Source: an uncultured cyanobacterium (GTDB lineage Bacteria > Cyanobacteriota > Cyanobacteriia > PCC-6307 > Cyanobiaceae). From it: 64,000 nt of DNA. The stretch lies in NCBI GenBank assembly GCA_963697335.1, contig CAVONQ010000002.1, positions 1 to 64,000 on the forward strand, written 5' to 3'. The position numbers and the translations under genes were made by a program. The notes under the pieces are model-generated. The model was not told where the DNA came from, made no database searches, and saw nothing but the letters and a program-made list of their open reading frames with translations. Positions within the stretch are counted from its first letter, which is position 1; each line of letters begins with the position of its first letter. Positions 1 through 64,000 of the stretch are shown here, piece after piece.

Positions 1-268
1 GCAGCCACGATCTTATCCGAAGTTGAACAAGCCTGCAGCTCTGGGGCCAAGGGCTTACTGCAGAAACATCCGGCGGTATTTCATAATGGCTTTATCTTCT
101 GCCATGGGTAGAAACACCTGTCCTGCCCAAACCATTTCTGTGATGACTGTCTCCTGCTCAGCTTAGGGGCGCAGCCGAGCCTCCAGGCCAGTTCTCTCCT
201 TCTGAACCAGCCTGGATAGGGCAAGTAGGGCTATGGGCAGGCTTATCTTGCGCCCCTTCCGTGAGCGT

Positions 269-1327
269 TTAGCTGAGCAGTGGTCTCATTCCCCGCACAC
301 GCACAGCCAGGACTTCCATCACGCCGCCGCACTGGGGACACAGCACCGCTGGCTTGTGGCTCCGCTCAGAGCGATCGGGTAGCACGACCCTCAGCAGGAG
401 TTGCACCAACTGGATCAGGCGCTTGCCGTTGCCATGCAGCAGGCCAAAATCACGTACGCGCCGAAATCTTCTTGGCAGCACATGCCTCAGCAGCAGCCAG
501 AGGAAGTCACCACCTGAGATGGTCTGGATGATCTCCTTTCCCGCATTGTCCTTGGTGCGGAATGTCACCATCCCATCCTCGTCAGAGAGAATGTTCTTCT
601 CTGGCAGGACTCCACGGTAGAGGTAGCGTCCAAGATAGATCAGTGCCTTCTCGCCACGGCCCACTGATTTGCAGTGCACCACCCACTCTCGTGGGATCGT
701 GCTTTTGACCTGCAGGCCTAACTGTCGCATCCCCTCAAACCATTTTGCACGGAATACCCTGGCAAGGTTGGCCTCAGGAAACAGATAGCCCTTGGCTTTG
801 CGGCGCCATTCCCTTCTTTGCTCATGGATCGCACCTGCAGGTACAATCAGATGCACGTGAGGATGGTAGTCAAGTCGGCGGTTGTGCGTGTGCAGCACTG
901 CGTGCGCTCCGATCTTGCCGCTGAGCTTTGGATCACGGCGAGCGAAGGAATCGATCGTTTGCCAGCACGTTCTCAGCAGCAGATCATAGGTTGCTCTTTG
1001 ATGCTGCCAGAACACCGGCCTCAGCTCAGCCGGCACCGTGAAGGTGATCAGGAAATACTCCACCGGCAGCAGCTTGGCTCGTTGTCGTTCAATCCACTGC
1101 TGGCTTTCATGATGCTGGCAATGGGGGCAACTGCGATGGCCACAGGAATGGGGGATCTTGGCGCTGTGCTCACAATTGGAACATTGCAGCACCATCAGGT
1201 CGCTGCCTTGTCGGCGGCAGCGCCGCATCGCTTGCAGGGCCTGGCGATGACTCGGCAGTAGCTGAGGACCATGAAGCCGCTCCAAGTCGCCCTGGTAGCG
1301 CTCCACCAAGTGGGAGAGAAGAATCAT
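269..1327 (-). CDS. IS91-family rolling-circle (Y2) transposase
   Basis: N-terminal Zn-binding region (CSNC...SCGHRSCPHC), HUH motif HPHVH, YLGRY (Y-x3-Y), RVRDFGLL, C-terminal CPQC. Confidence 0.95.
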   Translation of the reverse strand: MILLSHLVERYQGDLERLHGPQLLPSHRQALQAMRRCRRQGSDLMVLQCSNCEHSAKIPHSCGHRSCPHCQHHESQQWIERQRAKLLPVEYFLITFTVPAELRPVFWQHQRATYDLLLRTCWQTIDSFARRDPKLSGKIGAHAVLHTHNRRLDYHPHVHLIVPAGAIHEQRREWRRKAKGYLFPEANLARVFRAKWFEGMRQLGLQVKSTIPREWVVHCKSVGRGEKALIYLGRYLYRGVLPEKNILSDEDGMVTFRTKDNAGKEIIQTISGGDFLWLLLRHVLPRRFRRVRDFGLLHGNGKRLIQLVQLLLRVVLPDRSERSHKPAVLCPQCGGVMEVLAVRVRGMRPLLS

Positions 1328-2232
1328 GATTCCTCCGCCCAGCGCAGCTGGAAGCCGTTCAGCAGCGTTTCAATGCGATCACCGGTGTGATCGCGCACCA
1401 CCTGGGTGATGTGGGCGTAGCGGGCCGTGGTGTTGCTATGGCTGTGGCCGAGCAGGGATTGGATCAGGCGCAGGTCCATTCCCTGCTCCAGCAGGTGGGT
1501 GGCATAGGCATGGCGCAGCGAGTGCACCGTGAGTCGCTTCTCGATCCCACACTCCAGCCGGGCTGCTCTGAGGGCTGCCTGCACACCGCTGGCATCCATC
1601 GGTGCACTGGCGATCCGCACGATGAACTGGCTGCCGGCCGGACTGGGAAAGAGCAGCCGCGGATGGCGGTGGGTCGTCCAGAAGCGACGCATGGCCTGCA
1701 GCGTCAGCACCGGTATCGGTACGTAGCGATCCTTGCCTCCCTTGCCATCGCGGATGTGCACGCGCCGCTGGCTGCCATCAATGTCCGCCACCTCCAGCGC
1801 CAGGCCCTCGCCGATCCGCAGGCCAAGGCTGTAGACCACCAGCAGGAAAATCCGATAGCGCAACTTGCGCACCGTATTGATCAGCCGATGCACTTCCTCG
1901 CGGGTGGGAACATCTGGCAGACTGCGCACACGTGGCGGGCGGATGATCTTGATCCACTCCATCTCGCGATCAAGCACATAGCGGTGGAAGAATTGCAGAC
2001 TGCAGAGATCAATCTTAATCGTGCTCCACGAATACTGCTCCAGCAAAGCAGTGAAGTACCCTTTCAAGTCATCAGGGCTGAGATCATCGGGGCAACGATT
2101 GAAATGGCCAGCCACGCGCCGCAACGTTCGGCTGTAGCTGTCAATTGTCTTGCTGCGTAAGCCGTGCAGCCTCATCGCCTTTACGTTCGCGTCAAACAGG
2201 CGATCAAAGCGCTCCTGTTCAGTAGGATCCAT
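1324..2232 (-). CDS. Tyrosine recombinase / site-specific integrase
   Basis: Catalytic set intact: GLRIGE (R), GKGGKDR (K), HSLRH, LGH, TARY (Y). Overlaps the transposase start by 4 bp (ATGA). Confidence 0.95.
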   Translation of the reverse strand: MDPTEQERFDRLFDANVKAMRLHGLRSKTIDSYSRTLRRVAGHFNRCPDDLSPDDLKGYFTALLEQYSWSTIKIDLCSLQFFHRYVLDREMEWIKIIRPPRVRSLPDVPTREEVHRLINTVRKLRYRIFLLVVYSLGLRIGEGLALEVADIDGSQRRVHIRDGKGGKDRYVPIPVLTLQAMRRFWTTHRHPRLLFPSPAGSQFIVRIASAPMDASGVQAALRAARLECGIEKRLTVHSLRHAYATHLLEQGMDLRLIQSLLGHSHSNTTARYAHITQVVRDHTGDRIETLLNGFQLRWAEES

Positions 2233-2409
2233 CGAAGTGGCTTCCCGTTGGGAAGATGAAGGGAATCAACGCATCAGTCGATGCGCATCCCTCAGTGTCT
2301 TCCCGGAATCAGTCGCCAGCCACAACCCAGCGGGGGCTGCTCAGCTCTCGCCCTGAGCATCATTCTGCGACATGCCCTCAAGGCGCAGAGCCTTGAATTG
2401 ACAAGAGTT

Positions 2410-2418
2410 TGCTATAAT
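2410..2418 (+). promoter_or_regulatory. Outward-facing extended -10 promoter element (TGCTATAAT)
   Basis: Exact TGnTATAAT, 37 bp inside the right end of the element. Confidence 0.5.
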
Positions 2419-2455
2419 CGTTCTTGGAATCTGCCGCGCAGCGGCTTAGTTCAAC

Positions 2456-2973
2456 GGATCAAAGGCCGCAAATCATCGATCATTCAGCTCAAGGGAGGTC
2501 CCAGCTGGCTGAACCAGCCGGTGTCCTGGAGCGCCACCATGCAGGTGTCCTCGCTGAAGCAACGGCAAGCCGCCGCTGAGGGCAGGGCCAACCCCCGCGA
2601 CATCGTCACAGGCTTCCGGGTGAACAACGCCATGGCCCGCAACTGGATCTTCAAGGGCTCCAGGGGCAGCGACCTGATCGACTTTCAATCTCAGGCTGGA
2701 GCGATCACCAAGCGCTCCCAGAGTGTGATCAACTTCGGCAAGGATGAAGTGCGCGATCAATTCTTCTTCACCAACAACACCAAGACCCATGGACCGTTCA
2801 ACCACATGCAGAACTTCGTGATCCGCGACTTCGGCCTCCAAGATCGGGTCACCCTGCGCAACATCGGCCGCAGCTTCGGCTTCAACGATCTGGTGTCCTA
2901 CGGCAACGGCGTGATGGGCTTCTCTGGTGTGGATCCCACCAAGCTGCGGGTGGTGCCGATCTCGGGGCTCTGA
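2456..2973 (+). pseudogene. 3' part of a hypothetical gene apparently interrupted by the element
   Basis: Host-like codon usage starts right after 2455; the ORF-track N-terminus (2281-2455) lies inside the element. Translation could restart at ATG 2539. Confidence 0.55.
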
Positions 2974-3099
2974 TCCCGATCGAGAGCTGCGCGCGCAGGG
3001 TGTGGCAACGCTGAGCAGTGCCCTGCGCCCTGCTCGCCCGTGGCTCTCCGCTTGAGCCGGCGTCGCCGCCACCGGTCCCTTTGCTGGCCACCAGTTCCC

Positions 3100-3705
3100 A
3101 TGGCGGCCTCAGCGGGTTTTCTGTTGCCGCTGGCCTCCACGGCCTCATTGGTTCTGGTGCTCAGCAGCCTGTCGTTGCAGGCCATGGCCCTGCAGGAGCG
3201 GCGCCAGGTGGCCATGCGCCAGCGCCTGCAGGGCCGAGAGGATCGGCTGCTGGCCGCGGCCCAGGCCGTGGCCGGCGGCCTGCAACGCCGCCACCGTTGC
3301 CTGATCGCCCTGCCGCAGGCGGCCTGGGTGTTGCCTGGGCAGCAGGCCAGTGCCTGCGCCAAGGAGGGTGACGTTCAGGCCTTGATGACGGGGGAGTCGC
3401 CCGTTGCCGCTGCTCCCTACTCCCTGCTGCAGTACTGCCCGCAGCTGGCCCCACCGCCCGAACCGCCGGACCAGTCCTCTGCAGACCCTGAGGCGCCCCA
3501 GCTGCCCGAGCCGATGCTGGAGGCCCAGCTGCTGCTGGAGATCCTGGAGCAGGATGGGGCTGCCTATCGCTCAGCCGCCCGGTTGCTGTGGAGCTGGGGA
3601 CCTGGCCCCACACCGCGTCTGCGAGGCTTCCAACATCTGGGGCTGCGCAGCGCTGAGGAGCCGGTGCCGTCCTGTTCCCTGGCGGCCGCGGCGGGCAACC
3701 CGTGA
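3100..3705 (+). CDS. PilX/GspK-like minor pilin
   Basis: AG|FLLPL followed by a hydrophobic helix, no Glu+5; first gene of the prepilin cluster. Start uncertain (3040 or 3100). Confidence 0.6.
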   Translation: MAASAGFLLPLASTASLVLVLSSLSLQAMALQERRQVAMRQRLQGREDRLLAAAQAVAGGLQRRHRCLIALPQAAWVLPGQQASACAKEGDVQALMTGESPVAAAPYSLLQYCPQLAPPPEPPDQSSADPEAPQLPEPMLEAQLLLEILEQDGAAYRSAARLLWSWGPGPTPRLRGFQHLGLRSAEEPVPSCSLAAAAGNP

Positions 3706-4148
3706 GCCTGGTGGAGTTGATGGTGTCGGCGGCGGTGTTCACTGCCTCGGCGACCTGCTCGTTGCAGCTGTGGAGTTCCACCAGCCAATGGAGCTTGGGT
3801 TCGGAGCGCCAGCTGCAGGCCCAGCAACAGCTGGACCAGGAGCTGCTGGCCGTGGAAGCTGGGTTGCAGCAGCGGGCGGGGCAGCAGCTGTACGCCGATT
3901 GCCGCAGCGCCGCCCAGTCTCTGCTGCTGGCCGCGGCGGCTCGGCCGGATGCTCTGCCGAGCGAGCCCGTGGAGGTGAAGGTGCGCCACGCCGACCAGGA
4001 AGGCCGACTCCAGGTGCGGGCCCACGCCCCAGCCGCAGGCCTCAGCCGCGAGCTTCAGCTCGATCCCGCCGCCTACGGCCTATGCGGTGCTGTGGACCCG
4101 GACGACGACGCTAGGGCGCCTGAAGCCGCGCAGGAGGAGCCCGGATGA
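3702..4148 (+). CDS. Minor pilin-like protein
   Basis: Begins (M/V)SLVELMV with Glu+5 and a hydrophobic helix; GTGA overlap with the upstream gene. Confidence 0.7.
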   Translation: MSLVELMVSAAVFTASATCSLQLWSSTSQWSLGSERQLQAQQQLDQELLAVEAGLQQRAGQQLYADCRSAAQSLLLAAAARPDALPSEPVEVKVRHADQEGRLQVRAHAPAAGLSRELQLDPAAYGLCGAVDPDDDARAPEAAQEEPG

Positions 4149-4645
4149 AGGTGCACGGCCAGCCTGCCTTGGGCACCTCCCGCTGCTCCAGCGCCGGCTT
4201 TTCGCTGGTGGAGGCGCTGATGGTGCTCACCCTGCTGGGCCTGATGGCGGCCCTGGTGATCGACAGCGGTCGCCGCCAGCTGGCGGCGGTAAAAGTGGAG
4301 TCGGCCGCCCGGCGGCTGGGCACCCTGCTGGAGCACAGCCGCGAGCGGGCCGAGGGCAGCCGCCAGCCGCTGGATCTGCCCCTGCACGGGGAGGAGGGCC
4401 TGGAGGCCCGGGTGCGGGAGGGCGACGCCAGCCTGCAGCTCGATCACACCCTTCCACCGCTGCTGCGCTTCACGGCCAACGGCCTGGCGATCGATGGCGG
4501 CACCGCCGTGATCGGCAGCGCCGGCACCGACCTGCGCCGCTGCCTTGTGATGTCCCCGCCCCTGGGGATCGTGCGGGTGGGCCGTTATCAAGGCGATCCA
4601 GGCACCCTGGCCAGTGACGCCTGCCTGCCAGACCCCAGCCTCTGA
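4145..4645 (+). CDS. FimT/GspH-like minor pilin
   Basis: AG|FSLVEALMVLTLLG prepilin cleavage/methylation motif. Confidence 0.8.
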   Translation: MKVHGQPALGTSRCSSAGFSLVEALMVLTLLGLMAALVIDSGRRQLAAVKVESAARRLGTLLEHSRERAEGSRQPLDLPLHGEEGLEARVREGDASLQLDHTLPPLLRFTANGLAIDGGTAVIGSAGTDLRRCLVMSPPLGIVRVGRYQGDPGTLASDACLPDPSL

Positions 4646-4654
4646 TCCTGAAGC

Positions 4655-5254
4655 ATGGGCCTACGCCGCCGCTGGTCCCTGGGCCCTGCCGCCCGCCGCC
4701 CGGGCCGCCGCTCGGCCCGGGGCTTTTCACTGGTGGAGCTGTCGCTCACCCTGCTGCTGAGTTCGGTGCTCAGCACGTTGATGCTGCAGCTGCTGCTGAA
4801 CGAGGGCCGCAGCGGCCAAAAGCTGGCCCGGCTGCTGCGGGAACGCCAGGCCAGCGCTCGGGCCTTGCAGCTGATCCGCGCCGAGGTGCAGCAGGCCAGG
4901 GACGTGCGGCTGGGCGCGGCCATCCAGGCCGGCAGGGCCGGCACCTGCGCCAGGGCCGGGCGGCAACTGGTGCTGCAGCTCCACTCCCCCGCCGGCACGA
5001 TCACCTACGCACGAGGCCCCGCCGGCGATGCCATCTGGCGGGGGGAGGTGGTGTGGCGCTGCGGACCCTCCTACGACCGCCTGGGAGGGCTCACGTCTGC
5101 CGCCCCCCAGACCCGCGTTCTGATCGACGGCCTGCAGCCCGGCGAGGGTCTGGAGGTGACCTCGCAGCCGGGCGTAGTGCAGGTTCGGTTAGATCGCCTC
5201 GGAGGCCGCTGGACCATCCAGGCGATCGCCGGAGTGGGCGAGGCACTCCCTTGA
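4655..5254 (+). CDS. PilW-like minor pilin
   Basis: Basic leader then RG|FSLVELSLTLLL. Confidence 0.8.
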   Translation: MGLRRRWSLGPAARRPGRRSARGFSLVELSLTLLLSSVLSTLMLQLLLNEGRSGQKLARLLRERQASARALQLIRAEVQQARDVRLGAAIQAGRAGTCARAGRQLVLQLHSPAGTITYARGPAGDAIWRGEVVWRCGPSYDRLGGLTSAAPQTRVLIDGLQPGEGLEVTSQPGVVQVRLDRLGGRWTIQAIAGVGEALP

Positions 5255-5324
5255 GCTCAGGGCGGGCTGGCACCCTCAAGGAGGCAGCGGCTCAGTCCCC
5301 AAGGGCGGTGAGGTTACATGAATA

Positions 5325-5362
5325 AGGCCTGAAACTCCGGGGGAATCGGATGCTTCAGGCCT
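5325..5362. terminator. Hairpin between convergent pilin genes
   Basis: AGGCCTGAA...TTCAGGCCT with inner TCCG/CGGA pairing. Confidence 0.55.
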
Positions 5363-5425
5363 CAAAATTGTGCCGATGTATCGTGAAAACTCTGCATTTA
5401 CCCTCAGGGGAGAACCCTGAAGGAT

Positions 5426-5902
5426 TCAGTTACGGGTTGGGATGCAGGAAGGGGCCGTGCCTGCATCCCAACCAGCTGCTGCTGCGCAAGTTGTGAGGCT
5501 TGTTGCTCCATTGGGAGTGACAGTGGCAACGGGCTCTGTTGTGACGTTGAAGTCATCTGCAGTTGCGGTGAAAGCAACCTGTGTTCCTGCTGCAGGGCAA
5601 GGACCGCCGCTGATGTTTCCAGGAATGTCCAAGGCAGCCTGCTCGCCCGTCACCTGGGCAGCAGTGCAGGCGCGTGCCACATCCATGACGGCCATCTGGG
5701 CCGCATTGATGCGGGCCCTGCCCTGCTGGTTGAGGAAGGCGGGGATCGCAACCGCCGAAAGCACCCCGATGATGATCACTACGATCAAGAGTTCCATCAA
5801 GGTGAAGCCGGCCGCCTCGCCCTTGTGTTTTTTAGAAGAGAGGCTCAGGGCCTGGATCAGGGCTCGCTGGGCCAGCAACCTGGTCTGCAGAGAAGTGGTC
5901 AT
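5426..5902 (-). CDS. pilA: Type IV major pilin-like protein
   Basis: AG|FTLMELLIVVIIIGVLSAVAIPAFLNQ; C-terminal Cys pair; hairpin just after the stop (about 5402-5423). Confidence 0.85.
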   Translation of the reverse strand: MTTSLQTRLLAQRALIQALSLSSKKHKGEAAGFTLMELLIVVIIIGVLSAVAIPAFLNQQGRARINAAQMAVMDVARACTAAQVTGEQAALDIPGNISGGPCPAAGTQVAFTATADDFNVTTEPVATVTPNGATSLTTCAAAAGWDAGTAPSCIPTRN

Positions 5903-6030
5903 GGTGAAGATCTGCTCTCGGAAGCACGAACGACATTCAGTGTTGACATGCGCAGCTCGTTTGCCAAGACGGCTGTCACGAAGGGCCGAACCGGGCGGGG
6001 GTTGAATGGGCCCACCCGATCCGCGCCTGA

Positions 6031-6894
6031 GTGCCCTTCCGCTGGCAACCCACCACCCTCTCGGCCCGCATGGCCCGCTGGGGGGTGGTGATCGTGCTCA
6101 CCTATGCCCTGGTGGCCGTGCTCACGCCGCTGCTGGTGCAGCTCGGCTGGCTGCCGGACCCCAACGCCGGCCTGCAGAACCCCATCTACGCGCCGCCGTC
6201 GCCGGCCCACTGGTGCGGCACCGACCGGCTCGGCCGCGACGTGTGCGTGCGGACCCTCGCGGCCAGCGGCGTGGCCCTGCAGGTGGTGGCCCTGGCCCTG
6301 GTGGTGGCGCTGATCGTGGGCGTGCCCCTCGGCATGGTGAGCGGCTACCTGGGTGGCTGGGTGGACCGGCTGCTGGTGCTGCTGATGGACACCCTCTACA
6401 CCTTGCCGGTGCTGCTGCTCTCGGTGGTGCTGGCCTTCCTGCTGGGCCGAGGCCTGCCCAATGCCGCCGCAGCCCTCTGCGTGGTGTACATCCCCCAGTA
6501 CTTCCGGGTGGTGCGCAACCAGACGGCCCAGGTCAAGGCCGAGCTCTACGTGGAGGCGGCCCGCTCCCTGGGCGCCGGGCCAGCCTGGATCCTGCGCCAC
6601 TACCTGTTCCGCAACGTGATCACATCGGTGCCGGTGCTGCTCACCCTCAACGCCGCCGATGCGGTGCTGGTGCTGGGGGGCCTGGGCTTTCTGGGGCTGG
6701 GCCTGCCGGAAACCATCCCCGAGTGGGGCGGCGACCTGCAACAGGCCCTCACGGCGCTGCCCACAGGCATCTGGTGGACCGCCCTCTACCCCGGCCTGGC
6801 CATGTTCGTGCTGGTGCTGGGGCTGTCGTTCCTGGGGGAGGGTCTGGAGAGCTGGCTGAGCGGCAACGCCCAAGCCGGCCGCGCGGCGCGCTGA
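6031..6894 (+). CDS. Peptide/nickel ABC transporter permease (DppC/OppC family)
   Basis: HWCGTDRLGRD motif, EAA loop YVEAARSLGA, PEWG motif. Confidence 0.9.
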   Translation: MPFRWQPTTLSARMARWGVVIVLTYALVAVLTPLLVQLGWLPDPNAGLQNPIYAPPSPAHWCGTDRLGRDVCVRTLAASGVALQVVALALVVALIVGVPLGMVSGYLGGWVDRLLVLLMDTLYTLPVLLLSVVLAFLLGRGLPNAAAALCVVYIPQYFRVVRNQTAQVKAELYVEAARSLGAGPAWILRHYLFRNVITSVPVLLTLNAADAVLVLGGLGFLGLGLPETIPEWGGDLQQALTALPTGIWWTALYPGLAMFVLVLGLSFLGEGLESWLSGNAQAGRAAR

Positions 6895-6994
6895 GGCCCT
6901 GCCCACCGCAGCGCCCCCTGGCCCTGCCCCAGCGCCAATCGCCCATCGGCACCAGAATGGAAGTTCTTGCGTGGCCCGGGCCGGGCGCTGCCGA

Positions 6995-7276
6995 ATGCCC
7001 TGGTGGTTGGATCTGGTGTTGCTCAGCCTGGCCGCGACGCTCTGGTTCAGCGGCGGCGCTGATCGTGACGACGTCTGGAGCCTGCTGCAGCGCCTGCTGG
7101 CGGGGGTGGCAGTGGCGGTGGTGCTGCTGGGTGGCCGCCAGATCCCCCTGGAGCTGCTGGGCCTGGGGGTGGCCCTGTGGCTGCCCAGCGCCGGCAGCCG
7201 CCGCCTCTCCAGTGCCGATCCCTCCGTCCTGCTGGAGGGCCGCCGCGCCCAGGCCGGTCGCCCCGGCGGGCGCTGA
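6995..7276 (+). CDS. Small hypothetical membrane protein
   Basis: MPWWLDLVLL..., three hydrophobic segments, host codon usage. Confidence 0.6.
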   Translation: MPWWLDLVLLSLAATLWFSGGADRDDVWSLLQRLLAGVAVAVVLLGGRQIPLELLGLGVALWLPSAGSRRLSSADPSVLLEGRRAQAGRPGGR

Positions 7277-7306
7277 GGGGATCCCCCAGGGCGGCAACCA
7301 CAGCCC

Positions 7307-8002
7307 TCAGCGGCCCGCCTGGGCTGGGTCGGCGGAGGTCATGGCGGCCTTGAGCAGCTGTTCGGTCAGGCCATCCGCGTCAGCGACGGCATCGAGGCCC
7401 GGGGCGGCATTGCCCAGCAGCTGGGGTGAGGTGGCGAGGTTTTCCAAGAGCCTGGTCAGGAACATCCCATGGTCTTGCAACATCGAGGGGGCCAGGCTGC
7501 CGCGACGGCCGCCGATGCACCAGTCGAGACCACCTGCTGCGTTACTGATCAGTACCGCCGGTCGCTGGGGGAGGGTGTCGTGGCGATGCACCTGCGCCGG
7601 ATCCGTGCTTGCAAAGAAGATCTCAGCCTCCATGCTGGTGCAATGGATGAGCTGAGCGGCCCAGGCCAGCGGTTGGATGCGACGCAGCACCTCAGCGGTC
7701 GGCGGGGACTGGGGCGGCAAGTGCCAGCGTTCTGGTTGCCAGTCCAGATCGAGAGCCACCGAAACGCCGCTCGGGATGGCACGTTCCAGGATCATGTTGA
7801 CGACCTGCATGTTCGAGGCATCGATCACCGCATTGCTTGAGATCAGCAACCAGAAGGATGGCTTGATCTCAGCCAGCAGGGCCTCTGTGAGGGCCGCCGG
7901 ACTGTCGGAAGTGGAACCATCAAGCAGCGCTCGGGAGAGATCGAACACCGATGGGTGTCGACTCGCCTCGGCTGTGCGGCTGGGCGCAGTGGTGTAAGTC
8001 AT
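7307..8002 (-). CDS. Degenerate PfkB/ribokinase-like protein
   Basis: VALDLDWQPERW, LIHCTSMEAE and VLISNAAGG resemble the PfkB core, but the DTxGAGD motif is absent. Confidence 0.6.
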   Translation of the reverse strand: MTYTTAPSRTAEASRHPSVFDLSRALLDGSTSDSPAALTEALLAEIKPSFWLLISSNAVIDASNMQVVNMILERAIPSGVSVALDLDWQPERWHLPPQSPPTAEVLRRIQPLAWAAQLIHCTSMEAEIFFASTDPAQVHRHDTLPQRPAVLISNAAGGLDWCIGGRRGSLAPSMLQDHGMFLTRLLENLATSPQLLGNAAPGLDAVADADGLTEQLLKAAMTSADPAQAGR

Positions 8003-8059
8003 CGTGATGGAAAGCGGAGGACAGAGGGCGGCTTGCTGGGGGGAGCCCAGCGTTGGCGA

Positions 8060-8410
8060 TCAGCTCTGTTTGCTCACAAACTCGTGGAAGCGCTGGGAAA
8101 GATCCTGAAAGAAGCTGTCGCTTTGCTGCAGCAGCGATTCCCAGCTGTCCTGGGTGGACTGCTGGAGGTTCTCCAGCTGGACACGGGCCTGATCCCGGGC
8201 CTGGCGCAGCTCGGCAAGCCGCTTTTCGGTTTCTGCACGAACGTTCTCGGCAGCGGACTCCAGGCCCAGCTGCAGTTGCTCGATCTGTACGGACCAGGCC
8301 TCGATCTGGGCCTGCTTCTTCTCAAGGATCGCCTGGCGCAGCTGTTCGTTGGCGCGTTGCTGATCCACGTCGCTGCGGATGGTCGGCATCGGGTTGTTGG
8401 TGGGGGTCAT
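8060..8410 (-). CDS. Coiled-coil protein, sll1863-like stress-protein family
   Basis: QAQIEAWSVQIEQL...LQQSTQDSWESL pattern, Q/E-rich heptads. Confidence 0.65.
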   Translation of the reverse strand: MTPTNNPMPTIRSDVDQQRANEQLRQAILEKKQAQIEAWSVQIEQLQLGLESAAENVRAETEKRLAELRQARDQARVQLENLQQSTQDSWESLLQQSDSFFQDLSQRFHEFVSKQS

Positions 8411-8633
8411 GGATGTTTCTGCTGATGGGCAATAACGGATTCGTCCCAGCCCGCGGTTCTCCTGTGGAGGTGTCTGGAAGGAAACGCCAGATCAGCGCCG
8501 GAAGGCGCAAAGGCAACTGCGAAATCCGCTTCTGAAAACCAGAGATCCAGCGCTCACGCGAACATTGCCACAGCTATTGGCAAGCGCAGATGAGCAACAT
8601 GGGTCGGATGCAGGCGGGGCGTCCGTTATTTCA

Positions 8634-8661
8634 ACCATAACACTAAATCGACGCTTGTCAA
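8634..8661 (-). promoter_or_regulatory. Candidate sigma70-type promoter
   Basis: TTGACA-16 bp-TATGGT with a TG extension on the minus strand, about 220 bp upstream of the 8410 start. Confidence 0.4.
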
Positions 8662-8977
8662 CACTACGGGCGCTGATCAGTGGATGTCCAAGTCGATCAT
8701 TTCGCTCAGATCGGTTGTGAGCAGGGGCATCTCGGCAAGGCCAGCAGTTGGGACGGCAGGGCGATCAGGAATCGGCTGAAATCACCACTCACAGGGTCAC
8801 CAATCAAGGCAAACATTGTTGCTTCTGTTTTCGCTGCTGCTGCTCCGATGGGAGTGCCCGCCTGCTTTTCCGGAGAAGGCCCAGGGCATGGCTCTCGCCT
8901 ATACGCTTCTTGATTGACACATTGGAGCGGCACATTGCAGCCACACCCTCGCCGGTGCGTCGGGGATTCAGCCACCC

Positions 8978-9667
8978 CTAATGGCGCAGGCGCACGGTGC
9001 GGGGCAGGGCTTCGCTGATGGCGCCCTCGGCATCGAGGGGGGGATAGGGCCGCCCCTGCCGGCGGCACCAGGCGGCCACCTCCGGGTAGGCCCATTCGAA
9101 CAGCAGTCGCCCGTATCGCTCCGGCCCCACCCCCTCGCCCTGGCTGGGCACCAGGCCGGCGACCTGGCGCTGGCGCAGGGCCTCGAACAGCAGCGTGGCC
9201 GTGGCCACGCTCACATTCAACGACTGCACCATGCCGCTCATCGGAATCACGATGGCCTGGTCCACCAGGGCAATCGCCTCCGGGCTCAGCCCCCACTTCT
9301 CGGTCCCGAGCACGAAGGCGGTGGGGCCGGTGAAGTCGCAGCTGCGGTAGTCCACCGCAGCGTCGCTGAGGTGGGTGCCGTAGAGGCGGAAGCCCTGCTG
9401 CCGCAGGGTCTGCAGGCCCTCGGCGGCGCTGCTGTGGCGCTGCAGCGCCACCCACTTCTGGCTGCCCTGGGCCGTGGTGTTGTACAGGGGCAGGCGCCCC
9501 TCCAGGCACACCGCGTGGGCCTCCAGCACCCCCACCGCATCGCAGCTGCGCAGGATCGCCGAGAGGTTGTGGGGCTTGTGCACCTGCTCCAGCAGCACCG
9601 TGAGGTCGGCCATGCGGTGGTTCAGCACCGCCTTGAGGCGCTCGAAGCGGCGGGGCAGCAGCGGCAT
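8978..9667 (-). CDS. trmH: tRNA (guanosine-18 2'-O)-methyltransferase
   Basis: MPLLPRRFERL..., HKPHNLSAILRSCDAVG, GTEKWG, IPMSGMVQSLNVSVA (SPOUT motifs). Confidence 0.9.
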   Translation of the reverse strand: MPLLPRRFERLKAVLNHRMADLTVLLEQVHKPHNLSAILRSCDAVGVLEAHAVCLEGRLPLYNTTAQGSQKWVALQRHSSAAEGLQTLRQQGFRLYGTHLSDAAVDYRSCDFTGPTAFVLGTEKWGLSPEAIALVDQAIVIPMSGMVQSLNVSVATATLLFEALRQRQVAGLVPSQGEGVGPERYGRLLFEWAYPEVAAWCRRQGRPYPPLDAEGAISEALPRTVRLRH

Positions 9668-9682
9668 GGGCAGGATGGCGGC

Positions 9683-10024
9683 ATGGAGCCTCCCAGCTTC
9701 GACCAGCGCGTCTACGCCGCCGTGGCCGGCATCCCGGAGGGGCGCCTCGCCACCTACGGCCACATCGCCGAGTCGATCGGCGCCTACGGCTGCGCCCGCC
9801 AGGTGGGCTGGGCCCTGCGCCGGCTGCCCCTGCCCTCCGCGGTGCCCTGGCACCGGGTGGTGAACGCCCAGGGGCGGATCAGCTTCAATCCCAGCCGCGA
9901 GGGGAGCGACTGGATCCAGCGGGAGCTGTTGCTGGCCGAGGGCATCCCGGTGGATGGCGAAGGTCGTCTGCCCCTGGGGCGCTATCTGTGGGTGCCGCCC
10001 CTGGATCCACCCCTGCTTGCCTGA
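9683..10024 (+). CDS. Alkyltransferase-like (MGMT family, ATL) protein
   Basis: IPEGRLATYGHIA...ARQVG...PWHRVVN; Trp in place of the catalytic Cys, as in ATL proteins. Confidence 0.9.
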   Translation: MEPPSFDQRVYAAVAGIPEGRLATYGHIAESIGAYGCARQVGWALRRLPLPSAVPWHRVVNAQGRISFNPSREGSDWIQRELLLAEGIPVDGEGRLPLGRYLWVPPLDPPLLA

Positions 10025-11453
10025 GTCCGTCTCCGCTGTCCCGGCTGACGCCGCCATCTCGGCCGACCCCGCCGACTCCCCAGCGGTGGCCGGTCTGGCG
10101 TCCCGCCGGCTGGCCTGGGAGGTGTTGCTGGCCGTGGGCGGCGGCGCCTACGCCGATGTGGCCCTGGAGAGGGCCCTGCAGCGCAGCAGCCTGGAGGGGG
10201 TCGACCGGGCCCTGGCCACCGAGCTGGCCTACGGCGCCATCCGCCAGCGGCTGCTGCTCGATGCCTGGATCGATGCCCTCGGTCGGGTGCCGGCCCTGCA
10301 GCAGCCACCGCGGCTGCGCTGGCTGCTGCACCTGGGGCTCTACCAGCTGCTGTTCAGTGGGCGGGTGCCGGCCTCGGCGGCGGTGAGCACCACCGTGGAG
10401 CTGGCCAAACGCGGTGGCCTGGCCCGCCTGGCGCCGGTGGCCAATGGGATGCTCCGCCAGCTGTTGCGCCGCCGGGCCGGGCTCGCCAGCAGCACTGGCG
10501 CCGCCGGGCCCGTCCTGGAGCTGGAGCCCTGGAGCGGCCTGGAGCTGCCCGCCGAGGCGGCCGCCAGCCTGGCCTTGCGCCATTCCCTGCCCGCCTGGCT
10601 GGCTGCGCTGCTGCTGCAGTGGCTGCCGCCCGAGCAGGCCGAGGCCTTTTCCCTGGCGGCCAACCAGCCCCCCGGCCTCGACCTGCGCGTGAACCCCCTG
10701 CGCTGCAGCCGGGACGCCCTGCTGCAGGCCCTGGCGGCGGCGGGGCTGGCGGCTTCGGCGTTGCCAGGAAACGATGGCGGCCTTGCCCTGGAGGGGCGGG
10801 TGGGGGATCTGCGCCGCCTGCCCGGCTTTCAGGAGGGCCACTGGAGCGTGCAGGACCGCACGGCTCAGCAGGTGGTGGCCCTGCTCGATCCCCAGCCCGG
10901 CGAGCGGCTGCTGGATGCCTGCGCCGCCCCCGGTGGCAAGTGCACCCAGATGGCGGAGCGGATCGGCGATCGGGGCGAGGTGTGGGCCATCGACCGCTCG
11001 GCGGCACGTTTGCAGCGGCTGGAGCGCAATGCCGCCCGGCTGGGCCTGGGCTGTGTCAGCAGCCTGGCGGCCGATGCGGCCGAGCTGGCCGTGGTTCGGC
11101 CCGACTGGCTGGGCCACTTTGATCGCATCCTGGTGGACGCCCCCTGCTCGGGGCTGGGCACCCTGGCCCGCCACGCCGATGCCCGCTGGCGTCTGCAGCC
11201 CACCGCGATCCCGGAGCTGGTGAGGCTGCAGCGGGCCCTGCTGGAGGGGGTGCTGCCGCTGTTGCGGCCAGGCGGCCTGCTGGTGTATGCCACCTGCACC
11301 GTGCATCCGGCCGAGAACGACGAGCAGGTGCAGGCCCTGCTGGCAGACCATCCGGGCTGGGAGTTGGAGCAGAAGTGGCAGGCCTGGCCCAAGGCCGGCG
11401 GCGGCGATGGATTCTTTGCGGCGTTGCTGCGGGCCCCAGGGGAGCAGAGCTGA
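10017..11453 (+). CDS. rsmB: 16S rRNA m5C967 methyltransferase
   Basis: NusB-like N-domain, DACAAPGGK, DAPCSG, YATCT. Start approximate (TTG). Confidence 0.92.
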   Translation: MPESVSAVPADAAISADPADSPAVAGLASRRLAWEVLLAVGGGAYADVALERALQRSSLEGVDRALATELAYGAIRQRLLLDAWIDALGRVPALQQPPRLRWLLHLGLYQLLFSGRVPASAAVSTTVELAKRGGLARLAPVANGMLRQLLRRRAGLASSTGAAGPVLELEPWSGLELPAEAAASLALRHSLPAWLAALLLQWLPPEQAEAFSLAANQPPGLDLRVNPLRCSRDALLQALAAAGLAASALPGNDGGLALEGRVGDLRRLPGFQEGHWSVQDRTAQQVVALLDPQPGERLLDACAAPGGKCTQMAERIGDRGEVWAIDRSAARLQRLERNAARLGLGCVSSLAADAAELAVVRPDWLGHFDRILVDAPCSGLGTLARHADARWRLQPTAIPELVRLQRALLEGVLPLLRPGGLLVYATCTVHPAENDEQVQALLADHPGWELEQKWQAWPKAGGGDGFFAALLRAPGEQS

Positions 11454-11459
11454 AGGGGC

Positions 11460-13655
11460 TCAGGGCGGCGGTGGCGGTGCGGGGGGCGGTGGTGGCGGCG
11501 GCGGCGGCGGCGGGGGAGCCGGGGCAGGCGCAGGAGCTGCAGGCGCAGGAGCTGGGGCCGGAGCGGGCCTTGGTGCGGGAGCTGGCGCAGGCTCTGCTGC
11601 CGGGCGGGGAGCCGGGCGGGCCGCTGGTTCGGCCGAGCGGGGTGGCGGGGTCCAGGACGATTCCGGCTCGCCCGTGGAGGCGGGATCCCGCGAGGGCTCA
11701 TCTCTGGGAGTGCTCTCCGCCGGCGCATCGGAGCTGGGAGCCTGACGCGGACTGGTGCTCGGCCGGTCCGGCTTGGCGGGTTTGGCGGACTTTTTGAAGG
11801 TGTCAGCGAGGGCGGGTTTGGGCGGGAACGCCTGCACTGGCAGGTCCTTGGTGATCGCAGCCATGAAGCGCCGCCAGGCATAGGCGGCCACCACGCTGGT
11901 GCTCTTGGTCTCGCGGCTGTTGTCGTAGCCGAGCCACACGCCGGTGGTGAGCTGGGGGATCGAGCCGATGAACCAGAGGTCGCGGCCCCCTTCCGAGGTC
12001 CCGGTCTTGCCGGCCACCGGGTGCCGGCCCAGGGAGGCGGCACCGCCGGTGCCACCGCGCACCACCTGCTGCAGCATCCAGGTCATGGCGTCGGCGATCG
12101 TGCTGTCCACGGCCCTGCGGCCCGGATCCCCATCGGTGCGGCGGCTCCAGAGCAATTCACCATCGGGGCCGAGGATCTCCTCGAATGGCGTGGGTTTCAC
12201 AAATACGCCCCGGTTGTTGATGGCGGCGTAGGCGGCGGTCATGTCGAGCACGGTGTCCTCCTCGGCGCCCAGGGCGAGGGGATAGAACTTGCCCAGGGGC
12301 TGGCTGATGCCCAGGCTGCGGGCCGTGGCGATCACCTTGTCGAAGCCCACCTCCTGCAGCAGCCCCACCGCCACGGTGTTCACCGAGTTCTGGAAGGCCC
12401 GCACCATCGTGATGCTGCCCAGGAAGCCCTTGCTGAAGTTCTTGGGGCAATAGCCGGCGAAACAGCGCTTGCGGTCCACCACCGTGCGCTCCGGTCGCAT
12501 GCCCTCCTTGAGGGCCGTGAGATACACGAACAACTTGAACGTGGAGCCGGTGGAACGCAGAGCCTGGGTGGCCCGGTTGAACTGGCTCTCGTCGTAGTCG
12601 CGGCCGCCCACCATGGCCCGCACCAGCCCGGTGCCCGGCTCCATGGCCACCAGGGCCCCCTCCAGGCCGCCGGGGGTGGACGCGGTAATCGCCTTCTGGG
12701 CCTGGTCCTGCCAGTCCAGATTGACGCTGCTGCGCACCGTCACGCCTCCCACCTCCAGCTGCTCGGGGGTGAGCACCTCGGCCAGCTCCTGCTGCACCCA
12801 GCTGCTGAAGAAGGGGGCCCGGCTCACCCAGTATTTGGGTTCGGCCGGCTTGAGGGCCAGGGGCGAGCCCTCGGCCTCCATCTGCTGGGCCTCGGTGATG
12901 TAGCCCTCCTCGCGCATACGGCGCAGCACCACCGCTCGGCGCTGCAGGGCCAGATCTGGATTCACCAGCGGCGAGTACACCGAGGGGGCGGGGGGAAGCC
13001 CGGCGATCAGGGCGGCCTCCGCCAGGTTGAGGTCGCTGGGGGCCTTGGAGAAGTAGATCCAGGCCGCATCCGCCACCCCGTAGGCGCTGGAGCCCAGGTA
13101 CACCAGATTCAGATACTCGGTGAGGATCTGGCGCTTGCTGAGCTGGCGCTCGAGCTTGCCCGCCAGCGCTGCCTCCTTCACCTTGCGCACGATGGTGCGG
13201 TCCTGGCTGAGGAAGACGGTGCGGGCCAGCTGTTGGGTGATCGTGCTGGCCCCCTCCTCGACTGAGCCGCGCGAGATGTTGCGCACCATGGCCCGGGCGA
13301 TGCCGGTGGGGTCGATGCCGTCGTGGTGGTAGAAGCGACGGTCTTCCGCCGCCACGAAGGCCTGCTCCACCAGGGGCGGGATCGAGCTGGCGGAGAGCTT
13401 CTCCCGAGACACCGGCCCCACCTTGTGCACCACCTGGCCATCGGCCGAGAGGATGGTGAGGGTACCGGGCCGGTTGAAGTGGTTGATGCCGCGGGCATCC
13501 GGCAGCAGGCTGTCGAGGCTCGCCATCAGAGCTGCCTGGCCCACGGCCACCCCACTGCCGAGGGTGGTCGCCACCACGGCAATGATCACCAGGTTGCGCT
13601 TGCCGCCCCCCGTACGACGGCGCTGGCGCGGTTTGGCAGGAACGGCGGTGCTCAC
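11460..13655 (-). CDS. Class A penicillin-binding protein (PBP1A family) with Pro-rich tail
   Basis: EDRRFY and GASTITQQLAR (transglycosylase); STFK, SVN and KTGT (transpeptidase). Confidence 0.93.
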   Translation of the reverse strand: MSTAVPAKPRQRRRTGGGKRNLVIIAVVATTLGSGVAVGQAALMASLDSLLPDARGINHFNRPGTLTILSADGQVVHKVGPVSREKLSASSIPPLVEQAFVAAEDRRFYHHDGIDPTGIARAMVRNISRGSVEEGASTITQQLARTVFLSQDRTIVRKVKEAALAGKLERQLSKRQILTEYLNLVYLGSSAYGVADAAWIYFSKAPSDLNLAEAALIAGLPPAPSVYSPLVNPDLALQRRAVVLRRMREEGYITEAQQMEAEGSPLALKPAEPKYWVSRAPFFSSWVQQELAEVLTPEQLEVGGVTVRSSVNLDWQDQAQKAITASTPGGLEGALVAMEPGTGLVRAMVGGRDYDESQFNRATQALRSTGSTFKLFVYLTALKEGMRPERTVVDRKRCFAGYCPKNFSKGFLGSITMVRAFQNSVNTVAVGLLQEVGFDKVIATARSLGISQPLGKFYPLALGAEEDTVLDMTAAYAAINNRGVFVKPTPFEEILGPDGELLWSRRTDGDPGRRAVDSTIADAMTWMLQQVVRGGTGGAASLGRHPVAGKTGTSEGGRDLWFIGSIPQLTTGVWLGYDNSRETKSTSVVAAYAWRRFMAAITKDLPVQAFPPKPALADTFKKSAKPAKPDRPSTSPRQAPSSDAPAESTPRDEPSRDPASTGEPESSWTPPPRSAEPAARPAPRPAAEPAPAPAPRPAPAPAPAPAAPAPAPAPPPPPPPPPPPPAPPPPP

Positions 13656-13656
13656 C

Positions 13657-14637
13657 TCATGCCACCAGAGCGCTGTGGCCGATGGCCAGGGCTGTGACCA
13701 ACATGCCCAGCACCAGGAAAGGCTGGGCGCTGGCCTGATACTTCACGTCGAACGCCACCGGATCGCGCAGCAGCCACACATCCTGAAAGGTGATCTGGGG
13801 CACGATCAGCAACACCAGCAGCACGGCCGCGAAGTGCTGGTTGATGGCAATCAGCACTGCCACCATGGCCAGCTGGAACAGATCAATCATGGCGGCGCTG
13901 ATCCAGCTCGCCCTGCTGATGCCGAACACCACGGGCAGGGATTGCAGCCCCAGGGCCCGGTCGCCCTCCACGCTCTTGAAGTCGTTCACCACGGCGATGC
14001 CCAGGCCAGCCAGGGAGTAGGCCAGGGTGAGCAGGGCGGTGGTCCAGGTGAGGTGGCCGAACAGGGCCTGGCCGGCCCACCAGGGCAGGGCGATGTAGCT
14101 GGCGCCCAGGGCATAGTTACCGAGCCAGCCGTTCTGCTTGAGCTTCAGGGGCGGCGCTGAGTAGATGAAGCTCACGAAGGAGCCCCCCAGGGCCAGCAGC
14201 AGCAGCACCGGCGTGGTGTGGCCGGCCCAGCGGTCCAGCCCCCAGGCCACCGCCAGGCCCGCCATCAGCAGCACCCAGATCTGAATCTTCACCTGGGGCA
14301 GGGGAATGGCGCCGGAGGGAATGGGGCGGTAGGGCTCGTTGATCGCGTCGATGTCGCGGTCGTAGTAATCGTTGATCGTCTGGGTGTAGCCCGCCAGCAG
14401 GGGGCCACTCATCAGCATGCAGGCGATCGAAGCGGCCACATTGGGCAGGGTCCAGCTGAACTGGCCCGAGGCCGCCGCGCCGCAGAGCACACCCCAGATC
14501 AGTGGAATCCAGGTGACCGGCTTCATCAGCTGCAGCCGGATCTTCCAGATGCTGCTGGTGCCTCCAGCACCCTTCATGCCCAGCAACTGACGGGCTGCCG
14601 AACCCCTTGGGGCCTCAGGGTTGGGGCTGTTGGTCAA
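13657..14637 (-). CDS. chlG: Chlorophyll synthase
   Basis: RLQLMKPVTWIPLIWG, NDYYDRDIDAINEPYRPIPSG, NDFKSVEGD. Confidence 0.97.
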   Translation of the reverse strand: MTNSPNPEAPRGSAARQLLGMKGAGGTSSIWKIRLQLMKPVTWIPLIWGVLCGAAASGQFSWTLPNVAASIACMLMSGPLLAGYTQTINDYYDRDIDAINEPYRPIPSGAIPLPQVKIQIWVLLMAGLAVAWGLDRWAGHTTPVLLLLALGGSFVSFIYSAPPLKLKQNGWLGNYALGASYIALPWWAGQALFGHLTWTTALLTLAYSLAGLGIAVVNDFKSVEGDRALGLQSLPVVFGISRASWISAAMIDLFQLAMVAVLIAINQHFAAVLLVLLIVPQITFQDVWLLRDPVAFDVKYQASAQPFLVLGMLVTALAIGHSALVA

Positions 14638-14645
14638 GGCTGGAT

Positions 14646-14861
14646 TCAGGCGAGGGTGACTTCGTCGTCGAAGAACCAGGCGCTCTGGCCTGCACCGAGA
14701 TCCACCACCAGACCGATGCCCTGGCCATCCACAGTGCGGAAGCCCGTCACGGTGCCGGTAGGGTCGCTCTTGAGGGCCTCGACCAGAACGGCAGGGATGC
14801 GGTCACGCACACGCAGCACGCGCACCTTGGAGCCGATGTTGATCGTGGCAGCCTGCACCAT
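14646..14861 (-). CDS. petP: Cytochrome b6f-associated PetP / DUF2862 protein
   Basis: IGSKVRV.RVRDR...GF..VDG.GIG...WFF..E pattern; next to chlG. Confidence 0.75.
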   Translation of the reverse strand: MVQAATINIGSKVRVLRVRDRIPAVLVEALKSDPTGTVTGFRTVDGQGIGLVVDLGAGQSAWFFDDEVTLA

Positions 14862-14973
14862 GGCCGACGCGACAGTCAGAGTCCGGCAACCTTAACAGCG
14901 AGGAGTGGCTGGGCCACTGTCCTGAGGCTGCACTGCCCCAGCATGGTGTGCACCCCCGGCCTGCTCCTCCGCC

Positions 14974-15777
14974 ATGGTTGCCAAGCGCATCATTCCCTGC
15001 CTCGACGTGGCAGAGGGCCGGGTGGTGAAGGGCATCAACTTCGTCGGTCTGCGCGACGCCGGCGACCCCGTGGAGCTGGCTTGCCGCTACAGCGCCGCCG
15101 GTGCTGATGAGCTGGTGTTCCTCGACATCGCCGCCAGCCACCAGGGCCGCTCCACCCTGGTGGACCTGGTGCAGCGCACCGCCGAGGCTGTGACGATCCC
15201 CTTCACCGTGGGCGGGGGCATCGCCAGCGTGGAGGGGATCACGGCCCTGCTGCGGGCCGGCGCTGACAAGGTGAGCCTCAACTCCGCAGCCGTGCGCGAT
15301 CCCGAGCTGGTGAGCCGGGGTGCCGAGCGCTTCGGGGTGCAGTGCATTGTGGTGGCGATCGATGCCCGCCGCCGCGGCGCCGGTGAGCCGCCGGGCTGGG
15401 ATGTCTACGTGAAGGGGGGCCGTGAGAACACCGGGCTCGATGCCCTGGCCTGGGCGCGGCGGGTGGTGGCCCTGGGGGCCGGCGAGATCCTGCTCACCTC
15501 GATGGATGGGGATGGCACCCAGGCCGGCTACGACCTGCCCCTCACCCGCGCCGTGGCTGAGGCGGTGGAGGTGCCCGTGATCGCCTCCGGCGGGGCCGGC
15601 TGCCTCGACCACATCGCCGCGGCGCTGCTGGATGGGCCAGAGGGCGGCGGCGCCTCGGCGGCCCTGCTGGCCTCCCTGCTCCATGACGGCGTTCTCAGCG
15701 TGGAGGCAATCAAGACCGATCTGCTGGCCCGGGGCCTGCCGATCCGGCCCCTGGAGGCCGGCGTTCCGGTGGGCTGA
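14974..15777 (+). CDS. hisF: Imidazole glycerol phosphate synthase cyclase subunit
   Basis: [35 protein letters not shown]. Confidence 0.97.
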
Positions 15778-15893
15778 TCCACGACACCCCCCGCTGCAGC
15801 GTCACGCCGGGACGTAACGGCTTGTTACATTGGTTACGGAAGATTGAGTGGTGCTCCGCTCGCGCTTCCCCCTACGGCAGGTCAGCGCCAGTG

Positions 15894-16220
15894 ATGTTCT
15901 TCCACCCCTTGCCACCCCCCTACTCCACCGTGCTGCCGCTGGTGCTGATGCTGGCCGTGGTGGCTCTGGTGGCCTGGGCGCTGCAGCTGATGCAGGCCGC
16001 TAACGACCGCCAGGAGTTCTCCCTGATGCTGGCCGGCTGCATGGTGTGTTCCGCCGCCGTGGGCCTGGCCACCGTCACGGTGATCATGGTGACGGCCCCC
16101 CAGCGGCTGCCGGCGCTGAGCCTGGAGTCGCAGATGGCCAGCGGCGTCAGCCTCGATGCCGTGTCGCTGCCTGAGATGCTGCCGGATTCACTGGTGTTCC
16201 CCTGGGATGGGCAGCTTTGA
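15894..16220 (+). CDS. Hypothetical two-TM membrane protein
   Basis: Two hydrophobic helices around DRQEFSLMLAG; host codon usage. Confidence 0.65.
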   Translation: MFFHPLPPPYSTVLPLVLMLAVVALVAWALQLMQAANDRQEFSLMLAGCMVCSAAVGLATVTVIMVTAPQRLPALSLESQMASGVSLDAVSLPEMLPDSLVFPWDGQL

Positions 16221-16929
16221 GCCGGGGCAGCCCGAGCAGGTGCAGACCCTGTTCGAGCAGATTGCCCCGCGCTACGACTTCCTCAATGACCTGCTCAGCC
16301 TCGGCCTGCACCGGCTGTGGAAGCGCCAGGCGATCGCCTGGCTGAGGCCGCGTCCGGGCCAGACCCTGCTCGATCTCTGCTGCGGCACGGGCGATCTGGC
16401 CCTGGTGCTGGCCGCGAAGGTGCGTCCCGCCGGTCGGGTGATCGGCCTGGATGCCGCCGCGGCGCCCCTGCAGCTGGCGGCCCGCCGTTCAGCCCGTTCC
16501 CCCTGGCTGCCCCTGGAGTGGCGCCAGGGAGATGCCCTGGCCACTGGCCTGTCAGACGGGATGGCGGCGGGTGTGGCGATGGCCTACGGGCTGCGCAACC
16601 TGGCGGATCCCGCCGCGGGCCTGGTGGAGGTGCGGCGCCTGCTGCGGCCAGGCGGGCGGGCCGCCTTGCTGGATTTCAACCGGCCAGATGGGGCCAGCCT
16701 TCAGGGGCGGCTCACGGCGGGCCTGCAGAGGCTCTGCCTGCGCGGCCTGGTGGTGCCGGCCTCCAGCCTGGCCGGCCTGCAGGAGCATTACGCCTATCTG
16801 GAGCCCAGCCTGGCCCGCCTCCCCACCGGCGCCGAGCAGGAGCGGCTGGCCCGTCGGCTCGGCTTCCGCAAGGTGCACCACCGGCCCCTGGCTGGCGGGT
16901 TGATGGGGCTGCTCGAGCTGGAGGCCTGA
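16207..16929 (+). CDS. menG: UbiE/MenG family quinone methyltransferase
   Basis: FEQIAPRYDFLNDLLSLGLHRLWK, LDLCCGTGD, YGLRN. Confidence 0.88.
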   Translation: MGSFEPGQPEQVQTLFEQIAPRYDFLNDLLSLGLHRLWKRQAIAWLRPRPGQTLLDLCCGTGDLALVLAAKVRPAGRVIGLDAAAAPLQLAARRSARSPWLPLEWRQGDALATGLSDGMAAGVAMAYGLRNLADPAAGLVEVRRLLRPGGRAALLDFNRPDGASLQGRLTAGLQRLCLRGLVVPASSLAGLQEHYAYLEPSLARLPTGAEQERLARRLGFRKVHHRPLAGGLMGLLELEA

Positions 16930-16950
16930 ATCGGTTGCCGCCCTCGGGGC

Positions 16951-17658
16951 TCAGCCGAACACCCGCTGGAACAGTGGATCGCCGAAGGCGCCGCGGAAGC
17001 CGGCCCGGGCCCTGGGGCCGAACTGCTCCAGGCTCTCGGCCAGGCCAGCGGGGCTGGAGGTCACATGGCTGGGCAGAGTCTGCATGGCCCAGAGGCAGTG
17101 GGGCCGGCAGGCCTCCAGCCATGTGTCCAGTGGAAACCAGCGCTGCAGGCCACAGAAGCTGTGGCAGGCCTTCAGCTCCTCCATCTCGGGATCGCTGGAG
17201 ATGCGATCGAGATCCACATGCAGGAAGCGCGGATCGGCATTCACCTCCAGCATGCGGCGGATGGTGCGGCCGGCCACATGCTCGATCTCAAAGCAGATCT
17301 GGTCGTCGAGTGAGCTCATGGACCTGAGTTTCTCCGCATAGGTGAGCCCTCCAAACTCCTGCTGGGGCTTATGTGCCCAGCGCTCATCGGTTCTGAGGTG
17401 GTAGCGCACTGAGGAGAGGATCAACCGGGCCGGGTTGCGGCTGCTGTGAATTCCCCTGAAGTCCAGGGTGTCGAGATCGAGGCGCCAGCGGCAGTTGTTC
17501 TGGAAATAGCAATCCCAGCGCTGCGGCAGGCGCACCTCGCGCTGGTTGTGCTTGGTGTCGAACCACACCCGTAAGCCGGTCAGGCGCTTGAGGGTTTTGA
17601 GGGCTTTGCTGAAGAATTTCGAGCCGGTCTTGTGGTGGGTACCGACGACGAACTTCAA
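16951..17658 (-). CDS. Sulfotransferase-like protein
   Basis: VGTHHKTGS (5'-PSB-like) and RNPARLILSSVRYH (3'-PB-like). TTG start. Confidence 0.6.
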   Translation of the reverse strand: MKFVVGTHHKTGSKFFSKALKTLKRLTGLRVWFDTKHNQREVRLPQRWDCYFQNNCRWRLDLDTLDFRGIHSSRNPARLILSSVRYHLRTDERWAHKPQQEFGGLTYAEKLRSMSSLDDQICFEIEHVAGRTIRRMLEVNADPRFLHVDLDRISSDPEMEELKACHSFCGLQRWFPLDTWLEACRPHCLWAMQTLPSHVTSSPAGLAESLEQFGPRARAGFRGAFGDPLFQRVFG

Positions 17659-17832
17659 CGCTGAGCGCAGATCTCATCCCTTCACTGTCGAGCTCCGGCT
17701 TGCCGTTGTCAAATCGCTGCCCCGGCTGGCGCCGCCTCCAGCGGGTACACCGCCATGGCACCGTGGTGCCGCGCCGGTTCGCTGGCCAAGTCCCTTCCCT
17801 CACTGCCCCCTCCCCCGGGCAGCAGGCCGCCG

Positions 17833-18750
17833 ATGCATTTCCAGGACATCATCAGCACCCTCAACCGCTTCTGGGCTGAGCAGGGCTGTCTGATCCTGCA
17901 GCCCTACGACACCGAGAAGGGCGCCGGCACCATGAGCCCCCACACGGTGCTGCGGGCGATCGGGCCCGAGCCCTGGGCCGTGGCCTACCCCGAGCCCTGC
18001 CGCCGCCCCACCGACGGCCGCTACGGCGACAACCCCAACCGGGCCCAGCACTACTTCCAGTACCAGGTGCTGATCAAGCCATCGCCTGACGGCATCCAGG
18101 AGACCTACCTGGCCTCCCTGGAGACCCTCGGCATCCGCGCGGCCGACCACGACATCCGCTTCGTGGAGGACAACTGGGAATCCCCCACCCTCGGCGCCTG
18201 GGGGGTGGGCTGGGAGGTGTGGCTCGATGGCATGGAGGTGACCCAGTTCACCTACTTCCAGCAGTGCGGCGGGCTCGACTGCAGGCCGGTGTCGATCGAG
18301 ATCACCTACGGCCTCGAGCGTCTGGCCATGTATCTCCAGGACGTGGAGAGCATCTGGGATCTCTCCTGGAACGGGCTGCGCAGCTACGGCGACATCTGGC
18401 TGCCCTTCGAGAAGGGCCAGTGCACCTACAACTTCGAGGCCTCCAACCCGGAACGGCTGCAGCAGCTGTTCGCCCTCTACGAGGCCGAGGCCGGCGACCT
18501 GGTGGCCCGGGGCCTGCCGGCCCCGGCGCTGGATTACGTGCTCAAGTGCAGCCACACCTTCAACCTGCTCGAGGCCCGCGGCGTGATCTCGGTGACCGAG
18601 CGCACGGCCACAATCGGCCGCATCCGCGTGCTGGCCCGACAGGTGGCCGAGGCCTGGCTGGCGGAGCGCCAGGCCCTGGGCTTTCCGCTGCTCAGCCCCG
18701 AGCGGCGCCAGGCCTGGCTGGAGGCCCAGGCCCCCCAGCCCGTGGCGTGA
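17833..18750 (+). CDS. glyQ: Glycine--tRNA ligase alpha subunit
   Basis: MHFQDII..., [33 protein letters not shown]. Confidence 0.98.
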
Positions 18751-18938
18751 CGCCCCTGCGTCGGCGCCTGCTGCTGGCGGTGCTGCTGCTGGGCAGCTTC
18801 CAGCTGGGCCGCTCCAGCGAACGCCAGATCTGGCCCTGCCGGCTGCGGCCCCTGGCCGCCCTGGTGGAGCCCCTGCTGCAGAGGGAGCTCCCCGATGAGC
18901 AGCTGTGCGACCTGCTGCTGCGGCTACCCGGCGGCTGA
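18747..18938 (+). CDS. Small hypothetical exported protein (63 aa)
   Basis: GTGA overlap with the glyQ stop; signal-like [12 protein letters not shown]; two Cys. Confidence 0.5.
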
Positions 18939-18991
18939 GGCTTCCCGGGGGGTTGCTGAGGGCGGGGAGCTGCTGTGGCAACGCTGGGGCC

Positions 18992-21025
18992 ATGGGATTG
19001 CCACCAGGCCCGCTGCCGCTGCCAATGCCGGCGCCGCCGGCGCCCTCCGCCGGCTCCCGCCCCAGGCGGCGCCGGCTCGTCTGGGCGGCCCTGGTGGCTC
19101 TGGTGCTGCTGCGGGCGTTGTGGGTGTCGATCTCACCGCCGCTGGCCGCACCGGGGGATCCGGTGCGGCAGCTCGATGCCCCGGGGGCCGCCGGCGGCGC
19201 CCCGCTGCTCGTGAGCCTGCGCGGCACCCTGCTCAGTGATCCCCAGCCGGCGGGGCCGGACGGGGCCTGCCGGGCCCTGCTGCAGCTGCCCCAGGGGCGC
19301 ACCGAGCTGCGCCTGGCCTCCTGCGGGGCCCTGCAGCAGGGCTGGCGCCTGCAGGCCAGGGGCCGGTTGCGACGACCAGAACCGGCGCCCCACCCACTGC
19401 TGGCGGGTCCGGCGGAACGGCTGCGCCGCCAGGGGGCGGCCACCCAGCTGCAGGTGGAGCAGGTCACCGTGCTGGCCCGTCCCCAAACCCCCCTGGCCGA
19501 CCTGCGCCGCCGTCTGGCCCAGCGGCTGCTGGCGGGCGCGGGCGCGGAGCGGGGTGGGGTGCTGGCGGCCCTGGTGCTCGGCAGCGCCCGGGTGCCCTTG
19601 CCGCCGGAGCTCAAGGAGGCCTTCCGCGCCGCGGGACTCTCCCATGCCCTGGCGGCTTCAGGCTTCCACCTCAGCGTGCTGCTGGGAGCGGTGCTGCCCC
19701 TGGGGCGTCGCCTGCCCCGCTGGCCGCGGTTGGGCCTGGCCGGCGTGGCCATGCTGCTGTTCGTGCTGCTGGCCGGCCCCCAGCCTTCGGTGCTGCGGGC
19801 CGTGCTGATGGGGGGCCTGGCCATGGCGGTGCTGGAGAGCGGCGGCCGCGGGCGGCCCTTCGGGATCCTGATGGCCAGTGCCCTGGTGCTGCTGCTATGG
19901 CGGCCCGAGTGGCTGGCTGATGTGGGCTTCCAGCTCAGCGTGGTGGCCACGGCCGCCCTCGTGGTCTGCGCCGGTCCCCTGGAGCAGGGCCTGCGCCGCC
20001 GGCTGCCGCCCTGGTGCCCGGGCTGGCTCGCCGCCGCCAGTGCCGTGCCCCTCGCCGCCTCGCTCTGGACCCTGCCGCTGCAGCTGTTCCACTTCGGCGT
20101 GGTGCCCCTCTACGCCGTGCCGGCCAATCTGGTGGCAGCGCCGTTGCTCACACCCCTCACCCTGGGGGCGATGGCCCTGGCCCTGGTGGCGGTGCTGGTG
20201 CCTCCCCTGCTCGGCCTGCTGTTGCCGCCGGTGGCGTGGTGCTGCGGCCTGCTGCTGCTGGTGGTGAAGGGCTTCGCCGCCCTGCCCATGGCCCAGTGGC
20301 AGCTCGGCAGGCCGGAGCCCCTGCTGGTGCTGCTGCTTGCAGCAGGCGTGCTGGGGTTGAGTGTGCCGGCCCCCCCGGGCCTGCCGCGGCTGGGCCGCCG
20401 GCTGGCGCCGGCGCTTCTGCTGCTGGCGGCCCTGGGCCATCTGGCCCTGCTGCGGGCCGACCAGCTCGTGCTGGTGCACCAGGGCAGCCGCGACCTGCTG
20501 CTGGCCCGCCACCAGGGCCGGGCGGCGCTGGTGAGCCTCCAGGCCGATGGCTTCAGCTGCAGTCAGGCCCGCCAGCTCGCCACCGGTTTCGGCATCGGCC
20601 GCTTCGACTGGGCCCTGCTGCTGGATCCGGTGGCCCCGGCTGAGCCCGCCTGCTGGCAGCGCCAGGCGGGGCTGGTGCTGGCCAGTGCCGATGGCAGCCT
20701 GCCGCTGCAGCCGGGCCAGTGGCTGGGCAGCCCCGGGCTGGTGGCGGAGCCGCTCAGCGCCGACAGCCGGGCCATCACCCTCGTGCTGGGGCGGCGCCGC
20801 TGGCTCTTGCTGCCCGACCGCCAGGCCCTGAGGGCCTGGCGGGCCACCGAAGGCAAGGCCTGGGACGGCATCTGGCTGGGGGTGCTGCCGCGGCGGCCCG
20901 AGCGCCAGGCCGTGACCGCCGCCAGCCGGGGAGCCATCTGGCTGAGCGGCGGCAGGCCGACCGATGCCCCGCCGGGCTGGAGCGCCAGCGGCCCGCGGGG
21001 CTGGCTGCAGCGGGGCTGGGGTTGA
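18992..21025 (+). CDS. comEC: ComEC/Rec2 competence protein
   Basis: GLSHALAASGFH, SVLRA..M, DVGFQLS, PANLVAAP. Start approximate. Confidence 0.9.
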   Translation: MGLPPGPLPLPMPAPPAPSAGSRPRRRRLVWAALVALVLLRALWVSISPPLAAPGDPVRQLDAPGAAGGAPLLVSLRGTLLSDPQPAGPDGACRALLQLPQGRTELRLASCGALQQGWRLQARGRLRRPEPAPHPLLAGPAERLRRQGAATQLQVEQVTVLARPQTPLADLRRRLAQRLLAGAGAERGGVLAALVLGSARVPLPPELKEAFRAAGLSHALAASGFHLSVLLGAVLPLGRRLPRWPRLGLAGVAMLLFVLLAGPQPSVLRAVLMGGLAMAVLESGGRGRPFGILMASALVLLLWRPEWLADVGFQLSVVATAALVVCAGPLEQGLRRRLPPWCPGWLAAASAVPLAASLWTLPLQLFHFGVVPLYAVPANLVAAPLLTPLTLGAMALALVAVLVPPLLGLLLPPVAWCCGLLLLVVKGFAALPMAQWQLGRPEPLLVLLLAAGVLGLSVPAPPGLPRLGRRLAPALLLLAALGHLALLRADQLVLVHQGSRDLLLARHQGRAALVSLQADGFSCSQARQLATGFGIGRFDWALLLDPVAPAEPACWQRQAGLVLASADGSLPLQPGQWLGSPGLVAEPLSADSRAITLVLGRRRWLLLPDRQALRAWRATEGKAWDGIWLGVLPRRPERQAVTAASRGAIWLSGGRPTDAPPGWSASGPRGWLQRGWG

Positions 21026-21066
21026 GCGATCCGTAAAGTCGTCTGCGGAGCCTCGGGCTCCTGGTT

Positions 21067-21151
21067 GGAGAGGTGGCTGAGTGGTCGAAAGCGAACGACT
21101 CGAAATCGTTTGAAGGGCAACCTTCCGTGGGTTCGAATCCCACCCTCTCCG
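21067..21151 (+). tRNA. tRNA-Ser(CGA)
   Basis: GGAGAGG/CCTCTCC acceptor stem, anticodon arm AACGA-CTCGAAA-TCGTT, long variable arm, GTTCGAATC. Confidence 0.97.
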
Positions 21152-21259
21152 TTTTCCAGCGGCTTCTTCCCAGCAGCTCCCCGGCCCCGATTGCCCATCG
21201 GCAGGCTGGTACTGCCGGCTCTAGCGGCAGGCTGTTGCCGCGATTCACTGCCCCGGCCA

Positions 21260-22708
21260 ATGAAGCATCAGAGCCCTGTCTTGCTGGCTGGAGGGATGGT
21301 CGCGGCGGCGCTGCTGCTGCAGGCGCCCGCCCGGGCCGGCACCCTCTCGGGAACGGCGAGCTATCGGGAGCGCATCGCCCTGCCCCCCGATGCGGTGTTT
21401 GAGGTGGTGATCGAGGACATCGCCCGGGCCGATGCCCCCGCCAAGGTGCTGAGTCGGGTGCGCCTGGACCCCGCCGGTCAGTCGCCCTTTCGCTTCTCCA
21501 TCCCGTACCGGGAGGAGGACCTGAGTTCCAACGGCCGCTACGCCGTGCGCGCCACGGTGCGCCAGGGCGGGTGGTTGCTGTTCACCACCGAAACGGTCAA
21601 CCCGGTGCTCGGCGGCGCCGCCAGCCAGCCCTTGAACCTGCGGTTGGTGCAGGTGGCGGGCGGCCGTCAGCCCTCTCCCCAGGGGCCCCTGGGCCGGTTG
21701 CCGGCCAGCTGGCGCGGCGATCTGCCTGCCGCCGGTGGCACCACCCGCTGGCAGGTGGACCTGCTCACCGACGGCAGCTTCCAGCTGCGCCAGACCTTCC
21801 TGGATCGCCCCGCCCCGAACAGCTTTGATGACATCGGCCGCTGGCGCCTGGAGCCGCCCGGCCCCCGCCTGGTGCTGCGCGGCGGCCGGGAAGCGCCCGT
21901 GCTGCTCCAACCCCTGGAGGGCGGTACCGCCCTGCGCAAGCTCGACCTGCAGGGTGAGCCGATCCCCTCGCGTCTCAATGACCGCCTGCAGCGGCTGCCC
22001 GCACCTGAGCCGATCGAGCCGCGCCTCCACCTGCGGGGGATGTTCCGCTACCAGGCCGATGCGGCCAGCATCCGGCTCTGCGCCACCGGCGCGCGCCTGC
22101 CGGTGGCCATGGAGGGCGACTACCTGAAGCTGGAGCGGGCCTACCTGGAGGCCCAGCCGGCTGGATCGGCCGGCCAGCCGCTGCTGGTGAACCTGGAGGG
22201 GCTGATCAGCCAGCGCCCCTCGGCTGAGCCGGGTCGGGGGCCGCAGCGCACCCTGGTGGTGGAGCGGTTCGTGGGGGTGCATCCAGGCGAGGGCTGCTCC
22301 GGCGCCGACGCCTCGACCAAGGCTTCAGCCGCCCCGGCGCCCCGGCCCAGCTTGCGGGGCTCCGTCTGGCGGCTGGAGGCCCTGCAGGATGGAGAGGGCC
22401 CCACGTTGGCCGAGCCCCCCGGCCGGCCGCTGGAGTTGCGGCTCGACGCCGACGCCAACCGGGTGAGTGGCAGCGGCGGCTGCAACCGGCTCATCGGCGG
22501 CTTCCGGCTCGACGGCGAACACCTCAGCTTTTCCAAGTTGGCCAGCACCCAGATGGCCTGCCCGCCTGAGCTGATGGCCATGGAACAGCGCTACGTGGAG
22601 GCGCTGGGGCAGGTGCGTCGCTGGAGCATCGACAAGCGGAACCTGCTGCTCCAGGACGGCAAGGGGCGCACGCTGCTGCTGTTCAAGTCAGCCCCGCCAG
22701 CCCCCTGA
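21260..22708 (+). CDS. Exported multidomain protein: YbaY-like + NlpE-like N/C domains + META (HslJ)
   Basis: Signal peptide; YRERIALPPDA (YbaY); WRGDLPAA...DIGRW and LRGMFRYQADAA..C (NlpE-like); GSGGCNRL...ASTQMAC (META). Confidence 0.8.
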   Translation: MKHQSPVLLAGGMVAAALLLQAPARAGTLSGTASYRERIALPPDAVFEVVIEDIARADAPAKVLSRVRLDPAGQSPFRFSIPYREEDLSSNGRYAVRATVRQGGWLLFTTETVNPVLGGAASQPLNLRLVQVAGGRQPSPQGPLGRLPASWRGDLPAAGGTTRWQVDLLTDGSFQLRQTFLDRPAPNSFDDIGRWRLEPPGPRLVLRGGREAPVLLQPLEGGTALRKLDLQGEPIPSRLNDRLQRLPAPEPIEPRLHLRGMFRYQADAASIRLCATGARLPVAMEGDYLKLERAYLEAQPAGSAGQPLLVNLEGLISQRPSAEPGRGPQRTLVVERFVGVHPGEGCSGADASTKASAAPAPRPSLRGSVWRLEALQDGEGPTLAEPPGRPLELRLDADANRVSGSGGCNRLIGGFRLDGEHLSFSKLASTQMACPPELMAMEQRYVEALGQVRRWSIDKRNLLLQDGKGRTLLLFKSAPPAP

Positions 22709-22755
22709 TCCCAGGAGTGCTGGGCGTCCCCGACGGCGTCCAAACAACCTGCAAG

Positions 22756-22800
22756 AAAAAAGGCGGTACCCAAGAGGGTGCCCGCCCGAGGAACGTCTTC
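22756..22800 (-). ncRNA. Candidate small RNA ending in an intrinsic terminator
   Basis: Minus strand reads TGTAATAAT (-10-like), then GAAGACGTTCCTCG, then the GGCGG..ACCC-TCTT-GGGT.CCGCC hairpin and T6. No minus-strand gene lies directly upstream. Confidence 0.5.
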
Positions 22801-22986
22801 ACCAACATTATTACAGAGAGTGAACGGGCTTCCTCAGGATCTGACCCGCCCCATGGAGGAGCTGATCTCGGCAGGGTCTTTTCAGGCGGGATCAGGCGGA
22901 TCGGCCCTCTCGTGGGCTCTCGTTCGCGTGGCGGCCTCCTGCTGAACGCCCTAGCTTTTGAATGTTCAGTCTGCTCGTCGAGGGCG

Positions 22987-23178
22987 ATGCGCATCACCGA
23001 GTGCGATGGCCAGTTCCTGATGTCCATCAGCGCCCGCGAGGCCTCCCGGCTGCTGGATGCCTGCGCGGTGGTGGTGCTGGCCGCCGATGCGGAGCCCACC
23101 GTGCCGTTGCCCATCGAGATGACATCCCTGCTGGCCGATCTGCTCGAAGGTCTGCGCAGCCCGGCGACCGTTGAGTGA
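22987..23178 (+). CDS. Small hypothetical protein (63 aa)
   Basis: GAGG upstream of the ATG, host codon usage, MRITECDGQFL... Confidence 0.6.
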   Translation: MRITECDGQFLMSISAREASRLLDACAVVVLAADAEPTVPLPIEMTSLLADLLEGLRSPATVE

Positions 23179-23236
23179 CGCCATCCGCTGGGGCTCGGAG
23201 GGAGCAGAGTGCCCGAAGTCGCAGGTGGGCGCAGCG

Positions 23237-23584
23237 ATGCCCTGGTTTGTGAAGCTGGAGGAGGGCCTGGTGGACAAAGCCCACTTCGATGCGGTGGTGC
23301 CGTTGCATCTGGCCTGGTTGGCCGAAATCGAAGCGCAGGGCCATCGCCCCGTGAGTGGCTACTGGGCCGACCGCCGTGGTGCTGAGGGTGCCGGCGGCAT
23401 GCTGCTGTTCTGGGCCGAATCCTGGGATGAGGCCTCTCGGCTGGTGCGCCACGATCCCCTGATCGAGCAGGGATGTGTTCGCTGGACCCTGCACGAATGG
23501 GCTCCGGTGTTCGGCGTTCCCGCTCCGGTGTCGCCGCCTGCCTCCGCGGTCGCCTCAGGAATGAAACAGCAGCACCAGCCCTGA
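23237..23584 (+). CDS. YciI family protein
   Basis: MPWFVKLEEG...HLAW...GGMLLF.A.S..EA..LV..DPLI. Confidence 0.85.
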   Translation: MPWFVKLEEGLVDKAHFDAVVPLHLAWLAEIEAQGHRPVSGYWADRRGAEGAGGMLLFWAESWDEASRLVRHDPLIEQGCVRWTLHEWAPVFGVPAPVSPPASAVASGMKQQHQP

Positions 23585-23797
23585 GCTGATCTGGTGGAAT
23601 TCCCGCTCCTCGCGGCTGAGGTCGAGCCCCACCTGCAAGCCCTCCTTGAGGGCGTCCTCATAGGGCGGGGCCGCGGGCGCGGTGCCGGCGTGCCAGAGCG
23701 CGGCGATGCCCACGGGCGTGGCATGCCACCGGAAGCAGGCTGTGGTCCCGATGTCCGGCTCCTGGAGGGCTTCTTCAAGGAGGTCGCGAATCGGCAT
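23555..23797 (-). CDS. Hypothetical protein (80 aa)
   Basis: FRWHATPVGIAALW...GLDLSREEREFHQ; host codon usage. Confidence 0.7.
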   Translation of the reverse strand: MPIRDLLEEALQEPDIGTTACFRWHATPVGIAALWHAGTAPAAPPYEDALKEGLQVGLDLSREEREFHQISSGLVLLFHS

Positions 23798-23846
23798 GGG
23801 CCCTGGGACGTGCCAGCAGCTTCGGCAGTTCCTTCAATCCGGGCAA

Positions 23847-24887
23847 TCAGCTGAGAGCTTTCGTGATGAAAGGGGTCAGCCCCGCCACCAGGAAGGCTGC
23901 GGCCAGCCAGAGCCCTTGGAGCCGCAGCGACAGCCGCAGCATCCGCTGCACAGCAGGCGCATCCGGTGGCGGCAGCCCCTCCGCCAGCAGTGGTTTGTTT
24001 CGCAGGCAGCCGCCATAGCGGTTGCTGCCCCCCAGCTGCACCCCTACGGCATGGGCGTAGGCCGCCTGGGACACCCCCGCATTCGGAGAGGGATCGGGCG
24101 CCCCATCCCGCAGGGCGAGCCCCAGCCCTCGCCAGGCCCCCCCCAGCCCCTGGCCGGCGGCGAGCGGCAGGCTCAGGGCCACCAGGCGGCAGGGAAGCCA
24201 CACCAGCAGGTCGTCGAGCCGGGCTCCGGCCGTGCCCAGCCACACCAGGCTGCCGTGGCGGTAGCCCAGCATCGAATCGAGGGTGCTGGCTGCCTTGAAG
24301 GTCCAGGCCAGGGCCAGGGGGCCAGGCCAGCCGGGCGCCCATGGGCTCAGGGCAGCCCCCACCAGCATCCAGAACAGGGGCGCGAAGAGGCCGTCCACGG
24401 CGTTTTCGCTGGCGGTTTCGGCCAGGGCCCGCAGGATCTCCTCGTTGTTGAGGTGGTCGGTGTCGCGGCCCACGATGCGGGCCAGCTGCCGCCGGGCGGG
24501 TTCGAGATCCGCCGCCGCCAGCAGCTCCAGCACCCCGGTCACGGCGTCGTCGAGGCTGCGGCCGGCCAGGGCGCTGGCCAGTCCCACCACCAGCACCGCC
24601 ACCCCCAAGGCGCTGTGGGCCGCCCAGCGCTCCAGCAGCCAGCCGGCAGACCCACTGAGCCCCACCACCAGCACCGTGATGGCCACGCCGGCCCAGCGCA
24701 ACCGGCCGGGGCGACCCGCGGCCCAGCCCTCGGCCAGCCGCCGCAGGCGGGCGATGCTCCAGCCCATCACCTGCACCGGATGGAGCCAGCGCTGGGGATC
24801 CCCCAGGCCGCGATCGAGCAGGGCAGCCGCCAGCACCTCCAACACCTGCATCACCTGCATCACCTGCAGCACCGGAATCAGCGGCAT
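23847..24887 (-). CDS. cobD: Adenosylcobinamide-phosphate synthase CobD/CbiB
   Basis: LGDP..WLHPV, IVGRDT, SENAVDG.FAPLFW, STLDSMLGY, SPNAG. Confidence 0.93.
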   Translation of the reverse strand: MPLIPVLQVMQVMQVLEVLAAALLDRGLGDPQRWLHPVQVMGWSIARLRRLAEGWAAGRPGRLRWAGVAITVLVVGLSGSAGWLLERWAAHSALGVAVLVVGLASALAGRSLDDAVTGVLELLAAADLEPARRQLARIVGRDTDHLNNEEILRALAETASENAVDGLFAPLFWMLVGAALSPWAPGWPGPLALAWTFKAASTLDSMLGYRHGSLVWLGTAGARLDDLLVWLPCRLVALSLPLAAGQGLGGAWRGLGLALRDGAPDPSPNAGVSQAAYAHAVGVQLGGSNRYGGCLRNKPLLAEGLPPPDAPAVQRMLRLSLRLQGLWLAAAFLVAGLTPFITKALS

Positions 24888-24904
24888 CAGTGAGAACGGC
24901 GGGA

Positions 24905-27629
<2,725 letters not shown>

Positions 27630-27692
27630 GGCTGGGAGGCGGCGAGTGGTGGTGGTGGAGAGAACGGGGGGTGGGCTCTGGTCGGGCCCGGC

Positions 27693-28392
27693 TCAGCCGA
27701 TGCCGGCGGGGCTGCGCTGGGCGGCCAGGGGGGTGCCGCTGGGGAGGTCCTTCTGGCTGGTGAGCACTCGGTCGATCAGGCCGTACTCGAGGGCCTGGGC
27801 AGCGGTGAGGTAGGTCATGCGGTCGGAGTCCTTGGAGAGCTCCTCGACGCTGCGGCCGGTGTTGGCCGCCAGCATGTCCAGCATGGTGCGCTTGTTGTGC
27901 AGCACTTCCTGGGCCCGGATCTGGATGTCACTGGCCTGGCCGCGGGCGCCGCTGCGGGGCTGGTGCAGCACGATCGTGGCGTGGGGCAGGGCTGCCCGCT
28001 GCCCCTTGGTGCCGGCGCTGAGGATCATCGCCGCGGTGCCCATCGCCTGGCCGATGCAGATCGTGTGCACCGGCGGCTTCACGTAGCTGATCGTGTCGGC
28101 AATGGCGAAGGCCTCGGTTTCAAAGCCGATGGCGTCGCCGGTGAACCAGGAGGTGCCGGTGGAATTGATGTAGAAGAAAATCGGCTTGTCCGGATTGTCG
28201 AATTCCAGATAGAGCAGCTGGGCGATGATCAGCTCGGTCACATCGATGCCCATCTGGCGCTTGGCCTCGTCGTCGCTGAACAGCGGCAGACCCCAGGTAC
28301 ACGATCCGCTCCTTGAGCAGCAGGGAGGGGAGGTCCGGCGGCGGTGTGCGCATCACGGCGGAGTCGCCGTAGTAGGGAGCTGACACCGACAT
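27693..28392 (-). CDS. clpR: Non-catalytic Clp subunit ClpR, with an apparent +1 frameshift at 28291-28294
   Basis: MSVSAPYYG..RTPPPDLPSLLLKERIVYLG in one frame and LPLFSDDEAKRQMGIDVTELIIAQLL in the next; GQAMG lacks the catalytic Ser. Confidence 0.88.
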
Positions 28393-28423
28393 GCGTTGAC
28401 CCTGACAGGCACTGGCTCGGAGC

Positions 28424-29589
28424 CTAGCGGGAGGCCCTCGGCTTGCGCTTGCTGCCGGGAGGTGTGGATCGCTCCCCCCCCTCTCGTTGCCATGGCCGCC
28501 CGCCTCGGCGGCGGCGGAATGCAGGGCGGCCTCGCGCCGGGCGAACACGATGCGGCCGGTCGGGTTCTGCAGGGCACCGGTGACCACCACCGGCAGGCGT
28601 TCGCCGATGTTGTCCCGGGCTCCCTCCACCACAACCATGGTGCCGTCATCGAGGTAGCCCACGCCCTGGTCGGCCTCCTTGCCCTCACGGGCGATCTTGA
28701 GCTGCAGCTCATCGCCGGGCTGCACCTCGGGCCGCAGGGCGATCACCAGCTCGCTGAGGTTGAGCACCTTGAGGCTTTTGACCTCGGCCACCTTGGCCAG
28801 GTTGTAGTCGGTGGTCAGCAGGGTGCCGCCGGTGTCGGCGGTGAGGGCCTGCAGCTTGTCGTCCACCCCTTTGCCCTCGTAGCGGGTGCTGTTCACCACC
28901 AGGCGGCGGCCGTACTGCTCGCGCAGCTCGGTGAGCAGCTTCAGGCCGCGGCGGCCGCGGCCGCGCTTCTCGGCATTGCCGGAATCGGCCAGGGCCTGGA
29001 GTTCGTCGATCACGCACTGGGCCACGATCACCTGACCCTCCAGCAGGCCGGAGTCGAGCAGGCCGCGCAGGCGGCCATCGATCACCACGCTGGTGTCGAG
29101 GATCTTGGCGCTGGCGGGCTGCAGCACCCCCTCGGCCACCAGCAGGGCCTCGGTGCTGCTGGGGTTGAACAGGCGCAGCAGGGTGCGGCCGTGCACCTCG
29201 GCGAGGTTGTAGCCCGACACGCCGAAGAACACGTTGCTCAGCACCGCCGCCAGCGGCTTCACGAACACCACCTCCCAGGGAAGGGGCAGCAGCAGGATCG
29301 GCGCCAGCAGCAGGTTGGCCACCAGCAGCCCGAGAATCAGGCCCACGGCCCGGCTGACCAGCAGGTCAGTGGGCATGCTGCGCACCTGGCGCATCAAGTT
29401 GCGGCGCAGCTGGCTGAAGAACACCCCGGCGATCAGCCCGAAAAAGGCCCCGAAGCCGCCCAGCACGGTGCGCAGGCCCTCGGGGTTGTCCACCTCGGCC
29501 AGCATGGCCTTGGGCAGCAGGTCCACTCCCAGCCAACCGGCGGCGGCACCGGAGATCATGAACAGGACCAGGATGAGGGAGTCCACCAT
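28424..29589 (-). CDS. Membrane-anchored PIN/TRAM domain protein (YacL-like), apparent frameshift near the 3' end
   Basis: TM helices, KILDTSVVIDGR (PIN), GKEADQGVGYLDDGTMVVV (TRAM). As sequenced it misses the TAG at 28424-28426. Confidence 0.88.
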
Positions 29590-29701
29590 TGAGGCTGTGT
29601 GGCGAGCTCCGAGCGATCCAGTGCGCAGCATGGCTGAAACCCGCCGCTTTGGCCTGCGGAGGTAACCGCACTTGATCGCCTCCACACCGTTGGCGCGGCC
29701 G

Positions 29702-31021
29702 GTGGGGTCCACCGCCCTGCCCCCCCGCAGCGCCTACCTGCACATCCCCTTCTGTCACCGTCGCTGCTTCTATTGCGACTTTCCGGTGGTGCCCCTGGGC
29801 GATCGGGCCGGGGCGGCGCAGGGCCAGCCCGGTTCCGTCTCGATTGCGGCCTATCTGGAGCTGGTGCTACGGGAGATCGCCCTGGCTGCCTGGCCCGTGG
29901 GCCCGCCGCCGCCGCCGCTCTCCACGGTGTACCTGGGCGGCGGCACCCCCTCGCTGCTGGAGCCGCAGCAGGTGCGGGCGCTGCTGCGGGCCCTGGAGCG
30001 GCGCTTCGGTCTGGCCCCAGGGGCGGAGATCAGCCTGGAGCTCGACCCCGCCAGCTTCGATCGGGCCCGCCTGCTGGCCTACCTGGATGCCGGTGTGAAC
30101 CGGGTGAGCCTCGGGGGCCAGAGCTTTGACGACACCGTGCTGCAGCAGCTGGGGCGACGCCACAGCGGCCACGACCTGCGCGAGGCCTGCCGCTGGCTGG
30201 TCCAGGCCCGGCGCGATGGCCCGCTGGCCAGCTGGAGCCTGGATCTGATCCAGGCGGTGCCGGGCCAGAGCCTCGAGGGCTGGCGAGATCAGCTGCGCCA
30301 GGCGGTCGCCATCGGTGCGCCGCACCTCTCGGTCTACGACCTCACAATCGAGCCCGGCACCGTGTTTGCGCGGCGCCTGGAGCAGGGCCGGCTGGCGCTG
30401 CCGGATGACGATCTGGCCGCCGACTTGATGGAGCTCAGCAGCGCCGAGCTGGGGGCGGCCGGCTATGGCCACTACGAGGTGTCCAACTACGCCCTGGCCG
30501 GCCACGCCTCGCGCCACAACCGGGTGTACTGGAGCGGGGCGGGCTGGTGGGCCTTCGGCATGGGGGCCACGGCGGCGCCCTGGGGCGAGCGGCAGGCCCG
30601 GCCCCGCACCCGGGAGGCCTACGCCCAATGGTTGGACCAGGCCGCGACGCTGGCTCAGGTCGGGCTGCTGGGCCAGGCCGGGGCGCCCCAGGCGGCGGGG
30701 ATGCCCCTCGATGAGCGCCTGATGGTGGGGTTGCGGCGGCGGGAGGGGGTGCGACCAGCCCAGCTGCTGCGCGCAGAGGGCTGGCAGGAGGAGGAGATCA
30801 GGGCCGAGCTGGACCTCCTCAGGCAACGGCTGCAGCCCTGGCTGGCGCGGGGGCTGCTGCTGCTGGAGGGGGAGCGCTGGCGGTTGAGCGATCCCCAGGG
30901 GCTGGCCCTCAGCAATGCGGTGCTGCGGGAGCTGTGGAAGTGGTTGGACGACTCTGGGCTGCGAGCCACTGCCGCAGCGCCTCCAGTGCCAGGGAGCGAC
31001 CCTGCAGCAGGGGCGGGCTGA
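29702..31021 (+). CDS. hemW: Radical SAM heme chaperone HemW (HemN-like)
   Basis: [35 protein letters not shown]. Start approximate. Confidence 0.9.
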
Positions 31022-31727
31022 AGGGCGGTTGGCTGCTGGTGAGCCCGAGCAGGTCGGCGGTCACCCGCACCTGTCCGTCGCAGCCGTCGCCGGCACCGAT
31101 GCCGATCACGGGGATGGCGAGGTTGAGGCTGAGCTCCGTGGCAACCTCCGCCGGCACATGCTCCACCACCAGGGCGAAGCAGCCGGCCTGCTCCAGGGCG
31201 CGGGCCTCGCCCCGCAGCCGTTCCCGGCTTGCGGCGTCGGTGGCCTGGCGCCGGTACCCCGTGCGATGCACCGACTGGGGCGTCAGCCCCACGTGGCCCA
31301 TCACGGGAATGCCGCTGCGCACCAGGCGGTCGATCACCGCCAGGGTTTCGGGTTCGGCTCCCTCCAGCTTCACCGCCGCCGCCGGACTCTCCTTCAGCAC
31401 CCGGCCGGCGGCCGCCACCGCGTCATCGGGGTGGCACTGGTAGCTGAGGAAGGGCAGATCGCAGATCAGCAGCGGTTCATGGCCCGTCGAGCAGGCGCTG
31501 GCCATGCCGCGGGCGCTGGCGCGGCAGTGATGCAGCATCTCGTCGAGGGTGACCGGCAGGGTGGTGGGGTGGCCCAGTACCACCATGGCGAGGGAATCGC
31601 CCACCAGCACCGCATCAGCCCCGGCCTCGGCCACGAGGGCACCGGAGAGGGCGTCCCAGGCGGTGAGCACGGTGATCGGCAGGCCGGCCTGCTTGCGACG
31701 GGCCAGATCGGCGGGGCGCAGGGGCAC
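30909..31727 (-). CDS. panB: 3-methyl-2-oxobutanoate hydroxymethyltransferase
   Basis: [35 protein letters not shown]. Confidence 0.96.
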
Positions 31728-31773
31728 GGGGCGCAGGGCAAGGGGGAGGGGGGCCCATTGCTAGCATCCGCTC

Positions 31774-31867
31774 GACTCGGACCCACGCGGCCCTGACGCC
31801 CAAACCTGGTCAGGACCGGAAGGCAGCAGCCACACGGGATGCTCAGGGCAGGCGTGGAATCCGGGTC
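31774..31867 (+). ncRNA. ffs: Signal recognition particle RNA (4.5S)
   Basis: Conserved GGTCAGGACCGGAAGGCAGCAGCC domain IV inside a long hairpin (GACTCGGACCCACGC...GCGTGGAATCCGGGTC). Confidence 0.95.
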
Positions 31868-31963
31868 ACCCCCTTCAGGGATGGAATAGCAGATCAAGCA
31901 TCAGCTGATTGCTGAGCGGGGTTGGACGCAGATTCCAGCTGGAGCTCCCAGTGACTGGGGCCC

Positions 31964-33187
31964 TCAGCTCTCGTGATGACCCGGCCGCGTCTGGCGGTGC
32001 AGCAGGAAGGGAGGAATCTTGGCGCCGCGCTGCTCTTCCGGGGAGGGACTGGGAGTGAATGGAGAGCTGGTGGCGAAGCTCACCGCAGGCCGCTCGGGGC
32101 GGTAGGTGGTGCCACCTTCGAAGCCGGTGGCGATCACCGTCACATGGATCTCACCCTCCAGCCGCTCGTCCACCACGGCGCCCACGATGATGTTGGCGTC
32201 GGGGTCGACCACGTCATAGATCACCTCCGAGGCCGTGGTCATGTCCTCCAGGGTCATGTCCTTGCCGCCGCTGATGTTGATCACGCAGCCCTTGGCGCCA
32301 TCGATGCGGGCCGACTCCAGCAGAGGGCTGCTCATGGCGGCCTGGGCCGCCTCGCTGGCACGGCTGCGACCCGAGCCCACGCCGATGCCGAGCAGGGCGG
32401 TGCCGGCATCGGCCATCACCGAGCGCACGTCGGCGAAGTCCACGTTCACCAGGCCGGGCTTGGTGATGATGTCGCTGATGCCCTTGACGCCCATGCGCAA
32501 CACGTCATCGGCGGCGCGGAAGGCCTCATTGAGGGGCGCGCCGGCGATCTCATCGCGCAGGCGGTCGTTGGGGATCACGATCAGGGTGTCCACATGCTCG
32601 GCCAGCCGGGCAATGCCCTCCTCGGCCTGGCGCATGCGCTTGCGACCCTCGAAGCCGAACGGCTTGGTGACGATGCCCACGGTGAGGGCCCCCACCTCCT
32701 TGGCCACCTCCGCCAGGATGGGGGCTGCGCCGGTGCCGGTGCCGCCGCCCATGCCAGCGGCGATGAAGATCAGATCAGCCCCCTGCAGCGACTCCTGCAG
32801 CTCAGCCCGGGATTCCTCCGCGGCCTTCTGGCCGATCACGGGATTGCCGCCGGCCCCCAGGCCCCGGGTGAGCTTCTGGCCCAGCTGGGTGCGCTTCTGG
32901 GCGGCCGACTGCAACAGGGCCTGGGCGTCAGTGTTGAGCACCCTGTAGCCCAGCCCGTGCAGGTCGGAGGCAATCATCCGGTTGACGGCGTTGCTGCCAC
33001 CTCCACCTACACCGATCACCTCGATCCGGGCCGTCTGGCTGGGAACAATGCCTGCGGCATGGGTCGAGCTATGGGTCATCGCGTCGCGGTTGGCGGAGGC
33101 ACCGTTGGCCGTTGCGCTGATCGACAGCGTAATCGAATCACCGGGTTGGATCGGCGGCACGGAATTGGGGCCGTCGTCTTGCGCCAT
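31964..33187 (-). CDS. ftsZ: Cell division protein FtsZ
   Basis: [31 protein letters not shown]. Start uncertain (33187 or 33079). Confidence 0.97.
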
Positions 33188-33345
33188 GGGGCTGGTGTGC
33201 CGGTGAGCTGGGCGCATTATGTCCGCAAGTGGCCTACTTGAGTTTGTTCGATCGCGACCCTTTGCCCGTTTGCCCACGGATCCGGAGTGTCGGTTCCATG
33301 GGCAAAGACGGTTCGAGCCAGGCTTAAGGCCTGTTTAGGGCCCGT

Positions 33346-34161
33346 TTATGGGGAGGGGGGTTTGGGTTTCGGCACCTGCTGCAGAGCCAATTCGGGCTGT
33401 TCCGGATCGGTGAGGTCGAGGGTTTTGAGCGGCTTCCCCTTGAGCTGCGGTGGCAGGGTCTTGACGAGGTGGGCCAGCACGTCCAGGCGGCGGGGGAGCT
33501 GGGCATCGGCTGGGCCCAGGCGCACCAGGCCCAGGCTGGAGCTCCGCAGCCACAGGCCGCCCTCCGGCGCGAATCGGATCTCTGTCAGGTCGCTGCCCAG
33601 CCCGCCACGCCGTTCCAGAACCTCCACCAGTGCCGGGCGATGGCGCGGTTGCCAGCCGCTCACCAACAGGCCGGAAGCACCCTCCCCGGCCATCAGGGCG
33701 CCTTGGCGGCTGTTCATCCAGTGGCCGTAGCGATCCACGAAGCCGGCCTCACTGCCCTTGGGGGTGCGGCGTTGGGCGCGGGCCACGGCCTGGCGGTCGA
33801 TGAGGGTCACCTGCAGCCGCGGCGGTGCCATCAGCCGCGTCACCCGCACCTCCTCCACGGGCAGGGCCTCGGCGAGGGAGGAGGCGACCCGGCTGGGCTG
33901 GAGGTTGAGCAGGGGCTGGGGGAACGTCAGCCCCGCCGCCTGGATCACCTGCTCGGCGCCCACCTGCTTGCTGCCCAGCACCTCCACCTGCCGGGGGTCG
34001 CTGAGGGTCCAGCCCTGGCGCAGCAGCGTGTAGCCCAGGCCGCCGGCGAGGCCGAGCAGCACCAGCAGCCGCCAGCCGTTGCGCAACCGCTCCCGGCGGC
34101 GTTCCAGGCGCAATTGGCGCCTGCGCTCAGCTCCTGGGGGAAGGGGCCTGGACCGACTCAC
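33346..34161 (-). CDS. ftsQ: Cell division protein FtsQ/DivIB
   Basis: Basic N-tail, one TM helix, POTRA-like region, C-terminal DLTDPEQP; lies upstream of ftsZ. Confidence 0.85.
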   Translation of the reverse strand: MSRSRPLPPGAERRRQLRLERRRERLRNGWRLLVLLGLAGGLGYTLLRQGWTLSDPRQVEVLGSKQVGAEQVIQAAGLTFPQPLLNLQPSRVASSLAEALPVEEVRVTRLMAPPRLQVTLIDRQAVARAQRRTPKGSEAGFVDRYGHWMNSRQGALMAGEGASGLLVSGWQPRHRPALVEVLERRGGLGSDLTEIRFAPEGGLWLRSSSLGLVRLGPADAQLPRRLDVLAHLVKTLPPQLKGKPLKTLDLTDPEQPELALQQVPKPKPPSP

Positions 34162-34568
34162 AGCTCACAGCGGGAACTGGCCATCAGTTCATCCATCCAG
34201 CGCCGGGCCCGCTCAGCATCGGCGAAGGGGAGGTCATTCTGGGCGCCGCCCCCCACCAGGCGCAGCCTGCAGGCCCCCTGGGATTCCTCGGTGAGGGGCG
34301 CCTCGCCCGATCCGAGCGCCAGCAGTTCCACCAGCTCCAGTTGCTTGATGCTGAAGGAGCCCTGCTCCACCAGGGCACCGGCATGGAAGGTGCTCCAGCT
34401 CAGCACCCCGTCCACCAGCCTGGCGGCGCCGCAGCCGTCGAGCTTGGCCAGTTCGGAACCCTCGGCCCAGTCCCGGAACAGCTGTTGCCGCCGCCGCTCC
34501 AGCCAGCCCAGGGAGGTCAGTAGCACAAAGACGAGAAGCAGGGGCAGCCAGAGCAAGCCGTGAATCAT
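34158..34568 (-). CDS. Hypothetical protein with N-terminal TM
   Basis: Coupled (4-bp overlaps) between ddl and ftsQ. Confidence 0.75.
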
Positions 34569-35698
34569 GGGGAGACTCCTTCGAAGCGTCCTGGGGCTGG
34601 GTTAGCAGGTGTAGGCCACTCCAGGGCGGCCTGAATCAGTTCATCCACCAGGGTGTCCAGATCTACGCCCGTGGCCTGCCAAAGCATCGGATACATGCTG
34701 AGGCTGGTGAAGCCCGGCAGGGTGTTGATTTCATTGAGCCAGAGGCAGCCGCTCTCCGCTTCGCCCTCGGTGTAGAAGAAATCGACCCGGGCCAGGCCCG
34801 AGGCGTTCAGGGCCTCGCAGGCCTGCACGGCCATGCTGCGGGCCCGCTCCGCCACCGCTTCGGGCACCGGCGCCGGGATCAGGGTGTGGCTCCTGCCATC
34901 GCTGTACTTGGTCTCGTAGTCGTACCAGTCGGCGTCGAAGCGGATTTCGCCCAGCACCGAGGCGCTGTAGGGCCTGGGGCCGCCGCCCCGTATGGCGCAC
35001 TCCAGCTCCCGGGCCGTGATGCCCTGCTCCACCACCACCCGGGGATCGAGGCCGGCGGCGCTGCGCAGGCCCGCCAGAAGGGAGGGTCGATCCCTGGCCT
35101 TGCTGATGCCTACGGAGGATCCCAGGTTGGCGGGCTTCACGAAGCAGGGGTAGCTGAGCAGGGCCTCCAGCCGATCCAGCACGGCCTCGGCATCGGCCTG
35201 GAGCTCGGCGGCGGTCACCGCGGCATAGGGGACCTGGGGTAGGCCTGATGCGGCAAAGGCGGCCTTCATGGCCAGCTTGTCCATGCCCACGGCCGAACCG
35301 AGCACCCCGGAGCCCACGAACGGCACCTGCATCAGGGCGAACAAGCCCTGGATCGTGCCGTCCTCGCCATTGGGGCCGTGCAGCACCGGGAACCACACCT
35401 CCACCGCCAGGGCTGCATCGGGAAAGCCCTGGAAGCCGGGGCGCTCCGCCCCGGGGGCGAGCTGGGCTGCGTTGGCAGGAGTTCCCTGGGCCAGCACCCG
35501 GTCGGCCAGCTCCGGACCCCACCAGCGGCCGCGCTGATCGATGTAGAAGCAGCTCAGGGCGTAGCGGGCCGCATTGGCTGGAGCCCGCAGGGCGGCGGCC
35601 ACCGTGGCGGCCGAGCGGATGGCGATGGCGTGCTCCCCGGAAGCTCCGCCGAAGATCAGGCCCACGTGGATCCGGCCTTGGCTTGGGGCAGGGGTCAT
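34565..35698 (-). CDS. ddl: D-alanine--D-alanine ligase
   Basis: [41 protein letters not shown]. Confidence 0.96.
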
Positions 35699-35727
35699 CG
35701 CGGCGGGCAGCCATCCCAGGCTGGAAC

Positions 35728-37170
35728 TCAGGCCAGTGTGCCGCTCAGCGAGAAGGCACGCACCTCCTCGATGCGCACGTTCACCAGATTGCCGGCCTGA
35801 ACGGCCGGAGCGCCTGAGCCAGGGCCGGCGCCGGCCCGCTGATCAGCGCTGAAGAACGTGAGCCGGTTGGTGCGGGTGCGGCCCATCCACTGGCTGGCCT
35901 GGCGGGGGTTGGGGCCCTCCACCAGCACCTGCTCGAGGCGGTTCTGGTAGCGGGCGCTGCGCAGCCGTGCTGTGCGCTCCACCAGGGCATTGAGCTCCTG
36001 CAGGCGCTCCACCTTGACGGCCTCGCTGAGCTGGTCAGGCCAGTCTGCGGCTGGGGTGTTGGGCCGTGGCGAGTAGGCGGCGGTGTTCACCTGATCGAAG
36101 CCGATCTCCTCGATCAGGGCCAGGGTTCGGCGGAACTGGGCGTCGGTTTCGCCGGGAAACGCCACGATCACATCGGCGCTGATCGCCGCATCGGGCATGC
36201 GCTCACGGATGCGGGCCAGGATGCGGCGGTAGCGCTCCACGGTGTAGCCCCGGGCCATTGCCTTCAGCACGGCGTCATCGCCGCTCTGGAAGGGAATATG
36301 GAAATGCTCACACACCTTCGGCAGGGCGGCGCAGGCGTCGATCAGCCGCTCGGTGAAGTAGCGGGGGTGGCTGGTGGCAAAGCGGATCCGCTCCAGGCCC
36401 TCCACGTCGTGCACGTGGTGCAGCAGGTCGGTGAGGGTGTGGCGGCGGCGCCCTTCGGGCGTGATGCCAGGCAGGTCGCGGCCATAGGCATCGATGTTCT
36501 GCCCCAGCAGGGTGATCTCGCGGAAGCCCCGGGCCGCCAGCCCCTCCATCTCCAGGCGGATGGCCTCGGGCAGACGGCTCTGCTCCACACCCCGCACCGA
36601 TGGCACCACGCAGTAGGTGCAGCGCTCGTTGCAGCCGTAGATCACATTCACCCAGGCGCACACAGCGCTGTCGCGGCGGGCGGTGGTGATGTCCTCGAGG
36701 ATGTGGTGCTCGCCGGTGGCCACCACCTGCTGGCCCTGCTCCACCTGGGCCAGCAGGGTGTCGAGGCGGTTGGCGTGCTGGGGGCCCATCACCAGATCGA
36801 GCTCCGGCACGCGCCGCAGCAGCGCCTCGCCCTCCTGCTGGGCCACGCAGCCGGCCACCACCAGGGTGAGGTGGGGGTTGAGGCGCTTGCGCTGGGCCTG
36901 GCGACCCAGGTAGCTGTACACCTTCTGTTCGGCGTTGTCGCGGATGGTGCAGGTGTTGTAGAGCACCAGATCGGCGCTGAGCTCGGCGCTGGCCTGGCGA
37001 TAGCCCATCGTCTCCAGGATCCCGGCCATGCGTTCGGAATCCGCCTTGTTCATCTGGCAGCCGAAGGTGGTGATCCAGTAGCTGCCCCGCCCCGGCAGCG
37101 GGGCGCTCGGCGCAGGGGGGGCTGCCAGTTGGCGGGAGTGGGTTGCCGTCATCACGCCATTTTCCCGCAT
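35728..37170 (-). CDS. miaB: tRNA ms2i6A37 methylthiotransferase
   Basis: [31 protein letters not shown]-terminal TRAM domain. Confidence 0.96.
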
Positions 37171-37188
37171 GGCGGCTGGGGGCCGGCC

Positions 37189-39033
37189 TCAGCCCTCCTC
37201 CAGCAGCACCAGCTCCTGGTTGGTGCGGGCCAGCTTGCAGGCCAGCTCGCCATGCAGCAACCGCATCAGCTGGATCAGCACGGCGGGATGCTGCCGCTCC
37301 AGCTGCTCGAGGCCCTCGCGGCCCAACACCAGGCAGCTGCCCGGCGCTTCGGCCAGCACATCGGCGCTGCCCTCGCCGCTGCCCAGGAAGGCCACCTCGC
37401 CGAACCAGCAGCCGGCGCCGAAGCTGGCGAGGCGGCCCTGGCGCCCTTGGGAGCCCTCGGCGTTCAGCACGCTGAAGCGGCCCGATTCGATCAGAAACAG
37501 ATCGCTGCCCGGGCTGCCGCCCCGGCAGGCCAGCTCTCCGGCCTGGAACCGCCGCCGCTGCAGCAGGGGCTCGAGCACGCGGCGGCTGGCTTCCGGCAGG
37601 CGCTCCAGCAGTCCAGGACGCTGCTGCGGGGGCAGGAGGGCTTCAGGGGCGGGCCGTTCCGCCAGCAGCAGCTCCTCGGCATGCTCCAACGCCTCATCCA
37701 GGCAGGAAAAGGTCCTCAGCCAGGGGGGTGGGGTCGGCTCGCCGACACCGGTGGGCAACAGCGCTGCGCCATGTCTGCCCAGGCAGAGCAGCACGGTGGT
37801 GGGCCTGGAGCCAAGGCTGCCGAGTTGCTGCCGCATCAGCCTGGCGCCCACGGGGGGCAGGCTGGTGACCCGGCCCAGGTCGAGCACCAGCACCGATCCC
37901 GCCGTGCACTTGCGGTCGATCTCCGCCAGCAGCTCCTCGCTGGCCGCGAAATCGAGCCCCCCCTGCACCTCCAGCAGCTTCAGCCGGGCCCCCTGGCGAT
38001 CGAGCCAATCGCGCTCCCCCTGGTGGCGCCAGCGGCGCGAATGGCGCCGGCAGCCGTCGCTGCTGGTGCGCAGGCAGCGCCCCGCCGGGGCGGGCTGGTT
38101 GAACAGGTGCAGATCCAGCTGCCGGGACAACCACTCGCACACCGCAATGCCCCGAACGGAGTTGCCCAGGCTGTCCAGGGGCGGGGAGTACACCGCCAGG
38201 CCAAGACGGCCGGGCACCACGGCCAGCAGGCCGCCGGCCACGCCGCTCTTGGCCGGCATGCCCACATCGTGCAGCCACTGGCCGGCGTAGTCGTACATGC
38301 CGCAGCTGCCCATCACGGCCAGCACGTTGGTGGTGGTCTGCGGCTCGATCACGCTGACGCCGGTGCGGGGATGGCGGCCCTGGCAGGCGAGGGTGGCGGC
38401 CATGCTGGCCAGATCGAGGCAGGTGACCGACACGGCGCACTGCCGGAAATAGAGCTGCAGGCTCGGCTCGGGGTCGGTGTTGATGATCCCGAACTGGCGC
38501 AGCAGATGGCCGATGGCACGGTTGCGGTGGCCGCTGTCCCGCTCGGAGCGGAACACGGCCTCATCCACCGCCAGGGGCCGGCCGGCCAGGCTCGAATAGA
38601 AATCGAGCAGCAGGGCCTCGGCCCGGTCGGAGGCCTGGGCCATCACCTGGGCCGTGGTGGCGATCGCGCCGGCATTGATCATCGGGTTGCGCGGCCGGCC
38701 CGACCCCCCGTCCAGGCTGATGGCGTTGAAGGCATCCCCCGAGGGCTCCACTCCCACCGTCTGCAGCAGCTGCTCCGCCGGCAGCAGCTTCAGGGCCAGG
38801 GCATAGGTGAACGGCTTGGAGATGGACTGAATCGTGAAGCACTCAGCGGCGTCTCCGACGCTGTACACATGCCCGTTGGTGGTGGCCAGGGCAATGCCGA
38901 AGTGGTCGGGGTTGGCCTTGGCCAGCTCCGGGATGTAGCGGGCCGGCTGGCCATCGCTCAGGCCTGAGAAGCGGGCGTGCGCCTCCTCAAGAATCTCCTG
39001 GATCGCCGTGGCGTTGACGCTGGACGGGGCCAT
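37189..39033 (-). CDS. glsA: Glutaminase with C-terminal STAS-like and cNMP-binding domains
   Basis: YIPELA, FTIQSISKPF (SxxK), NPMINAGA, GMYDYAG, PAKSGVAGG; then LEVQGGLDFA (STAS-like) and FLIESG...FGEVAFL (cNMP). Confidence 0.9.
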   Translation of the reverse strand: MAPSSVNATAIQEILEEAHARFSGLSDGQPARYIPELAKANPDHFGIALATTNGHVYSVGDAAECFTIQSISKPFTYALALKLLPAEQLLQTVGVEPSGDAFNAISLDGGSGRPRNPMINAGAIATTAQVMAQASDRAEALLLDFYSSLAGRPLAVDEAVFRSERDSGHRNRAIGHLLRQFGIINTDPEPSLQLYFRQCAVSVTCLDLASMAATLACQGRHPRTGVSVIEPQTTTNVLAVMGSCGMYDYAGQWLHDVGMPAKSGVAGGLLAVVPGRLGLAVYSPPLDSLGNSVRGIAVCEWLSRQLDLHLFNQPAPAGRCLRTSSDGCRRHSRRWRHQGERDWLDRQGARLKLLEVQGGLDFAASEELLAEIDRKCTAGSVLVLDLGRVTSLPPVGARLMRQQLGSLGSRPTTVLLCLGRHGAALLPTGVGEPTPPPWLRTFSCLDEALEHAEELLLAERPAPEALLPPQQRPGLLERLPEASRRVLEPLLQRRRFQAGELACRGGSPGSDLFLIESGRFSVLNAEGSQGRQGRLASFGAGCWFGEVAFLGSGEGSADVLAEAPGSCLVLGREGLEQLERQHPAVLIQLMRLLHGELACKLARTNQELVLLEEG

Positions 39034-39052
39034 CGCGAGGCTGCGGGGGGCG

Positions 39053-39090
39053 GGCCGATGCCGGGGCCGATCCCGGGGCCGGCATCGGCC
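39053..39090. repeat. 12-bp direct plus inverted repeat in the divergent intergenic region
   Basis: GGCCGATGCCGG (39053-64), GGCCGATCCCGG (39065-76), CCGGCATCGGCC (39079-90). Confidence 0.7.
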
Positions 39091-39190
39091 AGAAGTCTGG
39101 AGTGCGGCCCGGCTGACCCCCATGGACATCGGCTCGCCCAGCCCCGTGCCAGCGTGGCCTCCACGCTGCACCCGTCAGGGCTCCAAGCTG

Positions 39191-41375
39191 ATGCGCTGCC
39201 GCCTGCGCCCGTTCCCCCTCACCAAGGCTGTGCCCCTGGCGATCAGCCGCGGCAGCACCAGCGCGGTGGAGCATCTCCTGGTGGAGGTGAGCCACGAGGG
39301 CCTCACGGGCCTGGGCGAGACCGGTGGTTTCGATACGGGCCATCGCCACTACAGCACCGAGGCCATCGCCGCTGAACTGGAGGCCCTGGCCCCGCGCCTG
39401 CAGGGGGCCTCACCCCTGGTGCCCCAGAGCCTGGAGCCATGGCTGGCCCAGCTCTCGCCCCCCGCCCGCTGCGGCCTCGACCTGGCCTTGCACGACTGGC
39501 GGGGCAAGTGCTTCGGCCAGCCCCTCTGGCGGCTCTGGGGCCTGGATCCAGGCGCCTGTGTCGCCACCAGCGTCACCCTGGGGCTCGGCACGCCCGCGGC
39601 GGTGCTGGCGCGGCTCGAGCGCTGGTGGCAGCAGCTGCCCGCCACCCGCATCAAGCTCAAGCTGGGCAGCCCGGAGGGCCTCGACCACGATCGCGCCCTG
39701 CTCCAGGCGGTGGCGGAGGCCCTGGAGCGCAAACGGCAGCAGGGCTGGCCCAGCCTGTGAACTGCAGGTGGATGCGAACGGGGGCTGGAGCCTGGAGGAC
39801 GCCCTTTGCATGCTGCCCGAGCTCCAGGCCCATGGGGTGGTGCTGCTGGAGCAGCCGCTGGAGCCGCAGCTGGATCGGCAGCGCGACACGGCCGGCTTTG
39901 CGGCCCTGCATCCCCACTGCCCCCTGCCCCTGGTGGCCGACGAGAGCTGCTGGAACCTGGAGGATCTGCTGCGGCTGGCCCCCCACACCGATGGGGTCAA
40001 CATCAAGCTGCTCAAGAGCGGTGGGCTCACCCAGGCCCTGCTGATGGCGGAGACGGCGCGGCAGCTGGGCCTGGGGGTGATGCTCGGCTGCTACTCCGAC
40101 GGCGCCCTGCTCAATGGCGCCGCGGCCCAGCTGCTGCCGCTGGTGCGCTGGCCGGATCTCGACAGCCACCTCAACCTGGTGGACGACCCCTTCACGGGCC
40201 TGGACTGCCTGGGCGACCAGCTGGTGCTGCCCAGCGGCCCCGGGCTGGGCATCGACGTGCCGGCGGCCTGGTCGGCGCCGCAGCCCGCCCCCACCACCCT
40301 GCAGCCCCAGGATCCGGTGGTGCTGCTGCTGCATGAGGGCCTCGACAACCTCTCCGGCAAGACCGGATTGGCAATGCTGCGCTATCGGCCCGGGCCGCTG
40401 CTGGCCGTGGTGGATCCTGCCCATGCCGGCCGATCCCTGAAGGAGGTGACCGGCATCGATCGCGCTGTGCCGGTGCTGGAGAGCGTGGCGGCGGCCCTGC
40501 CCCTGGGGCCTGCGGTGGCGGTGGTGGGGCTGGCACCCTCCGGGGGGCAGCTGCCGCCGGCGCTGCGGGCCGACCTGGCCACGGCCCTGGGGGCGGGCTG
40601 GTCGGTGGCGAGCGGGCTGCACAGCCGCATCGGCGCTGATCCAGGGCTGGCGGCCCTGCGGGCCCCCGGGGCCTGGATCTGGGATCTGCGCCAGGAGCCA
40701 CCCGGGCTGGTGGTGGCGGCCGGCAGGGCGGCGGCTTTGCCCTGCCGGCGCCTGCTGGCCGTGGGCAGCGACATGGCCGTGGGCAAGATGAGCGCCTGCC
40801 TGGAGTTACTGGCGGAAGCGCGGCGGCGCGGCCGGGAGGCGCGCTTCGTGGGCACCGGCCAGGCCGGCATCCTGATCGCCGGCTGCGGCGTGCCCCTGGA
40901 CGCCGTGCGGGTCGACTACGCCGCCGGTGCCGTGGAGGCCGCCGTGCTCGAGGCGGGCGCTGGCCTGGGCCCGCACGGCCTGCTGCTGGTGGAGGGTCAG
41001 GGCTCCCTCTGCCACCCGGGCTCCACCGCCACCTTGGCCCTGCTGCGGGGCAGCCAGCCCACCGAGTTGCTGCTGGTGCACCGGGCCGGCCAGCACCACA
41101 TCAAGGGTCTTCCCCACCTGGCGATCCCACCGCTGGGGGAGCTGATCGCTGTGGTGGAGGGCCTGGCGGCCCTGGGCCGCGGCGATGGCCTGCGGCCCAG
41201 GGTGCGGGCGGTGGCCCTCAACACCGCGCAGCTGTCGGAGCAGGAGGCCGTTGAGGCCACAGCCCGCACGGCGGAGCAGCTGGGGCTCCCCTGCGCCGAT
41301 CCCGTGCGCCACGGCGCCGGGATGCTTCTGGAGGCCCTGGATGGGTCAGCCGGGGCTGATCTCCTGGCCTCCTGA
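39191..41375 (+). CDS. Dipeptide-epimerase (enolase superfamily)-DUF1611 fusion, apparent +1 frameshift at about 39742-39757
   Basis: KLK in the first frame; DANG, EQP, ADES, NIKLLK and DLD in the second frame, which runs without a stop into SGKTG, GSDMAVGKM, GTGQAGI, EGQGSL (DUF1611). Confidence 0.82.
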
Positions 41376-41399
41376 TGGACCCCTGAGTGGGGCTGGAAG

Positions 41400-41473
41400 G
41401 GCGAGCGAGGGGATTCGAACCCCCGAATAGCGGCGCCACAAGCCGCTGCCTTAACCACTTGGCGACGCCCGCC
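41400..41473 (-). tRNA. tRNA-His(GTG)
   Basis: G-1 plus GCGGGCG acceptor, anticodon arm GCGGC-TTGTGGC-GCCGC, GTTCGAATC, C discriminator. Confidence 0.97.
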
Positions 41474-41600
41474 ATGGCGACGCCAATGTACCAAGTCGTG
41501 GGCTGGCCTCCGGGGCTGGCCAGGGGCTCCCGCACGGCGAGGAACCCCTCCTCCTGATGCCAGGCTGGCAGCACTCTCAGCCGCCTCCGCCCTGCCTGAC

Positions 41601-42008
41601 TTGCGCCGCTCCGCCTGGTGTGCCCCCCTGGTGGCAGGCGCCGCCCTGCTCGGTGGGGCCGGGGGCATGCTGGCCTGGACCAACCCCGGCCCCACCGAGT
41701 TCGCCGACTTCGCCGCGGACCGGTTGGTGCTGGAGATCTCCAGCCGGATGTGTGAGAGCAGCAGCCTGCCCTCCGTGCTGGGCCTGGCGGCGGCCGACTG
41801 CGCCGCCCTGGTGGCCTCCCAGCGCACCGCCCTGGGCGAGCTGGTGCAGCGGCAGACCCGCCGCACCAATCTCGGGCTGTTGAGCATCTATCACAGCCAG
41901 CTGGGGGGGCAGCAGGTGCTGCGCTGGCAAGTGCCCCGGTTTGAGGCCACGGTGGTGGGCCTGGCCGGCCGGTTCGTGATCGTGCAGGCGCGGGAGCCGG
42001 GTTCATGA
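41601..42008 (+). CDS. DUF4359-like protein
   Basis: N-terminal TM then TNPGP..F..FA, TRRTNLGLLSIY, VGLAGRF. Confidence 0.7.
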   Translation: MRRSAWCAPLVAGAALLGGAGGMLAWTNPGPTEFADFAADRLVLEISSRMCESSSLPSVLGLAAADCAALVASQRTALGELVQRQTRRTNLGLLSIYHSQLGGQQVLRWQVPRFEATVVGLAGRFVIVQAREPGS

Positions 42009-43330
42009 GCGCCCAACCGCCCGACGCCAGCGGCAGAAGTACCGGCCAGCTGGCGTTGCGCCTGCCCCGGGCCCTGCTGGAGGCGCAGCTGGCTGATCTC
42101 GGCCCCGTGGATCACGAGGGCCTGGTGGCCCTGGAGCTCAGCTGGCGCCAGGGGCGCATCACCGGGTTGCACCCCCTGGACGCCGCCGCCGCGGCCCAGC
42201 CGCTGCCCCTGGGTCTGCCGCCCCTGGTGGAGCCCCATGCCCACCTCGACAAGGCCTTTTCGGCCCAGCGCTTCCCGAACTGGGACGGCACCATGGCCGG
42301 CGCCCTGGCCCAGAACCAGAGGGAATACGGCGAGCGCAGCGAGGCCCTGGTGCTGGAGCGGGCCGAGCGCGCCCTGCAACTGGCCTGGCGCCAGGGGCTG
42401 CGGGCCCTGCGCAGCCATGTGGACAGCGTTGGTCCCGGGGCGGTGGCGAGCTGGGAGGCCCTGCTTGAGATCCGTCGCCGCTGGGCCGATCGGGTGGAGC
42501 TGCAGCTGGTCGCCCTGGTGCCCCTGCTCCACTGGCTCACCCCCGAGGGCGAGGAGCTGGCCCGCTGGGTGGCCGAGCGGGGCGGGCTGCTCGGCGGCGT
42601 GCTGGGCCCGCCCTACGGCGCCAGCCTCTGCGACCGCGAGGCCCTGGCGGCCCTGTTGGCCCTGGCCGAGCGCCATGGCACGGCAGTGGATCTGCACGTG
42701 GACGAGGCCGACACTCAGCCCGCACGGGGGGTGGAGCTGGTGGTGGGTCTGGCCCTGGAGCAGCGCTGCGAGGTGCCGATCGTCTGCAGCCACGCCGCCA
42801 GCCTGGTCCTGCTGTCGGATCGCCGCGCCGACCGGTTGGCGGAGCAGCTGGCCCAGGCGGGCATCGGCGTGGTGGCCCTGCCGCTCACCAATCTCTGGCT
42901 GCTGGGCCGGCGTCCTGGCCGCACGCCGGACCGACGGGTGCAGGCCCCGATCGCCACCCTGCAGCGGGCCGGGGTGCGGGTGGCGATCGGGGCCGACAAC
43001 GTGCAGGACCCCTGGTTCCCAGGCAGCGACTTCGATCCGATCGAGCTGCTGCGCCTGGTGGCCCTCAGCAGCCACGTGGTGCCTACCCGCCGCCAGGGCC
43101 TGGCACCCTTCAGCACCACGGCCGCCGCTTTGCTGGGGCTGGACTGGGATGGGGTGCTGCGGCCCGGGGCACCGGCCGACCTGGTGGTGCTGGCGGCGCG
43201 CAACTGGAGCGAGGTGATGGCCCGCAGCCCCCAGCGCCGGGTGCTGCGGGCCGGGGTGTGGCTGGAGCCGCCGCCGATGGAGCAGCCCTCACCTCTGCTG
43301 CGCGCAGTGGGACCACCGCCGCGCCAATGA
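42005..43330 (+). CDS. Cytosine-deaminase-like amidohydrolase
   Basis: EPHAHLDKA, RSHVD, DLHVDE, SHAAS, GADNVQDPW, PADLVV. Confidence 0.88.
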   Translation: MSAQPPDASGRSTGQLALRLPRALLEAQLADLGPVDHEGLVALELSWRQGRITGLHPLDAAAAAQPLPLGLPPLVEPHAHLDKAFSAQRFPNWDGTMAGALAQNQREYGERSEALVLERAERALQLAWRQGLRALRSHVDSVGPGAVASWEALLEIRRRWADRVELQLVALVPLLHWLTPEGEELARWVAERGGLLGGVLGPPYGASLCDREALAALLALAERHGTAVDLHVDEADTQPARGVELVVGLALEQRCEVPIVCSHAASLVLLSDRRADRLAEQLAQAGIGVVALPLTNLWLLGRRPGRTPDRRVQAPIATLQRAGVRVAIGADNVQDPWFPGSDFDPIELLRLVALSSHVVPTRRQGLAPFSTTAAALLGLDWDGVLRPGAPADLVVLAARNWSEVMARSPQRRVLRAGVWLEPPPMEQPSPLLRAVGPPPRQ

Positions 43331-43372
43331 TGGGGAGCTCAGGGCCTGTGTGCTCCCCTGGGTTGCGCTGCG

Positions 43373-44839
43373 ATGGCCTCACCTCCCCCCGCCGCTGGAT
43401 CGGCCCTGTGCCTGGCGGGGCTGCCGCCCCGGCCGCACCCGGCGGTGATCGCCCAGCTGGCTGAGGAGCTGGCTGATGGGATGGCCCCAGAGCAGGCAGC
43501 TGCTGGCGCTGCCCTGGAGCTGGTGGGGGAGGGGCAGCCGGCGGAGCTCGAGCGCCTCTCGCGGGATTTCTTCGACTACTCCCCCCTGCTGGTGCCGTTG
43601 TTTCGGGGCCAGCGGGCCCAGCTCGCGGTGCGGGCCTCCACGGTGGAGCAGGTGCGGGCCGTGGCAGCTGGCTGCGCCCGGCTGGGGGTGCCCCTGACCG
43701 TGCGGGGGGCCGGCACCGGCAACTACGGCCAGTGCGTGCCCCTGGCCGGTGGCGTGGTGCTGGAGCTGATGGGGCTGAATCGCCTGCGCAGCCTGGACCC
43801 CCGCAGCGGGGTGATCGAGGTGGAGGCGGGGCTGGTGATGGCGGCCCTGGAGCAGCAGCTGGCTCCCCACGGCCGAGCCCTGCGGTTGCAGCCCAGCACC
43901 GCCCGCAGCGCCAGCATTGGCGGCTTCGTGGCGGGCGGATCCGGCGGCATCGGCTCCCTGCGCTGGGGTTTTCTGCGCGATCCCGGCAACCTGCTGGGCC
44001 TGGAGGTGGTGACGGTGGAGCCCGAACCGCGGCTGCTGCGGCTGGATGCGGCGGCCAGCGAGCCGCTCAACCACGCCTATGGCACCAACGGCATTCTCAC
44101 CGCCCTGCGGCTGCCCACCACCGAGGCCGTGGCCTGGCAGCAGCTCGTGGTGGGCTTCGAGTCCTGGGAGCAGGCCGTGGCGGCGGCGTCCGCTCTGGCC
44201 GGCACCGCCCTGCTGCTCCAGGCCATCACCCTGCTGGAGGCACCGATTGCAGCCCGCTCCCCCTGGCCGGCGGGCTGCCCTGCTGCGGCACCCGGGGAAC
44301 ACCGGTTGCTGCTGCTGGCCGCCCCCGACAGCCTGGAGGTGCTGCCGGGCTGGCTGCAGGCCCGCGGCGGCGGCCTCCGCTGGCAGGCCCCCCAGGGGGA
44401 GAGCCGGGGCCTGCCGCTGCGCGAGCTCACCTGGAACCACACCACCCTGCACTGGCGTGCCCAGCAGCAGGGCTGGACCTACCTGCAGATGTTGTTGCCC
44501 CAGCCGGAAGCGGCCTGCCTGGCGGCCCTCAAGGAGCGCTGGGGCGACGACCTGCTCTGGCATCTGGAGGCGGTGCGCCAGCAGGGACGGGCCCGCCTTG
44601 CGGCCCTGCCCCTGCTGCGCTGGCAGGGCGAAGCCCCCCTCGCAGCCCTGATGCAGCAAGCGCGGGAGCTGGGGGCGGTGATCTTCAACCCCCATGCGAT
44701 CACGGTGGAGGACGGCGGCCTGGGTGCCATCGATTCCGACCAGGTGGCCGCCAAGGCGGCCTATGACCCTGGCGGCCTGCTCAACCCCGGCAAGCTCCGG
44801 GGCTGGCTGGAGCTGCAGCGGCAACGGCCCCAGCCCTAG
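43373..44839 (+). CDS. FAD-binding oxidoreductase (FAD_binding_4 / GlcD-like)
   Basis: RGAGTGNYGQ, SIGGFVAGGSGG, HAYGTNG, DPGGLLNPGK. Confidence 0.88.
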   Translation: MASPPPAAGSALCLAGLPPRPHPAVIAQLAEELADGMAPEQAAAGAALELVGEGQPAELERLSRDFFDYSPLLVPLFRGQRAQLAVRASTVEQVRAVAAGCARLGVPLTVRGAGTGNYGQCVPLAGGVVLELMGLNRLRSLDPRSGVIEVEAGLVMAALEQQLAPHGRALRLQPSTARSASIGGFVAGGSGGIGSLRWGFLRDPGNLLGLEVVTVEPEPRLLRLDAAASEPLNHAYGTNGILTALRLPTTEAVAWQQLVVGFESWEQAVAAASALAGTALLLQAITLLEAPIAARSPWPAGCPAAAPGEHRLLLLAAPDSLEVLPGWLQARGGGLRWQAPQGESRGLPLRELTWNHTTLHWRAQQQGWTYLQMLLPQPEAACLAALKERWGDDLLWHLEAVRQQGRARLAALPLLRWQGEAPLAALMQQARELGAVIFNPHAITVEDGGLGAIDSDQVAAKAAYDPGGLLNPGKLRGWLELQRQRPQP

Positions 44840-45399
44840 CAGCCCAGGCTGAGCCGGGTGTCGGCGCCGGTCACGGGGTGGGTGCCCTCGGCGTCGCGGC
44901 AGAGCAGGCGCTGGTCGACCCGGTCGAGCAGGGCGCCGCTGAAGTCGGCATCGGTGACCGTGGCGCCGCTGAAGTTGCTGCCGGCGGCGATCACGTCGCT
45001 GAGGTTGGCGCCGCTGAAATCGGCGCCGCTGAAGTCCACCTTGTCCATCAGCACGCCACTGAGGTCGGCCCCGGCGAAGCTGGCCTCGGGGAAGGCGGCC
45101 TGGGTGAGGATGGCGCCGTGCAGGTTGGCCCCGGAGAAGTCGGCCTGGCGGCCGGAGGCGCCCGCGAAGGAGGTGTTGGCCAGGTCCTGGCCGCTGAAGT
45201 CTTTGCCGCTCTGGTTGGTGAGGGTGTAGTCCACCCCGGAAAACTCCGCAGCGGCTGGAGAGGCCCCGGCGACCAGGGCGCTGGCCACCAGGCCCAGCAC
45301 CAGGCCTAGCCCCAGGGCCTGCCGCAGCACCTGGTGGCAACGGCTCAGCCACAGGCTCCACAGTCCTGCCGGTGAAATGGTGCGGAGGCGACGGGCCAT
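44836..45399 (-). CDS. Exported/lumenal pentapeptide repeat protein
   Basis: Signal-like N-terminus, A(D/N)(F/L)SG repeats, C-terminal LC...SLGC. Confidence 0.88.
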   Translation of the reverse strand: MARRLRTISPAGLWSLWLSRCHQVLRQALGLGLVLGLVASALVAGASPAAAEFSGVDYTLTNQSGKDFSGQDLANTSFAGASGRQADFSGANLHGAILTQAAFPEASFAGADLSGVLMDKVDFSGADFSGANLSDVIAAGSNFSGATVTDADFSGALLDRVDQRLLCRDAEGTHPVTGADTRLSLGC

Positions 45400-45463
45400 G
45401 GCGAGCGGGGCGGTGGCGTTCACTCTGGGCCCCCTGGGCGCCGTCGTCAGCCTGGCGCTGCCG

Positions 45464-46732
45464 TCACCCTGGTGCTGTCGCCGTGGCGAGCAGGTGGCCC
45501 AGCAGGTAGAGGGATCCCGCCACCAGCACGGGCCCCCGGCCCGGCCCGGCCGCGGCCCGCAGTGCGGTGGGCAGGTCCGGGGCGCTGTGCATCCGGACGG
45601 CCTGGCTGGGGTCCAGGCCGCTGAGCAGTTCGCTCTGGCGCCACGAGGCATGGCCGGGCACCGGCACGATCCAGGCCTGATCCCCCGGGCTGAGCAGGGC
45701 CTGGAGAATCTCCGCACCCTGCTTGTTGGCCAGCATCCCCAGCACCCAGTGGCGGGGACCGGGTGGCAGGCCGTGGCGCCGGCCATGCCGATCGAGCTCT
45801 GCCCTCAGCCGTTGGGCCGCTGGGGCGTTGTGGGCGCCATCGATCAGCAACGGCAGGCCCTGCCACTGGAGCCGTTGCAACCGTCCGGGCCAGCGGGCTG
45901 CGGCAAAGCCCTCCCGGATGGCCGGCTCGGGCAGATCCCAGCCCTGGCGGCGTAGGCCCTGCAGCATCCCCAGGGCCACGGCGGCATTGAGCTGCTGCAC
46001 CTGCCCCGGCAGCCCCAGCCTCCAGGTGTTGTCATCCAGGGGTGTCACCCACGTCAGGCGCGCGCCCAGCCGGGCCGCCTGCTCCCGCAGCACCGCCTCC
46101 ACCGCCGGCGTCTGGGGGCCACTGATGGCCTCCACCCCCGGCGCCAGCGCCCCCGCCTTCTCCAGGGCGATGCTGGCCTCGTCTGGGCCCAGCACCTCCA
46201 GATGGTCGAGGCCGATGCTGGCGAAGCCCACCACGCGCCGGTCCGGATGGCAGCTGGTGGCATCGAGCCGGCCCCCCAGGCCCACCTCCAGCACCACCAG
46301 CTCCAGGTCCGCTTCGGCGAAGGCCAGGAAGGCGGCGGCCGTCACCAGTTCGAAGGGGGTGAGCCGGTGCCGCTCGGCCACGGGCCGCGCCGCCTGCAGC
46401 TGGGCCCGCAGCTGGGTTTCCGAGATCGCTGCGCCGTCCAGCTGGATTCGCTCCGTCCAGCTGCTCAGGTGCGGTGAGGTGTAGAGCCCAGCGCGGATGC
46501 CGGCGGCGAGCAGGGCGGCGTGCACGAGGGTGCAGATCGAGCCCTTGCCGTTGGTGCCTGCCACCTGAACGGCGGCGAAGCGGCGCTCCGGGTGGCCCAG
46601 ATCGGCCAGGGCCGCCTGCAGGCGCTCCAGGCCGAGGTCCACGCCCCGGTGGCTGAAGGGCTGGATCAGGTCGGCGAACGGATCGGGGCTGGGCAGGGTC
46701 CCGGCGGACCCGGCTTGAGGGGCGTCAGGCAA
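45464..46732 (-). CDS. folC: Folylpolyglutamate/dihydrofolate synthase
   Basis: VAGTNGKGS, YTSPHL, EVGLGGRLDAT, WPGRLQ, DGAHN, GSLYL. TTG start inferred. Confidence 0.93.
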   Translation of the reverse strand: MPDAPQAGSAGTLPSPDPFADLIQPFSHRGVDLGLERLQAALADLGHPERRFAAVQVAGTNGKGSICTLVHAALLAAGIRAGLYTSPHLSSWTERIQLDGAAISETQLRAQLQAARPVAERHRLTPFELVTAAAFLAFAEADLELVVLEVGLGGRLDATSCHPDRRVVGFASIGLDHLEVLGPDEASIALEKAGALAPGVEAISGPQTPAVEAVLREQAARLGARLTWVTPLDDNTWRLGLPGQVQQLNAAVALGMLQGLRRQGWDLPEPAIREGFAAARWPGRLQRLQWQGLPLLIDGAHNAPAAQRLRAELDRHGRRHGLPPGPRHWVLGMLANKQGAEILQALLSPGDQAWIVPVPGHASWRQSELLSGLDPSQAVRMHSAPDLPTALRAAAGPGRGPVLVAGSLYLLGHLLATATAPG

Positions 46733-47990
46733 GGCTGAGCAGGGCCCGCTCCAGCCGCGCCACGGCCTCGCGCAGCTCCCGGGGGCGGATGGTGAGCGGG
46801 GGCACGAAGCGCACCACGCCGGGGCCGGCCGGTACCACCAGCAGCCCCTGGGCCAGGGAAGCCTTGACCAGCTCCGGAGCGCTGGGCCCTGCCCCACTGA
46901 GCACCAGTCCCTGCAGCAAGCCCCAGCCGCGCACGCCCGTCAGCTGGTGCGGGTGGCGCTGCACCAGGGCGGAGAGTTCCTGGCACAGCAGCGCCTCCAT
47001 CGCCTGCACGTGCGAAAGCAGCTGCCGTCGCTCGATTTCGGCCAGCACCGTGAGGCCGGCCCGGCAGGCGAAGGGGTTGCCCCCGAAGGTGCTGGCGTGG
47101 TCGCCGGGGCGGAAGTGATCCACCGCCTGTTTCACGGCCAGGGCACCGATGGGGATGCCGCCCCCCAGGCCCTTGGCCAGGGTGATCGCATCGGGCTCCA
47201 CCCCCAGGCGCTCGTAGCCCCAGAGGCGGCCGCTGCGGCCCACGCCGATCTGCACCTCATCGAAGATCAGCAGGATCTGATGGGCGTCGCAGAGCTGGCG
47301 CACCCGCTGGAAGAAGGCCCGCTCGCCGGGGTGCACGCCCCCTTCCCCCTGCAGCGGCTCCAGCAGCACGGCCGCCACCCTGGGGCCCTCCGCCTCCGAG
47401 GCCGCGAGCAGGGCTTCGAAGGCGGCGGTGTCGTTGTAGGGGAAATAGCGGAATCCCTGCACCATCGGGGTGAACCCCTGGTGGTATTTCGGCTGGCCCG
47501 TGGCCGTCACCGTGGCCAGGGTGCGGCCGTGAAAACTGGCCTCCGCCGTGAGGATCAGCGGCGGCCGTTCCACCGTGCCCACCAGGCCCCGCACCACCTG
47601 GGCGTGCTTGCGGGCCAGCTTGATGGCGGCCTCGTTGGCCTCGGCGCCGGAGTTGCAGAAGAAGACCCGATCGAAGCAGCTGCGGGCCGTGATCGTGGCG
47701 GCGAGCTGCTCCTGTTCCGGAATCCGGTAGAGGTTGGACACATGCTGCAGCCGGCCCAGCTGGCGGGCCAGGGCCCGCCGCAGGCGGCCGTCGCTGTGGC
47801 CCAGGGTGCAGACGGCGATGCCGGCCACACAATCGAGATAGCGCCGGCCCTCGCTGTCCCAGACCCAGACGCCCTTGCCGCGGCAGAGGCTCACCGGCAG
47901 GCGGGCGTAGGTGTCCATCAACGGCGACCCAGGCGAGGGCACCGGCGCCGGCTGCAGTGGCACCGACCCCTCCCCGGGGCTGGTGGGCAT
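46725..47990 (-). CDS. argD: Acetylornithine aminotransferase
   Basis: FFCNSGAEANEAAIKLAR, SFHGRT, FDEVQ.G.GR, AKGLGGG, STFGGNP. Confidence 0.93.
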   Translation of the reverse strand: MPTSPGEGSVPLQPAPVPSPGSPLMDTYARLPVSLCRGKGVWVWDSEGRRYLDCVAGIAVCTLGHSDGRLRRALARQLGRLQHVSNLYRIPEQEQLAATITARSCFDRVFFCNSGAEANEAAIKLARKHAQVVRGLVGTVERPPLILTAEASFHGRTLATVTATGQPKYHQGFTPMVQGFRYFPYNDTAAFEALLAASEAEGPRVAAVLLEPLQGEGGVHPGERAFFQRVRQLCDAHQILLIFDEVQIGVGRSGRLWGYERLGVEPDAITLAKGLGGGIPIGALAVKQAVDHFRPGDHASTFGGNPFACRAGLTVLAEIERRQLLSHVQAMEALLCQELSALVQRHPHQLTGVRGWGLLQGLVLSGAGPSAPELVKASLAQGLLVVPAGPGVVRFVPPLTIRPRELREAVARLERALLSLA

Positions 47991-47995
47991 GGCAA

Positions 47996-48077
47996 TAGGA
48001 GCGGTGGGACTTGAACCCACATGCCCGAAGGCGCTCGATTTTGAGTCGAGTCCGTCTACCAATTCCGGCACGCTCCC
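47996..48077 (-). tRNA. tRNA-Leu(CAA)
   Basis: GGGAGCG acceptor, CTCGA-CTCAAAA-TCGAG anticodon arm, GTTCAAGTC. Confidence 0.97.
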
Positions 48078-48089
48078 CTGGAGAGGAGC

Positions 48090-49454
48090 TTAGGCGGCGC
48101 TGCTCCCCTGGGTCTGGAGATGGAGCTCGGCCGGCGCGGGCAGGCCGCCGCCGATCCGGTGGATGCAGGCGCCCACGGAGGCCAGCTTGTGCTCCAGGCC
48201 GGCGTAGCCACGATCGAGATACTCGAGGCCTCGCACGCTGGTGACCCCCTTGGCGGCCAGGCCGGCCAGCACCATGGCGGCCGAAGCCCTCAGGTCGGTG
48301 CCCTGCACCGGCGCGCCGCTGAGCTGGGCCACCCCCTCCACGAAGGCGATGTTGCTCTGCAGGCGGATGGCGGCCCCCATGCGCTGCAGCTCGGCCACGT
48401 GCTGCATCCGATTCTCGAAGATGTTCTCCGTGATCACACTGGTGCCGCGGGCCGTGGCCAGCAGGCTCATGAAGGGGGCCTGAAGATCGGTGGGGAAGGC
48501 TGGGAAGGGCTGGGTGCGCAGATCCACGGCCTGGATGTCGCTGGCTTCGATGGTGAGCCCGACGCCGTCGTGCTCCAGGCGACAGCCCGCCGCCTCAAGT
48601 TTGGTGAGCACCGCTCCGAGATGGTCCGGGATCACTGGGGTGACCCGGAGCCGGGAGCGGGTGATCGCGGCGGCCAGTAACAGGGTGCCCGCTTCGATGC
48701 GATCGGGGATCACGGCGTAGTCGGCGCCGTGCAGGCGCTCCACCCCCGTGATGGTGATCGTCTGGGTGCCGGCGCCACGGATGCGGGCGCCCATGGCGGT
48801 GAGCAGGCCAGCCAGATCGGCCACTTCGGGCTCCTGGGCGGCATTGGCCATGACCGTCTCGCCGTCGGCGAGTACGGCGGCCATCATCAGGGTCTCGGTG
48901 GCGCCGACACTGGGGCAGTCGAAATAGATGCGTCCACCGGTGAGACGTTTGCCGCGACCCGGGACCACCGCCGTAACCACCCCATGCTCGATGGTGACCT
49001 GGGCCCCCAGGGCCTTGAGCCCCTTGACGTGCTCCTCAACCGGCCGGGTGCCGATCTTGCAGCCGCCGGGCAGGGGAACCTTGGCCATGCCCATCCGGGC
49101 CAGCAGGGGGCCAATACAGAAGAAGCTGGCCCGCAGGCTGTTCACCAGCTCATAGGGAGCTGTGGTGCTGTGGATGCTGGAGCCGTCCAGCACGAGGCTG
49201 TCAGTCTCACGGCTGACCTGGCCGCCCAGGCTCTGCAGCATCTCGCCCATGCCCACGATGTCGGTGAGGGGAGGCACGTTGCGCAGCCTGATCTGATCCC
49301 GGGTCAGCAGGCAGGCGGCCATCAGCACCAATGCCGAGTTCTTGGCGCCATCGACCTGCAGCTCACCCTCGAGACGCCGGCCACCGGTGATCTGGAGCTG
49401 CGGTTCGGTCTTGGTCAGGTCGGTGGCAAGGGATGGCACGGCTGAGGCTGTCAT
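48090..49454 (-). CDS. murA: UDP-N-acetylglucosamine 1-carboxyvinyltransferase
   Basis: GAKNSAL, LRAS, LPGGCKIGTRP (Cys), PDRIEAGT, FPTDLQ, DLRASA. Confidence 0.97.
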   Translation of the reverse strand: MTASAVPSLATDLTKTEPQLQITGGRRLEGELQVDGAKNSALVLMAACLLTRDQIRLRNVPPLTDIVGMGEMLQSLGGQVSRETDSLVLDGSSIHSTTAPYELVNSLRASFFCIGPLLARMGMAKVPLPGGCKIGTRPVEEHVKGLKALGAQVTIEHGVVTAVVPGRGKRLTGGRIYFDCPSVGATETLMMAAVLADGETVMANAAQEPEVADLAGLLTAMGARIRGAGTQTITITGVERLHGADYAVIPDRIEAGTLLLAAAITRSRLRVTPVIPDHLGAVLTKLEAAGCRLEHDGVGLTIEASDIQAVDLRTQPFPAFPTDLQAPFMSLLATARGTSVITENIFENRMQHVAELQRMGAAIRLQSNIAFVEGVAQLSGAPVQGTDLRASAAMVLAGLAAKGVTSVRGLEYLDRGYAGLEHKLASVGACIHRIGGGLPAPAELHLQTQGSSAA

Positions 49455-49781
49455 GGATTCCCGGACGTTCCCGGCCTTTTTGTCTGGGCATGTTGACAAC
49501 AAAAGGCCAGATCGTCTAGGTGGCCGCCGCTGGAACCGCACCATGGCCCCAGCCAAACAAGAGGCAGACTGGCTAGATGACCCACCCTGAGTGATCCCTG
49601 ACCCAGCCAGGCTTGCTGGTGCATCGGCCTGCCACTGAATGCCGGCACGAAACCTTTGGGGCAGGCCCAGCGGAGGTGCGCCTTCGCACACTGCGGGGTG
49701 GTTGTGCAGCGTGACAGAGGCCCCGGGAGCGGGGCGTCGGGGCGATGCCGTATGGTTCCGGGGTCGCAGAGCGGCGGCCAC

Positions 49782-49865
49782 GCGGATGTGGCGGAATTGG
49801 TAGACGCGCTAGTTTCAGGTACTAGTGGCAGCAATGTCGTGGGAGTTCAAGTCTCCCCATCCGCA
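49782..49865 (+). tRNA. tRNA-Leu(CAG)
   Basis: GCGGATG/CATCCGC acceptor, CTAGT-TTCAGGT-ACTAG anticodon arm. Confidence 0.97.
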
Positions 49866-49876
49866 TTTCAGATTCC

Positions 49877-50125
49877 ATGATTCTCCTAAAAATCACTAAT
49901 TCCTCCGAAGTGGTGGCTTCGAAGGTCGGCAAGTTTCTGGAGAGTCTCACCCCAGATGGCATGGATCAAACCACCGTCGAGGACATCGTGGTGGGCAAGT
50001 TGATTGAGAACCTGCGGGCTGAGGGCATCAAGGGTGAAGTGGCGGCGGTGAAGGGGATGGAGCTGGAGGAGGCCGAGATCGTGATGCACGACGCCATGCG
50101 GGTGCGCCGCCACGAGTGCTTCTGA
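49877..50125 (+). CDS. Hypothetical protein (82 aa)
   Basis: MILLKITNSSEVVASKVGKF...; clean ORF between the tRNA and the methyltransferase. Confidence 0.75.
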   Translation: MILLKITNSSEVVASKVGKFLESLTPDGMDQTTVEDIVVGKLIENLRAEGIKGEVAAVKGMELEEAEIVMHDAMRVRRHECF

Positions 50126-50135
50126 GGTCGGCCGC

Positions 50136-50957
50136 TTGCCCCCTGAGCTGATCAGCAGCCGCCGCAACCCGCTGGTGCGCCGCCTGCGCCAGCTGCACGC
50201 TGGCAAGGGCCGCCGGGAGCTCCAGCTGGTGCTGTTGGAGGGCACCCATCTGTTGCAGGAGGCGGTGCGCCTCAGCCTGCAGCCCATCGACCTTCTGGCC
50301 ACGCAGGCCTGGCTCGAGACGCACCGAAACTGGCTGGCCAGCCAGCCGCTGCCCCTGCGGCCTGTGCCGGTGACGACGGAGGTGCTGGCGGCGGTGGCCA
50401 CCACGGAGCATCCCGACGGCGTGGTGCTTACCCTGCCCATGCCAGGGCAAAGCTGGGGGCCGCCCGTCCCGTCACTGGTGTTGGCTCTGGATCGGCTTCA
50501 GGATCCCGGCAACCTCGGCACCTTGATGCGCACCGCCCTGGCCAGCGGAGTGGAGGCACTTTGGCTGCTTGAGGGGGCCGACCCGTTCCAGCCCAAGGTG
50601 TTGCGCGCCTCGGCCGGCGCCGCCCTGGCCCTGCCGCTGCAGCGCTGCAGCCGCGCCCAGTTGCTCGCTCGCCTGCAGGAGCTGGGCGCCGTCGCTGCCG
50701 ACCACCCGGGCCAGGCACCTCAGGTGGTGGCCGCCGTGCCCCCCGGCCCCGCCGCCCTGCCCTACTGGCAGCTCGACTGGCAACGCCCCACCGTGCTGCT
50801 GCTCGGCCAGGAGGGCTCAGGCCTGGCGCCGGAGCTGCTGGCCTGCGCCAGCCACTGCGTCACCATCCCCCACAGCCCGGCGGTGGAGTCGCTGAATGTG
50901 GCGGTGGCGGCGGCGCCGTTGCTGCTGGAACGGCAGCGCCAGCGCCTCACGGCCTGA
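50136..50957 (+). CDS. TrmH/SpoU family RNA methyltransferase
   Basis: LEGTHL, LQDPGNLGTLMRT, GQEGSGL, VESLNVAVA. Confidence 0.9.
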   Translation: MPPELISSRRNPLVRRLRQLHAGKGRRELQLVLLEGTHLLQEAVRLSLQPIDLLATQAWLETHRNWLASQPLPLRPVPVTTEVLAAVATTEHPDGVVLTLPMPGQSWGPPVPSLVLALDRLQDPGNLGTLMRTALASGVEALWLLEGADPFQPKVLRASAGAALALPLQRCSRAQLLARLQELGAVAADHPGQAPQVVAAVPPGPAALPYWQLDWQRPTVLLLGQEGSGLAPELLACASHCVTIPHSPAVESLNVAVAAAPLLLERQRQRLTA

Positions 50958-51021
50958 GGCTCCAGCGGCAGACAGGCGACCGCTGGCGAGGGAGAATGCC
51001 TCCACCTGTGCACGGCCCCTG

Positions 51022-52476
51022 GTGAGCGACGCCCCTGACGACCGCAGCTTCGACTTCGACCTGATCGTGATCGGCGCCGGCTACGGCGGCTTCGATGCGG
51101 CCAAGCACGCCGCCGAGCATGGCCTTTCGGTGGCGATCGTGGAAGCGGCCGAGATGGGCGGCACCTGCGTGAACCGCGGCTGTGTGCCCAGCAAGGCCTT
51201 GCTCGCTGCCAGCGGCCGGGTGCGGGAACTGGCCGATGCCGAGCACCTGGCCGGTTTCGGCATCCACGCCGCGCCGGTGCGCTTTGAGCGCCAGAAGATC
51301 GCCGACCACGCCAATCAGCTCGTGGCCACGATCCGCACCAACCTCACCAAGACCCTGGAGCGCGCCGGCGCCACGATCCTGCGGGGCCAGGGCCGCCTCG
51401 CCGGCAGCCAGCAGGTGACTGTGCGGGCCAGCGGTGGCGGCGTGGAGCGCACCTACAGCGCCCGTGACGTGATCCTGGCCACCGGCTCCGAGCCCTTCGT
51501 ACCCCCCGGCATCGAGACCGATGGCCGCACCGTGTTCACCAGCGACGAGGCGGTGAGCCTGGAGTGGCTGCCGCGCTGGCTGGCGATCGTGGGCAGCGGC
51601 TACATCGGCCTGGAGTTCGCCGACGTCTACACGGCCCTGGGCTGTGAGGTGACCATGATCGAGGCCCTGGATCGGGTGATGCCCACCTTCGATCCCGACA
51701 TCGCCAAGATCGCCGCCCGCCATCTGATCGACGGCCGCGACATCGATGCCCGCGCCGGCCTGCTGGCCCGCAAGGTGACGCCGGGCTGCCCGGTGGTGAT
51801 CGAGCTGGCCGACATGCAGAGCCGCGAGCTGGTGGAAACCCTGGAGGTGGATGCGGTGCTGGTGGCCACCGGCCGGGTGCCCAGCAGCAAGCAGCTCAAC
51901 CTGGCTTCGGTGGGGGTGGAGACCAACCGGGGCTTCATCCCCGTGGATGAACGGATGCAGGTGCTGCTGAACGGCGAGCCCGTGCCCCACCTCTGGGCCG
52001 TGGGGGATGTGACCGGCAAGATGATGCTGGCCCACACCGCCGCCGCCCAGGGCAGCGTGGCGGTGGACAACATCCTGGGCCATGTGCGCCGCATCGATTA
52101 CCGCTCGATTCCAGCGGCCACCTTCACCCATCCGGAGATCAGTTCGGTGGGGCTGAGTGAGGCCGAGGCCAAGGAGCTGGCGGCCGCTGAGGGCTTCGCG
52201 CTGGGCAGCGTGCGCAGCTACTTCAAGGCCAACTCCAAGGCCCTGGCGGAGCTGGAGAGCGACGGGCTGATGAAGCTGCTGTTCAACAAGAGCACCGGCG
52301 AGGTGCTCGGCGCCCACATCTACGGGCTGCACGCCGCCGACCTGATCCAGGAGATCGCCAATGCTGTGGCGCGCCGCCAGAGTGTGCTTCAACTGGTCAA
52401 CGAGGTGCACACCCATCCCACCCTCAGTGAGGTGGTGGAGGTGGCCTACAAGCAGGCCGCCATGGCCGTGGCCTGA
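51022..52476 (+). CDS. lpdA: Dihydrolipoyl dehydrogenase
   Basis: GAGYGG, GGTCVNRGCVPSK, GSGYIGLE, HTHPTLSE. Confidence 0.96.
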   Translation: MSDAPDDRSFDFDLIVIGAGYGGFDAAKHAAEHGLSVAIVEAAEMGGTCVNRGCVPSKALLAASGRVRELADAEHLAGFGIHAAPVRFERQKIADHANQLVATIRTNLTKTLERAGATILRGQGRLAGSQQVTVRASGGGVERTYSARDVILATGSEPFVPPGIETDGRTVFTSDEAVSLEWLPRWLAIVGSGYIGLEFADVYTALGCEVTMIEALDRVMPTFDPDIAKIAARHLIDGRDIDARAGLLARKVTPGCPVVIELADMQSRELVETLEVDAVLVATGRVPSSKQLNLASVGVETNRGFIPVDERMQVLLNGEPVPHLWAVGDVTGKMMLAHTAAAQGSVAVDNILGHVRRIDYRSIPAATFTHPEISSVGLSEAEAKELAAAEGFALGSVRSYFKANSKALAELESDGLMKLLFNKSTGEVLGAHIYGLHAADLIQEIANAVARRQSVLQLVNEVHTHPTLSEVVEVAYKQAAMAVA

Positions 52477-52516
52477 GGGCCGGCCCGCTCTGTCCATTCC
52501 CCTCGTCCGTTGATCG

Positions 52517-53404
52517 ATGCAGATTCGTCGCCGCCCCCCGAACCCCAAGGTGAAGGTGGCCTTCCTGGAGTACGGCGTGCCCCACGCCGAGGAGGCGCCG
52601 CGCCACATCCTCGAGGAGATCGTGTGGCAGAAGGACCGGGAAGTGGCCACGGCCCGCGAGCGGGTGCCCCTCCAGAAACTGGCCCGCCAGGTGGCCGATC
52701 TGCCCCCCACCCGCGACTTCGAGGCTGCCCTGCGGGCCAGCTGCCGCAAGCCTGCCGTGATCGCCGAGATCAAGAAGGCCAGCCCCAGCAAGGGCGTGAT
52801 CCGCGAGCACTTCGACCCCGAGGCCATTGCCCGCGGCTACGCCGCCGGTGGGGCCAGCTGTCTGTCGGTGCTCACCGACAAAACCTTCTTCCAGGGAGGC
52901 TTTGAGGTGCTGGTGCAGGTGCGCCAGGTGGTGGAGCTGCCCCTGCTCTGCAAGGACTTCATCCTCAGCCCTTACCAGCTCTATCAGGCCCGTGCCGCCG
53001 GCGCCGATGCCGCCCTGCTGATCGCTGCAATCCTTACGGATCAGGATCTCACCTATCTGCTCAAGGCGGCCCGCAGCCTCGGCCTGGCCACCCTGGTGGA
53101 GGTGCATGACAACGCCGAGATGGAGCGGGTGCTGGCCCTGGAGGGGGTGGGGCTGATCGGCATCAACAACCGGGATCTCGCCACCTTCCATACCGACCTG
53201 GCCACCACCGAGCAGCTGATGGCGCGCCACGGCGCGGCGTTGCGGGCCAAGGGCGCCCTGCTGGTGAGCGAATCGGGCCTGTTCAGCTGCGACGACCTCG
53301 ATCGGGTGCAGAGCGCCGGGGCGGATGCGGTGCTGGTGGGCGAAGCGCTGATGCGCCAGGACGACGTGACCGCCGCGCTGGAGGCCCTGATCCATGGCAG
53401 CTGA
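52517..53404 (+). CDS. trpC: Indole-3-glycerol phosphate synthase
   Basis: [35 protein letters not shown]. Confidence 0.97.
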
Positions 53405-53932
53405 GGGCACGTCTTGCCCTCAGGCCTTACGGAACTCGATCACTGGAAAACCGCCGAGCTCCGGAGACTTCTGGATCACGAGCTGTCCTGTCTAAGCAGA
53501 TCTTTCGGCGCCAATGAGGTGCGCCTCAATAAATTTTGTCAAGTATTCATGCCTTGCCACGTGATACCAGGCAGGGGAAGAAGAACGATTGACAGAGCTT
53601 GATCCAGCACCAAGTACATGGCTGCAACCTTGATGAGTTCGTCTCTGAAAAGAGCAGTAACTTTGATTTGACCTCATGCTGACCGCGTCGAGAGAAGTCT
53701 GTCCATATCCGTCTCCGGAGGCGCTGAGCCTTTGGCTGGCATTCCCTGGAAAAACAGCGAGCGCAGTGGCTCTGCTGACAAAGTGCTGATGCACAACCTC
53801 CGTCTTGATATTCTAGGCTGGAATGCCATTTCGGCAATGAGTCGTCGGGGTCTTATGGGTTTAAGACTTGATAGGAAGCCCTACGCTGAGATTGCAGATG
53901 GTCTTGCTGGGTTGCACGCCAGACAGGTGAGA

Positions 53933-54682
53933 ATGGGCAGGCGGTTCTTGCCTAATTTCATCATCATCGGCGCCGCTAAGTCTGCCACGACTACACTTGC
54001 CACAGTGCTCTCAAGCCATGCTGATATTTACATCAGCCGTCCGAAAGAGCCGAAGTTTTTCGGGCGCCATTACGGTAAGGGATGGTCATGGTATCGGAGC
54101 ATCTTCAGGGCCGGATGCGGCTTTGCCTTGCGCGGTGAGGCGAGCACGATGTATGCCAGCTCGCTGAGGGAATTTCGGGATGCTCCTGGGCTTATGCATC
54201 GATACTTTCCAGGAATGAAAATCGTTTATGTAGTGCGTCATCCCCTTGATCGGCTAGTGTCTCAGTGGCGCCACGTCAAAGGACGATGCCCTGACTATGT
54301 GGAGTTTGAGCGAATTCTTTTCGACCGTCGAGCCGCCCGTCTGTTGATCGGATGTTCCAGTTACTACGAAAGGATCAATGCCTATCGAAGATATTTCCCG
54401 GATCAGCAGATTCATTGCTTGACGTTTGAGGATCTTATTGCTGATCCTGCTGTCGCCCTCGGGAAGTTGCTTGCTTTTCTGGGGCTTCCGCCTCAGGCTC
54501 AAAGCATCCTTGAAGCAGGAAATTTGCCCAGGCTCAACAAGGTGGGAGAAAAGGGTCGTGCCCATGTGTCGAAGCCCGACTGGCCAAGCCCTATGCGTGC
54601 CTCAGTGATTCAACGACTCCGCCCTGATGCAGAAGCCTTTCTCGCCTACATCGGCAAGCCGAAAGATTATTGGAACTGGTGA
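53933..54682 (+). CDS. Sulfotransferase family protein
   Basis: PNFIIIGAAKSATTTL, KEPKFF, GEAST.Y, RHPLDRLVSQW. AT-richer than its flanks; start may be further upstream (ORF opens at 53732). Confidence 0.85.
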   Translation: MGRRFLPNFIIIGAAKSATTTLATVLSSHADIYISRPKEPKFFGRHYGKGWSWYRSIFRAGCGFALRGEASTMYASSLREFRDAPGLMHRYFPGMKIVYVVRHPLDRLVSQWRHVKGRCPDYVEFERILFDRRAARLLIGCSSYYERINAYRRYFPDQQIHCLTFEDLIADPAVALGKLLAFLGLPPQAQSILEAGNLPRLNKVGEKGRAHVSKPDWPSPMRASVIQRLRPDAEAFLAYIGKPKDYWNW

Positions 54683-54894
54683 TCTGGAGATCCACCCCAG
54701 CAGCAGCTCTATCGGCTGCAGGCATGAACAACCTGGTGGCAAATCTCAAGTAGTACCTTGGCACTGATGGTCGCAACCTTGTCTGTTCCCGTTGTCAGGA
54801 GCCGAAGCACTTGGACTTGCTCAAGCCTCGTGCGATCAAGAGGCCCTCTGGAGAGACTGGAATCTGATCGATGCGGGACAGGGTCCTGAAGCCA

Positions 54895-54926
54895 TGGTCA
54901 GAGGTGCCCGATGAGCACCTTGACCA
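54895..54926. terminator. Hairpin downstream of rpsD
   Basis: TGGTCA-G-AGGTGC...GCACCT-TGACCA. Confidence 0.5.
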
Positions 54927-54967
54927 CAGCCCCCAGAACCCTCTCATTGCCTGGGCCTGGGAGATCC

Positions 54968-55576
54968 CTACACCTTGCGGGAATAGAACTCCACCACCAG
55001 CAGTTCGTTGATTTCCAGGGCGACCCACTCGCGCTCGCAGCGGCTGATCACCTTGGCGGTGAACTTGTTCTTGTCCAGTTCCAGGTGGGGAGGGATGTTG
55101 GCCAGACCCGGGAACTCCAGGTTGCCCTCCGCCAGCTTGCGGCTCTGCTTGCGCTCGCGCACGGCGACCACGTCGCCGGGCTTGCACTGGAAGCTGGCAA
55201 TGTCCACGACCCGGCCGTTGACGGTCACGTGGCCGTGGTTCACGAACTGGCGGGCGCCGGGCACGGTGGGCCCGAAGCCGAGGCGGAAACAGATGTTGTC
55301 GAGACGGCTCTCGAGCAGCTTGAGCAGGTTGGTGCCGCTGGAGCCTCCCTGGGCTCGCGCTTTCTTGACGTAGCGCACCAGCTGGCGCTCGGAGATGCCG
55401 TAGTTGAAGCGAAGCTTCTGCTTCTCTTCCAGGCGGATGGCGTATTCGGAGCGCTTGCGACGGGCTTGGCCGTGCTGACCGGGGGGATAAGACCGCTTGG
55501 CGGACTTACGGGTGAGACCGGGAAGGTCTCCCAAGCGCCGCGTGATCCTCAGACGAGGGCCGCGGTAACGAGACAT
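54968..55576 (-). CDS. rpsD: 30S ribosomal protein S4
   Basis: [31 protein letters not shown]. Confidence 0.98.
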
Positions 55577-55703
55577 GAAAACAAGGTGGTGGGACGGAAC
55601 GGGAACCCAGGTGGGGCCCATGACGGCCGCAGCTCGGGCATGCTGGATCAAGTCCGCTGCCCGCGCCTTGACGCGCCAACGATCGATCTTATCGGTTGGC
55701 CCC

Positions 55704-55976
55704 GTGGCCCTCGGACTGGACCCATCCCCTGAGCTGCCCGCTCCTACGGGTCCCTCCCGCTGGCTGGCCTGGCTGCTGCTGGGGCTGATCGGCCTCTACC
55801 GCCGCTTTCTCTCGCCCCTGCTGGGCCCCCGTTGCCGCTTCATTCCCAGCTGCAGTGCCTATGGCCTGGAGGCGATCAGCCGCCATGGGCCCTGGCGCGG
55901 CGGCTGGCTCACCCTGCGGCGGCTGCTGCGCTGTCACCCCTTCACGCCCTGCGGCTGTGATCCGGTGCCCGACTGA
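55704..55976 (+). CDS. yidD: Membrane protein insertion efficiency factor
   Basis: [18 protein letters not shown]...RCHPF..G.DPVP. Confidence 0.92.
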
Positions 55977-56053
55977 GCCCACCGACCGGCTCCCGGCCCC
56001 TCCCTTCCCTTCCCTTACTGTCTCGCCCTGACTATCCCGCCCTGCCGTCCCCC

Positions 56054-56329
56054 ATGGCCGATCTTCTGGTGCTCTACTCCCGCCCGGGCTGCTGCCTGTG
56101 TGAGGGGTTGGAGGAGAAGCTGCGCCGGCTCACGCCGCCGCCGCCCCTGGCGGTGGTGAATGTGGATGACGACCCGGCCCTGCAGGCCCGCTTCGGGCTG
56201 GAGGTGCCGGTGCTTGGCTGGCGCACGCCCAGGGGTGAGCATCTGCTGCCCCGGGTGCCGCCTCGCCTGGTGGACACGGCCCTGCTGGTTTGGTTGGGCA
56301 AGAACGGTTTTCCTGGGGCAAGCGTCTAG
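56054..56329 (+). CDS. Glutaredoxin-like protein (DUF836)
   Basis: [18 protein letters not shown]. Confidence 0.85.
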
Positions 56330-56358
56330 AACGGCGCCAGCCAACCCGTTGCCCCGCC

Positions 56359-57876
56359 ATGCCCACCCTGCTTCATCCCCTGCTGCGCGAAGTGGGACTG
56401 CAGGTGCCCGAGGGCCTTCCCGACGCCACGGTGCGCTCGATCAGCTGCGACTCGCGCCGGGTGGGTCCTGAGACCCTGTTCATCGGTCTGCCTGGCACCC
56501 AGGTGGATGGTGGCCGCTACTGGCGCTCCGCCCTGGAGGCAGGCGCTTGTCTGGCGGTGGTGGGTCCCGGGGCGGTCCTCGACGACCGCCCCGGCGATGG
56601 CGATCCGGTGCTGGTGGTGAAAGAACCCGTGGCCCGCTGGGCCGGAGCCCTGGCCGCCGCCTACTGGGCACAACCCAGCGCCCGCCTGGCCCTGATCGGG
56701 GTCACCGGCACCAACGGCAAGACCACCACCACCCATCTGATCGAGCACCTGGCGGGGGCGGCGGGGCTGCCGACCGCCCTGTTCGGCACCCTTGAGAACC
56801 GCTGGCCCGGCTACAGCGTCACGGCCCAGCACACCACCGCCTTCGCGGATCTGCTGCAGGCCCAGCTGGCCCGCGCGGTCGAGGCCGGCGCCCGGATCGG
56901 TGCCATGGAGGTGAGCTCCCATGCCCTCGATCAAGACCGGGTGGCCGGCTGCCAGTTCGCCGGGGCGGTGTTCACCAACCTCACCCAGGACCACCTCGAC
57001 TACCACGCCTCGATGGAGGCCTACTTCGCCGCCAAGGCGCTGCTGTTCGCCTCGCCCCTGCTCAAGGCCAGTGCCAGCCCCACGGTGGTGGTCAATGGCG
57101 ACGACCCCTGGGGCGCCCAACTGGCCCGCCAGCTGGGGCAGCGCTGCTGGCGCAGTTCCCTGCTCGACCCCGGCGCCGAGCTGTTCATCGATTCCCTCGA
57201 GATGGAGAGCAGCGGTGTGGGCGGCCGGCTTGTAACCCCCCTGGGGGAGGGCCGTTTCCAGTCGCCGCTGCTGGGCCGCTTCAACCTGATGAACCTGCTG
57301 CAGGCCGTGGGAGCCCTGGTGCAGCAGGGGATTCCGCTGGACCTGCTGCTGCCCGGGCTGGCCAGTTTCCGGGGGGTGCCCGGACGCATGGAGCGGGTGA
57401 GTGCCGCCGGCACCCAGCCCCAGCCGGTGGTGTTGGTGGACTATGCCCATACGCCCGATGGCCTGGACAATGCCCTCCAGGCCAGCCGCCCCTTCACCAG
57501 GGGGCAGCTGATCTGCGTGTTCGGCTGCGGCGGTGACCGCGATCGCAGCAAGCGGCCCCAGATGGGTGCCATCGCCGCCCGCCTGGCCGATCGCGTCGTG
57601 GTGACCTCCGACAATCCGCGCACGGAGGATCCCCAGGCCATCCTCGACGACGTCTTGGCCGGCATCCCCGCCGGCACCGACCTGGAGGTGGAAGGGGACC
57701 GGGCCCTGGCGATCGCCGCGGCGATCAGGGCAGCGCAGCCCGAGGATCTGGTGCTGATCGCTGGCAAGGGCCACGAGGATTACCAGATCCTGGGCACCAC
57801 CAAGATCCACTTCGACGACAGGGAGGAGGCCCAGAAGGCCCTCGGCGCCAGGCTGGGCTTAGCCGGTTTGAAGTGA
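56359..57876 (+). CDS. murE: UDP-MurNAc-tripeptide synthetase (mDAP ligase)
   Basis: [41 protein letters not shown]. Confidence 0.96.
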
Positions 57877-57982
57877 CAAGGATGGTGAACTCGGAGCAAG
57901 CACGCTGCCAGGGCAGCCCTTGGCCAGTACGTTTACCCCGTCCGGTATCTGGTTTCACCGCTCCATGTCTTCTTCCGTGCCC

Positions 57983-58705
57983 ATGTCGAGGAAATTCCTC
58001 GCCGAGTTGATCGGTACGTTCTGGCTGGTGTTCGGGGGCTGCGGCAGCGCCGTGCTGGCCGCCGTCTTCCCGTACGACGATGCCGCCGTCAATCCCCTCG
58101 GTCTCGGTTTCCTCGGGGTATCGCTCGCCTTTGGCCTGACGCTGCTCACCATGGCCTACGCCATCGGCCATATCTCTGGCTGCCATATCAATCCTGCCGT
58201 CACCTTCGGTCTCTGGGCCAGCGGCCGCCATCCCGGCTCCCAGCTGCTTCCCTACATCGCCGCCCAGGTGATCGGCGGCTGGCTCGCCGGCGGCCTCCTG
58301 CTGGGCATTGCCAATGGCCGACCCGGCTTTGAACTCAGTGGCAGCAACCCGCTGGCCACCAATGGCTTCGGGGCCCACTCCCCCGGGGGCTACGGCCTGC
58401 TTTCGGCGCTGATCATCGAGGTGGTGCTCACCTTCGTCTTCCTGCTGGTGATCCTGGGCGCCACCCACAAGGATGCGATCAAGGACCTGGCCGGCGTGCC
58501 GATCGGCCTGAGCCTGGTGCTGATCCACCTGATCAGCATCCCCGTCACCAACACCTCGGTGAACCCCGCCCGCAGCACTGGCGTGGCTCTGTGGGTGGGT
58601 GGTGATGCCGTGGGCCAGTTGTGGCTGTTCTGGCTGGCGCCGATCGTTGGAGCCCTGCTGGCTGGCTGGGTCCAGCGTCAGCTGCTGGATGGTCGCAGCG
58701 ACTGA
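57983..58705 (+). CDS. aqpZ: Aquaporin Z
   Basis: [17 protein letters not shown], two NPA motifs (HINPAV, SVNPARS). Confidence 0.95.
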
Positions 58706-58711
58706 ACTGCG

Positions 58712-58741
58712 CAGCTGAGTGATCAACTGATCTCTCAGCTG
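58712..58741. terminator. Hairpin between convergent genes
   Basis: CAGCTGAG-T-GATC...GATC-T-CTCAGCTG. Confidence 0.5.
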
Positions 58742-59919
58742 ATCAGGCCCGGCGCGGTGAACTCGGCCAGAGTCTTCACCAGCTGGGCCACCTCAGCTTC
58801 CGTGGTGGTGATGTGGGTGCAGGCGCGCAGGCAGTGAGGGTCGTCCAGGGTCCGAAGCCAGAGGCGCCGCTGCCCCAGCTTGCGCACCAGATCCCCAGGC
58901 TCCATGCCCTCCACCACGAAGCTCACCAACCCTGCAGGTGGGGGCTGGTGCAGCAGCGTCCGTACGCCTGGCAGCGGCTGCAGTTGCTGCCACAGGGACC
59001 CGGCCAGCTCCTGGATCTGCCATAGCCGCTGGGCATCGGTGCCTTCACCCTCCAGCAGCTCCAGGGAGTGATTCAGGCCGGCGAACAAAGGGATGCAGGA
59101 GGTGGCCACCTCAAAGCGGCGCGCGTCGGTGTGGAAGCCACTGGCCGCACTGCCCTCATGGCTGAGGCTGCGCCAGCCGATGAGGGTGGGCTGGGCTTCC
59201 GCCAGCAGCCGCTCGGAGAGGGCCACCACGCCCAGGCCCTCCGGCCCGCAGCACCACTTGTGGCCTGTGCAGGCGTAGATGTCGGCCGCCCGGGCCGCCT
59301 CCGCCACCGGGATGCTGCCGAGCGACTGGGCCGCATCCACCAGCAGCCAGGGCCGCTGCGGGTGCTGGCCCAGCCGGCTGGCCACAGCGGCGATCGGCAT
59401 GGTCTGGCCGGTGTTCCAGAGCAGGTGGGAGAGCACCACCAGGCGGGTGCGCGGGCCGAGGGCGTTCTCCAGCCGCTCCAGCACTGCTGCGTCGGTGGAC
59501 GCCGGATCGCGCCGCAGGTCAGCGACCCGGAAACGCTCAATCGTGAGTTGCTGGCGTCGGGCCAGCTCCTGGCAGGCCGCCACCACACCGGGGTGTTCGC
59601 AGTCGCTGAGCAGCAGCACATCCCCGGGCTGCCAGGGCAGTCCCCAGAGGGGCAGCACGCAGCCACTGGTGACGTTCTCGGTGAAGGCCAGGCGCTGCGG
59701 TGCCACCCCGAGCCAGCGTCCCAGGCGCCCCCGCAGGCCCGCCACCGTGGACTCCACGAAAGGCCACACATCCCCAGTGAACGGCCCCAGCTCCTGCAGC
59801 CGGCCCCACGCCGCCACCATGGCGTCAAGACTGGCTGTTGGCAGCGGTCCCTGGCCGCCGTAGTTGAAGTAGGTCTTGTTGGCCAGGGCCGGCAGCTGGT
59901 CGCGAAATGCGCTGGTCAC
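58735..59919 (-). CDS. Class V PLP enzyme (cysteine/cystine lyase-like)
   Basis: YFNYGGQGP, SHLLWNTG, VDAAQS, TGHKW..GPEG. Confidence 0.88.
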   Translation of the reverse strand: MTSAFRDQLPALANKTYFNYGGQGPLPTASLDAMVAAWGRLQELGPFTGDVWPFVESTVAGLRGRLGRWLGVAPQRLAFTENVTSGCVLPLWGLPWQPGDVLLLSDCEHPGVVAACQELARRQQLTIERFRVADLRRDPASTDAAVLERLENALGPRTRLVVLSHLLWNTGQTMPIAAVASRLGQHPQRPWLLVDAAQSLGSIPVAEAARAADIYACTGHKWCCGPEGLGVVALSERLLAEAQPTLIGWRSLSHEGSAASGFHTDARRFEVATSCIPLFAGLNHSLELLEGEGTDAQRLWQIQELAGSLWQQLQPLPGVRTLLHQPPPAGLVSFVVEGMEPGDLVRKLGQRRLWLRTLDDPHCLRACTHITTTEAEVAQLVKTLAEFTAPGLIS

Positions 59920-60999
59920 TCAGGCCTGGGTGCCGAAGGTCACCTGGCAGGCCGCGTTGATCAGCTGGGCTTCCGCTGGGGTGGTGGGCACGTCACCGTT
60001 CAGCAGCCCCTCCTCGCAGTCGGCCTCCATCTCATAGGTGCCGGAGCCGTTGTTGACGGCAAACGTGACCCCCGTGTCTTCCACAGGTTCCACGCTGCCG
60101 TAGTACAGCTGCCAGTTTGTATCGGGCACGATCACAGTGGGCTGACGGCGCTGGATGGCCCGGTCAATGGAGTTGTTGATGATCGCCGCCGTGGTGAGGG
60201 CAGTGATGCCCCACACCAGGGACTGCCCGACCCACCAGCCCCATGGCGGTGAACTGGACCAACCGCCATACCAGCCACCACCCCAGGGGCGAGCGTTGTA
60301 CCAGCCGCGATTACGGGCCCAACCGCCCTGTCCGTAGTAGTTGTTGACCACCACCGGGCGGCGCCATTGGTTCCGCTTGATGTTGTTGTAACTACGCCAG
60401 CGGTTGCTGTCCCAGTCTCTGTAGCGGTTTTCGGCCTTGCGGTAGCCGCGGTCATACCCCCGGTCGTAACCGCGCTGGCGGCCCTTGCCGACCCCCTCGC
60501 GGTAGCCGGTCTTGACGCCCTTGTTGTAGCCACGGTCCTTGCCTTCGCGCAGACCTTGGCGATAGATGCGATCGCGTTCCTCCTTGGTGAGGCTGCGATC
60601 GGATTTTGGTGTTCTGTCTTTGTTGTTGTGGCTGTTTTTGACGTTCCTGTCTTTGGCTCGATCGTTCTTCTGGTTGTTGCTGGTCTTTCGATTGACGTTG
60701 TTTTTCTGATTCCTGTCGCTTGACTTGCGGTCGTTCTTCTGCCGCTTCTCAGGCTTCTGGTCGCGGTTCTTCTTCTTTTTCTTGTCTCGGTCTTTATCCT
60801 TGTCTTTCTCTTTGGCGATCAGCACTGGGCCGCTGTCGCCACCTGCCACCATGGCAGCGTTGGCCCGTTGGGCGGCGGGTTGCTGGTGGGACTGCCGCAG
60901 AGCAGCCATGGAGGGCAGGGCGGTGGCGCAGGCCATCACCAACGCCATGCTGATGGCGGGCAGGCCCAGACCAGCCTTGTGGTTTGAGTGGAGTGTCAT
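59920..60999 (-). CDS. Secreted hypothetical protein with low-complexity charged and Gly/aromatic regions
   Basis: Signal-like N-terminus, K/D/R/N-rich tract, GxxxG repeats, W/Y/G-rich tract, C-terminal domain with two Cys. Confidence 0.8.
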   Translation of the reverse strand: MTLHSNHKAGLGLPAISMALVMACATALPSMAALRQSHQQPAAQRANAAMVAGGDSGPVLIAKEKDKDKDRDKKKKKNRDQKPEKRQKNDRKSSDRNQKNNVNRKTSNNQKNDRAKDRNVKNSHNNKDRTPKSDRSLTKEERDRIYRQGLREGKDRGYNKGVKTGYREGVGKGRQRGYDRGYDRGYRKAENRYRDWDSNRWRSYNNIKRNQWRRPVVVNNYYGQGGWARNRGWYNARPWGGGWYGGWSSSPPWGWWVGQSLVWGITALTTAAIINNSIDRAIQRRQPTVIVPDTNWQLYYGSVEPVEDTGVTFAVNNGSGTYEMEADCEEGLLNGDVPTTPAEAQLINAACQVTFGTQA

Positions 61000-61150
61000 G
61001 CCAAGGTCCAATTGGCGATGAATTCACTATGAACAGCCTGGAGGGGCTTGACAGCCGTGGCTTTCCAGTTCTCAAGGTGGTGCTGATTGTGTTCTGAGGT
61101 AACGCCGCTGCTTAGGAGCCGCAAGGCAAACCACTCAGCGGCGTTCGGCT

Positions 61151-61330
61151 TCAGAGCACCTGGCCTAGGGCCACGGCCGCGATGGCCGAAAACAGGGTGA
61201 TGCCAAGGGCAGTGACCGGATTCTGGCCCTGGGCAACGGCCACCGTCGTCACCACCCCGGCACCGATGCAGGCCACGGCCAGCTGGGTGAACAGTTCACC
61301 GCGATCACGAGGAGTGGGGCTGGGGGTCAT
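61151..61330 (-). CDS. Small two-TM membrane protein (59 aa)
   Basis: AAGG upstream of the ATG; two hydrophobic helices around QGQNP. Confidence 0.65.
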   Translation of the reverse strand: MTPSPTPRDRGELFTQLAVACIGAGVVTTVAVAQGQNPVTALGITLFSAIAAVALGQVL

Positions 61331-61400
61331 GGCGGTGCCTTGGTCGTGAGCAGACCGTAGGGGGGGTGACCAGGCCCACCCAGCCGTGGCCACAGGCTTG

Positions 61401-62918
61401 TTACCTGGCGTCGGAGTTCGTTACGCCCCGCAACCTGGAGGCGGGTCGGGCTCGTCCCGTGCTGGCCCACTGCTCCAGGGCCTCCAGCTGCTCGCGGGCC
61501 GTGCGGCTGAGGGGAACCACCTGGCTGGCGGCGGCGATCAGGTCGGCCTCGCCGAACTCGCGCTGCTCGGCAAACGCCAGGTGCATGGCCTCGATCACGG
61601 TCTGCTCCAGTTCAGCCCCAGAGAAGCCCGCCGTGCGATCCACCAGCACCTCCAGCGGCAGGCTGTGGTCCGGCCGGCGCTGGCGCAACTGCAGATCGAG
61701 GATGGCCCGCCGTTCCTCCGGCCCCGGCAGTGCCAGCAGAAAAATCTCATCGAAGCGGCCCTTGCGCAGCAGTTCGGGGGGCAATCGCTCGGCGGCATTG
61801 GCCGTGGCCACCACGAACACCGGGCTGGTCTTTTCTGCCATCCAGGTGAGCACCGTGCCCAGCACCCGCTGGCTGGTGCCGCCATCACTGCGGCCGTCGC
61901 TGCTGGCCCCGAGGCCGAAGCCCTTGTCCACCTCATCGATCCAGAGCACGCAGGGGGCCATGGCCTCCACCCTCTGGATCATGTCGCGAGTGCGGGCCTC
62001 CGAGGCCCCAACCAGGCCCGCGAACAGGCGCCCCACATCCAGCCGCAGCAGGGGCATGGACCAGCTGTGGGCAATGGCCTTGGCCGTGAGCGACTTGCCC
62101 GTTCCCTGGGGCCCCACCAGCAGCACCCCCCTGGGCAGGGGCAACCCATAGGCCCGGGCCTCCTCGCTGAAGGCCCGGCGCCGTTGCTCCAGCCAGTGCT
62201 TGAGCGATTCGAGCCCGCCGATGTCGGCGGGGCTTGAGCTGCTGGGGCAATATTCCAGCAGGTCGCTCTTGGCAATCGCCTGGCGCTTTTCCTCCAGCAC
62301 CTCGGCCAGGTCGTCGGCGCCCAGCTGGCCGCGGCGGGCCAGGGCCCGGGCCGCCAGCTGGCGCACCCGCTGTTCACTGAGGCCGTGGCAGGCCGCCGTG
62401 AGCTGGCGCAGCACCGGCGGATCGAGCTGATGACCGCTGGCGGCGGCGATCGAGCTCAGCAGCTGGCCGATCTCGTCAGCATCCGGCAGGGGCAGATCCA
62501 GCAGGGTGATGCAGTCATCGAGGTCCAGCGGCACCTTCCACTCCGGCGCCGTGATGATCAGGGTGCGGGGGCTCTGGCGCAGGCTGCCGGCCAGGTTGCG
62601 CAGGCGGCGGCAGATGCCGGCATCCTCGCCGTAGCGGTGGAAGTCGCGCAGCAGCAGGATCGCCCCCTGCTCATCGGGCAGGGAATCGAGGCAGCTCAGA
62701 GCCCCCATCGGATTGCGGCTGGCCTCGCCCTCGCGGTTCGGGGCGCCGCGCAGGCCGTCCACGAAGTCCCAGCGCAGCAGGGTGCGGTTGCCCAGCCGCC
62801 GCGCCGCCTGCTCCAGCAGGGCCTCCACCCGCTGCTCCTCGAGGCTGCGGATCCAGAGGATCGGCGTGCGGGCCCGGATCATCAGGTCGAGGTGGTCAGC
62901 CCAGCTGGTTTCGCTCAT
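61401..62918 (-). CDS. ycf46: Ycf46-like AAA ATPase
   Basis: GPQGTGKS, LWIDEVDK, ATAN, RKGRFDEIF, FSGAELEQ. Confidence 0.88.
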   Translation of the reverse strand: MSETSWADHLDLMIRARTPILWIRSLEEQRVEALLEQAARRLGNRTLLRWDFVDGLRGAPNREGEASRNPMGALSCLDSLPDEQGAILLLRDFHRYGEDAGICRRLRNLAGSLRQSPRTLIITAPEWKVPLDLDDCITLLDLPLPDADEIGQLLSSIAAASGHQLDPPVLRQLTAACHGLSEQRVRQLAARALARRGQLGADDLAEVLEEKRQAIAKSDLLEYCPSSSSPADIGGLESLKHWLEQRRRAFSEEARAYGLPLPRGVLLVGPQGTGKSLTAKAIAHSWSMPLLRLDVGRLFAGLVGASEARTRDMIQRVEAMAPCVLWIDEVDKGFGLGASSDGRSDGGTSQRVLGTVLTWMAEKTSPVFVVATANAAERLPPELLRKGRFDEIFLLALPGPEERRAILDLQLRQRRPDHSLPLEVLVDRTAGFSGAELEQTVIEAMHLAFAEQREFGEADLIAAASQVVPLSRTAREQLEALEQWASTGRARPASRLRGVTNSDAR

Positions 62919-63535
62919 GGTTGGGAGACGGGATCGCTTGCTCCCTGGGTGGGGTTCTGACGCAGAGCGGCCAGGGCCGCCCAGCGGGGGTCAACGCCAG
63001 CTGCCTCGCCTGCTCCCTCGCCACCGTGCCCCCCCTCGGCTGGGCCGCTGCCCCAGTGGGCCGGACCCGGGCAGTCGGCACCGCAGCGGTTCACCAGGGG
63101 CAGCTGCAGGCTCAGCTGCTCGAAGATCCAGTGGGCCGGGTCGAAGTCGCCGCGGGGATCGAGCGATTCGCTGAGGCTGTCGGTGTCAAGATCGAGGGGT
63201 GGATCCAGCGCCCTGGCCAGGGCCACTTCCAGGCTCTGGGGGTCTGCGGAGCCCAGCCAGATCAGCTCCTGGGCCTTCGCTTCCAGGCAGTGGTTGTAGT
63301 GGCGCAGGCAGCGGTCGCAGCAGAGGGTCACGATCGTGGCGGCCTCCCCCTCCACCTCGAGGGCGTCGCCGCGGTGCACCGCCTGCACCAGGCCCCGCAC
63401 CGGCGTGAGGCTGTCCAGGCCGTTCAGGTGGTGCTCCAGCCTCCATTCCAGCCCGCCCTTGAGGGCCTGGAGCTCACGGATCGGAACGGGCCGCAGCCGT
63501 GCCGGCGCAGGGGGGGTGGCGTGGGGAGAATCCAT
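62915..63535 (-). CDS. YceD/DUF177 family protein
   Basis: CDRCL and EQLSLQLP..CGADCPG motifs. Confidence 0.85.
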   Translation of the reverse strand: MDSPHATPPAPARLRPVPIRELQALKGGLEWRLEHHLNGLDSLTPVRGLVQAVHRGDALEVEGEAATIVTLCCDRCLRHYNHCLEAKAQELIWLGSADPQSLEVALARALDPPLDLDTDSLSESLDPRGDFDPAHWIFEQLSLQLPLVNRCGADCPGPAHWGSGPAEGGHGGEGAGEAAGVDPRWAALAALRQNPTQGASDPVSQP

Positions 63536-63618
63536 CGGGGGGTTCTGGGGCGGGAAGCACCGGCGGCCGCAGCGATCCATGCCGCTGGGGTGGACCCGCC
63601 GGCATCACCGGCGCGGGA

Positions 63619-64000
63619 TCATTTCTTGCCCTTGGGCTCGAAGGGAAGTCGGCCGCCCCGCTCGCCGATGCCGACGCCGCCCGCCGCCACGGTGATGGCC
63701 TGCTGGGACTTCTGCTGATCCAGGATGGCCTGCAGGTTGTCGGGCAGGGCCTCGCGGCTGAGCAGAAAGGTCTGCAGCGCCTGGAAGATGTTGGCCACCA
63801 CCATGTAGAGCAGCACCCCGGCCGGCAGCGGGAAGAACAGGAACATGGCCGTGATCATCACGGGCGTGATCTTGTTGGCCGTGGACTGCTGCGGATTGGC
63901 CGGCATGCCCATTCCCGAGAGGATCTGGGAGATGAACAGGGTGGCGCCGAATCCGGCCACCAGGCCGGCGATGTCCCAGTTCACCTGGCCGTCGCTCATG
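63619..64000 (-). CDS. yidC: Membrane protein insertase YidC, C-terminal part (runs off the window)
   Basis: [22 protein letters not shown], ends LPFEPKGKK; upstream of yceD. Confidence 0.92.

Follow-up and report, generated by a model that had tools for sequence, protein, structure and literature searches.

An IS91-family insertion sequence with a coupled tyrosine recombinase gene and joined ends resembling an integron attC site

The DNA analyzed here (the window) is a 64,000-nt stretch, G000:C2:1-64000, whose position 1 coincides with the start of its contig. Its left margin is occupied by a copy of an insertion sequence of the IS91 family, about 2,477 bp long. It belongs to a subgroup of the family in which a tyrosine recombinase gene lies upstream of, and is translationally coupled to, the HUH-Y2 transposase gene. 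The features are as follows.

Before position 1 (22 nt missing from the contig, in the gap between C14 and C2): the other arm of the L-box hairpin and the terminal 9 nt, beginning AAC on the plus strand
1..21, minus strand: loop and one arm of the L-box hairpin, subterminal, at the ori-like end (from alignment with L002, L004, L005 and L006, the fold of the complete end in L002, and stem covariation)
22..33, minus strand: R'' box (22-28; GTTCAAC on the gene-sense strand) and a 5-nt extension, subterminal, 43 nt from the true end
34..268, minus strand: non-coding, from the transposase stop codon to the R'' box
269..1327, minus strand: IS91-family HUH-Y2 transposase, 352 aa (from profile matches and motif conservation)
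1324..2232, minus strand: tyrosine recombinase, 302 aa, Xer/IntI-like (from profile matches and alignment with the host IntI)
2233..2432, minus strand: upstream non-coding region, putative promoter location
2433..2445, minus strand: small GC hairpin (5-bp stem, 3-nt loop) at the ter-like end (from the fold)
2443..2455, minus strand: terminal R' half-site and extension (GGCTTAGTTCAAC on the plus strand), with the crossover triplet at 2453-2455
2456..2535, no strand: target flank, intergenic, upstream of a 145-aa ORF (2536-2973) with no family match

The two genes are intact and overlap by an ATGA stop/start on the minus strand, in line with the original prediction of a translationally coupled pair. 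The transposase matches PF04986 (137.6 bits), PF14319 (91.5 bits) and NF033538 (350.1 bits, cutoff 125), and it carries a zinc-binding N-terminus, the HPHVH motif (H155-H159) and the YLGRY motif (Y231, Y235), and thus the Y2_Tnp and IS91 zinc-binding domains that define an IS91-family HUH-Y2 transposase. Neither HPHxH nor Y231 varies across 11 transposase sequences, and at least 90% of these have Y235.

The recombinase matches PF00589 (130.3 bits) and PF13495 (57.8 bits), and it scores under the cutoffs of the more specific profiles, namely TIGR02249 for IntI (165.8 bits, cutoff 265), XerD (155.8 bits, cutoff 329.6) and XerC (142.7 bits, cutoff 335.15), so that it is assigned neither to IntI nor to the two Xer equivalogs. 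It is 32% identical to the IntI of its host, and a stretch of about 27 residues of the latter, the IntI-specific domain, is missing from all seven element recombinases aligned. The residues R139, K164, H237, R240, H263 and Y272 are invariant in the alignment with the host IntI, and these six catalytic positions do not vary in eight recombinase sequences from four phyla; the protein is catalytically complete. The catalytic residues of both enzymes are conserved across phyla and both genes are under purifying selection (dN/dS 0.08-0.32), which, together with the invariant catalytic residues, argues that the recombinase is kept for catalysis and not for binding alone. In a comparison that addressed vertical co-inheritance of the element with intI, dS of the recombinase gene (0.39 and 0.46) was, in the same genome pairs, well under that of intI (1.13 and 1.03), whereas that of the transposase gene (0.77 and 0.93) was not.

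The original prediction delimited the element by a 12/13-nt inverted repeat, GTTGAACAAGCC at 22-33 and GGCTTAGTTCAAC at 2443-2455. Both sequences are present. A generic repeat scan listed 235 inverted pairs and left this one outside the top 25; the repeat went unranked because of its indel, and a targeted pattern search was therefore needed, which, with an optional extra base, gave exactly two matches in the 64-kb window against none expected from 100 shuffles. The heptamer-bearing repeat is thus real and non-random. At its right side the predicted boundary holds, as sequences diverge immediately after GTTCAAC in 9/9 right ends (8 loci and the window), placing the terminus exactly at 2455, which is also the base at which contigs from metagenomes break off. 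The predicted left boundary at position 22 does not hold. In other copies, homology runs 22 nt past window position 1 and then breaks sharply (7/7 left ends), and the match between the window and a second copy in the same genome (on contig C16) starts already at position 1. Because homology continues beyond the contig start, the left repeat must lie inside the element by 43 nt, 22 of which are off the contig. Copies reaching past position 22, which the original prediction had itself named as evidence against it, are therefore what all seven left ends show, and only one of the two heptamers proposed as bounding repeats is terminal, the second being subterminal.

The copy in the window lies between lepA and a pilin cluster, beside the 145-aa ORF, and outside any integron. 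The orthologous sites are empty in two relatives, the triplet at this site being GTC in G005, and we regard this copy as a secondary insertion outside integrons; a copy in G007 is likewise located outside integrons. The sister copy on C16, which is 99% identical, sits at attI, directly downstream of intI. Of 20 junctions examined in this cyanobacterial genus, seven, i.e., that of the sister copy and six others but not that of the window copy, follow intI or a remnant of it at a distance of 171-222 nt, downstream on the same strand and in cassette orientation. Their position within the attI motif is that at which an ordinary HicAB cassette starts in G004, where this cassette separates attI from the element. 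Three different integrons in one genome carry the element at the attI crossover point, and at one locus (L042) the adjoining intI is frameshifted. Relatives in many phyla are located in attC R'' boxes. Those in G010/G028, an E. coli plasmid and Salinivibrio are oriented opposite to the cassettes at R'', and those of G010:C42, the E. coli plasmid and Salinivibrio are inverted within an array. For a relative on a plasmid of Herpetosiphon, no annotated integron gene or cassette was found within 4 kb on either side. The observed sites are thus attI, the attC R'' box and occasional look-alike chromosomal sites, such as that of the window copy.

Mobility is indicated by the second copy in the same genome, by the empty orthologous sites, by contigs that break at the element in several genomes, and by a 300-bp derivative in which nothing was kept but the two ends. 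As a separate observation, two joints in contigs of public runs (L002 1530 to 3929 in X1, and 1531 to 3930 in X11), with shorter sides of only 20-26 nt, hint weakly at an ends-only derivative of about 80 nt.

Insertion occurs at the GTT of GTTRRRY-like sites without target duplication. The flanks of five full copies have the AAC/GTT triplet alone in common, in agreement with the predicted absence of a flanking direct repeat. For example, the relative in the class 1 integron of an E. coli IncC plasmid could be compared with a true empty site, the aadA1 attC of plasmid R100, and here one GTT has become two, inside the R'' box. The lack of both target-site duplications and long terminal inverted repeats, which extends to such comparisons of empty and occupied sites, is a property of the IS91 family. 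Among 31 distinct sites (with the miscalled L094 and L095 left out and the miscalled L038 corrected by hand), the triplet of the 5' flank is GTT in 28, or 29 if the window flank is counted in the same register, and a purine comes next in 25. Only 11 of these sites agree with strict GTTRRRY, and none has the IS91-type target GTTC/CTTG, whichever way the flank is read. Immediately 5' of the presumed cut, 24 different tetranucleotides occur in the 31 sites, and the next triplet is nearly invariant. As a gauge of how attC-like the targets are, a partner R box with at most one mismatch was sought in the 5' flank and found in 8/38 loci, a count from a test that is too strict and that includes two doubtful cases (one 135 nt away, the other at the miscalled L038 end). 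Because both partner sites carry the triplet, the junctions do not tell whether the crossover falls inside it or next to it; copies with differing triplets (ATT/GTT, TTT/GTT) point to a cut after the first base, which is compatible with either of the enzymatic models considered below.

The ends themselves are folded in a manner that connects the element to integrons. At the end downstream of the transposase gene, a 12-bp hairpin with one bulged base, the L stem, is supported by covariation: in 23 distinct sequences 88.3% of cells are paired and 10/12 pairs have changes on both sides, values reached by 0/500 shuffles, and slid controls give 31-45%. The end upstream of the recombinase gene has the small GC hairpin followed by GTTC-AAC, and such a hairpin is found 5-11 nt from the 5' end in 34/35 distinct ends of the family. 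When the two ends are joined, the 7-bp R box (GTTCAAC against GTTGAAC) and its extension close over the L hairpin. The core of this R box is paired in 124/133 cells from 19 distinct ends, and includes a switch from T.A to C.G at position 3. The joined ends, and only these, thus show the succession of R, spacer, L and loop that characterizes attC, in the polarity of a cassette, including the R boxes, a spacer that stays unpaired, an extrahelical base in the L boxes, and a variable loop. We relied on covariation because the folding of single sequences gave energies only weakly better than those of shuffles (z = -1.0 to -1.7). Automatic calling recovered both ends in 38/73 loci, the others being truncated by contigs, too diverged for the 12-nt test, or provided with long loops. 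The link to integron core sites is therefore much stronger than was visible to the original prediction, since the two heptamers serve as R boxes in the attC-like structure of the joined ends, copies are found at attI and attC, and insertion is at the GTT of GTTRRRY-like sequences.

Taken together, we consider it probable, though far from assured, that the Y2 transposase makes a single-stranded circle and that the recombinase integrates its folded, attC-like strand at the AAC/GTT triplet. In this model, the transposase would act as in IS91, starting at the ori-like end downstream of its own gene and stopping at the ter-like end (hairpin and GTTC), so that the antisense ('bottom') strand would be released as a single-stranded circle. 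This strand may then fold into the attC-like hairpin and be integrated by the recombinase, which would exchange single strands at the AAC/GTT triplet as in an integron, with the insertion being completed by replication. In addition, the element may be taken up at attI by the integrase of the host integron, as a cassette would be. The split of work between the two enzymes that the original prediction proposed fits both the anatomy and the published mechanism of IS91 (PMC13181058). Several observations count against this hybrid model: extrahelical bases are read in IntI by a domain that is missing from the recombinase, strict GTTRRRY sites are a minority, the folding z-scores are weak, and no circle junction was found in those assembled contigs of public runs that were aligned to the element, although contigs cannot reveal rare forms.

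The alternative that survives best, although we judge it rather unlikely, is that the chemistry is purely that of IS91. The Y2 transposase would then make all cuts and joins, with RYYY|AAC at both the junction (GTTC|AAC) and the target, and the recombinase would be an accessory protein acting, for example, in termination precision, target choice or copy-number control, like Orf121. PMC13181058 lends this weight, as it describes insertion of bottom-strand single-stranded circles by IS91 TnpA alone, which implies that the recombinase is perhaps dispensable for integration, as well as modulation of terIS precision by Orf121, encoded upstream of tnpA with a stop/start overlap. Further, the ter-like end is a small palindrome followed by GTTC, and, since the two partners both contain AAC, all junctions are explained equally well by a cut that is displaced by two bases from the integron position. 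However, a variable tetranucleotide next to a near-invariant triplet is the reverse of the IS91 rule and is the integron pattern, the six invariant catalytic residues of the recombinase and its low dN/dS argue for catalysis over binding alone, and the R-box helix across the joined ends mirrors the substrates of IntI.

Improbable, in our view, is that the element is an ordinary cassette moved by the host IntI in attC x attI recombination, with its own enzymes idle in the intI-adjacent copies. The canonical attC geometry of the joined ends, with the genes in cassette sense orientation, would be expected of such a cassette, as would the seven attI junctions, the occupation of three integrons in one genome, and the HicAB cassette of G004, which a later cassette entry would place between attI and the element. 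By contrast, the window and G007 copies outside integrons, the Herpetosiphon copy and the frameshifted intI of L042 argue against it, and the inverted R'' insertions are not a product of canonical IntI recombination. Finally, a transposon bounded by terminal inverted repeats at 22-33 and 2443-2455 is refuted and practically untenable, since the repeat is genuine but all other copies extend past its left half.

Returning to the hybrid model of circle formation by the transposase and integration by the recombinase, a broader reading is at best tentative: these elements might be self-mobilising integron cassettes, in which the HUH enzyme makes the single-stranded circle required for recombination of the integron type, the element's own IntI-like recombinase, without the extra domain of IntI, pastes the folded attC-like junction into GTT core sites, and the host IntI can also capture the element at attI. 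If so, the family would stand, as a form still alive today, midway between IS91-like elements and the integron system, and it could give rise to attC-like sites, to miniature derivatives and to rearrangements of cassette arrays, those of clinical class 1 integrons among them. The role of the tyrosine recombinase in some IS91-family elements has no explanation in the searchable literature, and the anatomy described here suggests one: the recombinase would integrate single strands specifically, in the manner of an integron, and this step would be coupled to a rolling-circle transposase that produces single strands. To the IS1111-attC elements and the group IIC-attC introns, a third kind of mobile element specific to integrons would thereby be added. 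Such elements occupy attI in the chromosomal integrons of picocyanobacteria and, in a clinical class 1 integron, an attC site, and they bear on the origin of attC sites and cassettes.

Among known systems, ISShvi3 and others in ISfinder are IS91-family entries carrying an upstream integrase gene, and they have the two-gene layout in common with the present element. The searchable literature gave no target rule, attC-like junction or mechanism for these entries, and full-text searches (subscription journals, ISfinder and TnPedia lying beyond them) turned up no paper in which IS91 elements with a recombinase are described as targeting attC or attI. With IS91, IS801, IS1294 and IS1294b the element shares the transposase family, its motifs and the lack of target duplication. 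According to PMC13181058, the two ends of IS91 are terIS, located upstream of the genes, with one subterminal palindrome adjoining the site of cleavage at GTTC, and oriIS, on the downstream side of tnpA; the functional intermediate is a bottom-strand single-stranded circle. The two distinct ends of the element resemble terIS (upstream, palindrome and GTTC) and oriIS (downstream palindrome), and their layout, with small hairpins in nearly all upstream ends and the 12-bp hairpin downstream, is that of ter and ori ends as PMC13181058 defines them. The stop codon of orf121 in IS91 overlaps the start of tnpA (PMC13181058), whereas the gene in this position here encodes a 302-aa tyrosine recombinase. 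The element further differs in its target, which is the GTT triplet of GTTRRRY-like or integron sites instead of GTTC/CTTG, and in the attC-like R/L structure of its joined ends, which canonical IS91 junctions may, however, share.

With integron cassettes the joined ends have in common the R''-spacer-L''-loop-L'-spacer-R' geometry, the RYYYAAC/GTTRRRY boxes, the bulged base and the crossover triplet, and the element is likewise found at attI in cassette orientation. However, a cassette is passive and encodes nothing for its own mobility, whereas the element carries both a recombinase, distinct from IntI in its missing domain and its score, and a transposase, is multi-copy, occurs also outside integrons, and in arrays is often inverted, at R''. 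The IS1111-attC group has a DEDD-type transposase, and group IIC-attC introns have a reverse transcriptase/ribozyme. Both insert into attC in a site- and orientation-specific manner (PMC9229058) and thus resemble the element in their target, but their enzymes are unrelated and they lack cassette-like ends. A parallel to the integration step proposed here is that of CTX phage, in which XerCD integrates at dif a folded single strand from rolling-circle replication (PMC9345347); in that case host enzymes act on a phage genome, whereas the present element encodes both enzymes in 2.5 kb and, by the mechanism that we infer, would use them in succession.

The IS91-family element at the left of the window carries a recombinase gene and, downstream of it, a transposase gene whose start codon is overlapped by the recombinase stop codon:

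Window 1324-2232, minus strand: tyrosine recombinase, 302 aa (PF00589, 130.3 bits; PF13495, 57.8 bits).
Window 269-1327, minus strand: IS91-family transposase, 352 aa (PF04986, 137.6 bits; PF14319, 91.5 bits; NF033538, 350.1 bits, cutoff 125).

Aligned with the host integron integrase (IntI), the recombinase is 32% identical and is missing an insertion, some 27 residues long, that is specific to IntI; it scores under the cutoffs of the IntI, XerC and XerD profiles. Its catalytic residues (R139, K164, H237, R240, H263, and Y272) are all invariant in the alignment, the transposase retains HPHxH and the YxxxY pair, and both genes are under purifying selection (dN/dS 0.08-0.32).

Two inverted repeats, at 22-33 and 2443-2455, had originally been predicted to be the ends of the element. 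Both are present, with the pattern found twice in the 64 kb and never in 100 shuffles, and the right end does lie at window 2455. The left repeat, by contrast, is not an end. The contig that holds the window (C2 of this genome, G000) begins at window position 1. Another copy, on contig C16 of G000 and 99% identical, matches window positions 1 to 2456; when it was aligned with complete copies from three further genomes of the genus, the left homology extended 22 nt past window position 1 and then stopped abruptly. A motif search of all fetched loci found seven left and nine right ends, all of which break at the same two points, and independent metagenome contigs depart from the element at exactly these two bases. 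Therefore, the element is about 2,477 bp long, and the 22-33 repeat is subterminal, 43 nt inside the true left end.

Another contig of this genome, C14, starts at the first unique base past the left end and bears lepA (TIGR01393, 987 bits), which places the window copy between lepA and a 145-aa ORF. The same lepA-side intergenic region occurs without the element in two relatives, G005 and G027, with a single GAC in G005 versus AAC-element-AAC in G000. The ORF itself (window 2536-2973) has no Pfam or NCBIfam match and is conserved beside lepA in both relatives (nucleotide identity over its start 88% in G005 and 77% in G027). A prepilin-type gene cluster occupies window 3040-5902, comprising an ORF with a GFxxxE N-terminal methylation domain (5426-5902, minus strand), a weakly GspH-like ORF (4145-4645), and adjoining ORFs without a family match.

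In gene-sense orientation, the element opens at its 5' end with GAAC, straight after a flanking GTT, and then has a small GC hairpin, a feature shared by 34 of the 35 distinct ends compared across the family. In the 3' region, a GTTCAAC box extended by 5 nt is followed, after a short spacer, by a 12-bp stem-loop with a single bulged base in the stem; a spacer of 6-7 nt then leads to the terminal GTT. Joining the ends lets this terminal GTT, together with the GAAC of the 5' end, pair with the GTTCAAC box, giving the R-spacer-L-loop-L-spacer-R layout of an integron cassette site (attC), with the genes in cassette sense orientation. Covariation in the L stem is strong: among 23 distinct ends from 24 references (L079 was left out, its end duplicating that of L074), 88.3% of cells are paired and 10 of the 12 pairs have changes on both sides, values reached by none of 500 shuffles, with slid controls at 31-45% pairing. 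In the R core, 124 of 133 cells are paired in 19 distinct ends, with position 3 switching from T.A to C.G. Single-sequence thermodynamic z-scores are weak (-1.0 to -1.7).

Recombinase relatives numbered 602 among 605 candidate stretches in a scan of one genome per species, and 80 loci from many phyla were kept, to which three plasmid loci were added. The Y2 transposase gene follows the recombinase gene in 73 of these 83 loci, several of the others stopping at a contig edge, and a separate integrase gene (intI) lies within 3.5 kb in six. Recombinases 88-92% identical occur in records labelled Synechococcus sp. and Candidatus Regnicoccus. Of 31 distinct insertion sites, 28 have GTT as the flanking triplet (29 with the window flank in the same register); the element's own final triplet is GTT in 30, and the base after GTT is a purine in 25; strict RRRY occurs in 11, and the IS91-type target GTTC/CTTG in none of the 31. 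On an E. coli IncC plasmid, the gene pair lies between aadA1 and qacEdelta1, oriented opposite to the cassettes. Compared with the uninterrupted aadA1 attC of plasmid R100, the insertion lies at the GTT in the complement of the R'' box, turning one GTT into two, and a Salinivibrio copy has the same arrangement.

Within the genus, 7 of the 20 5' junctions examined have intI, or what remains of it, 171-222 nt upstream on the same strand. The C16 copy, for example, is 171 nt from a bona fide integrase gene (TIGR02249, 465.8 bits), with a MazEF pair on its other side, and three of the seven lie beside three different intI genes of G018. Three further junctions are elsewhere in or near arrays:

G004: behind a HicAB cassette.
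Partial intI: 1.9 kb away.
G010: inverted in an attC after a toxin-antitoxin cassette.

The remaining ten, including the window copy and one in G007 (L034:11661-15595) that adjoins contractile injection or phage-tail-like genes (gp19 tube, sheath, Pvc16_N), have no intI in the fetched flank. The intI-element spacers share a repeated motif, which in G004 precedes GTT and an ordinary cassette, and hence the element at these junctions occupies the normal crossover point of the integron insertion site (attI).

Several details of these integrons were also recorded. The G018 integrases (L120, L121, and L131, on C13, C30, and C20) are 80%, 71%, and 62% identical to G000 IntI, each with an element copy following within about 180 nt. 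The chromosomal integron of G000 (contig C16; L002:4124-5203, with L002:632-1317) has an intact integrase gene on the same strand as the array, an 'inverted integrase' layout, with an aminotransferase gene on the far side of intI and the MazE/MazF pair beyond the element. A second intI-like gene, cut by the start of contig C15 (L135:5-710), is 56-72% identical to the C16 IntI with matches in two frames. In G004 (L033 reverse strand, C12), a toxin-antitoxin cassette read from sequence as HicA/HicB-like separates the element from a free attI core, and the attC of this cassette has three bulged bases.

Altered copies were found as well. A 300-bp non-autonomous derivative in G028 (L124:2197-2496, C14) retains roughly 30 nt from the 5' end and roughly 110 nt from the 3' end and is inserted after an attI-like motif. 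In G027 (L032:10846-12030), an IS3-family transposase gene (rve, rve_3, HTH_21) lies between the 5' end and the recombinase gene, and the same IS3 type recurs 10 kb away. Joints in public contigs of runs X1 and X11 skip 2,398 nt between the end regions (L002:1530-3930) and weakly suggest a putative ends-only element of about 80 nt, their shorter sides being 20-26 nt.

A published account of the IS91 family (PMC13181058) places terIS upstream of the genes, where a single subterminal palindrome adjoins a GTTC (or CTCG) cleavage site, and oriIS on the downstream side of tnpA, adjoining the target tetranucleotide; it also describes an upstream ORF overlapping the tnpA start in IS91, and insertion of the bottom-strand single-stranded circle only. 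Our element fits this layout: its antisense strand would start at the ori-like hairpin end and finish at the small hairpin and GTTC. Once circularized, the same strand matches a recombinogenic attC bottom strand in geometry, the cleaved R box falling in its 5' half and the bulged T in its 3' half. Because of these two correspondences, we lean towards a hybrid route, in which the Y2 transposase would copy out a single-stranded circle and the IntI-like recombinase would paste it in at the conserved triplet, while host IntI may also capture the element at attI. The main alternative, in which the Y2 transposase would carry out every step by cutting RYYY|AAC and the recombinase would be an accessory factor, seems to us less likely: the triplet is nearly invariant whereas the tetranucleotide varies, and the recombinase's catalytic residues are conserved, although neither point is decisive.

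The two-gene layout is known; ISfinder lists such IS91 members. In a full-text literature search, no description was found of an attC-like junction, of GTT as a target rule, or of what the recombinase does in IS91 elements that carry one. What the window adds is a cyanobacterial lineage of these elements that tends to sit at attI in cassette orientation, in three integrons within a single genome among others; a recent insertion outside integrons, at a site that is empty in relatives; an ends-only derivative of 300 bp; and the match between the end layout and the published IS91 ori/ter scheme.
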